Source: Anthoceros angustus
Lineage: Eukaryota > Plantae > Anthocerotophyta
Direction: 5' to 3'
NCBI GenBank assembly: GCA_010909165.1
Contig: VJWM01000204.1
Location: forward strand, 186,001 to 250,000
Length of the DNA stretch: 64,000 nucleotides
Shown: one piece after another, positions 1 through 64,000 of the stretch
How the letters are laid out: each line of letters starts with the position of its first letter
How positions within the stretch are numbered: the stretch's first letter is position 1
The notes under the pieces: model-generated
Told to the model about the DNA's origin: nothing
Databases searched by the model: none
What the model saw: only the letters and a program-made list of their open reading frames with translations
Translations under genes and position numbers: made by a program

Positions 1-1691
1 TGCAATACGCTCTCCAGCTAAAGTCGAATACATCATACCCGGAATAGCTGGGATAAACACATCACTTTCTGTACATACTATCAAATCAACAGCAAGCTCC
101 AGCTGTGTTGTGCCGGTGAGCAGAAATTGATTCTCCTCATTGAAGGGCATACTGTATTCCTGCGGGAGATAGCAGCAGCATGTGAGAAGACAGCCACACC
201 GGGGGTGAGAGGTCAGTGATATAAATAGGACTAAGGGGAGTGCTTGCAGGAGGAGGCACAGGGGACAAACCTTTGTGTGCATATTTGGGAACATCTCTAG
301 TAAAGGATCAAGCATGTCATTCCACTGAGAATTTGTGAGATATATAGCGGTATTCCGGTCGAATCCCAAGTTCTGCAACAGAAGCCCAACCTCCACAGGA
401 GAGAGACACTTCTTCTTCCTCACTTTCCGAGAGTCAAGGTCAGAAGCTCCAAAACTAGTGTTACACTCTCTGCGCTGTAGTGCATCCAGGCGAAGGTCCA
501 CAGCGACGAAGTGTCCACCGAACTCTGCACCAGCTTCCTTGATGCGACTGACGACCCTCTCCCCTAACTTTTGCACCGGGAAGGAGAACCGCAAAGAGTG
601 AAACATTACTAAGCAGCGTACCGCTTGCATAGCCCTATCCTCAACCTGCTGAAACCCTAACGCTGTGGTGAAACCTCTGATAACAATAAGCTGGCGCCGC
701 TCCAGCATGGGCCTCAGATTCTCGTCAATGTACTCAGGCGTCACCCTGACGGGAACTTTGGTAAAGCTGTCCTTGGTAATATTGAGGGTGGCGGGAAGGC
801 GGCCAACCACCCGAACGACGCCCTCCAGGGCAGCAATGAAATGTCGTACGCTGTATATATCCTCGAACTTACTGCAAGTCAGGCCACACACAACAAATCT
901 CAGCCTGGCGGAACTCAAAGTGAGTGCTGGCTGCTCCGAGAGAAAAATGTATTCCAAACTCCACATACCCGCCAGGTTCTTGCAAACCCTCTTTCACAAT
1001 GGGGATCACCAAGGTGGCATTCAACTGGATAGCCACCACCACTGCATCCGCGACCTGCAGGCTTTTATCAAAACTACTCCGATGCCTCCCTCAAGAGACC
1101 GTGCCACAACGCACCAAAGGCAGCAGAAACAAAGCGGTGCTGACAAGCTACCTGCAACTTATGGTTGTGAGGCCCATTCGAGATCTTGACAACAACAAAA
1201 CCCCGGTTTCCAGCAGGCCTCGCCTTCTCTGCGGATCAATGCAAACGCCGACTCAGAATCTGAACCCCAGCCACGCATGGCAGCTCCAACACAGAGTGTT
1301 TCACACACTTACGCTGGATCCGATCGCTCCAACACGGCTCCAGCGCGGGAGCCAGGCCAGCCGAGAAAAGCGTGGTCATGTTTATCCTGCTGGCGGAAGG
1401 CACATCGGCCGCCACATCCTCGGACCGCGAGTTCCACCAATCCGCCGCGGCACCGAGCCTGTCCCTAATCTACACAACCGCAGCCGGCAGAGTGACCACA
1501 TATGGAACCCGAGTCCGGAAGCAGAAGGCGGGAAAAACAGAAACAGTAGGCGCACCAACCTCGGGCTTCTGGTACGCGAACTGCCCGAACGAGACGTTGC
1601 TGGCCATGTTGAGAAGAAGAACTAGGAGTCCTAAAGCCAGGAGAATCCCCATGGCCACCTTCAAGTCCGCCATGGCCGACCGCTTACTCAT
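1..1691 (-). CDS. O-fucosyltransferase-like GT106 protein, MANNAN SYNTHESIS-RELATED (MSR1/2)-like; multi-exon, 3' end lies beyond the window start
   Basis: ATG at 1691 with an N-terminal TM anchor (VAMGILLALGLLVLLLNMA). Spliced minus-strand translation gives KISNGPHNHKLQ|VADAVVVAIQLNATLVIP, KFEDIYSVRHFIAALEGVVRVVGRLP, KVPVRVTPEYIDENLRP, GHFVAVDLRLD and VDLIVCTESDVFIPAIPGMM, which match MSR-type O-FucT motifs. Confidence 0.85.
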
Positions 1692-3446
1692 CTAGACCTA
1701 CTTGCACGCAAGCACTCCCCGGAGCGCTTCCCGCATTCCCCCCTCGTTCCCCTAAAGAATCCGCGCCCCGGCTGGAGGAGCCGCACCGAAGGCGGCAGCG
1801 GCGGGACCAGGGAGTCCATCCCGGGGCTAGCTAGGCGGGGGATTGGAGCTGGAGCGGGCAGATCGGGGGCGAGGCGAGCTCCCTCGCGCCTCTCCTGCGC
1901 ACCTTAGGCCACTCCATGGCGGGGCGGGGCGGGCAGATGCGGGCGCTGCGCACGTGCAGAGGAGCGAGGATCGGTGGGAGCCCGTGCCAGCGGCGGGAGA
2001 GCTCGAGGAGCCGGAGGCGGAGGCGGAGCCAGGGCAGGAAGAAGTGGAGGCGGAGACGAAGGAGGAGAGGGAGGTGGTTGGGCCAGGCCCGTGCGCGAGT
2101 GTGCGAGTGTGCGAGGCCACAGCAGGGCAGCAGCCGGGGCCAAGGGTGACGCGTCGCCTGGTCCTGCAGATCGTGCGGAGTCTCGGCTCGTCTCGGCTCG
2201 GCGAGGCGATCATGCCCAGCCCTCCCCAGATCGAATGTCAGAGGGCGGGAGCGCCAGTGCCTGTGCCAGCGCCAGCGGAAGCAGCGGCCCCCAAACATTC
2301 TAATAAAAAGCCGACTGAGGCGTGACTGCACGAGACGACTCGACTGCGAGTCGACTCGGCTGAACTGGGGGCCGCAGCCGCAGCCTGCAGGTCCGGGACT
2401 CCGGTGCCCCTGCCGGCCCGTGGTGCCGTCCCCCGGGCCTCCCCGTTCCGTTACAATAATAAGCGAATAAGCGTGACGCGTGACAGAGTCAGACAGTTCT
2501 GAGAAAGAGATAGAGATAGAGAGAGAGTGGTACGTGGATTGTGTGTGTATGGGACTCGAGCTGGCGGTTAGCTGTGCCCGTTATGGGCCTCGACCGGCGC
2601 GCCCGCCTGGCTCCTCGCTTGCTCCCCGAATCGTACATACTCTCATCTGCAAGGACGAGTTCCACGCCCCAATGCCAATTTCTTGTACACATGCGGCTGC
2701 AGCTGTGTCATGTCCTATGTCCCTTCTCCCTTCTCCCTTCTCCCTTGTCCCTTATCATGGGGAGTTCCCCTAACGGAACGGCCGCTGCTGCCCGCCTGCT
2801 TTTAACCACCAGCCACGTCCCGCTCCCGCTCCCGCTGCCTTGGCGTCTCCTTATAGGTCACTTGACCGAGCATAGACTCCAAGTCTTTTCTTACCTCGTC
2901 CTATCACCTTCGATTCCCCTCTTCATACTTCTTCTCTTTCACCATTTCCTCCTCCTTCAACTCACTAGGTAGAACACAAGATTGTCATTTAATAAAAACA
3001 TTATGTAAGAATAACGAAATGAGGGTGGGATTGCCTACTCCATTGAAAGGTAAGGGAAGACTCAAAGAGTAAAAACAGAATTTAAGAATATATTTTAAAA
3101 GAAGTATGAATTAAATTGAAATATCTAAACTTACCTCAATCTTCATGCGTACTCCAAGTCTAGAGGGCACACGGCTGCTCCATTCTTATGGACTGTGTCA
3201 TATTTATTGCATGCGTTTGAAAGGCTCGGTGGCCACATGCACACTGTCGCCCTGTTGAGAGATCGAACTGTGTACTGTACTTACATATGTACTTCTACTC
3301 TGTGAGTACGAGCTCGTGAACCTTGGTGATGGTACATGCAAAGAACTCAGTTGCGTTGGGTTCCAAAATTCAAATAAGGACGGTTTGGGTTCGCCGCCGT
3401 CTGTCTATGTACTGTACATGTGTACTTACAGTATGCCTATATGTAC

Positions 3447-3544
3447 ATATCTTCTCGCGGTGAATGCCCTGCGCTTCCTTTGCCAACGTGTACTATTTAT
3501 CATGCCTATATCTTCTCGCGGTAAATGCCCTGCGCTTCCTTTGC
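3447..3544. repeat. Short direct repeat (about 37 bp x2) in TGTAC-rich intergenic DNA
   Basis: tatcttctcgcggt(g/a)aatgccctgcgcttcctttgc occurs at about 3447 and about 3508. Confidence 0.8.
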
Positions 3545-4293
3545 TAGTGCGTACTATGTACATATCTTCATCCTGGTGGTCTGTCTAGATACAGTATGTA
3601 CATGTGACAGTGTACTTATGTATGTACGTGTGTACGCATATAGTATCTCCATTTTCCCTCCAAGTGAGTGCGGCCCCGAATGTGGTGATTTGACCCGAGA
3701 TCTTTTCTCACAACGCGCGCGACACTTTAATTAAAGGGAATATGTACCTTGTCATATGGTCTCAAGCCACGGCAAGAAGTGGGGACGTTGAGACCGTTTT
3801 GACCCATTGCAATTCATAATTATACATTATTCATTTTATCTCATAGAAGACACGGCACCCAATTGCCATACCTCCTTTTAATTTAGCTTATAGATGTGGT
3901 TTTAGACTCTCAAAAAATGGAGGGCGGTGCTATAATTGGGGGCATGGATGGATGGATACATAATCTTTTACATGTTGTATGCAGATCTTGCACACTAGGG
4001 CGTATCAGTTTGTTTTGAAGTTAGAGCCATTATGTAAGACAAATCTATACCGAGTTTGGGAGCAGCTTACAACTTATTAAACCCTAGGATTAGCTATTGT
4101 AATATCAAAACTCTGAAGCAAAGTTCAATCATGAAATTATGGATTGAAAACCCTAAAATACTATGACTCCAATATATATGATTTATTTATTTTTAAATGT
4201 GAGTATCTACCTAATGAGAAAGATGAAGACAGTAGGACCCAAGGAAAAACTTTCCAAATAGGAATTAAAAACATGATTATGATAGCAACACAT

Positions 4294-4350
4294 GAAGAAG
4301 AAGAAGAAGAATTTTATTCAAGTCCTATAGGGATGGTTGAAACCATGAGT
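4294..4350 (-). mobile_element. 3' tail of a non-LTR element (hairpin + AATAAA + (TTC)n)
   Basis: Minus strand reads catggtttcaaccatccctataggacttgAATAAAattcttcttcttcttcttc. The same ggactt-AATAAA-a-(TTC)n end occurs at 37505-37536 and about 38753-38785. Confidence 0.5.
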
Positions 4351-4414
4351 TTGAAACCTTAATCCTATAGGTAATCAAATCCTAATGAAGAGACACATGG
4401 AAGCAAATGAAGCT

Positions 4415-5703
4415 TTATTCAATACAAAACTTAGTTGCCTCAAGGGCATCACTCATCATTGTCTCTGTGTACATTGTATGATTTTCAAGATCTTGATATG
4501 GTACAATGTTAGCTTTAGTCTTCTTTGGTTTCACATATGAGCCGCATAGTAACATATCATTTCTCCAAACACCTTCAAATTTTGCAGAAATTTTGGCATA
4601 ATAATAGACTCCTGGACCTTCTTTGAGATCGTCTATGAAATTTCCTTCATACACATCTCCATTTGCTACGACAGGTGATAAGTTGACTTAAGATATTGGG
4701 TTCACTTGGTACATATAATCTTAATGCAATTATTTGTGGATCATGTAAAATGATAATTAAGTATTTGAGATTAGATAATGCTCACCCATTTTGAGAGATC
4801 CGACTCCATGCCTTTTATTCTCTTTCCATTCCCCATGATATGTTGTATATACACCTGGCGTTCCTGCGAAATATGTTTGCTTCCCAAGGCCATGCCTCAT
4901 TCCTTTTATGAAACTACCATCATATTTTTCACCACACTCTCCCTTTAAAACGCCTTTCCCCTACAACAAAATGAAAGGCATATTTTACACTTCGGTATAA
5001 TGAATAGAAGAGAAACTTCATGTCATGAGCAATAGAGCAATGCTTACTTCAAATAATCCATTCTTCCATTCTCCTCGGTAACGTACACTAAATTTTCCAT
5101 CATCAGTTATCCAAAATATCCCACGTCCTTCCCTTTTTCCGCTTTTCCACTCTCCTTCATATCGATTTCCATTCTTGTATACATGAATCCCAGAACCTAA
5201 AATTTTATAATTTTGTTTTTGAGTGGCATGGAACAACTGAGCAAATTAAAATTAAAATCTTTAATGTGTAAATATGAAATACCAGAATAAGTGATGAGTG
5301 AGCTAACTTACAATTGTCTATGTTGTTGTTCATCCATGATTTGCAGATTGTTTGTATGCTTATGAACTATTAAGGATTGATGATGTAACCTGATAAACTC
5401 ATATATCAACAAATATGTATGATATGTGAAATTGTATGGATTAGCATAAATCATACAAAAAATTCTTACATATAAATTCATGTGCATACTATATTTGTTG
5501 TGCTAAAAACAATTACCATCTCTTTTATTTTGTGCCCAATCTCCGCAATATATGTCGCCTGTGATCCAGTGGATATAGGGTCTAAAACCATTTTTATTTG
5601 CAATTCTATTCATATATTCTGAATGTTTTTCATTTCTTTCAACCACAGGTTCTATAGTCTCAATCTCATTAAGTGTGCCCAAAACACGACCTAGGATATC
5701 CAT
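4415..5703 (-). CDS. MORN3: MORN repeat-containing protein 3-like (flagellar/sperm protein); exons 5703-5517, 5196-5048, 4960-4786, 4665-4415
   Basis: MORN repeats YCGDWAQNKRDG, YEGEWKSGKREGRG, YDGSFIKGMRHGLG, YHGEWKENKRHGVG and YEGNFIDDLKEGPG. N-terminal RIANKNGFRPYIHWITGDIY and C-terminal FEGVWRNDMLLCG resemble the corresponding MORN3 segments. Introns are canonical GT-AG and in phase. The start is uncertain (alternative ATG near 5903). Confidence 0.8.
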
Positions 5704-6189
5704 TGCTGGGGTCTCCAAGATGAGATAGTAAGAAAACTGTTATGAAGATAGTGGGAATGAACACTGCAATCCGTGTAGACATTCGAGTTCCTTTGTTGTC
5801 GAAATAATCCAAGTGGATCGTGCGAAGAAATTTTGCAACGGGCTCTTCCTTTTGTTCCAGGATAGCACTGGCGGCAACACGATCCATGTCAAATCCGGGC
5901 ATGGGGTCTTGGAACAAGAGCTAGCCTAGGGTTACCCGTACGGTTGCTGTAACCGGGGGTTTAACGGCGGACGGACTGAGTCGCATGAGCGGTCGGAGTC
6001 GAACGGCGTTGTCCGAACTGCGTCCATTATGACAACCGAGTACACGCTGTCGGAACTGAGTGGATCCCACGACGGCGGAGCCGGACATTCCCAAGTCGGG
6101 GCTCTTGCGAGAGGCGGGCCCAAATTTGTGTCGCTGGGATGGAGGTGTGATCGGCGGATTTGCAGCTTGTCGGAGCGCGCGGGTTTGCG

Positions 6190-7613
6190 ATGTTGAAATC
6201 CGTGGTGGCGCCGGGCGCGGCCCAGCAGCAACAGCAGCCGCGGGGGCTCGGCTTCCTGCACGGCATTGCGGAATTGAAGCTCGAGGCCAAGGCTCCGGCC
6301 CGGGTGCGATGGCGGCAGGCCGGGAGCGCCCGCCTGGTGGTGCAGTGCGTGGCCGGGGGCTCTGTGCTGGAGCAGCGCCGCTCGCTGCACACCGCCAAGG
6401 ACCGGGTGGACATTCTCGCCGAGGCGCTTCCCTTCATCCAGCGCTTCCAGGACAAGACCGTGGTGGTGAAGTACGGGGGAGCTGCCATGAAGGACAGCTC
6501 GCTCATGGACGGCGTCATCAAGGACCTGGTGCTGCTCTCCTGCGTCGGCCTGCGCCCCGTGCTGGTGCATGGAGGCGGCCCCGAGATCAACACCTGGCTC
6601 ACCAAGCTCGGAATTCAGCCGCAATTCAAGGACGGCCTCCGCGTCACCGACGGACCTACCATGGAGGTTGTGGAGATGGTGCTCGTCGGAAAGGTTAGCG
6701 AGTGCTAGCATGTGGCGGATCTCGGAGGTAGGGCAAGAGGCAGATCGTGGTCTTACATGGAATTTGTGTTTGCAGGTTAACAAGTCCCTGGTGTCCCTGA
6801 TCAACAAGGCCGGAGGGACTGCGATAGGGATGTGCGGGAAGGATGGGAAGCTGATTACGGCCCGCCCGGTCGGTGGCGGTCTGGGATTTGTCGGGGAGAT
6901 TACGTATGTCAACTCTGGAGTTTTGCAGGTAAAGATCAGGATGCTTGTGTGTGTGTTTTGGTTCTGTTTGTTGAATTAGGTGTTGTGTAAGGGATCAGGA
7001 TCAGTGTGTGTTTGTTTTGGTTTGGTTTGTTCAATTTGGTGTTGTAACCTTTGCAGGCAAAATATCAGGATGAGTGTGGTTGGTTTTGATTTGGTTTGTT
7101 CTTGTTCAATTTGGTGTTATAACCTTTGCAGGAAGAGGATCAGGATGAGCGTGCCTGTTTTGTTTTTTCGGTTTGGTTTGTTCGATTTGGTGTTGTAACC
7201 GTGGGAGCCATGCGATGGTGCAGGGCATCTTGCGGGACGGAAATATTCCAGTGATAGCGTCCGTTGCGGCGGACAATGAAGGGCAGGCGTACAATATCAA
7301 TGCAGACACGGCGGCGGGGGAGATTGCTGCTTCATTGGGGGCTGAGAAGGTCATCCTCATGACTGATGTCCCAGGTGTGATGCTCGACAAGAACGACGTT
7401 AGCACTCTGGTGAAGGAGGTGGACATCAAGGGAATCAGGAAGCTGATTGCCGACGGGATTGTGAAAGGAGGCATGATCCCCAAGGTGGAGTGCTGCGTGC
7501 GATCCGTAGCACAAGGTGTGCGAGCTGCGCACATAATCGATGGGAGAGAACCTCATTCTCTCCTGCTGGAGATTTTGACGGATGAAGGGGCGGGCACCAT
7601 GATCACGGGCTGA
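6190..7613 (+). CDS. NAGK: Plastid N-acetylglutamate kinase; exons about 6190-6693, 6777-6928, 7224-7613
   Basis: Transit-peptide-like N-terminus, then [73 protein letters not shown] and [27 protein letters not shown]. Confidence 0.97.
6923..7200 (+). repeat. Degenerate tandem repeat (about 60-75 bp x4) filling NAGK intron 2
   Basis: Unit (ttgcag)g.aa..atcaggatg...ttttggtttggtttgttcaatttggtgttgtaacc starts at about 6923, 6985, 7051 and 7126. Confidence 0.8.
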
Positions 7614-7926
7614 TGATGAGGTCGATGCCAACAATCCTGTTCAAGGACCTTTGCATGCTGCAGTCGGCAAGACTGATGAGGCGATTTCTGGTACAAATTT
7701 TGTTTGTTGGTGCCGGATGAGCTCGAGGATGAACTGCTACAGCCAGTAGGAAACAACTTGTCTGTCCTCAAGACTTGGTAGATTCACGAGCACACGGACT
7801 ACTTGCGTTGCACCTAGAGAGCAGCGGATTCCCTTGAGCTGAGTAGGAGGTGCCGGAAAGGAAAGCCCTAATTCGCAGGGTTTTGCAGGAGCGGACCACG
7901 GGAGCCTTTGAATTTGCTCTCGAGTT

Positions 7927-9135
7927 ATGGGAAGAGTACAGCACGCTCGCATTCCTTCCCTGTTTCTGCGTTTGTGTTGCAGGTCGTTTGCCAGTGCTCT
8001 CAGCGATGGTGGAAGGAAGGCTGGGATTGCGAAGGCGAAGAAGAAGAAGAAGGGAGAGGAAGGAGCGGTGTTGCCTGCGGAAGTGAGGAGATTGCTGAAG
8101 CCTTCCGTCGCAGTGTTCTGGGACCTGGACAACAAGCCCCCGCAGGCCGTGCCGCCTTACGACGCGGCTGTGCGGCTCAAGGATGTGGCGGCAGCCTTCG
8201 GGGAGGTGGTGGACACGGTGGCGTACGCGAATCAGCATGCCTTCTCGCACGTGCCGGGATGGGTGCGGGAGGAGAGGCAGGAGCGGAAGAAGCTGGACGC
8301 GCTGGAGAAAATGGGCGTGGTGAAGGCGGAGCAGCCTTACATCTGCGGCGTGTGCGGGGCCAAGAAGAAAACCAATCTGGAGCTGAAGAAGCACTTCAAG
8401 TCCCTGCACGAGCGGGAGCAGCGGAAGCGGATGAACCGGCTGGACTCGCTCAGGGGCGCCAGGAGGGTGAAGTACCTGGCCTCAGTCGAGGACAAGAGCA
8501 GCAAGTTCAGGAACGCGGCGCGCAGCATCCTGGTGCCCAAGGTGGGCTACGGCCTGGCCCCGGAGCTGCGCAGGGCGGGGTTCTTGGTCAGGACTGTGGC
8601 GGACGAGCCGCAGGCCGCGGATATGGCTCTGAAGCGGCACATGCGCAGGGCCATCGAGAAAGGCGTGAACTGCATCTGCCTCGTCTCGGACGACTCGGAT
8701 TTCGCAGCCGTGCTGAATTCGGCGCGGCAGCAGGACCTGCACACGGTTGTGGTGGGGGAGACGAAGGTCCTGCGGAGGAACGCGGACGTGTGGTTCTCCT
8801 GGCAGGACGTCGCCTCCGGCGCGGCCCTGGCCGCGGCCAACGAGACCCACCAGGACTGGATGGCGGATGCGGGAATTCTAGGGGGGTTGTTTGATTTGGG
8901 GGACCATGGGGAGGTCGGGGGCTCGTTTCTGGACCAGGTTGATCCGCTGGGGCTTGGTGGGCTGTATTCCTCCTCCGACGACGAGGCTGACGCGGTCGGA
9001 CTCGGAGCTGAGGCCGAGGCCAGTGATGACGATCTTGATTCGGCGTCTGCTGCTTCCTGTCGCCCTCGGAGGGCCCGGGAGGAGGAATTTTTTTTTCATG
9101 ATTCTTCTTCTGAAGAAGATGATGAAGCTGGTTGA
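7927..9135 (+). CDS. NYN-domain protein with C2H2 zinc finger (conserved plant family), intronless
   Basis: VAVFWDLDNKPP and CLVSDDSDF (NYN/PIN-like acidic motifs), YICGVCG..KKHFKSLH zinc finger, acidic tail; 402-aa ORF. Confidence 0.88.
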   Translation: MGRVQHARIPSLFLRLCCRSFASALSDGGRKAGIAKAKKKKKGEEGAVLPAEVRRLLKPSVAVFWDLDNKPPQAVPPYDAAVRLKDVAAAFGEVVDTVAYANQHAFSHVPGWVREERQERKKLDALEKMGVVKAEQPYICGVCGAKKKTNLELKKHFKSLHEREQRKRMNRLDSLRGARRVKYLASVEDKSSKFRNAARSILVPKVGYGLAPELRRAGFLVRTVADEPQAADMALKRHMRRAIEKGVNCICLVSDDSDFAAVLNSARQQDLHTVVVGETKVLRRNADVWFSWQDVASGAALAAANETHQDWMADAGILGGLFDLGDHGEVGGSFLDQVDPLGLGGLYSSSDDEADAVGLGAEAEASDDDLDSASAASCRPRRAREEEFFFHDSSSEEDDEAG

Positions 9136-9866
9136 GGTTTGGAGGGAGAGGTTGGTGCTGCAGTTGGTGGTGGATCATGTTCAGGGCCAGGGCTGCTGGA
9201 CGACTGTTCACCTGCAAGAGCTGCTGGAATCCGGGATGGTCCCGCCGGATAGGACGGCACCGGGGATTTTTGCCTATCGGAAGGAACAGCATGGAGCATA
9301 TCCCCGAGGTGACCAGGCTCGAGGTGATTAGTCAACCTCGTGCAGCTTCGGAGTCTCCCGCGATGTATGTGCATACATGGCGTGTTGGAAGGTCGTATCT
9401 ATTTGTACGACGGATGCCTGGTGTAGGAGTGGGTAAACACGTTTTGGGGTGAAACAGCAAACGCAACGCTGATTCTTCTAGCCTGTTCTGGGATTTGCGC
9501 GATTGTGGAAATCGTCCTTGTCAGAGTCCAGTTCATTTTTTTTTGGGACGTAGCCCGCCTGAGTGTTCGTACGTCAGGCTTGGCAGTGAAGTTTGCATGT
9601 ACCACCAAATCGTGGCTCTGGTTGGTGGGGCGGTGGATTGACAGCAGTGGATTGTTTGGCGGATCCTATTGCCGGACCAAAAATCCGCAGTTTGGATGGC
9701 GGCTGGATTGTGTGGGCGGGAATGAGGAAAAGGCCCGAATTGTTCTGCTGCCGTCCTTCGTTGCTAAGGCTGGAAGGAAAGGAAGGAAGGAGCCTGGCTG
9801 CTCCTTGCGGAAGGAGGTGTCGCTGGTGAGTTTTGCAGGAGATGATAGGCAGAAGCTGCTCCAGCA

Positions 9867-11591
9867 ATGATGCATGGTGGGTCGCCTCTGCGGAAGCTGG
9901 AGGTGCTGGAAGCTCTTGACAAGGCTAAGACGCAGTGGTACCACTTCACCACCATCATCGTCGCGGGAGCTGGATTTTCACCGATGCCTACGACTTGTTC
10001 TGCATCTCCACCGTCACCAGCTTGCTGGGGCGGATCTACTACTCCCAGCCAGCGACAGGGAAGCCCGGAGTGCTGCCCATCAACGTCCTGGCGGCTGTGA
10101 ATGCGGTGGCGCTGTGTGGGACCTTGGTGGGCAATTTGGTGTTCGGCTGGCTCGGGGACAAGATTGGCAGGAGGACGGTGTATGGCTGGACCTTGACTCT
10201 CATGATCGTCTGCTCTATTGGGGAGTGGCATCTCCTTCGGCAGCACGGCCAAGTCTGTCATGGCTACCATCTGTTTTTCCGCTGGGCTTCGGTATCGGAG
10301 GGGACTACCCACTGTCCGCCACCATCATGTCGGAGTACTCCAACATCAGGACCCGTGGCGCCTTCATCGCTGCCGTGTTTGCAATGCAGGGGTTCGGCAT
10401 CCTGTCTGGGGCGACAGTCGGCATCGTCGTGTCCTCGATTTTCATGCACGCTTACCCGAGGGGCCCGTTTCTGGAGGATCCTACTGTTCCTCCCCAAGCG
10501 GATTATGTGTGGAGGATCATCCTGATGCTGGGCGCTGTGCCTGCTGCCGTCACCTGTACTACAGGCTGAGGCTGCCCGAGACAGCTCGGTACACTGCTTT
10601 GGTGCAAGGGGATATAGATAAAGCTGGAGCTGACATGCTGGCAGGAAAGATGGTGGATGTGCAGCACACTGCTCGAGGCACGGGGATGGAGAACTGGAAG
10701 CCTCGGATTCCGCGTTTCTTCTCCATGGAGTTCGCTGCGCAGCATGGTTGGCAGTTGCTCGCCACTGCCAGTTGCTGGTTTCTGTTGGACGTGTCCTTCT
10801 TCAGTCAGAACCTGTTCCAGAAGGACATCTTCATTGCTGTAGGTTGGCTGCCTCCTCCCGCGGACATGAGCGCATTGGAGGAGCTGTTCAGGATCAGCCG
10901 AGCTTCCGCACTCATTGCGCTGTGCGCAACCATTCCTGGCTACTGGGTGACGGTGTTCACTGTCGAGTGGTTGGGTCGTCGTTTCGTGCAGATGCAAGGA
11001 TTCTTCTTCATGGCGGTCTTCATGCTCATCATCGCACTGGAATTCCAGCATTTCCGCGGCTATAGATGCCCTGCATCAGAGGTTTTCAAGTCTGGGGAAT
11101 ACTGCGGAGGCAACCATGTTGGCTTCGTCCTCCTGTATGCGGTCATCTTCTGTCCTAATTCCACCACCTTCATCATCCCTGCCGAGCTGTTTCCTGCTAG
11201 CCTGCGGGCCACTTGTTTCGGGATGTCTGCAGCTGCTGGGAAGCTGGGTGCCATTGTAGGGGCCTTCGGATTTCTCTACGCAAGACAGGCAAGGTCCAAG
11301 CACGACCCTGATGCAGAAGCAGGATACCCTGCAGGCATTGGTGTCAAGCTAGCATATGTGATGTTGGCAGGGGTGAATGTCTTGGGCTTCCTGGTGACTG
11401 CGTTATTGACGCCGGAGACCAAAGGCAAGTCCCTGGAAGCTATGTCTCGTGACCTACACGTTGACGTCGGACGCACCGAAGACAGGATGCCACTTTCGGA
11501 GGAGTTTGACCCTTCGGAGGAAATGAGACAGGCCCAGCAAGTTCCACGGTCCCCCGGCCTCAGGAAAGTGCAGGTGTACAGTATGATATGA
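9867..11591 (+). pseudogene. PHT1: PHT1-family phosphate:H+ symporter, disrupted by about 4 frameshifts and short deletions
   Basis: [46 protein letters not shown], the [16 protein letters not shown] signature, PETARYTALV, PNSTTFIIPAELFP and PETKGKSLE are spread over three frames (shifts near 9975, 10219, 10280, 10553). Confidence 0.85.
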
Positions 11592-12210
11592 CCCACCTGT
11601 GTGCTGCAGGTCTAAGCGTACTGTTTGTAGACTTGCTCTGTACCATAGAAAGCAAACACTGAGGATGCGTAGATCCCACCAATATCAGCTTTGCTTATTA
11701 TCAGAAGATTGCTTCCTGTTCGTGTGACATGTGAGTTGTCCACGAACTCAGGTTTCTTGCTTGCTTACGTTACACATTCTTCGAGTCTGGCCAGAGAGGA
11801 AGCTCATCAGACTCCGAGGGTATGTTTACTATGTGCAAGTGAGTTGTCATTGTTCCCAACGCACGCCCCCATCCCGCTAATCGGAATGACATGGGTAGTA
11901 TACAGCCCTAAAACGCAAAATCCCACTGACTTGTCTCGCAGCTCAAATCTCGTGGGGATGATTTGTGCCGTTGGTGGAACGGATCGAGGCTCGTTGTAAT
12001 TCTGAGATTGTCCCCTGCGGGAGTTTGTGGTGACACCCGGAGAAAAATGCCGATCGAAGAAGGAGGCCACGGATGGCAAATTCTGCCACCGTGGTGGTAT
12101 TGCGGCTCTGAGTTTCGTTGTCTTGAGAAAAGCCAGCACACTTGTTTTTCCGGGGGAGGCTTGCTCAGCAGTTCTGTTATGATCTTCTCTCTCCAAATGT
12201 TGCTGTAAGC

Positions 12211-15132
12211 ATGGATATGTCCGGCAGTATGCCCATGAAGCACGTCAGGTGAATCGGACGACTACGGTGGACTGGGGTTTTTTTTTTTGTATCCTTCTGC
12301 TAACCACAAGCTGCTCCTTGTTGTTGTAAACACTTCAGGTTTGTGAGGGGCATTTCTTCGTGTAGCAGCGTTTCCAGTCTGAAAGACTTGCCTGAAGAAG
12401 TGCAACTGGACAAGGCTCTCAACATCGTGGACACACTAGGTCAGCGAGGACTTCAGGCTACCGCCCACTCCTTGTATAATCTCCTTCAAGGCTGCATCAG
12501 AAGGAAGGATCTAGCAGCAGGCCGGAGAGTGCAATCCCTTCTATTCAAACAAAAGTTTAACTCGAAGGTTCTGTATCTTGTGCCCAGTCTTATTCAACTA
12601 TTTGCTTCATGTGGCAGTTTGCCAGAAGCAGACCACGTATTCCGCCAAGTTCCACAGCCAAATACACGAACATGGCAGACCATCATTTCGGCACACTCCC
12701 GCTACGGGCAGGGTAAGGAGGCTTTAAGATTATATGAGGAGATGCAACAGGCGGGCGTGGAGCCTAATGAGTTGCTTTATGTTGCCATCCTTAATGCGTG
12801 TGCTAGTACTGGAGCTTTGCAAACTGGGAGAGCAATTCATGAGCAGATGAAAGGACGTGGGTCTGAGTTTAGCGTTCATGTCGGGAACACCCTTGTGGGC
12901 ATGTATGTGAAGTTGAACTGTTTGGATGAGGCCAGGTCAGTGTTTGATGGACTGCACACAAAGAGTATTGTTTCATGGACTACGCTGATTGGAGGATATG
13001 CTCAGCAGGGGAATGGTCAGGAAGCTCTTGCTCTCTTTTGGCAGGTGGAACAGCAAGGAATGCATGCCGACAAGGTTACATATGTAGCCATCCTCAAGGC
13101 ATGTGGAAGCATAGGTGCACTAGACCAGGGGAGGCAGGTTCATGCACAGACTATTGCGAGTGGAGTTGACATGGACTTGCATGTCCAAACCGCCCTAGTT
13201 GACATGTATGCCAAATGCAACAGTACAGATGAGGCAAGGAAGGTGTTTGACGAAATGGCTTCCAAGAGTGTTGTGGTCTGGTCTGCTATGATTGCAGGGT
13301 ATTCTGAGCATGGGAATGGTGAGGAGGCGCTTCACCTGTTCGAGCAAATGCAACAGCAGGGCATCAAGCCGAATGCCATCACATTCCTGAACATCCTCAA
13401 AGCATGTGGGACTGTTGCTGCCTTAGACAAGGGGAGGCAGATACACGCCCAGCTTGTCAAACTTGGGTTCGAACTTGATGTGGTCGTTGGAACCAGCATC
13501 ATTAACATGTATGTGAAATGTGGGAGCTTGGTGGATGCCCAGAAAGTTTTTGATAATTTGCCGGAGAAAGATGTGGTATCATGGAACAGAATGATGGCTG
13601 GCTATGCCCAGCACGGACGCTGGCAAGAAGCTCTTCAAGTACACAAGCAGATGCAAGAGCAGGGCGTGGAGCCTTCTGAAACTACATTTTTGACTCTACT
13701 CAGTGCATGTAGCAGCCTATTGGCTCTCGATCAAGGCAAACAGATTCATGCAGATATCCTGAACGCAGGCTTTCAGGTGAATGCAGTTCTGGGGACGAGT
13801 CTCATAGACATGTATGTGAAATGTGGGAGCATGGATGATGCACGAAAAGTTTTTGCCTTTCTCGATGTAAGGACTGTGGTGTCATGGACGATCATGATTG
13901 GGGGCTATGTTGCGCATGGGCACGGGCAGGAAGCTCTTCGGCTGTTTGCAGCAATGCAACGGGGGGGTGTGAAGCCAGACAAGGTCACTTTTGTAAGCGT
14001 TCTCCGAGCATGTGCTGATACTGCAGCTTTGACGGAGGGCCGGATGATTCATGCATCTGTCACTGAGAGTGGTTACCAGACAGATATCATACTTCAAAGT
14101 GCCCTTGTTGACATGTATGCCAAATGTGGAAGTATGGGCGAGGCACGGGCAGTTTTTGACTCTTCGGCAGAACGAGATGTGGTGTTCTCAAGTGCGATGA
14201 TTGGAGCATATGCTGAGCGCGGTCAGGGTCAGGAAGCCCTTCAACTCTTCCTACAAATGCAACGTGATGGGATTGAACCTAGTGCCAGTACATTTTCGAG
14301 AGTCCTGCAAGCTTGTGCCAGCATAGCAGACCTCACAGATGGTAAAGCAATCCATTCCCAACTTACAGAAACCGGCCTTGATGCAGATGGGCAAATCGGT
14401 AGCTCCCTTGTGAAAATGTACGCTAAGTGTGGGGTTGTTGATGATGCACGGAAAGTGTTCGACACCGTCTTGAGCCCGAGCCGTGATGTAGTGCTGTGGA
14501 ACACTATGATCGCAGCATATGCTCAGCATGGGCGTGCACCAGAGGCTCTCCAACTTTTCCAGCAAATGCAACAGGAGGGTCTAAAGCCCAGCAGTGTGAC
14601 TTTCATCAGCGTACTAACTGCTTGCAGCTACGCAGGCATGCTGGACGAAGGCTCTAGGATCTTCCAAATGATGTCCGACGAGTTCGGCATCATCCCAGCA
14701 ACAGAACACTACGCATGCATGGTGGACATTCTCTGCCGTGCTGGGCATCTGTACGAAGCAAAGGACTTCATCAGCAACATGCCAGTAGAACCTGATGCAG
14801 TGCTGTGGAAGACTGTTCTCACTGGATGCAGAAGTCAGGGCAACGTGGAGCTTGGAAGGCTATGCTTCGATGCTGTCATGAGATTAGATCCCGTTAACTC
14901 TGCTGCATTTATTCTCATGTCAAACATCTACGCTGATGCCGGAAGAAAGGAGGACGAAGCACATATTAGGAAGCGGATGACGGATGCAGGTATCAGAAAG
15001 GAACCAGGACGGACTTGGATTGACATGGACAAAGGTGTCCACACTTTCGTAGCAGAAGACACAAATCATCCCCAAAGAAAGCTCATATATGAGACGTTGA
15101 AAGCCTTGGTACACGTTGGTGAGCCAGGTTGA
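12211..15132 (+). CDS. PLS-class PPR protein ending in E/E+ (no DYW), probable organellar RNA-editing specificity factor; exons 12211-12248, 12339-15132
   Basis: More than 20 P-L-S motifs (LIDMYVKCGS..ARKVFD; VVSWT.MIGGY), E domain HYACMVDILCRAG and E+ KEPGRTWI..VHTFVAEDTNHPQ, then a stop. An in-phase intron 12249-12338 supplies an ATG (MDMSGSMPMKHVRFVRGISS). Confidence 0.93.
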
Positions 15133-15346
15133 TAGTGGGTTGTTCTAAACTATAACCTCATCAGCCAGTGTGCGTTGTCTAAGTGGCAGGATATCAACGG
15201 CACACGTGTCTTGGAAAGATGTCTCCAAATGGCAAAGGGGAAGAGGGAGCTGTGCTCAGTTCCTGAGCTAGGAGAACTCCCCTGCAACAAACGTGTGCTT
15301 CCTGCTCAGCGGTTCTATCAGGAGCGTTCTTGGCACTCGGGACGAG

Positions 15347-16519
15347 ATGGTTCAGGCCAGAGCTATCCTGTGCTTCAGTCTAGGTGCAATCTTGTGGGTT
15401 GAAGTTTGCTGGGCTGCCAGGCCTGGTCCAGCAGGAAGGAACGACACTGCGGGCCTAGCTACAGTCCGCCTGGAACCTCACTACGAGGTCAGGCAGGGAG
15501 TGGAAGTCATCTGGCAGATCCCTCCTAACGTGCGTAGTATTCTTTTCATCGCCCATGGCGTGGGATTCTTTCCCAACAATTTCTGGGACCCCTCGCCTGC
15601 CTGTCCGGTCTGCACAGGCCTGCCGGAAGAGCGCGCCATCACGCTGGCTGCCTTGAGCCGAGGATACGCTGTGATCTCGGTGTCGAGCTTGGGTGAGACG
15701 TGGATGGACTGGCCCCTGCGGACGAATCGAGATTTCTACAATGTGCTCAATATTCTGTCCACTTGGATAGACCAGTTCGGATTAGCGGGCTTGCCTATCA
15801 CTGGTCTGGGGATCTCCGACGGTGGAACATTTCTGTCCATTTTGGCGCTTGAAGTGGACGAATTCGAGTCCATTGTGCTCATGATCTCGTCTGCCAACGA
15901 CGATGCCATCGATTTCGCTGCTCAGGAAGGAGACTACCCGCCCACGCTCTTCATCCAGGTATACACCCACCGTTGTACACCCGTTCTTGGTGTGCTTGGG
16001 GGCACATTGTGCGAGTCTTGTTCTTGATTTCTAACTTTTCTTGAGGTCACGCAGATGCCGAATGACGAGAGCTCCAGGATGAGCATTGCAGAAAACATGC
16101 GAAAGATGTCCGAGGCAGGCATCGTTACAGCAGACATAAAGTGCTCATCTTTCCCTGTCTACGATTCCTACTTCACTGAGAGGATCCCAGGGCTGGATCT
16201 TGACACATCCATCAGAATATTAGAGTCTTTGAAGGCTCACGACTACCTCGACTTCAAGGGGTACATAGTAAGGCCCAATCCTGCTGGTACGGACTGGGAC
16301 GTGTACGAGGACTGGGATTGGGTGGAGGTGGTGCACAAGCTGGGAGTGCTTCCAGTTGAGGGTAATGGTACTGTCAAGTGGGAACAAGCTGTCAGAGAAG
16401 AGCTCAGTCTGGCCTACGCTTTTCACTGTCCAACCAGCCTGAGGAGCACAGAGATGTTAGACTGGCTTGATGGAACAACATGGCCAAAGAAGCCCAACTC
16501 ACTCATTGCGGCCATCTAA
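15347..16519 (+). CDS. Secreted alpha/beta-hydrolase-fold-like conserved plant protein; exons 15347-15958, 16055-16519
   Basis: Signal peptide MVQARAILCFSLGAILWVEVCWA; ILFIAHG, CPVCTGLPEE, nucleophile-elbow-like GISDGG and C-terminal LAYAFH. Confidence 0.78.
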
Positions 16520-16798
16520 CTCTGGCTCACAAAACTGATATCAGCACAGGCTTTTTGCACCGGAGGCAAGTGGCAAGTCCCTTGCTAGGTCCTGCTTGGC
16601 AGCACACTTGGAAGAAGGAAACTACAAGCTGCCTTTCCTTGCCCGGAGCAAGCTGCCTTCTGCAAAAGGGTAGAAGGCCACGACGATGTCTTTTAAGACG
16701 ACTCTGAGGTGTGCATTTGTGCTTAGTACCCTGTACCATACACTTGTTAGCTACATACATGTTTCGGGAAGAATTGAGGATGATTGGCGTGTAGGGTC

Positions 16799-19700
16799 TT
16801 AGAAAACCAGATCATTGAAGTGCAGCGTTTCTTCTGGTTCCCTGTCTGAATCAGAGTCGGTCAGGAAATCACCTGGTTTCTGGACTGGCTGAGAAGTAAA
16901 CGAATTCTTACGATTGGGTTTGTGAGATTCTTCAAAGCTCGGCAGGTTTGCTGCTTGGCTTGTTGAGCTTACGGCTGCCATTTCTACCTCACTGTCGCCA
17001 TTGGGGATAGTTATTGAAGGTCTGCTGCGCACCTGCGGCGCAGCTTGCATCTCGTGAGAGTTCCGCTCCATTTCTCGACTTGCCCTTCTTCTCTCTACGT
17101 CCTTTCTCATTTCCTCATCTCTCTCATCTTCCAGCTGCTTCCAACTTAAACGTCGTTGTACTTCGTTTTCCAAGGACTGCTTCTTCCTGTCCACTGTAGC
17201 CCTCACCTCCTTATCCCTCTCCGCTTGCTCGTGCTCCCAAGTTTTCAGTGGCCTCCGTATCACCTGCCCTTCCTGCTGTTGAGCGTGTGTATTCCCTTTG
17301 TATCGTTGCAACTCCAGCTCCTTTGTGGCGTGCTCATCTCTCTGTCGTTCTTGTCCAAGTTTCTCTTCACGCTGCTCCCTGGCTTCATCGTCCCGCCGTC
17401 TCTGTTCACTCTCTCTTCTCAGCCTTTGAGCCTCAGAATCTCTCCTTCTTTGTTCTTCTTGGTCTTTTCGTTTCTGTTCCTCAACTACAATGCTATGCAG
17501 GACTCAAGTAAGAACACATCTACCTTCACAAAACTGAGTGGGAACTTGGACAGTCGTCTTACCTGCTCTTTTCTTTTCCATTCCGGAGACCTTGAGTCTT
17601 TGAGCAGCAGCAGTTGTGGCTTTGGTGATAGCACCAGCGATGGTCTCGGTACTTTCGGAGAGTACCGGCTTCATCTCCATAGCAGAAGGTGGGGCAGGCT
17701 TGGAAAGTGAAGGTGGCCTAGGTGTTATGGGGATGACGTCGTAGTCACTTTGTTGTCCAAGATATGACTGTCGCCATCGTGGCCTACTCTGGACATATTG
17801 CTCGGTATGGTCTTCAAGCTGATCCTCTTGATGAACATCTGTGAAGCAAACGTTGGTTGCTCAGGATTGCAGGGCCATTAGCCTACTATTGAACTCAGAG
17901 GAGCAGCACTGTATCTCACCCATGCCTGGGGGCGGCGGCATATGGCCTGAGGGCCCAACAAGTCCAGCAGGAGGACCTGGCTGGAGCTGAACTATGGCTG
18001 TCTGGTGCTTGATCAGCAAGTATGTACATGTCCCCAAAGCTCCCAAAAGAATTACGACCATGCCAGTGGTAAGGCCACTTTCAGGTCGTTTGAACTGCCG
18101 ATTGAACTGCACCATAACAGACATGTTGGGGACACGCAGACAACCACCTAAAACAGAAGATTGCCAACCCGTGAGGCATTCGGAGCAGTCTCGACCAGCA
18201 TACCCTACAAGCAGCACTCCCACATGTTAGAGTCAGTCTATCGGGAGTTCGTAACAGACCGACTGGTGTTGGCGACTGGAAACCCTGGCTTACCAAGGAA
18301 GCAGTCACACTGTCCAGTGGTGTCCATGCAAATGCCTTGCCCTGAACACGTTACATTAGCTCCTGATCCAGGCCTCGTGGCACAAGGGGTCGATACGTAA
18401 GGGCAATCTTGTAGGCAACAAGATGGACTGACTTCTGTGTCTGCACTTTGTCCTGTTACTGTACACCTTTCTCCAATTTCACACAATCCATTGCCACAGA
18501 CTCCAAGTCTTGTCACGTTTGAAACAGACAAAATTTCTGCTCCCGGAAGAATCTGGTTTGCAGCAAATTTGCTATCAAGAGAATCCCAGAGACGATTATC
18601 TTCAAGGGGGTGGAGACTGAAGACATGAAACAACGAGATGGAGGCACCTGATCTTCTTCATCTGATCCCGTACTCGATATCGCTACAAGGTGTGGCACAA
18701 TGTCTGCTTTCCTGATAAGGGGTCTGGAGCTCGTATTCCGCTGTGCCCAAAGTGCATCATCAAGATGAATGTTAGGAGATCTTCAGTTCAGGTACTGCGA
18801 GCTGTGGAAAGTGGAGGTGACAAATAAGCCAACCTCACGATCATCCTCTATCTAAACCTGATAGCAAGTCTGAGCCACAACAGAATTGAAATGATCAAGG
18901 AAAGAGCCTTGCCCAAAAGATCGTACAGCAATAGGAAGAATGTTGAGGACGAATGTCGCGATCCCTGTGAAGATTCCAGCTTGCCCACAGTTTATAGGAT
19001 CGACGTTGCAGTCAGCATTGAGGTTCTGCACTTGCATGTTACTAACAGTGACCGCACTCATCACAAGATTCAGATCAGAGCCCACCTGCAGTACAGTAGA
19101 GGCACGTCAAGCCATTTCCTGTCTTCTTGCCTTGAATCTACAGCAAGGAGATCGTCAACAACGAGTCTTACACTGTTCATCATCTTAGAGGTGAATCCTT
19201 GCCAGCTCTTAAAATCCATCGTCAACGTAGTTGTGAAACCCAATGTAAGTGTGAATGACGCTCCGCAGCTCAAACCGTCTCCATCACAAACATAGCACTC
19301 ATCAAGCAGTCCACTATTGCAGCAGACGCCTTTTTCATCTCTGACCGTGCTGCAGCATTGCAGCAAAGAATCCACAAATCTACCAAGCACGAGGGACATG
19401 TGATCAAGAAACAGCATAACATTCTTGCACTGAAGGGAGCAGACCAAAGTCTGTGCACACTTGGCTTTCCAAGAAATGGTACTTACATGCCTGTGCCATC
19501 GCAGATGCCACATGCATCACGAGACCCGCTTTCGCAGCATTTTCCATTCTGTGGTACAGATGCGTATGACGTCAGAATGCTAGAAGCAAGGTTTAGGACT
19601 CCCCAGTGAAAAGCAATCTGGGTTTTTCAGTGTTACCTTGTCCAACACTGCAGATGCACCTTGACAGCAGCTGAAAGTGGCATCTATTGTTGCACAGCAG

Positions 19701-21540
19701 TTCACGTGTCCAGATGATGTGAAGCCCATCACTCCCAAATACAGTTCACAGAAGTCAGACTTTTCACAGTACCTTCCCTTCCATTCATCAGCACACAGAC
19801 ACCGATTCCCATCCTGACTGACAAGAAAAAGTCACATGGTCAACAACTATTGTATGGCAGCCAGCAAACTTCGAGAGAAGGAACAAGTTTCCGGGCAGGC
19901 TTACCGGACAATAACCATTTCCAGAGCAGTTGTTGAATGCACAGTTACTGCAGTTTAAAAGGGCTGCAGGGCATGGACTGGTGGTCGCGGGTCGGGGAGC
20001 AGCAGGGCAGTTAACATCTGGTGCCACTTTGCCCTTGTCATCTACGCACTGAAATACTGGCGTCAGTGGTTCTAATAAATGCTTATGATGGATCCCGATT
20101 ACACAACTTGTGGAAAATAGCTTTCTGTCTAACCCGGACAGGTTACATTCTGATTTGTTCAAGACAAAGAGGGCGTACCTGTACTAATCTCGAGGAATTG
20201 GATCCGCAAACAGAGGAGCAGTTCGTCCAAGCGCCTGCTAGCCATGTATACGGATGGCAAGGCTGCCAAACACGACAGGACCAAATTTGGTCTACATTCA
20301 CGCAAAAGGACGGCGGTAGCAGACGAGAGACGGAATGCCAACTAGAAGAGCATTGATGAGCACCTGAGAGTTGCAAATTCGTTGAGAAGGAATTCGATCG
20401 CGAGCGAAGCAGGAGCTGTCGCTCACCGCAGATCCATCCACAAGACAATGCACTTGCCTTGTCATAACCCCACCATCACAACGCTTGCTGCAATGGCTCC
20501 AGTCAGATCCATGCCATTTGGGTTTGGAGCAATGATCCATGTTGCAGTACTGGAATTCCGAAACAGTATCTTCGCCACCGCAGTAGGCTGGATCAGCCGT
20601 GTTGCCAAGGCTGTCTATGCAAACAACCTCCCTGTCGAGCAATATCCATACATTTGTCATGGTCTTGCATCCATTGGACAGCTCGGTCTTGCAGCTAGCG
20701 CGGCAGTTGAAAGACCTAGTTTTATTGCACATACAGCTTTCCTACCGGGTCTGAGAGCCGACGTCGCAAGGCTGAGTGCATTCTCCCCACTGGCCTTCAT
20801 ACCACTCATGTTCCGGACAGGGAACTCGGTTGCAGGGCTGCAAGAGGAGAGACTTTTGTGTCACGTTGGGTCTGGTCAGGAGCACTTGGATTTATGGGAA
20901 AGTTAGTGATTGAGCCCAATTGTCACCTGATTCAGTTGAATGAGAGGTAAAAGTGCGCAGTTGGAGGCATCCACTTTCAGAAAGCCGGTTGAGTAGCAGT
21001 CAATCATCGCTCTCTGCACAATGTTCCTGGAAGCATCAGCGCATACCAAAAGGTGGGGCAACGATATTGAAAAACAAGGTGAGCAGAGACGTCTGACCTG
21101 AGTTCCATTGCTGCCACATTTCTGACTGCACGGTCCCCAGGCCGAGGGAGCCCAAAAGGGACCCCAGGGTCTGCTAAACTTGCCGATGGGCGGCACTGGT
21201 GCACTGCAGGGTAGTGCCTCCCATAGAGTGCAGGAACTGCCACTGGAGTTGGTTGCGTTGAGCACTCCGGGCCTGGTGCTGGCGGCGATGCCAAAGTCGA
21301 AGCTCTCGGAATCCGCAGCTGGGCCTGATTAGTGCATCCATGGCAGACCGGTGCATTGCCAAGTTAGCACTAGTTCAGAACATGTGCCTGAGGCGTGGCG
21401 GAAACCCTAGCTGCTCCATGCACCTACCAACCTTGCAGGAACTGGACGGAGGCCACAGCCACACCACAGGTGATCAGATGGAAGCCATGGAGGAATGCTT
21501 GGAGCAGAATCCAGATCTGCAGCAGGACAACGCTGCGCAT
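16799..21540 (-). CDS. Multi-exon type-I membrane protein: signal peptide, 4 ADAMTS-type TSP1 repeats, EGF-like and Cys-rich modules, TM helix, charged cytoplasmic tail
   Basis: ATG at 21540 (MRSVVLLQIWILLQAFLHGFHLITCG). TSP1 repeats WAPSAWGPCSQKCG, WYEGQWGECTQPCDVGSQTR, WHGSDWSHCSKRCDGGVMTRQVHC and WLAGAWTNCSSVCG. EGF-like CSGNGYC and CSGQGICMDTTGQCDCFLGYAGRDC. CC..G..D.CG.CDG repeats. TM GMVVILLGALGTCTYLLI. Stop at 16799. Confidence 0.82.
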
Positions 21541-22129
21541 GCTGATGGTAGGCACGCCCGTCAGGACCGCTCAAGGGACCGTGGGAAGCCAACACTTGGA
21601 GATCGCCATCGCGCCTGCAGGCATTTATACGGCACGGCATCCCGAGCCAGCGCAGTGAAGGTATGAACCAGGCTAGACGTACTCCTCCGCCACAACACCA
21701 CGCCAGGGAACGCAGGAGCCGCTTTAGCTCTGCCACAGCTTGACGGCAGGTAAGGTCGTTACGCCCTATGGTAGTGTCCCACTTCACATGACGCGTCCCG
21801 ACTCCCGCACGTGTCCATTTCCCGCCACCACGCTTAACGGTCTGTGAAACGCTCGAAACGCTCGCTCACTGGCTTGCTTCTTCCCCGTCCTTGGCCGGCC
21901 ATGTCTTGGTCTTGTTGGGAGGAAGTTGAGATCCTGTCCTTGCTCCGCAATCAAAAACCAGAAAACCTGTCCGCCTGCAAGTGCATGCAAGCAATCACCA
22001 TCGCACCGTGCTTGCAATCTTCCAAGACTCTTCCTTCCAGTCGAATTGCACCTGTAGCTGGAGTCTATCAGAGCACGCAGCATGGATTAGAGCTTTGAAG
22101 TGGCCCCGGGGAGAGCACAGCTCCACGGC

Positions 22130-23949
22130 ATGGGGAGCGTGCCGAAGAATGTGAAGGGAAGTGTAGAGTACGTCTGCGGGCTGCTGGCTTCCCTGGGAAT
22201 CGCGGACCTGACTCCCGAGATCATGCGGCAGGCCAAATTCAACTCCAGCGCGGTGGCGGAGTGCCTGCTGCGGGCCATGCACGATCTTATCATCCTCCAG
22301 CTCTCGCAGTTCCCGTCCAAGGTACCAGTGCCGGTGGCTCCCGCTGTTGCCCTAGCTCCAGCTTCGGGCGCTGGGAGGAAGAAGCCGAGCTCCAGGAGCA
22401 GAGGGCCGGGGCCTGGGAGCGGAGGATCCGGGGTAGGAGACGCCAGCAGCGGAGTCGTCAGAGAGACGGAGGTGAAGGCAGCAAGAGCGGTGCTGGACGA
22501 GCTATGGCGGACAGTGGGGAGCCAGGACGGGCCTCCAGACGAGGCCTTGGCGTTTGTGAAGTTCTACCTGGCGGTCTGGGGCTTCCCCCCGCATTCTCCC
22601 ATCTTCACGCTCTCCTTCCCGGCGCAGGAGAGCAGGCACCTGCTGTTGGCGTTGGGATGGCTCGTGTCGCACTGCCGGGCGCTGGAGCGGGGGTTCCAGG
22701 TCCGGATCGAGCCTCTCCTGGCGGCGAGAGCGCTGGCGCCGCTCCCTTCCTACCCCCCGGACGTGGGCTTCACTCCCGAGGCCAGGGCAAAGGGCGAGGA
22801 GGCCAAGGCCAGGGCGGAGGAGCATGTTGCCCGGGTGCTGGCGTCCTTGAACGGGGTCACGGACATCTGCAAGAGAGCAGATGCGCGGGCGCATCAGGCG
22901 CTCATGCTCTACGGAAAGGTGCAGGCCACGTTCAAGTCTCTCTACTCCCTGAGGTGCTGCAAAGCGCGGCGGATGCATGAGCTGAACCTGGCGCAGATCG
23001 AGGCCGGGATCGAGAACACGGACATGATGCTCTTCTCGCAGTATGAGATTTACCTGCTGCAGAACAAGGAGGCGCTGGAGCTGCACATCGGGGCGCTGGA
23101 GGCGGAGAAGAAGATCTCGGAGGAGGTGCAGGAGTACGAGAGGCATGAAGAGTTGTTTTGGGAGTGGATGGAGAGCGTGGTTCTGGAGGCTCAGAAGGAG
23201 GAGTCATTGCAGGAACAGGGTCTTGCCGATGGAAATGGATCAGAGGCGGATTTTGATGTCCGGGGGGTGTCTCCGCAGGAGATGGAGCCGCTCATCCAGT
23301 TTCTGCAGCAAGAGCTGGGTGCGCAAGGTGGTGAGGGTCATACTCCGAGTGTGAGTGTTCCTGAGGGCATACACTTGCTGCCTCCTGACATAGCACAGCG
23401 GTTGAAGGAGAATAGCGAGTCATGTCCTCCGCATGAAGACGCGGCTGACGAGCCCGGGTGTGGGGACGGCCATGAATTGTCCAGGGTTGCATCGCTTGGG
23501 CTTGCGGAGATGCCGTCGTACGTCTACAATCCGGGAAAAATGCAAGGCAGGTCGGATTCAAAAGATCCCGGCCAGTACACTGCAGCTTCGGACAAAATCG
23601 AAGAGTAATGTCGCCCACCGAGATTCAAAAGTTTCCTGTGCGTTTCCTTGCTGTTCAGCTACCCAGTCCTGCTCCACTGACCGGGTACTCGTTGCAGGCT
23701 GACAAACCTTGCTGTAACCCTGGCAAGAGTGCTAGCACGAGTGCGGGCCAGAAACAGGTGAGCTGTTCAAGTCCTTAGTGATGTTCTGCATGTGTCATAT
23801 GTTTAAGTCCTTAGAGTATCTAGCTTGACATGTTTGGAAAATCTGAGTGTGGTAACCCGATCTGGAACCCTCGGGATCCCAGGGCTGTGATTCAGGACAT
23901 CCTCCACCCGCTGATGGAAGACGATAATTATCTGATAGTTGGTCTCTAA
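22130..23949 (+). CDS. TEDC1: Tubulin epsilon and delta complex protein 1-like (centriole triplet microtubules); exons 22130-23604, 23698-23757, 23883-23949
   Basis: TPEIMRQAKFN, SRHLLLALGWL and HEELFWEWMESV correspond to the recalled TEDC1/C14orf80 motifs PEIFRRAKFD, SRELLLALSWL and FWRWM. Two in-phase GT-AG introns lead to TAA at 23949. Confidence 0.78.
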
Positions 23950-24124
23950 GAGCCTCACAACAGGGAGAGAGAACTGCCTCATGCTACAGACAATTTGCTC
24001 TTCTCATGATGTCCGCCTGAACCTCAACACTCACCTTGGAAGTTTACTGAGGAGAAACACCTCTTCAGAGTATGTTGTGAAGATCAGCCTCAGCAAACTT
24101 GCAAGCTGATGTGAGCGCTGAAAA

Positions 24125-25756
24125 CTATTGGATAACTGACGGTTGATTGGTACTTTTATGGAAACGCGTGTGAGAGGAAACCGAGGATTTACTTGGAGGC
24201 TGAGTTGTTAGCAGCCCGTACATGCGCACAGAGAAGAGATCCCTTGGAAAGCCTTTCTGCATCTGCATGGACATAATTGACGGGTAAGATCTTCTAACAA
24301 AGAGGCTGCGTCTTTCATGTTGTTATCGAGGAAATGATATTACCTTGGTCTTGTGCAGAAAGAGACCACATTGCTGAAAGAGACCACGGAAATACGCATC
24401 TGATCTCGTCACACTACTATCCTCCTTGTCCACCACAAACCCTTCACGTGGACGACACATCAATCACAACACGAACGACCATCCAACCTGCAGACGTCAG
24501 AGTTGAATACACGTACCGTGTTTCGCTGTGTTCTCTTTCAGGACAAAAAAGCCGTCAGGTTTGAGCCCAATCTGAACCCAGCAACCAAGGAGAGTCAGAA
24601 ATAATGCAAGCTAACCATAGATCGCAGAATGTGGTAACTGAACAAGGGTGTGAAAAACCTTGCCTTTGCTCGCTGGAAGAAGGACACGAAGTCTTGGTCT
24701 GTAAGATGTCCAATGCACCACTGAACCCAAATCACATCATAGCGACCGGCCTGTGGTGTGAAATTCTGAGGAAAAACACCACAGACGAGCAAGACAGTTT
24801 CAGCACTGGGAAGCGGGTGGCAATCAAGGAAGTACAAGACGGCACACAATGGACAACAGAGTACGCACTTGTAAAGATTCGCAGAAGAAATTGACGGCAC
24901 GACGCCCAGAATTGGCAGAAATGGCCTGGTCATTCTTCAAGTCCTTGATGGCAGCATCCAGAAAATGACGTACTGGTTCCACAAGGTCTACCTGAACAAC
25001 TGGCATCAGCTCAAGTTACAATCCCGCAAACGAAAATTGACAAATACTGATTATGAGACAGACAATTTCTCCTACCTCTTGAAAGTGGCGCAGTAGCAAG
25101 TCGCGAGTGACTCTACCAACACCAGCCCCGCAATCTACACAACAAGGGAGACCCTAATCAGAAACACCAAGAACAACAATTCCATCACAAGCAACAAGAA
25201 ACGTGAAGCTCACCCAGAGCAACCAAGTCCTGCTGTCGGGCTGCACACGATGGCACGCATTCCCGGAGCATCTCCAGAAGAAAAGCTTTGCTGTCACGCA
25301 CATCTCGGTCACTGACAATGCCATAGCCACCTAGAACTCCATCTACCGTCGCGTCTACTCCCTGTTTCCCGACGACAACCCCCAACCTTCATATCATCCA
25401 CGTTTGCAGACCCAAAGCACGTCGGTGAAGCCAATACGAAGAGGGGGCCATACCTCCCAGTAGGACACGCCCTTGCTGTACCATAGTTGCTTCTTCTGTG
25501 CATCCACTTGGCTGCCGGTAGCAACATCCTCCCCCGCCTCCTCCACCCACATCTCCTGGCGGCTGGAGTACATGCGCCCTGTGCTATCAAGACCAGCGTC
25601 CTCCCCCTCTGCCATCGCACTTAAGACCAGGAACCGAGCGGGCTTCTTGCAGAGCTGCAAGCCAACAGAGATGGCAGAAATCGAAAACGGCAAGGCCTCA
25701 CTGGCTCGGCCGAGTATATATGTAGAAGGACAAGCTGCGCTCCATACTGCAGCCAT
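24125..25756 (-). CDS. NTMT1: Alpha N-terminal protein methyltransferase 1; about 8 exons
   Basis: WYSKGVSYWEGVDATVDGVLGGYG, ALDCGAGVGRVT, VDLVEPV, YDVIWVQWCIGHLTD, LKPDGFFVLKEN, DKEDSSVTRSD and QKGFPRDLFSVRMYGL. The start could instead be 25615 (MAEGED). Confidence 0.93.
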
Positions 25757-26229
25757 CCTCAGGCCCCCGCCATCGCTTCTGATGGCACAACAAGCCGTCT
25801 AGGGTTATCCGCTGCCCCTAACGGTATTGACCACAATTGCTGGGGGACGCTAGAATCCTGTGGGAGTGTTCCTGATTGGGCTGTGGCAATGATGTTAGTA
25901 GTCTATATATGTGATAGGAGGGAATAACTGAGAGCCCGACTGTTCTTTATGACCAATTTGAAGCTCGCTAACGCTAAGCCAAGCTCGATGGTCATCGACG
26001 GGCGGAAAACGTGAACGGCAATTCAGCTGGGTCACAACTCTCCGTTCAGCTGGAGGTGGCATGTTGCGAGGGAAATCTGGCACAATTCATGGTCTTGATG
26101 CAGGGTTGCGCTGTGGCTTGGGCTCACAGAAGGAGTAGACTTGAGCAGCATCTCTAACTTCAGGATTTTGCATTTGGAGACGACCCACATCGCATGTCGT
26201 GATGCAACAGTCGGCGTGGGAGGAGAGCT

Positions 26230-29200
26230 ATGGGGGATTTCAAGAAGGACGAGGATGTGGAGATGGTGGATGCCTTTCCCTCACCGTTCCCTCCGGACTC
26301 GGACATGAATTCGGCATTGGACCAGCTACCCTTCACAGGTTCCCAGCAGCCAGTGCTGCCACAGGTGTCCAAGAGCAGGTTTGAGCCCAAGTTGAAAGCA
26401 CGGCCCCAAGTCCGTGGGAAAGGTGCTCAGCCTGCACGACAACAGCCTGCAGCTGCAGCAGCTGCTGCTGCTGCCAGGCCAGCCTCTGCCCCCGACCCTG
26501 CTCCTCAAGTTCTCTCCCAAACAGCACCGCCTGTTGTTGTGAAGCAGGAGCCTGGGTTTGAAATTACCAATGAACTAAAGGCTGAGGATGTTAAACCTGA
26601 CCCTGCAACAGAGAATGGTTTCTTCGGCAATGATATCACGCCTCCTGCTAAGGATGAGCCAGGACTGGTGCCTACCAGCGGAGAACCTAAACCTGCAGTA
26701 GATGGAGTTAGCAGTGTGTTTTCCGAGTTTGTTGCAAAAGAGGAAGAGGTTCTGAAAGATGAGCCAAATGACGGTGGTGAGGACCGGGTGGTGAGAGAAT
26801 TCGACGTCTATCTCCGCCCTTCTGTGGATCAGGACACCAAGGTTCGCCTTCTTGGAATTGCCAGCTGAATGTCTTATAGTTTTGCTGATCTGATTGCAAT
26901 TTTTAGGACCTGAATCTCATCCCTGATGGCTTCCTGATTTGAGCAGTGAATGTGTTGTCCTGACATCGATGGATCGTGTATACCTTGTTAGAAGTTTTTT
27001 CGCTTACGCTTGCTGCTTGCAGTTGTACCTGCTGCAATATCCCCTTCGACCATCGTGGCGACCATACGGCCTGGAGGAAAGATGCGAGCAGGTTGGATCA
27101 TCAATACTTTGAGGTTGACAGTTTCTTATGGATGAAGAGTGGGCCCAGTGACCCAGTAGTCTGTTTGTCTTCTCAGTTTTCCCTCTGGCTGGCATGGTCC
27201 AAAACACTATGCAGGTGCGTGTCAAGCCAAAGCAAGCAAAAATTGAGCTAGACCTAGTGATGGAAACGGAGGGACAAAATTACGACCGGGATGTGCAAGA
27301 CCACTTGAAAATAAAAAAGCAGGTTGGACAGAACTCTCTCATCTATTGAACGTGCTCCCTCTCCCGAGTGGTTTCTTTTCCTGCAAACTGGGACTGGCTG
27401 CCTGTTTGGACAATGCTGGACTGGGCACTTAGATTAATGTTTTGGGTTTCGGATTGTTTATTAGTCGTGTTTGGTTGATGTGTTGTCTCAAACAGAAACT
27501 TTCATCAAGTCGACCCCATCTATCCACAAGCTATGCAGTTGGTATCTTTCGAGGCAACAAGGTAATGCCCGGACATCTTCCTTGCCAATGGTTGCTACCT
27601 GTGCACCTGACTTTGGAACTGGCGGTTTTGCACATTATGTTCAGATGATTTTTTTATATCACCATACATTAGGAAGAATGTAATAGGTTCCACAAAGGAA
27701 GTATTGCTATGCGTCCACTTCTGCCTGCACAACCTGCATGAAACCTTGCAAATATATAACTGCCTTTCTCTGTTTCAGCTTCACTTGAATCCTCTACATG
27801 CTATAGTCCAGCTACGACCATCGATGGCTTATCTGGATGAAGCTGATGCATCAACAAAAAAATTGGGTGTCAGTGCCGATGGGGATGAGAAGATGGTAGA
27901 TGCAGAGGAGCCTTCAGAAGAAGCTAGCGATCTGGTTGCCATGCAGGCAAGCTCGTGGAGCTGATTATCTTAGATAATTGTGGATTGCCTCCTTGATGCA
28001 AAGGGGCCGCAACCTTGTGGTGATTGCTGATTACTGATGATGGCTTTCCAACTCCATGCTGACCAGGACTTTGCCCTTGACAACAATCTTGAATCGTGCA
28101 CAGGTGACAGTTAGGAGGCGAGAGACAGAAAGGCAGGAAGAGATAAGGTTACATTCATACGAATATCTAAAGAAGTTAGAGGCTCAAGAGGTCGGTGCAA
28201 GATGTCGCTTTTTGTCACCACTGCAGTTTGCCAGGTTATACTGGTTGTTGAGGGTGACTATGTTTTAAACTGATGGACTCGTGTGGAGGAGGTCTGACTG
28301 AGATGGACTAATGTGCAGGATTGGGTCACGCTAGAGCCACACGGCAGAGAGAGTCCTTTAACTGTTGATGTCATACAAAAGATGAAGTCGTCTGAGGGCA
28401 GCTCTATATCCTTCAATATGCCCGTGTAAGTTCAGAAATCCCTTCACAAATATTTTGGAGGAATGTATCGTAATTCTGAAGGCCAAAGCATCTGTTGTTG
28501 GTACTGTAGCTAAAGGGTTTGCATTTTGGCATTACAGCTCGGATTATTTGAAAACACTCGTGCCAGGCCGTGCAAGCTCAGCTGCAGTGGAGGTTTTAAC
28601 AGGAGATGGATCTGGCAATGCTGGTCTCTCCAGAAGGTGAGATGTGCACTTGAAGTTGATCAATGAGAGTGTACCAGTCGGTCAGTTGACATTCTTTTAC
28701 TTCTCCTCAAAGGCTAGCTGCTCTTTGCGCATCATCCTCAATCCTTTTGCTATGGTTTGACTGGGTGCAGCTTTTTGGATACCCTTCCTCTGAAAGAAAG
28801 GTTGGAGACTGTCCTGTCAAAGGTGAGTGTTGATTTAATCCACTGGTTCCAGGTAATCTATTAAACCTTTGAGAAGCAGAAAGGTTAGTGTTCACAGTGT
28901 TTGACAATGTCAAATGTTGCCTTGATTCAGGGCCGGGTAGATGTGCTACAGTTTGACAGGCTGATGAAACTAGCCCCTCCAGGCTGTTTGGAACAAGATA
29001 TTCTTCAGATCCTCGAGAAGAAAGCCATGCTGGTGCAAGGCTGTTGGGTGGCACGTAGTCTGTTGAGATACAAAGGCCGGCCTGACTTGACTTGCATCTC
29101 TCGGGTCCGAGACTATATCTTGTTACTTTTCACAAAAAACCGGGTTGTCACCCATCAGCAGCTGGATGAGATAAAAGTTCCAAAAGAGATGTTGCGGGAG

Positions 29201-30349
29201 GTTCTTCTGCCACTTGCCGTTCAGAGAGGAGCGGCTGCAGGCTGGGAGTTCCAAGAAAGCACAGATAAGTCCTTTCTGAAGCGTCATCAAGCAGTAGCCA
29301 AACAAGCAGCCCAAAATTGGGCTGCAGCAGAAGAGGAGGTCAAGCGGAGAGCAATGAGCCTGAACATTTCAAGCATGGAGGAGGCTCGGAGTGCAGGAGC
29401 AGAGACAGCATCTGGAGTGGATACCTCAGGTGTGCTGGTCCCCAGTAGTGCTCCTGCAGGACCTGCTAGAGCTCAAAGAAGTGCAGTTCCGGCACCAAAA
29501 TCCACAGTAAAGGATAGGCTCGCAGAGGCTAGAGGTATTCTAGAAGCTAAAAATGCAGCACAGGTTGGAGAAGCGATTCCTCGGACCATGTCAGAAGCCA
29601 CTGTCGCAGCATTACCAGAGGCTTTGAAGGAGATTTTTGGCAAGCACAGCGTTTGCAGGTTTGTGTCTCTTTTGGGAATCTGGCTGCAATGAGTTGTGCA
29701 TACCCTGGGTCTCCTAACTCGTCTATCTTGCCTCCTTAGCCTGCAGTTTTTACGACAGAGCTTGCGGGAAATGGCCATCACAAAATCAGCATCCAACAGT
29801 AACCCCAAGGCCGCAGCAGCTGCTGTGGCTGCCGCGGATGGTGCCAATGCACCCCAGAAGGAGTTGGAAGCTGAAGTGAGCAAAGTGGCAGGACGCATTG
29901 AGAATGTTTACTTTCTGGCTTCACTGGGCAACTCCCAAATCGATCCCTTCCGGTGAGCCCCACCCCACCCGGTGAAGCCTTGAGTCTCGCCATGTTCTGT
30001 CCTGCTCTGTCTCTGTATGTACATGCCTGTGTAGGGCTTGGAAGCATCTAATCAAGTTGGTGGCACAGGGAGTGCGTGATTCAGCTTCTTCGCACCAAAG
30101 GCACCTCAGGTGGGGGCCTGAGAAAGCAGGATGTGATGGAAGCTTCCAAGCTGGTGTGCAAACGGGAATGCCCATCTCAAGCGTACTCAAAGGTGTGTGC
30201 TTTTCTATTTTAGTGTGGCTCGCTTGGAAGCATGTGAACAGGGATGATAGTGGGTTGGTTTTGCGGGGAATGAGCAGATCATGAAGGAGCTGTGCTACAG
30301 CAAAGGAGGCACGTGGATCCTAAAGCCAGGCGACGGAAGGCCCACTTGA
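26230..30349 (+). CDS. RPC5: DNA-directed RNA polymerase III subunit RPC5 (Sin-like); multi-exon
   Basis: DRVVREFDVYL, LYLLQYPLRPSWRPY, YAVGIFRGNKLHLNPLHAIVQLRPSMAYLD, LVQGCWVARS and RDYILLLF. Last exon IMKELCYSKGGTWILKPGDGRPT ends at TGA 30349. Confidence 0.92.
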
Positions 30350-30496
30350 GCAGCAACAGCAGCCCTGTAGGGCGCTGTCACGGCAACACGGCAACACGGC
30401 GCTATATACATTTAGTCTGGAGGTGCAGCAGAGATGGGCGTAATACCTACATAGATAGGAGGTTTTGTCCCATGCTAAAAATTGTATCATTCTAAA

Positions 30497-31170
30497 GCTG
30501 GCTGGCTGGCTGGATGGCTGGCTGGCTGGGGCCAGTCTAGCTGGCTGGTCGTTCTATGGTTTCCCCCATCTGTGCCGCATCCCCAAGACACAGTCTCTGT
30601 ACTGTGCAAAATATTGGAATGGGTCTTGGCATTAATTAGGGCCAAGCTGGCGTACACCAGTGTTAAACGCCACATGCATACGTGTCTGTTGGCTGGACCA
30701 TGGATCGTCTGTTTTTCGGGTTGCAGGGCGTTGTTTTTCGGCTCTCGCTTAATTTGTTCCCTCGGGAATTGCAGAATCTGGGCAATCTGGTTGGTTTGTC
30801 AGACGGACAGCATGATGCACACGCAAGTGCCCTGGCCAGGAGACGGGGCAGCTCGCTCGCTCGCTCGCTCGCTCATCAGTGCAGTGCAGTGCACACTGCA
30901 CTGCAGTGTGCCTGGGCTTCATCATCACGAAATGCGATTGTCCGGGCGTGGGAGGAAACGACGGGCGGGGCGTGGGACGACGAGACGAATGACAACGGAG
31001 CCTGGGGGCCTGGGCGCCTGGGGCCTGGTCACGTTGCTTCGCTTTTCCTTCTTGATCGGGAGTCGACTCATCAGACCGGAGTCCGGAGTGGGGCCCGGAG
31101 CCCGGAGCCCGGGGCCCGGAGCCCGGAGCCCGGAGCCTGGAGCGGGCCCGGGCCGGGCCGGGCCGGGCCC
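30497..31170. repeat. Simple-sequence repeats: (GGCT)n about 30497-30547, (GCTC)n about 30850-30873, (GCCCGGA)n/(GGGCC)n about 31091-31170
   Basis: Directly visible microsatellite runs. Confidence 0.9.
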
Positions 31171-31367
31171 ATGTTGAACATCAAGCTCCTGATGTGCCCT
31201 GGCTGGTCCCGGCGTCCCCGGTGGACGGTAGACCAGGTCCCACACGGGTCAACGGAACGGGCCCCGTTCACGGCGTCGACGCAGCGCAGGCGGAGTCCAG
31301 GGGCCAGCCGCGAGCCGCTGCCCGGTCGCACCGATGTGAGAGAGACGGACGCCATTGGCCCCTCGCT

Positions 31368-31928
31368 TTACTCTGCTGCCGTGCTGCCAGTGGCAGATCC
31401 CGCAGCTGGCGCCGATGCGCGCGCACTAGAAGGCCCTGCCACTCTGCCCACACTCGATGGAGCCTGGAGCCTTCTGCATCGCTGCTCCCGGGTGCGAACC
31501 TGCGAGAGGCCCGCTGCCTGACTGTGTTGGAGTTTGAGTGTGAGGAGTGTGAGTGCTCGTGGGAGCCACAGTGAGCCCCTCCCGGCTCCGGCCCCGGTCC
31601 CCTCCGGCCCCGGAGCCACCTCCAGCCCTCCCTCCCGCGCGCCATGCTCCCGCCTCACGTGCACGTCCTCTGCTCCCGAGACTCCTGTAGGAAGCGCGCG
31701 CATGGCAATCGCAATGGCCTGACTGGCACCGCCGCTCCCAAACGCTCCCGCTGCGTGATCCCGCCACAACAACAGCGGCAGCAACAACATCGGCAGCAAC
31801 GGCATCGGCAGCAACAACATCGGCAGCAACAACATCGGCAGCAACAACATCGGCAGCAACAACAACGGAAGCAACACCAGGAGCAAGAACAAGAGCAGCG
31901 GCAGCCCCAGGCGCAGCCGGAGCTTCAT
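31368..31928 (-). CDS. Possible small secreted protein with a repeat-expanded hydrophobic leader
   Basis: 186-aa ATG ORF starting MKLRLRLGLPLLLFLLL with (LLLPM)n encoded by a 15-bp repeat; no recognisable domain. Confidence 0.35.
   Translation of the reverse strand: MKLRLRLGLPLLLFLLLVLLPLLLLPMLLLPMLLLPMLLLPMPLLPMLLLPLLLWRDHAAGAFGSGGASQAIAIAMRALPTGVSGAEDVHVRREHGAREGGLEVAPGPEGTGAGAGRGSLWLPRALTLLTLKLQHSQAAGLSQVRTREQRCRRLQAPSSVGRVAGPSSARASAPAAGSATGSTAAE
31775..31865. repeat. 15-bp tandem repeat gcaacaacatcggca (about 5-6 copies)
   Basis: Directly visible. Confidence 0.92.
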
Positions 31929-32353
31929 GGATCTGGCAGGCGCGGGAGCAGGAAAGCAGCCTCGGACGCCAGGCGGCTCAGCGTGGTGCAGTGCGGGAGG
32001 TACAGGTGCGAGGTGAGGTCGCGGCCGCAGTGAGCTGCTTCACGACCAGCTCGCGCGCGCGCCCGCGCTCTCTAGGGAGGAGCGGCTCGGAGCGTCTCGG
32101 AGCGTGAAGCGTGGCCGCGGCATTGCCATCGTAGCCTGGCATGGGGTAGCCACTACGCGGCTCGGATCGCGACTTGTCGTGCGTAATTGGATCGAAATTG
32201 CTCTATCGATCCGGCAGCAAAGCAAGGGGATTGAGTGTACATGCTTACCTACTACAAGCAAGCAGCAGTGTAGTGCAGGGTAGTGTGGGTTGGCAGGTAG
32301 GTACGTAGGTAGATAGGTAGGTAGGTACGAAGGGACCCGGTAGGTGGGTAGGA

Positions 32354-33658
32354 ATGGGGAAGGGGGTGGCCTTGCCCGAGGAGGAGGAGGATGCGGCGCA
32401 GGGGAGCCGGTGCTGGCGATGGCTCAAGGATTCGGGGATATGTAGGAAGTCGACGGTGAAATGGGTGGTGGCGATGGTGGTGAGCATCCAGCTGCTGGTG
32501 TTCGCGGTGCTGTCGTTGCCGGGGCTGCACAGGCAGGAGAAGGCGGGGACGGGACCGGCTCCCCCGGGCTTCCAGCCGCAGGTGCTGGCCACCTTCGAGC
32601 TGCAGCTGCCGGCGAGCCGGCTGAACGCGAGCGTGGCGGAGCTGCAGCGGGATCTGGAGATGGAGATCGGGGTGAACCAGTCGCTGCAGCTGCAGCTCTC
32701 CATCATCAAGGTCGACCAGACCGGGGGCGGGGGGGACAACTCCACCGTCACCTTCGCCGTGCAGCCGGTGTCCGGGTCAGGGATCGGGGCGCCTGGGATC
32801 GACCAGCTCCGCGAGGTGCTCATCAGCATCTTCCTCAACGAGACCCGGCTCAACATCACGCTCGGCAGCAGCGACTTCGGGCAGGCGGAGGCGTCCGAGT
32901 TCCAGATCCTCCGCTTCCCGGGAGGGCTGACCATCTGGCCGGACCGGGCCGGATCCGACTCAGATTCCGACTCCGGCTCCGGCTCCGTGGTGCTCTTCAA
33001 CTTCACGCTGGACAGGAGCTTGGTGAGCATCGTGCGGAACTTCCACGACCTGCAGGCGCAGATCTCCAGCTTCACCAGGGTCGGGGCGAAGGAGACGGTT
33101 GTGATCGAGCTCACCAACGAGGCGGGCTCCACGGTGCGCCCCCCGGTGGTGGTGCAGGTGTCGGTGGCGTCGGCCATCCCCGGGAAGCCTGTGCCGCAGA
33201 CGAGGCTGGACCAGCTGGCGCAGCAGCTGGTGGATCGCTCCAAGGCCTCCAACCTGGGGCTCAATCTATCCCTGTTCGGGAATGTGCAAGGGTTCAACCT
33301 GTCCTACGCACTTGTACAGCATCTGATACCGGCGCCGGCTCCAAGTCCTGGCCCTTCTGCTCCGCCCCGCCCCCGAGCTCCTCCGTCTCCCAGGCCCCGC
33401 AAGCCTCCTCCTCCTCCTCCCCCTGCTCTCTCCCCCCCGGCTCCTTCCGGGGACTTCCCTCCCAGCACGTCCCCGGACATGGCCAGTCCGCCCTTGCCTC
33501 CTCCTCCTCTCCCTGGCCCTGGCTCTGCCTCGCCTCCTGCCCCCGCTCCTCGGCAGGATTCTCCATACTTTTCCTGCTCCTCCGCTTTGCTGCCGCCTAC
33601 GGATTTGCTCATGCTGCTGCCTCCTGCAGTGCTACTGGCGGCTTTCTTGAGGATTTGA
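32354..33658 (+). CDS. Hydroxyproline-rich glycoprotein family membrane protein (DUF7036 / At3g56590-like), intronless
   Basis: N-terminal TM, FQILRFPGGLTI, LFNFTL, LTNEAGSTVRPPVVVQ, RLDQLAQ, NLGLNLSLFGNV, Pro-rich PAPAPSP region and a hydrophobic C-terminus. Confidence 0.82.
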   Translation: MGKGVALPEEEEDAAQGSRCWRWLKDSGICRKSTVKWVVAMVVSIQLLVFAVLSLPGLHRQEKAGTGPAPPGFQPQVLATFELQLPASRLNASVAELQRDLEMEIGVNQSLQLQLSIIKVDQTGGGGDNSTVTFAVQPVSGSGIGAPGIDQLREVLISIFLNETRLNITLGSSDFGQAEASEFQILRFPGGLTIWPDRAGSDSDSDSGSGSVVLFNFTLDRSLVSIVRNFHDLQAQISSFTRVGAKETVVIELTNEAGSTVRPPVVVQVSVASAIPGKPVPQTRLDQLAQQLVDRSKASNLGLNLSLFGNVQGFNLSYALVQHLIPAPAPSPGPSAPPRPRAPPSPRPRKPPPPPPPALSPPAPSGDFPPSTSPDMASPPLPPPPLPGPGSASPPAPAPRQDSPYFSCSSALLPPTDLLMLLPPAVLLAAFLRI

Positions 33659-34385
33659 TGCGGGCTGGCAATTTGGTTCCGGTTTTGATGCAACAGCAAC
33701 CAAGATGCTGCGGGAGATATGGCCATGAAGACTGGATGACATCAAGTCACATCGCCATGGCTGGACAAACGCCGGAGTGGGGTTGTGTTGGACAGGTACT
33801 TCAGTTGTAGTTGTAGTGGCAGGTAGAGAGCTTCCTTGGCTAATCTAACTGGCGCCTAGCGCTCAAAAACAAAGAAATACAGTACTCACAAAACATAGGA
33901 AACGACCATTTCTGGCCAAAAGGCAGAAACCGGTGCTCCCAGATACGAGAGCTAACCACTCCATGCAACAAAATGGCCATTGGATGCGGTGGATTCTTCA
34001 GAAAATCTAACACAAAACACTTCGTCTTGCGTGCCGCCGGCTTTGTAGTAAAATGACGTCGTCTTCGTCCAAAGCAAGGGCATTTTCTGGGCAGACCGCA
34101 GAATGGAGGTAGTGGGGATTGCAACTCACAACTCCTCAGCTGCCCTACGCGGGTGGTAACGCGTATAGGTGAAGGAAGGAAAGAAAGTATGAATGAAACG
34201 AAAGAAGGAACGAACTAAAGAAGGCAGAAAAACGAAAGAACAGCAGACTCATATCTACATGGTGGTGTAGTAGACCACTGAGGGTGATCACGCACCAAAG
34301 CACCAAGAGGTGGCGGACCGGCCAGCCGGCGGGAGATGAAAGGATAGCCAATGCCATCGTTCACCAGCATCCTTCATCTCCAGCC

Positions 34386-36179
34386 TCAGCTTGCCTGTTT
34401 ACCGCCAAACACGAGTCTCGCAATATTGACAAGCCACTGCCAATCCTTCTCTGCGGCGGATAAGCGGTGTGCATGTCCGTCGCCCTCGGCACTGGCAGTT
34501 GCCGCGGAGGACAACGAAGCGGCAGCATTCCCTACTTCCTCACTGATGACCTGAGACAAGGGGGAACCAAGAAAAATGTGAATGGGCACCACCAGTACAT
34601 ACAAAGCACACACACACTCGTGACTTACAACACGGCCTTTCAAACCCACCCACTCCTGACTTGCCTCCACCAGGCTTGGCTGAGGCTACGCTAGGCTACC
34701 TAGATACACAAGCGTCTACACTATACAAAAACTACAAAACTTTGCGCATCTCGCTCCCACACTTAAAAAGCTGCCAGGCTCTCTGCCCGGGCCCTCCACC
34801 ACACCCACAACAGAGAATGCCAGCCTACAGGTTTCAGGTTCTCCTAAAAGCTCTCAACTGTAAAGGTCACCTCTACTCTGTGGCGGCCGCATCTTCCAGC
34901 TCTCTCTCAACTGCTCCGCTCACCTCCACAGCAGCCGACGCTAGGCCCAAATCGACAACCGGAAGCTCAGGAGCTGTCTCTTCGACAGAACTAGCATCCA
35001 GCACGGGGAGTTGACCATTCTCCTCACCGAGTTGGGCTTCAGAGCTGACAGCAGGCACTTCTGGCTCCACAGCTTCCTCACTGATCTGGGCTTCAGAGAT
35101 TACCTCTGCTGCTGCTTCTTCAGCAGCGCTCACAGCAGCAGGAGCTCCCACCTCCTCTTCTTCTCCGCCCCATTTCTCCGTCACTACCAGACTGCTACCG
35201 CCCTCACCCGGTGTTTCAAAACTCCGGTTTGCCCCAGGCTGCCATTCCAGTTCTCCCCGTTTCCCAGTCAGCAGGAACTTGTATTCCACCACCTTTCCAG
35301 CAGGAACATCCTGGGGGGGAGACAGTCAATAGTAGACAAGTTTTAGAGCAGAAAAAAGCACCATGTCCGCCAACAAACCAACCTAGCTAGACCAGCATGG
35401 CGCACATGTTCCTCAACGCCTTTTTTTTACTATACTCACCACCACTGTCGTCCATACGTGACCTTCCGACCAATCCAAGGGTACTGCAGCATCCACATTC
35501 CATTCCCCGAGGTAGGAATTATCTCCAACGACATTGAACTGTTGCCCGAACCGGCATTCCTTCTGGAGAACGAACTTCACCTTCACGGTCGGCACATCTG
35601 CAACCCATAGCGTCAAGCATAAACAGCATTCCTAGATGCACAGGTCTGCAACCGCAGGTTTCGAAGACCTAGAGAGTGCAGAAACCGATTAGACCATATT
35701 AGGCTACCTTCCTCTTTCTCTACAATCTCTGGAGCGGGTGTCGGAGCCGAATGCGGAGCTGGAGCTGCTTCAACCGCACCCTCTTCTCCTTCCAGGACGA
35801 AAACAGCTTCATCCTGGACACACGTTGCATACTATTATACATGAATGTGGAATAAATAATCTTGTCCAGCCTCCCACTGTTTGACTGCTCAGAACACAAT
35901 GCCGCATAATCGGTCAGCTTTCTAGGTCCTCAGGAAAGGGTCATCATCTTTCACCTCTGATGCGCAAGTTCTCGTCCATAGCCTTGTCTTCGAGTGTTGA
36001 GAGGTCAGGACGTCCCAAGTATGCCTAGCGGTAGAGCATAAGACATGGTCACCCACTGTACGGCTGGAGAAACACGTGACCGTTGAGCCCCATGCCTTGG
36101 CATTGTGTCGTCGAATATTGCCTTGACTGGCACTGACCGCCGGGCAGAAGACAGCAGGGAATCCGGTTAGGGCCTGCAT
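34386..36179 (-). CDS. Plastid CBM20 starch-binding domain protein; multi-exon
   Basis: Transit peptide MQALTGFPAVF; CBM20 VKFVLQKECRFGQQFNVVGD..LGEW..PLDWSEGHVW and EYKFLL..EWQPGANR; acidic linker; terminal exon 34553-34386 (KDWQWLVNIARLVFG). Joining that exon needs a 1-bp correction near 34875. Confidence 0.85.
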
Positions 36180-36791
36180 GTCTCCACTTCACAATGCTGC
36201 TCAAGCCACAACGCAGAGACTATATGAGATTCAGCCTTTGCTGACACCGACACTGAAGAGCTTCAAAATGTCTCACAAGCAACCGTTTTCTGCAGACGCT
36301 AGTTCAGGCAGCGGGCGAGAAAACCAGGCGTGAGCTCTTGCCTGCCTGGGAGCTCGAGGCTGGGACCTTTGTCAAAGACAAAAGCCGGCACCTCGGGACA
36401 CTCAATTTGAACTTCCTCCGCAACAGCTGGGGCTAGCTAAAGTAAGCAGAATTGGAAATAGAAAGAACTGCGAGAGCGCAGGAAACCAGAGCTGCCCCGG
36501 CTGATACAGGACGCTGAAGAGAAGCTCCCTTTTCGTGTGCTAACAACATTCATGCTTTCACCCATTCATTCCTCCATCCCTCTAGCAACATCTCTGATAG
36601 AATGCTCAACAGTAGAGTTCGGGAAGGAAACTGCTGAAAACATGAGCACGTCCATTAAGCGACATACGCAGGGACAGGGAAAATGGGCACAGACCTGTGA
36701 GCGGACCGTAGCTTCAGCAGCAACAATGCAACCAACCGCTTGCGGAAGCGAAGCCTGGCAACAAAGAGTGCAAGCAGCGGGCCACCACCAC

Positions 36792-39302
36792 CACCTACTG
36801 TGTAATCAGGGACATGCGGTTGTAGAGAGGCGAGCTCGGATCTTTTCCTGGCACAGACTGATCCCGTGATGGTGGAGGCTGGGCGGAACTGGCGAAACTA
36901 GGGTCCATTGTTTAATAGCCTGCATTTTTGGATGACTACCGTAACCTGAAGCTGACACGCCAACGGCGGTGCGCCAAACGATAGCCCGCAGACAGCAAGG
37001 CAACCCTTTTCGCCCCTGTACTCTTGACCATCTGTGTGGAGTATGTGCCTACATACATATATAAAACGCTGCTTACCAAAGCTTGGGATTTAGATACAAA
37101 ATTCAAATCAGATACAAACTCAACTTCCCATCTTTTAGGCAATAATGCATCTGTCCCTCAACTAGCTAGTAAAATATCGTGCAATATTTTACTTAGTATT
37201 ATTATATATAATAATACTAATAATTTTAGTATAATATATAAGATAAGATAATATATCATAGATATATAAATCATTCATAAGATGTATAGTAGAATACAAG
37301 AGTCAGCTGCCAACCACCCCAAGTGTCAATCACCCCAATAGGTGTCTTCAGGCCTTTTTCACACCGTGATTAAGCATCCTGAGCTTGGATCGGTACTTAG
37401 ATGGGGTGCCTGAAGGGACTGGATGCCCTTGGTGCAAGTAGCTTAGGCACACCATGGTACAAGTTGTTAAGTACCAAGTCCCATGACGGAAATCCGTCCT
37501 TAGTGGACTTAAATAAAATTCTTCTTCTTCTTCTTCTTTTGCTATGTTTCTTTGCAGGTCTCTTAATCTGATGAACAGAGAGAGCTTAGGAACATGAACA
37601 CATCTCTCAACTTGATGAACAAATGAGCATAGGAACATTAACCCCAAAATGCTTAATAGGCTCATTTTGAGTTGATTCGTAGACAATTGTTGTGTTTTTC
37701 TTTTTTGTGGTGCCTCACCATATATGCCGCAACCTTGAGTGAAGTTTGCTGCACGATTGCCCAGCATGCCAAATTTTACAGAGGATAAATCACCGTTTCT
37801 ATCAACAATAACGAGCTCATCGAACAAAGAGATTCCAAGAGATGTTTTATTCTCATATTTTTCGTTTAAAAGGGAAGATTTTATTGAGGTGAAAAAACGA
37901 TGGGAAAGCCCATCTAGGAGGGGACAACCAAAGGGGACCAGAGGGTCGAGGTGAAGAGGAGCAACTGAGCTCCCTACCTAAAGTCACCTACTGCACCCAC
38001 AATGTCATATGCAGGAAGAATAAACGGCCTGCAAACCACGGAGGTAGAGGAAGATGCGTCACCTACTGTGTAATCAGGGACATGCGGTTGTAGAGAGGCG
38101 AGCTCGGATCTTTTCCTGGCACAGACTGATCCCGTGATGGTGGAGGCTGGGCGGAACTGGCGAAACTAGGGTCCATTGTTTAATAGCCTGCATTTTTGGA
38201 TGACTACCGTAACCTGAAGCTGACACGCCAACGGCGGTGCGCCAAACGATAGCCCGCAGACAGCAAGGCAACCCTTTTCGCCCCTGTACTTGACCATCTG
38301 TGGAGTATGTGCCTACATACATATATAAAACGCTGCTTACCAAAGCTTGGGATTTAGATACAAAATTCAAATCAGATACAAACTCAACTTCCCATCTTTT
38401 AGGCAATAATGCATCTGTCCTCAACTAGTAAAATATCGTGCAATATTTTACTTAGTATTATTATATATAATACTAATAATTTTAGTATAATATATAAGAT
38501 AAGATAATATATCATAGATATATAAATCATTCATAAGATGTATAGTAGAATACAAGAGTCACCGCCAACCACCCCAAGTGTCAATCACCCCAATAGGTGT
38601 CTTCGTGCCTTTTCACACCGTGATTAAGCATCCCGAGCTTGGATCGGTACTTAGATGGGGTGCTCAAGGACCTGGATGCCCTTGGTGCAAGTAGGCACAC
38701 CATGGTACAAGTTGTTAAGTACCAAGTCCCATGACGTAAATCCGTCCTTAGTGGACTTAAATAAAATTCTTCTTCTTCTTCTTCTTTTGCTATGTTTCTT
38801 TGCAGGTCTCTTAATCTGATGAACAGAGAGAGCTTAGGAACATGAACACATCTCTCAACTTGATGAACAAATGAGCATAGGAACATTAACCCCAAAATGC
38901 TTAATAGGCTCATTTTGAGTTGATTCGTAGACAATTGTTGTGTTTCTTTTTGTGGTGCCTCACCATATGCCGCAACCTTGAGTGAAGTTGTCGACGATTG
39001 CCCAAAGATGCCAAATTTTACAGAGGATAAATCACCGCTTTCTATCAACAATAACGAGCTCATCGAACAAAGAGATTCCAAGAGATGTTTTATTCTCATA
39101 TTTTTCTTAAAAGGGAAGATTTTATTGAGGTGAAAAAAGCGATGGGAAAGCCCATCTAGGAGGGGACAACCAAAGGGGAGAGGGTCGAGGTGAAGAGGAG
39201 CAACCGAGCTCCTACCTAAAGTCACCCACGCACCCACAATGTCATATGCGGGAAGAATAAACGGCTGCAAACCACGGAGGTAGAGGAAGATGCGTCACCT
39301 AC
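36792..39302. repeat. Tandem duplication with units 36792-38059 and 38060-39295, bounded by CACCTAC microhomology
   Basis: cacctactgtgtaatcagggacatgcgg starts at 36792 and 38060, and cacctac recurs at 39296. The units are near identical apart from small indels and substitutions. Confidence 0.93.
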
Positions 39303-40140
39303 AGTCGTCGCCTTGTGGAGGATCGCCGTTGAGAGCGCCCGTTGAAGGGCAATTGAAACCCGTTGTCGGAAGTATGCTATGAAGTACGAGAGGGACAGCC
39401 CCGCACCATGTCTACGCGCATGGTAGGCTTTGGCACAGGACTTGACAAATTTGTCAAAGTCCTCAACCATTGCCCCATACATTTCTAGTGCAAGTAGAAT
39501 AAAGAGGTGGCCCGCTTGCATCCTGTTATATTTGTGGACCTTGAGAGCCGCTGCTCCTGCAGCAGCCCAACCTGGACAGTACCTGAGCGGAGATGGTGTC
39601 ACGTGTAGGATCGGTAACCACCACATCTGCCACCGAAACCTGGTCACCACGGACAAGGTACAGGTCAGCCCTAGCCTAATTGAACGACCTGTACGGAGAG
39701 TATACACCCGCTCCCTGGGCCATGGCGCGGCATGAACATATCGCGGATGGCGTGAGTGGCAATGCGATGACCCGTGGGGACAACGAGCAAGGTGTACCCG
39801 TAATCATCGAGGCGAGCCGCACTCGCAAATAAGGAGCGAAGAAGCCACAGTGGAGCGAGCCAAGATGTAATCGCATCGCAGATGGTGAAGGTGGTTGGTG
39901 CGATGTGAAACCCCGAATGCATGGGCGAGCCAATAGCTACACTGCGCCCTTCCAGCAAGAGCGAGCCAAAGATGTAATCGCATCGCAGAGTGAAGGTGGT
40001 TGGTGCGATGTGAAACCCCGAATGCATGGGCGAGCCAGCTGCTACACTGCGCCCTTCCAGCAAGAGCGCTCTTGTGGACTGGAATGGAGGGGTCTGGAGG
40101 ATGATGAAAGCTGGCCGAGCTTCTCGAAAGGAAACTCAGA
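39100..40140 (-). mobile_element. 5'-truncated, degenerate non-LTR retrotransposon with restriction-like endonuclease (CRE/R2-group)
   Basis: Zn-knuckle remnant (CECG..LDDYG..H..RIATHAIRD), K..KY, LALEMYG and YFRQRVSIALQRA as in RLE C-termini. The 3' UTR ends in AATAAA plus an A-rich tail near 39100. Internal duplication of about 105 bp at 39853-40067. Confidence 0.72.
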
Positions 40141-40423
40141 GGGAACAAGTAGAGAGAATGAATTCGTTAACACACACAGGAATATACATGCATAAACTCA
40201 TCCCTCTATAAAGGAGAACATCAATCTTCATTGAACAAACCTTAACAACTGTAGATCACACGATTATTAGAAAGATATTTGCAAGAATGTGAGATTTTGA
40301 AGTTCATGGTGCAGAGGAACTATTTCGGCTTAGGTGTCGCCCTTTGGGTAATTTACGTGCCCTCTAGGGAAACCTGTAGAGAACAAGTAGAGAGAATGAA
40401 TTCGTTAACACACGCCGTAATAT

Positions 40424-41870
40424 AACCGCGTCTATTTAGAAAGGGGTTTCTCCTGTCAAAAGGGATTTTGGAAAAAATCCCAACCCTATTTCGCCGGAAA
40501 CTGAAGTTGGTTTGGTTTTTGTTGGTTTTTGTAGGTGTTCATCCATCGGTTTGCATTCGCCCGCACCACGTCGAGTCATTTACACGTTGGCACCTTATAC
40601 TCGGGTTCATGGCGATTTAGTCGGTGTGATGAAGGGCCGAACCTCATTGTTCCATAATTTCGTCATGTCCGTAGTTTCTACATTTGTGTCGTTTGTATGT
40701 TTTGTATACGGGGCGCCACTTACGCGCCTAAACAACGCTATGTGCAAACTTGTGCATGCATTGTGCAAAAAGAACGCGAAAAATGATCTTCTAATGGGGA
40801 AGCATGTCCTTTTGGCGGTCTGAGGATGTGCCGGAACTCCCGACAAAATAACAAGTAGCAAACATCGGCGGAGGTTCACCTAGACCACTCTTATATACCT
40901 ATCCTATGCCCTAATGCGACGAAGAACACCCTATCCCCTTTTTATTCTTTACGGTGTTTCCGCCTTTTTCGGCGGTGACCTAGTACCGGGTTATCATCAA
41001 ACATGCCAGGGGGGCCCAGCTGGGTAAACAAGTGCATGCACCAACGGGTAGCGGGCAGACTTATGCGCGCACCACGGGCAAGGGGCTGCACGACCTGGGG
41101 CAGGAGGGCCGGGTGCGCGCATCGTGGGCAAGGAGGGCCTGCCAGACTTATGCGCGCACCACGGGCAAGGGGCCCTGTGCGCACTGGGGCAAGGAGGTGC
41201 GCGCACTTGTGCGCATCGTGGGCAAGCCCGAGGCGCACAGCAAGGACGCCTGCGAATGTGTTGTGGAACCAGCCGGGCCTCGCATGTTTGATGATAACCC
41301 GGTGCTAGGTCACGAAAAGGCGGAAACACCGTAAAGAATAAAAAGGGATAGGGTGTTCTCACGCATTAGGGCATAGGATAGGTATATAAGAGTGGTCTAG
41401 GTGAACCTCCGTCCGCTACTTGTTATTTTGTCGGGAGTTCCAAGACATCCTCGACCGCCCAAAGGACATGCTTCCCCATTAGAAGATCATTTTTCACGTT
41501 CTTTTTGCACAATGCATGCACAAGTTTGCACATAGCATTGTTTAGGCGCGCACTTATGCGCGCCTAGGCCCCCCTGGTATACAAAAACATACAAAACGAC
41601 ACAAAATGTAGAAACTACGGACATGACGAAATTATGGAACAATGAGGTCACTGGCCCTTCATCACACCGACTAAATCGCCATGAACCTGAGTATAAGGTG
41701 CCAACATGTAAATGACTGACCTAAGTGGTGCCGAGCCGAGAATGCCCGAAACCGATGGATGAACACCTACAAAACCAACAAAACCAAACCAACTTCGGCC
41801 GGAAATAGGGTTGGGATTTTTTCCAAAACCCCTTTTGATAGAAGAAACCCCTTTCTAAACACACGCTGTT
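40424..41870. mobile_element. Non-autonomous foldback/long-TIR DNA element (about 1.45 kb; arms about 40424-41006 and 41282-41870)
   Basis: Left arm tttagaaaggggtttc...gggttatcatcaaacatgc is the reverse complement of right arm gcatgtttgatgataaccc...gaaacccctttctaaa. The GC-rich core has cttatgcgcgcaccacgggcaagggg twice. Confidence 0.9.
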
Positions 41871-42328
41871 GACTATGGAATATGGACCCTGTTTTGGTTT
41901 ACATAGAGGCTTCTAGTGTTGTCTTCTTTGGTGAATCCAACGAGGTGCCAGATGTACCACAGAGGCATCGAGCCTTTTATCTCTTGAAAAAGATCATTTG
42001 TGGTATTTGGACTCGATAATAATGGTGATGTCACTTTGAAAACATGACTACACAATTGTTTTAGGTACTATTTTAATTATGCAAAAGGCGTCCAAAAGTT
42101 ATGGAAGAGGATTTGTATATTCACCCCCTTCAAAATTTATCGTGTTAGTCTAACATGAACTAGAAAATTTCTTTTTTTTCCTAGTTCGAATTGAGCTATG
42201 CTTTGAGAGACTTTTATGGAAGTCCTCTGACTCTTCAAAATTTTCATTCTTGGGGTAAGCGCCCTATCTTAGTAATCATCCACCCCAATGGCATTTTACT
42301 GCAGAGTTTCGAAAAATTTTTATGCTAT

Positions 42329-42510
42329 GTGTCAAAGTTGTCGCTTGAGCAAAGTTAGAGAATGTTTACGAATTGCCTTGTTCACGAACTACATGAACTA
42401 GACGTTTGATTGCGGGGTTTCGAATAAACTTTATACTATATGTCCAAGTTGTCGCTTGAGCAAAGTTAGAGAATGTTGACGAATTGCTTTGTTCACGAAC
42501 TGCGTGAATT
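42329..42510. repeat. Direct repeat of about 70 bp x2 in an AT-rich TE-like tract
   Basis: aagttgtcgcttgagcaaagttagagaatgtt..cgaattgc.ttgttcacgaact occurs at about 42335 and about 42446. Confidence 0.85.
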
Positions 42511-43221
42511 GGACACTAACCATGAACCCATTAGCAACTAGGATGAGGTACCTACCATTTCCAATTGTTCTTGGCTCCCAAACCTAATATGTTACTACCA
42601 TTTTGGATTTTCTAATAATATCTTCTTGATCCTTTGCATAAATTTTTGTTTAGCTTCCTTTCACATGAGGTAAGATAATTAATACATTCTTCGTGGTCTT
42701 TTGGATTGGGGGGCTACCTAGGTTGCGTTAATGCTAATTTATAATTGTCTTGTCTCTGATGGTAAAAATCTATTAGATCCAAAAGGTCCTTCTAATTTTG
42801 ATTCCATGCTTCAAACCTTATACATAATCTCCATATTTTACTTAGTAATATACTTGGTTAAAGATATTTTTAAATAGTTAATATAATAGTGGTATAAAAT
42901 GCCGTCTAACAGTTTAACAGAACGCCGTCGAAACACATGTCCTCACTAAGCCGAGTAAACGATTCGACACGAACCAGGATTTCCGCGCGACTCATCAGGT
43001 ATCTACACCCGGACCGCGGGACGGGGACATAAGTGTGCGATGGAACTACATAAACAAATAGTTTGCATTCGAGCCATCAAATGACACACTGGTCGAATAA
43101 GTCGAGGCTCCTCTTCAAAAAATAGAGCCTGCGCATAAATTTGAGAAATTTGTGATCTACACGCAGTGAAGGGCGTTCCGACTCAGTTCATATCCTGGAT
43201 CACAGGGATCAGTTCATGAAC

Positions 43222-43325
43222 TTGTCTTCGAACTTAAAGGCTGGGTGATGAAGGACCTTGGAGTCACACCGGTTTGTCTTCGAACTTAAAGGCTGGGTGA
43301 TGAAGGACCTTGAAGTCACACCGGT
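43222..43325. repeat. 52-bp tandem duplication
   Basis: ttgtcttcgaacttaaaggctgggtgatgaaggaccttg(g/a)agtcacaccggt occurs twice. Confidence 0.92.
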
Positions 43326-43739
43326 AATCCACAGCAAGTCCTGGTCACATGACCCTGAGCCTTCCAAAATCCTCTTTGTCACCTCATCCAGTCAGAGACA
43401 CACACACACATCCAGTCAGTTCTCTGTTGGTAATGCAGGCAAGACCTTGATCAGGCTTGGTGCCTGGGTATTCGGGTGTATGGGACACAGGAGAGGAGGA
43501 TGCAATGCATAGGTGGACGAATACACGACAGCCAGTCACCAACTTTCACAAGTCTTCCAGCTCACAACATCAACAGTCACCGTTCACTTCACATAAAGAT
43601 GTTAGGATCCTTGGAACAGAATCGAGGGCTGTAGGGATAGAACAGCACGCACGTTAGCAGTAGGTGATGCAGGATATGCAGGAAACGACACACAGGACAA
43701 CTTGGATCACACCAGCATGAGGAAGCGGAGCCTCAATTC

Positions 43740-44030
43740 TTGCTCTCCCCTTGCTTGTACAACTGCAGCCTCTAGATTTATGCTCCAGCCGAGGCGGAAG
43801 GTCTTTGTTTGTTTGAAGCTAATCCCGCCATTCACAGCGTCACCTGCTTGAATATCCTGCGCATCAAGTATCCTAGGAAAATGGCGATGTAAGCCAGGCC
43901 CACATCCGAACCAAGCTTTTGAAACGGCTCTTATCCCACGGACCTAGACTGCGAGAGCAGGTTCAACCCTTCTGAGATCAGCCGTTGTCACCCGTGAAGG
44001 CACCACTTCTTCTTCACTTGACATGGCAAT
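43740..44030 (-). pseudogene. Relic homologous to the 3' part of the F-box-like pseudogene at 55500-55750
   Basis: Shares aagaagtggt..ttcacg..tgacaac.gct.atctcagaagg, tttcaaaagctt.gt..gatgtgggcctggct and gattcaagcagg with 55500-55750. Confidence 0.6.
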
Positions 44031-44361
44031 TCGGCTAATTTCAGCTGCCGAAGCTCTTCAGGACCTTGGAGTGCTAGCCTCCGTGGGCTTGTTGGTCTTC
44101 GGAGCTGCCAGGCGTTGTCTTGAGCATACGAGATGGCACCGTGGAATCAAGGAGGTCTCAACGGGTTAGCTACATGTATCTATATAACCCATACCTATTG
44201 CTAGACGTAAACACCACCTCGAAAACATACCATAGTCAGTGGGAAGCCAGACTTCGCTGTTGAACCTGTTCACGGTCAACAGATGTGAAGCATCCTCTGA
44301 ATGGGCGTATGCACGTCTCATGATGCAAAGCCTGGCTATGTACCCATGGACGTACATGTAA

Positions 44362-46560
44362 CTATCGAGCCCTTGTTATTGCAACCACCCTGATGCCACC
44401 CGCGATGCTGAGTACGATATTCTTGTGATAACGAATCTGCTGCCCAGGAACAAGCTGGAACTTGAAGAAGCGGCACAGCACGGCCATCACTATTTTGGTC
44501 TGCAAGTAGGCTGCGTCCTTGCCCAAGCAGTTACGCGGTCCCGCCTGATGGAAAGCATTGGGTCACGACTGACAGTCAGACCTAGACCTTGAGAAATGCA
44601 GAGCAGCGGAGTTGTGTTGTGCAGAAGGCCAAGCACGTGAAGTGGCCATCACCTGAAAAGCCGTGAACTTGAAAGGCGAGGCTGGCTGAAACACACCGTT
44701 TTTGAGCCATCTTTCGGGCTTGAACTCCAAAGCATCGGGACCCCAGAGACTTGTCAACCGCCCCATTGAGTAGGGCACGTAGCAGATATGGTCTCCTTTG
44801 CTCACCCTAATTCCATTGGGCAGCACATCGTCTGCCAGTGATCCCTTAACGTCCTGCACCAGAGGCACCTAGGGTCAGTGTCGACGGTTTAGGGTAAGCA
44901 GCACTGCTGGTCCGCTCCTTGACCATCTGTTAAGCCTCATAGCTCTCAGTCTACCTGCGGAAGAGAGGGGTGAAGCCGGAGGGTTTCGGTTACAGCAGCA
45001 TGCAAGTACTCGAAACTGGACACAATGCCCTCGTATCCGAGAAGCTGAACAAACTCCTCAACTCGTTTGTTGAGCTCAGTCTCGTCCAAGGACTCCAGGC
45101 TGACGTCCTCACCTGACCAAATAGGCAAAGGCAAATGAGTCTGCAAGCTTGGCCATAAACGAGAAACACGCACTCCTGTCATAAGTGCCTCAAGCTTACC
45201 AGTTCGTTGTTTTCTCTCAAACGCACAGACCTCCTCATAGATTTTGTCACCAACCTCGGGATGGATACACAAACAGTACATAAACCAGGAGAGTGTGGAA
45301 GCCGTAGTGTCACGTCCAGCAAGGATGAAGTTCAAGACTGAGTCGCGGAGGGCCTTATCCGCAGCGTCCTTGCTCAACTTCTCCTCATTCCCTTCCTCAC
45401 TTAGCAACATCAACCTGGAAAGAAGGTCTGCCCTGGTCTGAACAACCACCGACTTGTAAACATCCAAACTTCCAAGACAGGAATGTGAAACCGAAGGCAA
45501 ATGGAGGGGGATAGAATCTCACCGGCTTCGCATCCTGCGTCTGCGCTTCCAGCTCCGCTCTTCGGGTGCGGATAATTTGATAGGTGAAATCATCGAGGTA
45601 CGAGCACAGTCTGGGCAAGGCAGCTTCTGCACCGAGATGGAATCTGCGTTTCAGTTTCCAGAGTGGGTCCGCAAACCGATTGCTGCAAATTCTGCTCGCT
45701 TGTTCAAATGCTCGAGCAAAGGGCACGTCCGGCAAATGAGGCGACAGGCTTCCCAAATCCACCCCAAACGCAACTTTGCAGATGGAGTCCAAAGTCAGGC
45801 GCATGAACAGGTCCTGGACACATGGACGTCCCAACCTGAAGGTTGCACCCTGACTCATCCAAGTACGCAATCCCCTTCAGTGCAGACAACCAGTGAGCAT
45901 GTGGGTCACCTGCATCTCGAGAGATTTATGGTCGAAGCATGCGCGGGTGATCAAGGAGGCAAGAGCCAGCGCATTGCTTTGGTGCACAACTGAGCTGAGA
46001 TCACGGAACACCTTGGATGAAAACTCCAAGCTCCCTGCCTTCCGTTGCTTCTTCCACATCTCCCCATCCGTATTCAAGATTCCATCTCCCAGCAATGGTT
46101 CCATGTTCATGTGAAAGACTTCCCCCTGCCCACATTAGTTGATCACATCAAATGCATCCACTGACTACAACACGACAAAACATGTTGAGCATCTCCCAAC
46201 AGCTGTTGCTTGCAGGTGGTGTGTACCTTGGGGTAGTTGGGGAAGTTGGTCTTGAGAACATGCTCGCAGACGGCGGGATCAGCTGTAAACAGGACGGTCT
46301 GGCCTCCCGCGCATTCGAAAGGTGAGAGCTCCGGTGACAAAGTAGTCTGTAAGCCAGTCGTGCATCCTCTCAAAGTTGTGTAACACCTCAAAGAGTGAGC
46401 CAAATATGGGCCAACACTTGGGACCTGATGGCATCGATCCACCCTGCTGCCGCCTGTGAATGACAACCCACAGGATGGTGGAGAGGAGAAGGAACAGGGC
46501 ACTCAACAGCGCCAACAAGAACCCGGCGTGATCAGTGCTCCCTGCAGTGGCGACTTCCAT
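44362..46560 (-). CDS. CYP704: Cytochrome P450, CYP704-like (CYP86 clan fatty-acid omega-hydroxylase), copy A
   Basis: TM anchor + [43 protein letters not shown]-helix [24 protein letters not shown] and heme motif [11 protein letters not shown] 2-bp indel near 46310 is probably a sequencing error. Confidence 0.9.
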
Positions 46561-46779
46561 GTCGCAGACCTGCTCGTGGCAGTGGCACAAGTTAGGAAGC
46601 CCTCCCAAGTTGCCGTCACCAAGCAGCTCGAATGTCGGCAAGCTGAAGCTCAATTATCTTATGGCATCTCGCAAGCAAAGTTCGAATCGAACCTGAAGAC
46701 ATCTCGAAGTCCTCAATCCGAATGTATCATAGTTTTCACATCATGGGACTGCATGGGAGCGGCTTAGGAGGTCCCATTT

Positions 46780-47705
46780 AAGCAGGTGTAGATAACCCAT
46801 GCCCATTGCTCTAAAACAATACCTGGGAAGGATACCATAGGTAGTCAGTCGGAAGCCACACTTCGCTGTTGCACAGGTGCGAAGTGACATGATGCAAGCC
46901 TGGTTAGTCTACATATCTGCCCAGGGATGTACAAGTAACTAACGAGAACGTATTGTTGGAGCCACTCTAAGTCTACACATCGATACCCTTGTTTGTGAAA
47001 CCCTAATGCGGCGAGCTTATCACTTAACCTGGCCGTGCAAGCCCTGATATTTGTAGTGATGCACTCCACTGTCGTGATACACTGGTTTACGATGGTGATG
47101 CGGCAATGCCGCTCAAGCGAAAGCCTGCTTAGACTAACAGGCTTTCGAATGTCACTTAGCACGCCATTTGTGGAGCGTTGCTTAAACCTCGGCACATGTG
47201 CAGGGGTGTCCTTCTCAGAGCTATGTAAAAGGGAGGATGTGGATGTGCAGGGTGTGTGTTCTTCTCATAGCTATGTAGGGAGGATGTGGGGAGGTGTGAT
47301 ACCGCTTTTGAAATCAAGGAGCTGAGTCTCACTGAGAAGGTCTGCACTGGTCTGAACAACCGCCGACTTGTAAACATCCAAACTTCAAAGACAGGAGTGA
47401 GAGCGACGAGGTAATGGTGGGGATAGAGTCTCACCGGTTTCTCATCTTGCGTCAGCCTGTTTCAGTTGCAACAGTTTCCAGATACGCTCTTCGGGTTGGG
47501 ATAACTTGATAGGTGAGATCATAAGTTGTAGATCACCTCAAACAGTGAGCCAAATATGGGCCAACACTTGGGACCTGATGGCATCGATCCATCCTGCTGC
47601 CGCCTGCGCATGACAGCCCACAGGATGGTGGTGTGGAGAACTGGGCACTGAACAGCGCCAACAAGATCCTGATTTGATCAGTGCTCCCTGCAGTGGGGCT
47701 TCCAT
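46780..47705 (-). pseudogene. Internally deleted CYP704 relic (start of exon 1 fused to the end of exon 3, then unrelated insert and 3' flank)
   Basis: [24 protein letters not shown] jumps to TYQVI..TQDEKP/intron/ADLLS, then non-CYP sequence 46960-47330, then a CYP-type 3' flank. Confidence 0.8.
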
Positions 47706-48589
47706 GTCGCAGACCTGCTCGTGGCACAAGATTTCCTACATGAGACAACGTCTCCCAGTCATCGCCCTCAAGCAGCTCAAATTTTGGCAGGCTGCTCACC
47801 ATGCTCCTAGCTTATCACCATGGCTAAGCCCTGTTGGCGTCACAACTTTGAATCACTCTTTTATTAGTGACATATTTCGATGGCTTCCTATGCACAAAGT
47901 AGTTTTGACCTCCTCTGGTCGGTGCCCTGAGGCCCAGACTCCTTTTCCCAAGCAAATCCAGTCCATTCACTTCTTTTGGAGTTCCTTATCGCCGCTCACC
48001 CCAACCAATTAACCAGGCAGATATCAAGACGTTGAATGCAAGGCCTTGCAGAATCCTGATTGTCACTTCATTCTGTCGGCCACACACATTCCACTTGTTA
48101 TCTGTTGCTAATGCAGGCAAGACGCCGATCAGGGCCAATGCTGAGGTATTCGACTGTATGGGACCCAGGAGGATGAAATGCATAGGTGGACCACAGCCAG
48201 CACAAACATCCACATGTCTTCCCGATCGCATCAGCAGTCAGCCATTCAATTCACATAAAGAAGCATCAATGCAAGCCTTCTCCATGCGGGCCCATGGAGG
48301 CTAGCACATCAGGGTGCTGAAGGTTTTCTGGTCCTTGGAGCTATGGGCTGTCTTGGGCTTACAAGATAGGAATATGGCATCAAGAACGTCTCAATGGGTT
48401 GGCTACATGTATGTAGATAACACATACCCATTGATATATGTAAGAATTACCTCCAAAAGATGGCATAGTCAATCGGACGCCAGAACTTCGCTGTAACCTG
48501 TTCACGGTCAACAGATCTGAAGCATCTTGTGAATCTGCGGGTGTACGTTCCATAATGCAAACCCTGGCTATGTGCCCATGTACAAGGAA

Positions 48590-50780
48590 CTAACGAGGAC
48601 GCCTTGCTGCAAACACTCTGATGCCACCGGCCATGCTGAGTACGATACTCTTGTGATAACGGATTTTCTGCCCAGGAACAAGCTGGAACTTGAAGAAGCG
48701 GCACAGAACGGCCATCACTATTTTGATCTGCAAGTAGGCTGCGTCCTTGCCCACGCAGTTACGCGGTCCCGCCTGATGAAATGCATTGTGCCACGACTGA
48801 CGGTCAGAGCTATACCTTCTGAAGTGTAGAGCAGATAGAGCAGAAGGCAAGCACATGAAGGGGCCCATCACCTGAAAAGCCGTGAACTTGAAAGGCGAGG
48901 CTGGCTGAAACACACCATCTTTGAACCATCTTTCGGGCTTGAACTCCAAAGCATCGGGGCCCCAGAGACTTGTCAACCGCCCCATTGAGTAGGGCACGTA
49001 AGAGATGAAGTCTCCTTTGCGCACCCTCATTCCATTGGGAAGCACATCGTCTGCCAGGGATCCTTCGGGTCCTGCACCAGAGATCCGTGTTGACGGTTTA
49101 GGGCAAGGAGGACAGCTGGTCTGCTCCATGATCATCTGTGAACCTTCAACGCTATCAGTCTACCATAGGAACAGAGGGTGAAGCCGGAGGGTTTCAGTCA
49201 CAGCAGCATGCAAGTACTGAAACTGGACACAACGCTCTCGTATCCCAGAAGCTGGACAAACTCCTCGATTCGTTTGTTGAGCTCAGTCTCATCCAAGGAC
49301 TCCAGGCTCAAGTCTTCACCTGCTGTTCATGACCGAATAGGCAAAACCAAATGAGTCTGCAAGCTTACACAAACAAAAACACGCACTCGTGTCATAGGTT
49401 ACCAGTTTGTTGTTGGTTTCTCTCAAACGCACAGACCTCCTCATAGACTTTGTCACCAACCTCGGGATGGATACACAAACAGTACATAAACCAGGAGAGT
49501 GTGGAAGCCGTAGTGTCACGTCCAGCAAGGATGAAGTTCAAGACTGAGTCGCGGAGGGCCTTATCCGCAGCGTCCTCCCTCCGCTTCCCGTCATTGAATT
49601 CCTCACTTAGCAGCATCAACCTGGAGAGAAGGTCTGCCCTAGTCTGAACAACCACCGACTCGTAAACACAAACTTCAAAGACAGGAATGTGAAAGCGATG
49701 AGGTAATGGTGGGGCATAGAGTCTCACCGGTTTCTCATCTTGCGTCAGGATCGAGTTTGCAACAGCTTCCAGTTCCGTTCTTCGGGTACGGATAACTTGA
49801 TAGGTGAAATCATCCAGGTAAGCGCAGCTTCTGGGCAAGGTTGCTTCTGAACCCAGATGGAATCTGCGTTTCAGTTTCCAGAATGGGTCAACGAACCGAT
49901 CGCTGCAATATCTGCTCGCTTGTTCAAATGCTCGAGCAAAGGGCACATCCGGCAAATGAGGTGACAAGCTTCCACATCCACCCCAAACGCAACTTTACAT
50001 ATGGAATCCAGGGTCAGGCGGAAGAACAGGTCCTGGACACATGGACGTCCCAACCTGAAGGTTGCACCCTGACTCATCCAAGTACGCAATCCCTTCAGTG
50101 CAGACAACCAGTGAGCATGTGGGTCACCTGCATCTCGAGAGATTTATGGTCGAAGCATGCGCGGGTGATCAAGGAGGCAAGAGCCAGCGCATTGCTTTGG
50201 TGCACAACTGAGCTGAGATCACGGAACACCTTGGATGAAAACTCCAAGCTCCCTGCCTTCCGTTGCTTCTTCCACATCTCCCCATCCGTATTCAAGATTC
50301 CATCTCCCAGCAATGGTTCCATGTTCATGTGAAAGACTTCCCCCTGCCCACATTAGTTGATCACATCAAATGCATCCACTGACTACAACACGACAAAACA
50401 TGTTGAGCATCTCCCAACAGCTGTTGCTTGCAGGTGGTGTGTACCTTGGGGTAGTTGGGGAAGTTGGTCTTGAGAACATGCTCGCAGACGGCGGGATCAG
50501 CTGTAAACAGGACGGTCTGGCCTCCCGCGCGCATTCGAAAGGTGAGAGCTCCGGTGACAAAGTAGTCTGTAAGCCAGTCGTGCATCCTCTCAAAGTTGTG
50601 TAACACCTCAAAGAGTGAGCCAAATATGGGCCAACACTTGGGACCTGATGGCATCGATCCACCCTGCTGCCGCCTGTGAATGACAACCCACAGGATGGTG
50701 GAGAGGAGAAGGAACAGGGCACTCAACAGCGCCAACAAGAACCCGGCGTGATCAGTGCTCCCTGCAGTGGCGACTTCCAT
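48590..50780 (-). CDS. CYP704: CYP704-like copy B (chimera: 5' part matches copy A, 3' part matches copy C)
   Basis: Same P450 motifs, heme motif AGPRNCVG. 50041-50780 matches 45822-46560 and 48590-50024 matches 52825-54265. Several 1-bp indels. Confidence 0.85.
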
Positions 50781-50998
50781 GTCGCAGACCTGCTCGTGGC
50801 AGTGGCACAAGTTAGGAAGCCCTCCCAAGTTGCCGTCACCAAGCAGCTCGAATGTCGGCAAGCTGAAGCTCAATTATCTTATGGCATCTCGCAAGCAAAG
50901 TTCGAATCGAACCTGAAGACATCTCGGAAGTCCTCAATCCGAATGTATCATAGTTTTCACATCATGGGACTGCATGGGAGCGGCTTAGGAGGTCCCAT

Positions 50999-51937
50999 TT
51001 AAGCAGGTGTAGATAACCCATGCCCATTGCTCTAAAACAATACCTGGGAAGGATACCATAGGTAGTCAGTCGGAAGCCACACTTCGCTGTTGCACAGGTG
51101 CGAAGTGACATGATGCAAAGCCTGGTTAGTCTACATATCTGCCCAGGGATGTACAAGTAACTAACGAGAACGTATTGTTGGAGCCACTCTAAGTCTACAC
51201 ATCGATACCCTTGTTTGTGAAACCCTAATGCGGCGAGCTTATCACTTAACCTGGCCGTGCAAGCCCTGATATTTGTAGTGATGCACTCCACTGTCGTGAT
51301 ACACTGGTTTACGATGGTGATGCGGCAATGCCGCTCAAGCGAAAGCCTGCTTAGACTAACAGGCTTTCGAATGTCACTTAGCACGCCATTTGTGGAGCGT
51401 TGCTTAAACCTCGGGCACATGTGCAGGGGGTGTGTCCTTCTCAGAGCTATGTAAAAGGGAGGATGTGGATGTGCAGGGTGTGTGTTCTTCTCATAGCTAT
51501 GTAGGGAGGATGTGGGGAGAGGTGTGATACCGCTTTTGAAATCAAGGAGCTGAGTCTCACTGAGAAGGTCTGCACTGGTCTGAACAACCGCCGACTTGTA
51601 AACATCCAAACTTCAAAGACAGGAGTGAGAGCGACGAGGTAATGGTGGGGGATAGAGTCTCACCGGTTTCTCATCTTGCGTCAGCCTGTTTCAGTTTGCA
51701 ACAGTTTCCAGATACGCTCTTCGGGTTGGGATAACTTGATAGGTGAGATCATAAGTTGTAGATCACCTCAAACAGTGAGCCAAATATGGGCCAACACTTG
51801 GGACCTGATGGCATCGATCCATCCTGCTGCCGCCTGCGCATGACAGCCCACAGGATGGTGGTGTGGAGAACTGGGCACTGAACAGCGCCAACAAGATCCT
51901 GATTTGATCAGTGCTCCCTGCAGTGGGGGCTTCCATG
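50999..51937 (-). pseudogene. Second copy of the internally deleted CYP704 relic
   Basis: Near-identical to 46780-47705. Confidence 0.8.
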
Positions 51938-52824
51938 TCGCAGACCTGCTCGTGGCACAAGATTTCCTACATGAGACAACGTCTCCCAGTCATCGCCCTC
52001 AAGCAGCTCAAATTTTGGCAGGCTGCTCACCATGCTCCTAGCTTATCACCATGGCTAAGCCCTGTTGGCGTCACAACTTTGAATCACTCTTTTATTAGTG
52101 ACATATTTCGATGGCTTCCTATGCACAAAGTAGTTTTGACCTCCTCTGGTCGGTGCCCCGAGGGCCCAGACTCCTTTTCCCAAGCAAATCCAGTCCATTC
52201 ACTTCTTTTGGAGTTCCTTATCGCCGCTCACCCCAACCAATTAACCAGGCAGATATCAAGACGTTGAATGCAAGGCCTTGCAGAATCCTGATTGTCACTT
52301 CATTCTGTCGGCCACACACATTCCACTTGTTATCTGTTGCTAATGCAGGCAAGACGCCGATCAGGGCCAATGCTGAGGTATTCGACTGTATGGGACCCAG
52401 GAGGATGAAATGCATAGGTGGACCACAGCCAGCACAAACATCCACATGTCTTCCCGATCGCATCAGCAGTCAGCCATTCAATTCACATAAAGAAGCATCA
52501 ATGCAAGCCTTCTCCATGCGGGCCCATGGAGGCTAGCACATCAGGGTGCTGAAGGTTTTCTGGTCCTTGGAGCTGCTATGGGCTGTCTTGGGCTTACAAG
52601 ATAGGAATATGGCATCAAGAACGTCTCAATGGGTTGGCTACATGTATGTAGATAACACATACCCATTGATATATGTAAGAATTACCTCCAAAAGATGGCA
52701 TAGTCAATCGGACGCCAGAACTTCGCTGTAACCTGTTCACGGTCAACAGATCTGAAGCATCTTGTGAATCTGCGGGTGTACGTTCCATAATGCAAACCCT
52801 GGCTATGTGCCCATGTACAAGGAA

Positions 52825-55021
52825 CTAACGAGGACGCCTTGCTGCAAACACTCTGATGCCACCGGCCATGCTGAGTACGATACTCTTGTGATAACGGATT
52901 TTCTGCCCAGGAACAAGCTGGAACTTGAAGAAGCGGCACAGAACGGCCATCACTATTTTGATCTGCAAGTAGGCTGCGTCCTTGCCCACGCAGTTACGCG
53001 GTCCCGCCTGATGAAATGCATTGTGCCACGACTGACGGTCAGAGCTATACCTTCTGAAGTGTAGAGCAGATAGAGCAGAAGGCAAGCACATGAAGGGCCC
53101 ATCACCTGAAAAGCCGTGAACTTGAAAGGCGAGGCTGGCTGAAACACACCATCTTTGAACCATCTTTCGGGCTTGAACTCCAAAGCATCGGGGCCCCAGA
53201 GACTTGTCAACCGCCCCATTGAGTAGGGCACGTAAGAGATGAAGTCTCCTTTGCGCACCCTCATTCCATTGGGAAGCACATCGTCTGCCAGGGATCCCTT
53301 CGGGTCCTGCACCAGAGATCCGTGTTGACGGTTTAGGGCAAGGAGGACAGCTGGTCTGCTCCATGATCATCTGTGAACCTTCAACGCTATCAGTCTACCA
53401 TAGGAACAGAGGGGTGAAGCCGGAGGGTTTCAGTCACAGCAGCATGCAAGTACTCGAAACTGGACACAACGCTCTCGTATCCCAGAAGCTGGACAAACTC
53501 CTCGATTCGTTTGTTGAGCTCAGTCTCATCCAAGGACTCCAGGCTCAAGTCTTCACCTGCTGTTCATGACCGAATAGGCAAAACCAAATGAGTCTGCAAG
53601 CTTGGCCACAAACAAAAAACACGCACTCGTGTCATAGGTTACCAGTTTGTTGTTGGTTTCTCTCAAACGCACAGACCTCCTCATAGACTTTGTCACCAAC
53701 CTCGGGATGGATACACAAACAGTACATAAACCAGGAGAGTGTGGAAGCCGTAGTGTCACGTCCAGCAAGGATGAAGTTCAAGACTGAGTCGCGGAGGGCC
53801 TTATCCGCAGCGTCCTCCCTCCGCTTCCCGTCATTGAATTCCTCACTTAGCAGCATCAACCTGGAGAGAAGGTCTGCCCTAGTCTGAACAACCACCGACT
53901 CGTAAACACAAACTTCAAAGACAGGAATGTGAAAGCGATGAGGTAATGGTGGGGCATAGAGTCTCACCGGTTTCTCATCTTGCGTCAGGATCGAGTTTGC
54001 AACAGCTTCCAGTTCCGTTCTTCGGGTACGGATAACTTGATAGGTGAAATCATCCAGGTAAGCGCAGCTTCTGGGCAAGGTTGCTTCTGAACCCAGATGG
54101 AATCTGCGTTTCAGTTTCCAGAATGGGTCAACGAACCGATCGCTGCAATATCTGCTCGCTTGTTCAAATGCTCGAGCAAAGGGCACATCCGGCAAATGAG
54201 GTGACAAGCTTCCCACATCCACCCCAAACGCAACTTTACATATGGAATCCAGGGTCAGGCGGAAGAACAGGTCCTGGACACAAAGGAAGTCACAACTTGA
54301 ACGTTGAAACCCGATTCATCCGAATAGCAAAATCCTTGCAGACAATCGGTGAGCATGTGGGTCACCTGCATCTCGAGAGATTTGTTGTCGAAGCAAGCGC
54401 GGGTGACCAAAGAGGCAAGAGCGAGCGCATTGCTTCGGTGCACAACTGAGCTGAAATCACGAAGGATCTTGGATGAAAACTCGAAGCTGGCTGTCTTCCG
54501 TTGCTTCTTCCACATCTCCCCATCCGTATTGAAGATGCCATCTCCCAGCAAAGGTTCCATGATCGCGTGGAAGGCTTCCCCCTGACACCATGAGGTGATC
54601 AGATCAAATATTTCCTTTGAGTGCAACAGATCGCTCGTCCATGTTGAGTAGTCCCTCACAGCTGTTGCTGGCAGGTGGTGTGTACCTTGGGGTAGTTGGG
54701 GAAGTTGGTCTTGAGAATATGCTCACAGACGGCGGGATCAGCTGTAAATATGTAGTTCTGGCCTCCCACGCGAGCTGAAAAGGTGAGAGCTCCGCCGACA
54801 AAGTAGTCTGTAATCCAGTCATACATCCTCTCAAAGTTGTATGACACCTCAAACATTGAGCCAAAAATGGGCCAACATTTGGGACCTGGTGGCTTCCGGC
54901 CATCCTGCTGCCGCCTTTGTATGACAACCCACAGGATGGTGCAGAGGAGAAGGAACAGGGAACTCAACAGCGCCAACAAAAACCCAACTTGATGAGTGCT
55001 CCCTGCAGTGGCGACTTCCAT
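52825..55021 (-). CDS. CYP704: CYP704-like copy C
   Basis: [38 protein letters not shown] and AGPRNCVG; exon structure as in copy A. Confidence 0.9.
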
Positions 55022-55499
55022 GTCGCAGACCTTCTTGTGGCACAAGATTCGTCTGCCTACCTGGGGCAACGTGTCCCAGTCGTCGCCCCCAGCAGCTCAA
55101 ATCTCGGTAGGCTGCAGCTCAATTTTCCTTCGGACGCACTTAAACTATCCCTTGGCTGATATCGCTGTCCTCTTTGTTCAGTGCTCCGAGGACCCAGACT
55201 CCTTTTCAAGAGCAAATCGTGTCCATTCACTTCTTTCCTTGTCGCAGACCATCACCTCAACCACGTAACCAGACAGGTATCAACACGTTGAATTCAAGGC
55301 CTTCCAATATCCTCGTTATCACCTCTTACAGGCAGACAGACACAAAGACATTTCATTGTTCTCTGTTGGTAATGCAAGGAAAAGGTGGATCGGGCTTGGT
55401 GCCTAGGTATCCGACCGTACGGCAAGCAGGAGGATGCAATGTATGGGTGGACGAATATATCACAGCCAGTCAGTAACATCTACTAGTCTTTCAGCTCGC

Positions 55500-56388
55500 A
55501 TCTTTCGCTCTAGATATACACTCCAGCTGAGGTGGAAAAGTCTTTTCTTGTTCGAATAGCAAGGGCTAATCCCGCCTTTCACAGAGTAACCTGCTTGAAT
55601 CTCCTGCTTCGGGCGAGGATATCAAGTGCCCTAGGAAAGTGGCGATGACAGCCAGGCCCACATCCTACCTAAGCTTTTGAAACGTCTCTTATCCAAGAAG
55701 GAAGGGCACATCCTTCTGAGATTAGCGGTTGTCAGACGTGAAACCACCACTTCTTTTTTCGCGCCCGTGGGTGGGCGCGCGCGAACCGGCGCGCGGGGCG
55801 CTCTCCTTCGCGCCCGGTCGCCCACCGGCGTGGGGTGGGGAATCGCTGCCCCCGGCCGATCGGAAACCCGCTACCGGCGTCGAACCGGAGCTGGGCCACT
55901 TAAGGGGCGCACTCGGTCACCAACCGGCGCGGGGGGTGTGGGGGGAGGGCGAATCGGTGCCCCCCGCCGGTCGCGACCCGGTGGCCGGCGGTAACTACAT
56001 GCCCCCCCTCTTGGGCCTGATTTCTACCCTGCTTCCGAGCATCTATCATAGATTTCCACACCAGCTCTTGTCCGCGGCTTGGCTATGCGAATCTCGGCTG
56101 CGCATTCTGCCATCCTCAAACAGGAAACTCCAAATTTCCCAGTCGATTCTGTGAGCATGTGTGAACACACACAGATAAGCTGACCGGGGAATTAGGACTT
56201 AGACAGTCATGCCCGTTCATGATCAGTCGTGTCTCTTCGAGACTTGATCTCTCATATGCTCTCCAAGCATTACCCTGTACGGTTCGTGATACAATCAACA
56301 CAGAGAATACAATTTCCAGCGGTGGCAAGGCCAGCAGCACTCTCCCCACAAGCTCCTCTGGCAGCTTGCTCCACACTGTTTCGTCCAT
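55500..56388 (-). pseudogene. F-box gene relic interrupted by a GC-rich insert
   Basis: MDETVWSKLPEELVGRVLLALP is an F-box start; downstream frames are broken. Confidence 0.65.
55753..56006 (-). mobile_element. Candidate GC-rich SINE-like insertion
   Basis: Abrupt very GC-rich block. Minus strand has a B-box-like GGTTCGACGCC within a CCGG stem (55874-55888), two related internal units and a short A-tail near 55755. It is absent from the paralogous relic at about 44010. Confidence 0.45.
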
Positions 56389-56536
56389 ATCTCTCCATTC
56401 TCAGTTTAACACAGATTCGACCAGCTTTATTTCTAATCAAGTCGGTCGGCTCTCTTCACTATGGAACTCCCTTGCGCAAATAAACATCGATCTTGTGGAC
56501 GTCTTCATGCAACTTCAATAGTTTGAACCACCTTCG

Positions 56537-56636
56537 GATTTTGCTAGTGCTTTGGACTCACATAACAAGATCCGTAGCAAGACAGGGATTCTGCTAGTGC
56601 TTTGGACTCACATAACAAGATCCGTAGCAAGACAGT
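56537..56636. repeat. 50-bp tandem duplication
   Basis: ggatt(t/c)tgctagtgctttggactcacataacaagatccgtagcaagacag occurs twice. Confidence 0.92.
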
Positions 56637-56649
56637 TTCTAACGATTTC

Positions 56650-59600
56650 GTCGGTAAGCTCGTGAGCTTTTTTTATGGGACTAATTATGCTGCTTGGAGT
56701 CACAAAATTCAAGTCTTTCTCCTCCTTAGAAGACTTATTTGGTGTTGTCGATGAGACCGATTTACGCCCCGTGACTCCACCCACTACTCCCGGTGGTAAA
56801 ATCCTCCAAACGCCGTCAAGTGGTCCTAGCCGTAAGTCCGAATGGGTCTCCAAGGACCGCCAAGCACGTGCTAGCTTGATGCTTTCTATGAAGAACGCCC
56901 AAATGAGCGTCATTCGACATTGGCCTACCTTCGAAGAGGTTTGGGATTGCTTAAAGAAGAAGTATGTGTTTGATAACGCCATGAATAAGGCATTTATGAT
57001 GTGGAAGTTCTATAGCCTCCGCATGTCCAAGACGGAGTCCATCGAGCAACGTAGGAAAGCTGGTGAGACCCCCACACCGAAGGGCGTCGCACTCTTTGCT
57101 GGCGGGAGACCTGGCCAGAATCGAGGGCATTCTTCCTCGTGGATCCCCAGGCCCTCGAGGCAGGGGCAACCCCTTGCCCAACACCTCTAATGACAAGCGT
57201 AAACTTGGTGCATGCTTCTATTGCAAGCTGCCTGGACATCATAAACGGGATCTGCTTGAATTTTACTCTTAACTCTCTCACATGGTTTGTGGATTCAGGA
57301 GCCACTCCACACATGACTGGCCGGCGAGAGTGTTTTATCTCCTTTGAGCCCAACACCATTGAGAGCTTTGTTTACCTCGGTGATGACACTCGCAGTGCCA
57401 TCCGGGGTTCCGGTATTGTGGCTATCATCTTGCCCAACTCCCAAGTACGAGACCTTCAAGATGTGCTCTACGTTCTTCACTTGAGCAAGAACCTCATTTC
57501 GGTTGAGCATGCGCTTAAAGTTGGTTACACTTTTGTGTTTGCTCCTAACAAGTGCTTTGTCTTCGATACCTCCCGCCAACTTGTCTTTGTTTGCCATCAG
57601 ATTGGGCGGTTGTTTGTCTTAGGCACTAGCCCTACCTATAATGCACATGAGATCCTTTCTCGGCCTAAGCGGGGGAGTTTGTCTCACCTTGACAGCTCCC
57701 TCAGTTCCTTGATGTCTTCTCCGTTAGTAGACTTATAGCACCTTAGGTTAGGTCATGCGGGATTGCAAAGGATGAAAGCCTTACTGCAAGATAGCTATGT
57801 CTTGGGCCTTCCTCTGAAATTTGTCTATGACCTCTCCTTCTGTCGTAGCCCTGCTTTTGGTAAGCAACAATGTAAGAAGTTTGGATCGCCGTTAGCTCCC
57901 ATATTCGAAAGCCCTGAACCCCTTGGTCTAGTCCACACAGACTTACTAGGCCCTATGCAAACCCCCCTCTTCAGGGCTCTCTACGAAGCATGGCCATGGG
58001 ACTGGCCATAAGCCTGACCTTAGCCATCTTCGCATCTTCGGCTGCCCTGCTTTTGTCCATGTCCCTAAGGCTCTGTGAAAGAAGCTTGATTCCAAGTCCA
58101 AGGAAGGGATTCTTCTTGGCTATGATAAGACAGTCAAGGCTTATTGCATATACTTGAAGGAATCTCGGCGTCTCGTCTTTGCTTGCGACGTTCTCTTCAA
58201 TGAGTAGCCCCTTCTCACCTCCCGTGGTAATGGGGGAGTTGTTCCTCCTCTCAACCCTTCCCCCTCTGCCTTCGACCCGGATGTGTTTGCTGATGTCGAT
58301 ACGTGGGGGGAGGATGAATGGGAGCCCCCACCTCTGCTAGCTACACCTGTGCTTTAGCCTGCCCCCTTGGCCTGGCCCCTCAACCTACTATTCGACACTT
58401 GTTATAGCCCTTACGCCTTTACTTGTGCCAGCTCCTCCTACTACTCCTTCCGCCTCCCAAGTTCCTCCCTCTCCCTTCCCCTCCAGCAACAAAGACTCGG
58501 ACCTTGACCTTGGCGGAACCCTTCTCCTCCCTGCGGAAGAGGTATCTCACCCACTTGATTCACCTCCTCCTGCAGATGAGCCTCCAGCACTTCGGCGCTC
58601 GACTAGGGAGTGGACCCTCAACAGGAAGGCCCTTGAGAACCTTGAACAACCAGAACGTACTTTTAACAAGCATGCTACCATTGTTGCCATATCTACTCCT
58701 GTTCAAGTTTCGCAATCTACCTCTAACATTATTGAGCCCTCTACCCTCAAGGCCGCCTCGTCCAGGCTGCAAGCAGCTAAATGGAAGAAGGATATGGATG
58801 ATGAGTTTCAGTCCTTGCAAGACAATAAGACTTGACGCCTTTGTGACTTGCCATGCAGCCGCTCCGCTGTAGGCAGCAAGTGGACTTTCAAGATCAAGTA
58901 CACAGCCCACAGTGTCACCGACCGTTACAAGGCAAGACTTGTGGCACAAGGTTATACTCAGCGGGCGGGGAATGACAATGATGTAGATAATCTCTTCTCC
59001 CCTGTTATCCAGACTAGCTCTCTTCAATTCATTCTTGCTTGTGCTACCTTTCATGATTGCGAGATGGTGCAACTTGACATAAAGACGGCCTTTTTGTGTG
59101 GGAAATTACAAGAGGAGATATACGTGCGTCAACCCTAGAGGTACTAGGAGAAAGGCAAGGAGCATCTCGTATGCTTACTGCAACGCAGCATATATGGCCA
59201 ATCTAAATATGTTTATATGGACAACTTCCTTATCGCCTGTGGATTTATTAAGTGCCTAGCTGATGGTAATGTTTACATTCTTCGGTCCGGGGATGGTCTT
59301 GTCATTCTCGCCTTGTACGTGGCATTACTCGTGATCGTGCACGTAGAACTTTGCATCTCACTCAGACCCAATACATTAAGAACACTCTAACTCGCTTCAA
59401 CATGTTAGATTGCAAGCCTGCACCCATACTGCTTGCCGTTGGAGCACCCTTATCTTCTGATCAGGCACCCAAGATCGACGAGGAGCGCAAGTATATAGAA
59501 TCTATCCCATCTCAGGAAGTAGTAGGGCACATTAGCTGGATATGTACTACCATGCACCCCAATATTGGCCATGCTGTCCTCCTGCTTGCCCAATAGATGG

Positions 59601-60544
59601 CCAACCCTGGGCCCGCACATTGGTCGGCCCTCAAGCGTACTTTCCGCTACCTTATGGCCACCATGGCTTATGGGCTCCGGTACCATGGGCCATCTACCAG
59701 GGACACCGCTTTGGTCTCCTTTGCTCAACTCTCCGCTTACACTGATGCTGATTGGGAGGGAGAGGGCTCAACTCTCCGCTTACACTAATGCTGATTGGGA
59801 GGGAGAGGGCTCAACTCTCCGCTTACACTGATGCTGATTGGGAGGGAGAGGTCGACACTAAATGGTCGACATCAGAATTTGCTTTGATGCTTTGTGATGC
59901 TGTCATAGATTGGTGATTGAAGAGGCAAAATAGCTACCGCTCTCTCATCCATCAAATTTGAGTACATGGCAGCTACACTTGCTACCAAGCGCGCAATGCA
60001 TCGCATTAGGCTCCTGGATGACACACCAGAAGCAGTCATCGTCAAGATCGACAAAACCATCAGCGCTCACTCTTGCCGACAACCCGAAGTTCAGCTCCAG
60101 GTCCAAGCACATTGATCTCCAATATCATTGTGTGCGTGAGAAATGAGCAGCTGGAGAGATTGTCTTCAATATTGCCCAACACAGCTCGTGGGCACTGACA
60201 TCCTGACCAAGAGACTACCTCGTGAGAAAGGACATTGGCTTGTGCAGCTCTTCTAGGAGTCTGTGCACTCCTTAACTACGACAGCAAATCAGCCCATCAT
60301 ATCTAATATGAGGAGGAGTATAGGAATATTAGCGCTCCCTAACTAAGACAGCAAATCAGCCCAGAATATCTAGTCCGAGGGAGATATGTACAGGAATATC
60401 TGACTAGTATAGATAGGCAACTTCTAACATAAAGAGTCACACCCGAAAGGGTGTCTACATAAGACATGTTGTAACCTACATATTTTACTGTGAATCAATT
60501 TTCTATCTTCGTTTGTCTTAGCCTGCACATCGACTGTCCTTACA
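56650..60544 (+). mobile_element. Degenerate Ty1/Copia LTR retrotransposon (5' LTR missing, integrase core deleted)
   Basis: gag, Zn knuckle CFYCKLPGH, protease WFVDSGATPHM, HLRLGH, LVHTDLLGP, LRIFGCPAFVHVPK, RT (YKARLVAQG, QLDIKTAFL), RNaseH (YTDADW, SKHIDLQYH), purine tract and a probable TG..CA 3' LTR at about 60387-60544. Many stops. Confidence 0.92.
59723..59851. repeat. Tandem triplication of about 43 bp within Copia RNaseH
   Basis: gctcaactctccgcttacact(g/a)atgctgattgggagggagagg occurs three times. Confidence 0.92.
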
Positions 60545-60787
60545 AGGCGCTGTCTTGGGCACACACGATAAATTATGGAATCAAGAAGGTCTCAATGGGT
60601 TCGCTACATGTATGCACATAACCCATACCCATGTGTAGGAGTTACCTCGAAAAGATGCCACAGGCAATCGGAAGCCAGAACTTCGCTCGAACCTGTTCAC
60701 GGTCAGCAGATCTGAAGCATCCTGTGAAAGTGCGTTGCACGTGACATGATGCAAAGCCTTACTGTGTAGCCATGTATCTACATGTAA

Positions 60788-63017
60788 CTAACGAGCACGT
60801 ATTGTTGCCGCTACTTTGATGCCACCGGCCATGCTGAGTACGATATTCTTGTGATAACGGATCTGCTGGCCAGGAACAAGCTGGAACTTGAAGAAGCGGC
60901 ACAGCACAGCCATCACTATTTTGATCTGCAAGTAGGCTGCATCCTTGCCCAAACAGTTACGCGGTCCCGCCTGACAAAATGCATTGGGCCACGACTGACG
61001 GTCAGACCTTGTGAAGTGTAGAGCAGATAGAGCAGAAGGCAAGCATGTGAACTTGAAAAGCTGAAAACCAGGCCACCACCTGAAAAGCTGTGAACTTGAA
61101 AGGCGAGGCTGGCTGAAACACACCATCTTTGAGCCATCTTTCGGGCTTGAACTCCAAAGCATCGGGACCCCAGAGACTCGTTAACCGCCCCATTGAGTAG
61201 GGCACGTAGCAGATCATGTCTCCACTGCGCACCCTCATTCCATTGGGCAGCACATCGTCTGCCAGTGTTCCCTTCACGTCCTGCACCAGAGAGTCGGTAT
61301 TGACGGTTTACGGCATGGAGGATAGACAGCTGGTCTACTCCATGGTCATCTGTTAACCTTCAAAGGTATCAGTTTACCAGCGGAACAGAGGGATGAAGCC
61401 GGAGGGTTTCAGTCACAGCAGCATGCAAGTACTCGAAACTGGACACAACGCTCTGGTATCCGAGAAGCTGGACAAACTCCTCGATTAGTTTGTTGAGCTG
61501 AGTCTCATCCAAGGACTCCAGGCTGAAGTCTTCGACTCCTGTTCATGACCAAATAGGCAAGGGCAAATGAGTCTGCAAGCTTGGCCCCAAACAAAAAAAC
61601 GCGCACTCGTGTCAAATGTGCCTCAAGGTTACCAGTTTGTTGTTGGTTTCTCTCAAACGCACAGGCCTCCTCATAGATTTTGTCACCGACGTGGGGATGA
61701 ATACACAAACTGTGCATAAACCAGGACAGTGTCGAAGCCGTAGTGTCACGTCCAGCAAGGATGAAGTTCAAGACTGAGTCGCGGAGGGCCTTATCCGCAG
61801 CGTCCTTCCTCAGCTTCCCGTCATTGAATTCCTCACTTAGCATCATCAACCTGGAGAGCAGGTCTGCCCTAATCTGAACACCCACCCACCGACTTGTAAA
61901 CATCCAAACTTAGAAGACAGGAAGATGAAAGCAATGAGCAAATGGTGGGGGATAGAGTAGCCTCACCGGTTTCTCATCTTGCGTCAGGTTTGAGTCTGCA
62001 ACAGCTTCCAGTTCCGTTCTTCGGGTACGGATAACTTGATAGGTGAAATCATCTAGGTAAGAGCAGCTTTTGGGCAGGGTAGCTTCTTCACCGAGATGTA
62101 ATCTGCGTTTCAGTTTCCACAGTGGGTCCACGAATCGATCGCTGCAATTTCTGCTCGCTTGTTCAAATGCCCGAGCAAAGGGGACATCCGGCAAATGAGG
62201 TGACAGGCTTCCCACATCCACCCCAAACGCAACTTTACAGATGGAATCCAGGGTCAGGCGCAAGAACAGGTCCTGGACACAATGAAGTCAAAACCTGAAG
62301 GTTGAACCCTGACTCAGCCAAACGGCAAAATCCCCTTCAGTGCAGACAATCGGTGAGCATGTGGGTCACCTGCATCTCCAGAGATTTGTGGTCGAAGCAA
62401 GCGCGGGTGACCAAAGAGGCAAGAGCGAGCGAATTGCTTCGGTGCACAACTGAGCTGAAATCACGAAGGACCTTGGATGAAAACTCGAAGCTGGCTGTCT
62501 TCCGTTGCTTCTTCCACATCTCCCCATCCGTATTGAAGATGCCATCTCCCAGCAAAGGTTCCATCATCGTGTGGAAGGCTTCCCCCTACCCTGACATCAA
62601 ATGTTTTCATTGCCTACAAGGTAACGCACATACATGTTGAGTAGTCCCTCACAGCTGTTGCTAGCAGGTGGTGTGTACCTTGGGGTAGTTGGGGAAGTTG
62701 GTCTTGAGAATATGCTCACAGACGGCGGGATCAGCTGTAAACAGGTAGGTCTGGCCTCCCACGCGGGCTGAGAAGGTGAGGCTAGTTCCGGTGACCATGT
62801 AGTCTGTAACCCAGTCATACATCCTCTCAAAGTTGTAGTACATCTCAAACATTGAGCCAAAAATGGGCCAACACTTGGGACCTGATGGCATCGAACCATC
62901 CTGCCGCCGCCTTTGCACGACAACCAACAGGATGGTGCAGAAGAGAAGCAACAGGGCACTAAAAAACGCCACCCAGACCCCGATTTGATCAGTCCTCCCT
63001 GCATTGTCGACTTCCAT
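60788..63017 (-). CDS. CYP704: CYP704-like copy D
   Basis: [44 protein letters not shown] and AGPRNCLG; same intron positions as the other copies. Confidence 0.92.
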
Positions 63018-64000
63018 GTCGCAGACCTGCTCGTGACACAAACCAGATCAGTTATCCCTCAGCAGCAGCCCAATTCATCCCTCGAATGCAGACCAACTAC
63101 CCGGAGCTGCAGCTTAAGTATCCCAGGGGGCTTCAGTTCAACTCCTGCAGCTCACTTCTCACCTTCCTAAGTTCCTAGCTCATCACCATCGCTGACCGCG
63201 GTTGACGTCAGCACTTGGAATCTCTCTTTCATTATCTCTTCTATATGTTCCATCTTTCGACGTCTTCCTACAAGTAGATATCTGTGTCCTCCCCTGGACA
63301 GCAAATCGTGTCCATTCATTGCTTTTCACGGTCCCTTTTGCAGAAATTAAGCTAAGTTGCCAACCACTTAATCAGGCCTGCAAAAAAGGACACAGCTCCT
63401 GGCCACTCCACACTACACATGGTGCAGTGCCACACAAGAGGCCCCACTTCGCAGACTGCATCCATACATATGGATGCGACATACATACATATATGATGCG
63501 ACATGCTCCAGCCGGCACCGGAGCAGCAGTGGAGACCAGGTGCTTCCTCCATGCCTTGCGAGACAGGACCGAGTCCGGAATAAGAGCACCATAACCTGCT
63601 CACACCTGGTCTCAGAAGACTGCACATCTCAGGCAATTCAAATATCCATGCATGTAAGTAACTATGATGTACTAATGGAACAAAAGATCCCTGCATGTTC
63701 TTGATTGAATCTCCAGCTACCTAACCTTCACGAAATGCTGCAAGTCCCTTGCGTTATTTCACCTGATGACTGTAAGCCACGCACATTTTGTTGCTCTGAT
63801 GGTGAGAATCTCATGTGTAGTACGCATTCTTGATGTGGTCGAAGATTTTTCTTCAAGGGTGAAACAAGGATCAGCCCAGATCGTGTGGTCAGTTTATTCG
63901 ACACAAGTTTCCGACGCCAGAAACTGGCAGTACATAGCTATGTACATATACTGAGCATTGATGATGACATTGACATCATGTACGAGAACTGTGGGAGCAT

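What the first reader, a model, noticed from the sequence alone, without database searches (positions are those of the whole stretch)
16799..21540. ADAMTS-type thrombospondin-1/EGF type-I membrane protein in a land plant
Seen: by-eye splicing gives a signal peptide, four WxxxxWxxCSxxCG...R.V.C TSP1 repeats, EGF-like modules, repeated CC..G..D.CG.CDG units, one TM helix and a Pro-rich then Arg/Glu-rich cytoplasmic tail. It has many normal short GT-AG introns, so it is an established nuclear gene rather than contamination. Known: TSP1 repeats are typical of animal ECM/adhesion proteins and apicomplexan TRAP adhesins and are not a standard angiosperm receptor domain. Inference: a cell-surface adhesion or recognition protein of an early-diverging plant lineage, possibly for sperm-egg or symbiont contact.
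Basis: partly seen in the sequence, partly recalled or inferred. Interest (0 to 1): 0.85.

Follow-up and report, generated by a model that had tools for sequence, protein, structure and literature searches.

The report
Protease-less thrombospondin-repeat membrane protein, land plant
This is a real, intact plant gene for a cell-surface protein built from thrombospondin, EGF and mucin-type (SEA-like) modules usually thought of as animal; it is the protease-less sister of an unstudied family of membrane-anchored proteases found so far in green algae, bryophytes and lycophytes and in no seed plant.

Summary
On the minus strand, 21540 to 16799, lies an intact gene of 15 exons (about 1049 aa, all introns GT-AG).

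- **Architecture:** signal peptide, four ADAMTS-type TSP1 repeats, an EGF, a Cys-rich 'D-x-x-G-x-C-C' repeat module, an SEA-like domain, a Cys-rich stalk plus a second EGF, one TM helix, and a cytoplasmic tail.
- **TSP1 evidence:** one repeat lies within a single exon and passes Pfam TSP1_ADAMTS (46 bits, cutoff 23.8).
- **One gene:** exons 2 to 14 are collinear with single proteins of Selaginella and Diphasiastrum. In liverworts, moss and Klebsormidium the same modules follow an S8 subtilase domain. This gene has none.
- **Distribution:** every named homologue is from the green lineage. No seed plant or fern appeared, but the sampling was incomplete.
- **New here:** the SEA-like fold (Z 9.4 to GPR126 SEA, 8.1 to MUC16 SEA); a confidently modelled Cys-repeat module with no PDB or Pfam match; and tail motifs shared with lycophytes (YDVIPITPRPP identical to Selaginella, DFLTDS[DE]SD with Diphasiastrum).
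- **Earlier scan note:** the protease-bearing paralogue was noted on another piece of this genome (s1-324613).

The function is inferred: a non-catalytic wall or matrix-binding receptor. The sperm or symbiont idea is untested. No RNA evidence could be obtained.

The parts
21428..21540 (-). Exon 1: start codon (21540-21538) and signal peptide MRSVVLLQIWILLQAFLHGFHLITCGVAVA. The donor is at 21428 or 21432.
   Evidence: Hydropathy peak at residues 4-30. A divergent + strand gene starts at 22100, so nothing more can lie upstream.
20927..21278 (-). Exons 2-3 (21278-21098, 21013-20927): conserved C-T-L-W...C lead-in and TSP1 repeat 1. An 84-nt intron splits it after CGSNGTQ.
   Evidence: Pfam partial TSP1_ADAMTS, 16.6 bits. 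tblastn with Marchantia, Calypogeia and Selaginella. Family HMM positions 315-397.
20529..20837 (-). Exon 4 and the start of exon 5: TSP1 repeat 2 (WYEGQWGECTQPCDVGSQT|REVVC). A 114-nt intron splits it.
   Evidence: Pfam partial hit, 19.7 bits. HMM positions 395-427, 34 bits. Exon-wise blastp.
20364..20528 (-). Rest of exon 5: TSP1 repeat 3, contained in a single exon.
   Evidence: Pfam TSP1_ADAMTS 46.1 bits, E 5.9e-12, profile positions 1-53 of 55.
19971..20262 (-). Exon 6 and the start of exon 7: TSP1 repeat 4 (WLAGAWTNCSSVCGSNSSRLVQ|CVDD...). A 130-nt intron splits it.
   Evidence: tblastn 41-47% identity to four homologues. HMM positions 516-592.
19748..19970 (-). End of exon 7 and start of exon 8: first EGF-like module (NCSGNGYCP|DGNRCLCADEWKGRYC).
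   Evidence: Homologues pass Pfam EGF_Teneurin at this position. Collinear alignment.
19262..19747 (-). Rest of exon 8, exon 9 and start of exon 10: Cys-rich repeat module. It has five D-x-x-G-x-C-C units, two of them ending in D-x-C-G-x-C-x-G.
   Evidence: Invariant Cys and Asp columns in 29-33 homologues. Exon 10 scores 69.6 bits against the cassette HMM. The Selaginella module models at pLDDT 88 with no PDB or Pfam match.
18858..19261 (-). End of exon 10 and exon 11: SEA-like alpha/beta domain. It is inferred by position and by weak homology.
   Evidence: Exon 11 is 35% identical to Diphasiastrum residues 261-320. The equivalent Selaginella region folds as beta-alpha-beta-beta-alpha-beta. 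It matches GPR126 SEA (Z 9.4) and MUC16 SEA (Z 8.1 and 7.1). Exon 11 does not match the broad family profile.
18648..18740 (-). Optional in-frame 93-nt exon (RNTSSRPLIRKADIVPHLVAISSTGSDEEDQ). Its inclusion is unresolved.
   Evidence: It has phase-0 AG/GT boundaries. Including it would replace the one 305-nt intron with two introns of about 117 and 95 nt. Homologue lengths (107-115 aa between anchors) favour skipping it.
18130..18552 (-). Exon 12 and start of exon 13: Cys-rich stalk (GVCGNGLCEIGERC...CCLQDCPY) and the second EGF (CSGQGICMDTTGQCDCFLG|YAGRDCSEC).
   Evidence: Best-conserved part, 62% identical to Selaginella. 129 library hits at E<=1e-3. 90 bits against the cassette HMM. EGF_2 20.3 bits.
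18011..18073 (-). Transmembrane helix LTTGMVVILLGALGTCTYLLI.
   Evidence: Hydropathy 2.0. A TM helix follows the cassette in 14 of 15 homologues checked.
17711..17776 (-). Conserved cytoplasmic motif WRQSYLGQQSDYDVIPITPRPP. It contains a YxxPhi-type YDVI and a P-x-T-P.
   Evidence: YDVIPITPRPP is identical in Selaginella. The Diphasiastrum stretch is 58% identical.
17065..17484 (-). Glu/Arg/Lys-rich stretch of the tail: 79 charged residues in 140.
   Evidence: Composition count. No homologue hit, so it is lineage-specific.
16799..16870 (-). C-terminal acidic cluster DFLTDSDSDREPEE, the last residues, and the stop codon (16801-16799).
   Evidence: 10 of 14 residues identical to Diphasiastrum DFLTDSESDSETLE. 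Selaginella has YLTDSEDSD.

Best explanation
SHOWN:
- This is an intact 15-exon nuclear gene encoding a type-I membrane glycoprotein of about 1050 aa.
- Domain order: signal peptide, 4 ADAMTS-type TSP1 repeats, EGF, a repeat module of D-x-x-G-x-C-C units, an SEA-like domain, a GVCGNGxCExGE/CCxxDC stalk, EGF, TM helix, cytoplasmic tail.
- It belongs to a green-lineage family. In Klebsormidium, moss and liverworts the same TSR-to-TM part is fused behind an S8 subtilase, giving a membrane-anchored protease.
- This gene, like its Selaginella counterpart, starts with its own signal peptide and has no protease domain.

INFERRED:
- It relates to the protease-bearing paralogue as ADAMTS-like proteins relate to ADAMTS proteases. 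That is, it is a non-catalytic cell-surface protein.
- Its TSR, EGF and Cys-rich ectodomain probably binds wall or extracellular-matrix components. It may bind the same partners as the protease.
- The SEA-like-plus-EGF stalk holds the ectodomain off the membrane, as in transmembrane mucins.
- The tail probably directs clathrin-adaptor trafficking through YDVI (YxxPhi) and a CK2-type acidic cluster (DSDSD).
- The biological process (wall sensing, cell-cell adhesion, gamete or symbiont contact) is unknown.
For: - Gene integrity: (no internal stop, all introns GT-AG).
- TSP1: (46.1 bits). Selaginella homologue P0004: four TSP1_ADAMTS stretches, 101 bits.
- One gene: collinear tblastn to P0004 residues 51-744. 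Exons 2-14 each hit homologues. The family HMM runs monotonically from position 315 to 1127. A TM helix follows the cassette in 14 of 15 homologues, including uninterrupted ORFs such as the MMETSP transcript P0134 and P0014.
- Family and protease fusion: Pfam Peptidase_S8 plus TSP1 in Marchantia, Calypogeia and Physcomitrium, and in the Klebsormidium protein named 'Subtilisin-related protease with thrombospondin repeats'.
- No S8 here: no tblastn hit anywhere in the 64 kb. A divergent TEDC1 gene lies 560 bp upstream.
- SEA-like fold.
- Tail motifs conserved between this gene and the lycophyte genes.
- Tree: the gene sits in the land-plant clade (98/97), outside the moss+liverwort S8 clade (96/96).
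- An earlier scan note (s1-324613) reports the S8-bearing paralogue elsewhere in this genome.
Against: - There is no RNA evidence for this gene.
- Two splice choices remain open.
- The SEA-like assignment was made on the Selaginella protein. The window's exon 11 matches only Diphasiastrum (35%) and not the broad profile.
- Z 9.4 stands only about 2-3 units above generic ferredoxin-like folds.
- No ligand, localisation or expression data exist for any family member.
- The motif readings (YxxPhi, CK2 cluster) are pattern matches only.
- The tree leaves hornwort, lycophytes and Setaphyta as a trichotomy. It cannot separate an ancient duplication from independent loss of the protease domain.
- I could not inspect the paralogue myself.
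Confidence: 0.6

Rival explanations
1. Gamete-recognition or sperm-surface protein. The ectodomain would mediate sperm-egg or sperm-archegonium contact. The gene would be co-regulated with the basal-body gene next to it.
For: - It lies head-to-head with a TEDC1 (centriole/basal-body) gene, with about 560 bp between the start codons.
- An earlier scan note places a flagellar docking-complex gene a few kb before the window's start.
- Named homologues come from lineages with free-living gametophytes or algae, and none from a seed plant.
- TSR adhesins serve cell contact in apicomplexans (textbook knowledge).
Against: - There are no expression data.
- The cassette also occurs in Closterium, and Zygnematophyceae have no flagellate cells (textbook knowledge).
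- It also occurs in Klebsormidium, Ulva and Bryopsis, with very different life cycles.
- Gene adjacency is weak evidence in a gene-dense genome.
Confidence: 0.12
2. The gene is simply the hornwort orthologue of the membrane subtilase. Its protease exons would have been lost recently or would lie elsewhere (assembly or annotation gap). It would then be a decaying remnant, not a functional protease-less protein.
For: - The tree is compatible with a single-copy species tree: hornwort, Setaphyta and lycophytes as a trichotomy.
- The Diphasiastrum model is N-terminally truncated, so annotation artefacts do occur in this family.
Against: - The gene has its own ATG and signal peptide directly before TSR1.
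- A divergent gene starts 560 bp upstream.
- There is no S8 match in 64 kb.
- The 1049 codons are intact and all 68 Cys are kept.
- Two Selaginella alleles share the same protease-less N-terminus.
- Tail motifs are shared only with the protease-less lycophyte genes.
Confidence: 0.08
3. Foreign DNA: contamination, or recent horizontal transfer from an animal or protist. TSP1, EGF and SEA are typically metazoan modules.
For: The modules are best known from animals. Pfam's best models are ADAMTS and teneurin types.
Against: - The closest relatives are Selaginella and Diphasiastrum, then bryophytes and streptophyte algae.
- The tree places the gene inside a land-plant clade at 98/97.
- The flanking genes are plant-typical: a PLS-type PPR with E/E+ motifs.
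- Its introns and GC content match those of its neighbours.
Confidence: 0.01

Closest known systems
Green-lineage membrane-anchored S8 subtilases with TSP1 repeats, e.g. Klebsormidium nitens 'Subtilisin-related protease with thrombospondin repeats' (P0138), Marchantia OAE28250 (P0010), Physcomitrium P0137, Calypogeia P0012. All are uncharacterised.
   Same: They share the TSR x3-4, EGF, CC-repeat, SEA-like, stalk/EGF and TM part. Conserved exons are 43-74% identical.
   Different: This gene has no Peptidase_S8 domain and none of the domain that follows it in those proteins. Its tail carries motifs (WRxSYLG, YDVIPITP, FLTDSDSD) seen only in the protease-less lycophyte genes.
Selaginella moellendorffii EFJ11962/EFJ21096 and Diphasiastrum complanatum KAJ7561289. 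These are hypothetical 'EGF-like domain-containing' proteins.
   Same: Selaginella has the same protease-less architecture from signal peptide to tail. All parts are collinear. Exon 12 is 62% and 56% identical, and the YDVIPITPRPP motif is identical in Selaginella. They are probable orthologues.
   Different: This gene has an extra Glu/Arg-rich tail segment of about 150 aa and is about 190 aa longer. The tree leaves orthology unresolved.
ADAMTS proteases and ADAMTS-like (ADAMTSL/papilin) proteins of animals
   Same: Both have ADAMTS-type TSR sequence signatures (W-x4-W-x2-CS-x2-CG), as matched by Pfam PF19030. Both have a protease-bearing and a protease-less family member side by side. The D-x-CGVC-x-GD-x-SC motif resembles the end of the ADAMTS Cys-rich domain.
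   Different: The protease partner is a serine subtilase, not an M12B metalloprotease. There is no disintegrin-like, ADAMTS Cys-rich or spacer domain: no Pfam hits, and the ADAMTS5 match is only E 0.006 to 1.7 over about 40 residues. This protein is membrane-anchored, whereas ADAMTS and ADAMTSL are secreted.
Transmembrane mucins (MUC3/12/13/17, MUC16) and other SEA-domain surface proteins (GPR126/ADGRG6, TMPRSS6)
   Same: All have an SEA-type alpha/beta sandwich next to EGF modules just outside a single TM helix (Z 9.4, 8.1, 7.1, 6.9). The EGF-SEA-EGF-TM order is that of MUC3/12/13/17 (my own knowledge).
   Different: Pfam SEA does not hit. The Gly-Ser autoproteolysis site is absent, because hydrophobic residues follow the Gly (FTG-IATFV, TG-IVVV). 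There is no mucin Ser/Thr-rich repeat region.
Apicomplexan TRAP/MIC2-type adhesins
   Same: Both are type-I membrane proteins with extracellular TSRs and an acidic cytoplasmic tail.
   Different: This protein has no vWA domain. Its TSRs are of the ADAMTS subtype. Its tail has no sub-terminal Trp (it ends ...HFNDLVF). There is no relationship beyond the shared TSR module.

Membership tests
TSR superfamily (Pfam TSP1_ADAMTS PF19030 / TSP_1 PF00090) | A profile match above the curated cutoff, with the W...W..CS..CG..G.Q.R...C six-Cys pattern | tested here: met
   The exon at window 20301-20741 (minus strand) scores 46.1 bits against a cutoff of 23.8. The three other repeats show the motif but are split by introns. 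The orthologue P0004 has four stretches scoring 101 bits.
ADAMTS / ADAMTS-like family | ADAMTS ancillary core: a central TSR followed by the ADAMTS Cys-rich domain and spacer. ADAMTS proper also has an M12B metalloprotease and a disintegrin-like domain. | tested here: not met
   No Reprolysin, ADAMTS_CR or ADAM_spacer Pfam hit in any exon piece or homologue. The CC module has no structural match. The ADAMTS5 similarity is motif-level only.
Green-lineage TSR-EGF-SEA-TM cassette family (unnamed) | A cassette of about 390 aa with invariant Cys/Asp columns (CC...D.CG.C.G; GVCGNGxCExGE; CCxxDC; EGF), followed by a TM helix | tested here: met
   Exons 7-10, 12 and 13 hit the cassette HMM at E 5e-05 to 1e-28.
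Subtilases (Peptidase_S8) | A catalytic domain with the Asp-His-Ser triad | tested here: not met
   tblastn of the Marchantia and Calypogeia S8-bearing proteins finds no S8 match anywhere in the window. The gene starts with its own signal peptide.
SEA domain (Pfam PF01390) | A ferredoxin-like beta-alpha-beta-beta-alpha-beta sandwich of about 120 aa close to the membrane. Many members autocleave at G|S-V-V-V. | tested here: inconclusive
   The fold matches SEA domains best (Z 9.4, 8.1, 7.1, 6.9, 5.8). That test used the Selaginella orthologue, not the window protein. There is no Pfam SEA hit. No Ser follows the Gly in the equivalent strand.
EGF-like modules (EGF_2 / EGF_Teneurin) | A six-Cys EGF pattern that passes the profile cutoff | tested here: inconclusive
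   The window EGF2 is split by an intron and scores 20.3 bits against a cutoff of 22.1. Homologues pass at the same position with 28.9-31.6 bits. The structural match to the ADAM22 EGF is Z 5.5, rmsd 1.9 A.

The most novel reading that the evidence does not exclude
Non-seed plants and green algae may keep an ancient extracellular-matrix system that parallels animal ADAMTS/ADAMTSL. It would pair a membrane-anchored TSR subtilase with a protease-less TSR/EGF/SEA receptor. Together they would bind and remodel the wall or matrix at the cell surface, for example during gametophyte cell contact, gamete release or symbiont accommodation. The system would have been lost in the seed-plant lineage. It would include a previously undescribed disulfide-rich repeat fold, the D-x-x-G-x-C-C module.
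Probability: 0.2. Interest if true: 0.8.

Novelty: new variant of a known kind. Interest (0 to 1): 0.58.

Why it matters
TSP1 repeats, SEA domains and EGF stalks are textbook parts of animal cell-surface and matrix proteins, and plant surface biology is described almost entirely without them. This gene shows that a land plant keeps a complete, conserved protein built from these parts. It also shows that the family exists in two forms, with and without a protease, as ADAMTS and ADAMTSL do in animals. The family is absent from all named seed-plant hits. I found no paper on it in the held library. It therefore marks a piece of surface machinery that model angiosperms cannot reveal. It is testable in Anthoceros, Marchantia or Physcomitrium. 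The Cys-repeat module is a candidate new fold.

Tried and rejected
2. Exon-wise search for homologous proteins.
   - One exon found only two short exon-like products from metagenome contigs. One of them, L001, is a 24% GC contig with a collinear, moss-like homologue.
   - Another exon found nothing. This is expected from the tool's length filter.
3. Exact look-up of two exon ORFs in public assemblies: not on record.
4. Hypothesis that the CxVCxGDGxxC module plus the following domain is an ADAMTS Cys-rich/spacer pair. Rejected for three reasons:
   - The following domain is alpha/beta and SEA-like, not a spacer jelly roll.
   - The CC module has no PDB match.
   - The sequence match to ADAMTS5 is not significant on its own.
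5. Foldseek of the 386-aa model against the PDB gave only weak ferredoxin-like hits. The ESM Atlas shape and feature searches gave nothing usable.
6. Protein comparison failed and local hhalign failed. hmmsearch replaced them.
7. Nine paper searches combined 'thrombospondin' with plant or algal terms or taxa. None found a paper on this family. One was badly framed and uninformative.
All searches used single exons by reference or database homologues. Exons were combined only inside scripts:
   - In one search they were concatenated to count length, hydropathy and motifs.
   - In one search exon fragments were merged column-wise into the family alignment for the tree (21 clashing columns).

Full report
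**Observation**

The window is 51% GC with no N. The gene lies on the minus strand.

I built an exon model from four sources: splice-site enumeration, tblastn of homologues, a family HMM searched against all open pieces, and a consistency check. The model has 15 exons:

| Exon | Window coordinates |
|---|---|
| 1 | 21540-21428 |
| 2 | 21278-21098 |
| 3 | 21013-20927 |
| 4 | 20837-20746 |
| 5 | 20631-20364 |
| 6 | 20262-20179 |
| 7 | 20048-19905 |
| 8 | 19813-19637 |
| 9 | 19548-19487 |
| 10 | 19379-19172 |
| 11 | 19085-18858 |
| 12 | 18552-18294 |
| 13 | 18204-17920 |
| 14 | 17838-17563 |
| 15 | 17484-16799 |

- All 14 introns are GT-AG. Thirteen are 78-149 nt and one is 305 nt.
- The model gives 1049 codons with no internal stop and 68 Cys.

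Two details cannot be fixed without RNA:
- The exon 1/2 junction is either 21428>21278 or 21432>21324.
- An in-frame 93-nt exon at 18740-18648 may or may not be included. Including it would replace the long intron with two ordinary ones. Homologue lengths between the flanking anchors (107-115 aa, against 107 aa without it) argue against inclusion.

**Domains**

- **TSP1 repeats.** Pfam on single exon pieces gives TSP1_ADAMTS at 46.1 bits (E 5.9e-12, cutoff 23.8) for the one repeat contained in a single exon. The intron-split repeats give partial hits of 16.6 and 19.7 bits. Four W-x4-W-x2-C motifs are present.
- **EGF.** EGF_2 scores 20.3 bits on the split second EGF (cutoff 22.1).
- **Membrane topology.** Hydropathy shows a signal peptide and one TM helix at window 18011-18073. 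A third hydrophobic peak (residues 508-527) aligns with a beta-strand of the SEA-like domain in the homologues. It is not a membrane span.

**Relatives**

I ran an exhaustive HMMER search with the best-conserved exon (18241-18657, minus strand). It found 129 representatives at E<=1e-3 and 12 at E<=1e-10.

Every named hit is from the green lineage:

| Group | Taxa |
|---|---|
| Lycophytes | Selaginella, Diphasiastrum |
| Moss | Physcomitrium |
| Liverworts | Marchantia, Calypogeia |
| Streptophyte algae | Klebsormidium, Chara, Closterium, Chlorokybus |
| Chlorophytes | Cymbomonas, Ulva, Bryopsis |

- No seed plant or fern appeared among about 35 clusters looked up. The remaining hits are unnamed metagenome or run-assembly proteins, so absence is indicated, not proven.
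- Pfam on the homologues shows TSP1_ADAMTS x2-5 plus EGF in all long members.
- Marchantia, Calypogeia, Physcomitrium and Klebsormidium carry an N-terminal Peptidase_S8 domain. The Klebsormidium protein is named 'Subtilisin-related protease with thrombospondin repeats' by its depositors.

**One gene, and no protease**

Evidence that the TSR and TM parts form one gene:
- tblastn of Selaginella P0004 runs collinearly from residue 51 to 744 across the whole locus.
- Exons 2-14 each hit homologues when searched separately.
- The family HMM positions rise monotonically along the gene.
- A TM helix follows the cassette in 14 of 15 homologues. These include uninterrupted ORFs such as the MMETSP transcript P0134 and P0014, which has 1850 aa on a 5.7-kb contig with a signal peptide, five TSRs, the cassette and a TM helix. 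In relatives, therefore, TSRs and TM share one mRNA.

Evidence that there is no protease domain:
- The S8-bearing queries find no subtilase match anywhere in the 64 kb.
- The gene has its own ATG and signal peptide.
- A divergent gene (Pfam TEDC1, 62.8 bits) starts 560 bp upstream.

The gene is therefore protease-less, like the two Selaginella alleles. I could not inspect it. If it holds, the two are paralogues.

**Tree**

- A cassette tree of 17 rows places the gene inside a land-plant clade (98/97).
- The gene lies outside the moss+liverwort S8 clade (96/96), beside the lycophyte genes.
- The window row was made by merging exon fragments column-wise.
- The three-way split is unresolved. The tree alone does not separate an ancient duplication from independent loss of the domain.
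- The cytoplasmic motifs point to orthology with the lycophyte protease-less genes. WRQSYLG..YDVIPITPRPP has YDVIPITPRPP identical to Selaginella. DFLTDSDSD matches Diphasiastrum DFLTDSESD. No S8-bearing member has these motifs.

**Structure**

The spliced model has no reference, so I folded the Selaginella orthologue's cassette (P0004:255-640) with a 33-row alignment. The model has mean pLDDT 82 and pTM 0.68.

- **SEA-like domain.** Residues 151-292 form a beta-alpha-beta-beta-alpha-beta sandwich. An all-against-representatives search ranks SEA domains first: zebrafish Gpr126 residues 375-506 (Z 9.4, rmsd 2.7, 101 aligned), MUC16-type SEA (Z 8.1 and 7.1), TMPRSS6 (6.9) and a transmembrane-protease SEA (5.8). 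Generic ferredoxin-like folds follow at Z of about 6. That Gpr126 residues 375-506 are its SEA domain is from my own knowledge of that structure.
- **Limits of this assignment.** Foldseek alone found nothing significant. In the window, the first strand (exon 10 end) matches the profile. Exon 11 matches only Diphasiastrum (35%) and not the broad profile. The assignment to this protein is by position and homology.
- **No autocleavage site.** The Gly in the strand equivalent to the mucin G|SVVV site is followed by hydrophobic residues, not Ser. Autoproteolysis is therefore unlikely.
- **Cys-repeat module.** The module of about 100 aa between EGF1 and the SEA-like domain consists of five D-x-x-G-x-C-C units, two of them ending in D-x-C-G-V-C-x-G. 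It is nearly invariant in its Cys, Asp and Gly columns and models at pLDDT 88.
- **No known match for that module.** It has no Pfam match in 29 members. No PDB chain reaches Z>=2 among 48,161. The best Foldseek E-value is 1.6. A resemblance of its last unit to the ADAMTS5 Cys-rich domain (D-K-CGVCGGDNSSC) is motif-level only: E 0.006 within the large profile and 1.7 alone. Small elongated disulfide modules score poorly in such searches, so 'new fold' is a candidate, not a finding.

**Mechanism**

Shown:
- The domain architecture.
- Membership of the family.
- Absence of the protease domain.
- Conservation of the tail motifs.

Inferred:
- It is a non-catalytic surface protein whose ectodomain binds wall or matrix components.
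- It relates to the TSR subtilase as ADAMTSL proteins relate to ADAMTS.
- It has a mucin-like SEA/EGF stalk.
- Its tail is read by trafficking machinery. YDVI fits YxxPhi, DSDSD fits a CK2-type acidic cluster, and PITP fits a proline-directed kinase site. All three are pattern matches only.
- The Glu/Arg-rich stretch (79 charged residues in 140) is lineage-specific.

- There is no direct support.
- The TEDC1 neighbour is a weak hint in favour.
- Against a flagella-tied role for the family, a homologous cassette occurs in Closterium. Zygnematophyceae lack flagellate cells (textbook knowledge).

**Literature**

Nine full-text searches combined 'thrombospondin' with plant or algal terms or taxa (land plants, green algae, hornwort, Marchantia, Physcomitr*, Selaginella, Klebsormidium, subtilase). 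None found a paper describing this family. One paper states that TSRs occur in metazoan surface proteins and notes three Arabidopsis genes of the POFUT2-type GT68 family (PMC3522684). The library is incomplete, so 'unstudied' is provisional.

**Limits**

- There is no RNA evidence.
- The joined protein was never submitted to a search or fold tool.
- The species is not identified here. Earlier notes of the scan call it probably a hornwort. Short introns, gene density, the PLS-type PPR neighbour and the tree position are compatible with that.

**Verdict**

The finding is a new variant of a known kind: a TSR-superfamily surface protein with an undescribed domain combination, in plants.

Noticed in passing
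window 22100-23605 (+): A 502-aa ORF with Pfam TEDC1 (tubulin epsilon/delta complex protein 1, 62.8 bits), a centriole/basal-body protein. It lies head-to-head with the TSR gene, with about 560 bp between the start codons. A basal-body gene in a land plant fits a lineage with flagellate sperm.
   Followed up: partly
window 12343-15129 (+): An intronless 929-aa PLS-type pentatricopeptide-repeat protein with E and E+ motifs. This is the organelle RNA-editing type and a land-plant hallmark.
   Followed up: partly
window 15293-16519 (+): Two consecutive ORFs (244 and 154 aa) with no Pfam hit. They are probably exons of one gene and are convergent with the 3' end of the TSR gene. The first contains a GISDGG stretch that could be hydrolase-like.
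   Followed up: no
L001 1-11491 (ENA ERZ25073694 ctg131051, 154381-165871): A metagenome contig of 24% GC carries a collinear homologue (TSR2, TSR3, TSR4, EGF, two CC units). Its exon sequences are closest to the Physcomitrium protein, so it is probably a moss genome fragment in an environmental assembly.
   Followed up: partly
window 19583-19831 (-), residues 7-29 of the piece: A sub-threshold Pfam hit to GPR128_N (25.9 bits, cutoff 27.2) on the first EGF-like module. It is curious because the best structural match of the neighbouring domain is the SEA domain of another adhesion GPCR, GPR126. It is probably only EGF-like Cys spacing.
   Followed up: no
window 20364-21278 (-), the four TSRs: None of the four TSRs has the POFUT2 O-fucose consensus C-x-x-(S/T)-C-x-x-G. 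They read CSQKCG, CTQPCD, CSKRCD and CSSVCG. All four have W-x-x-C, a C-mannosylation-type pattern. Some homologues (Selaginella CSKTCG, Marchantia CNRSCG) do fit the O-fucose consensus.
   Followed up: no
Homologues P0027, P0036, P0064 (3700-4800 aa; run assemblies and metagenomes): The same 390-aa EGF, CC-repeat, SEA-like, EGF cassette sits in the middle of giant unnamed proteins of up to 4832 aa. The cassette is therefore a mobile extracellular unit beyond the TSR family.
   Followed up: no
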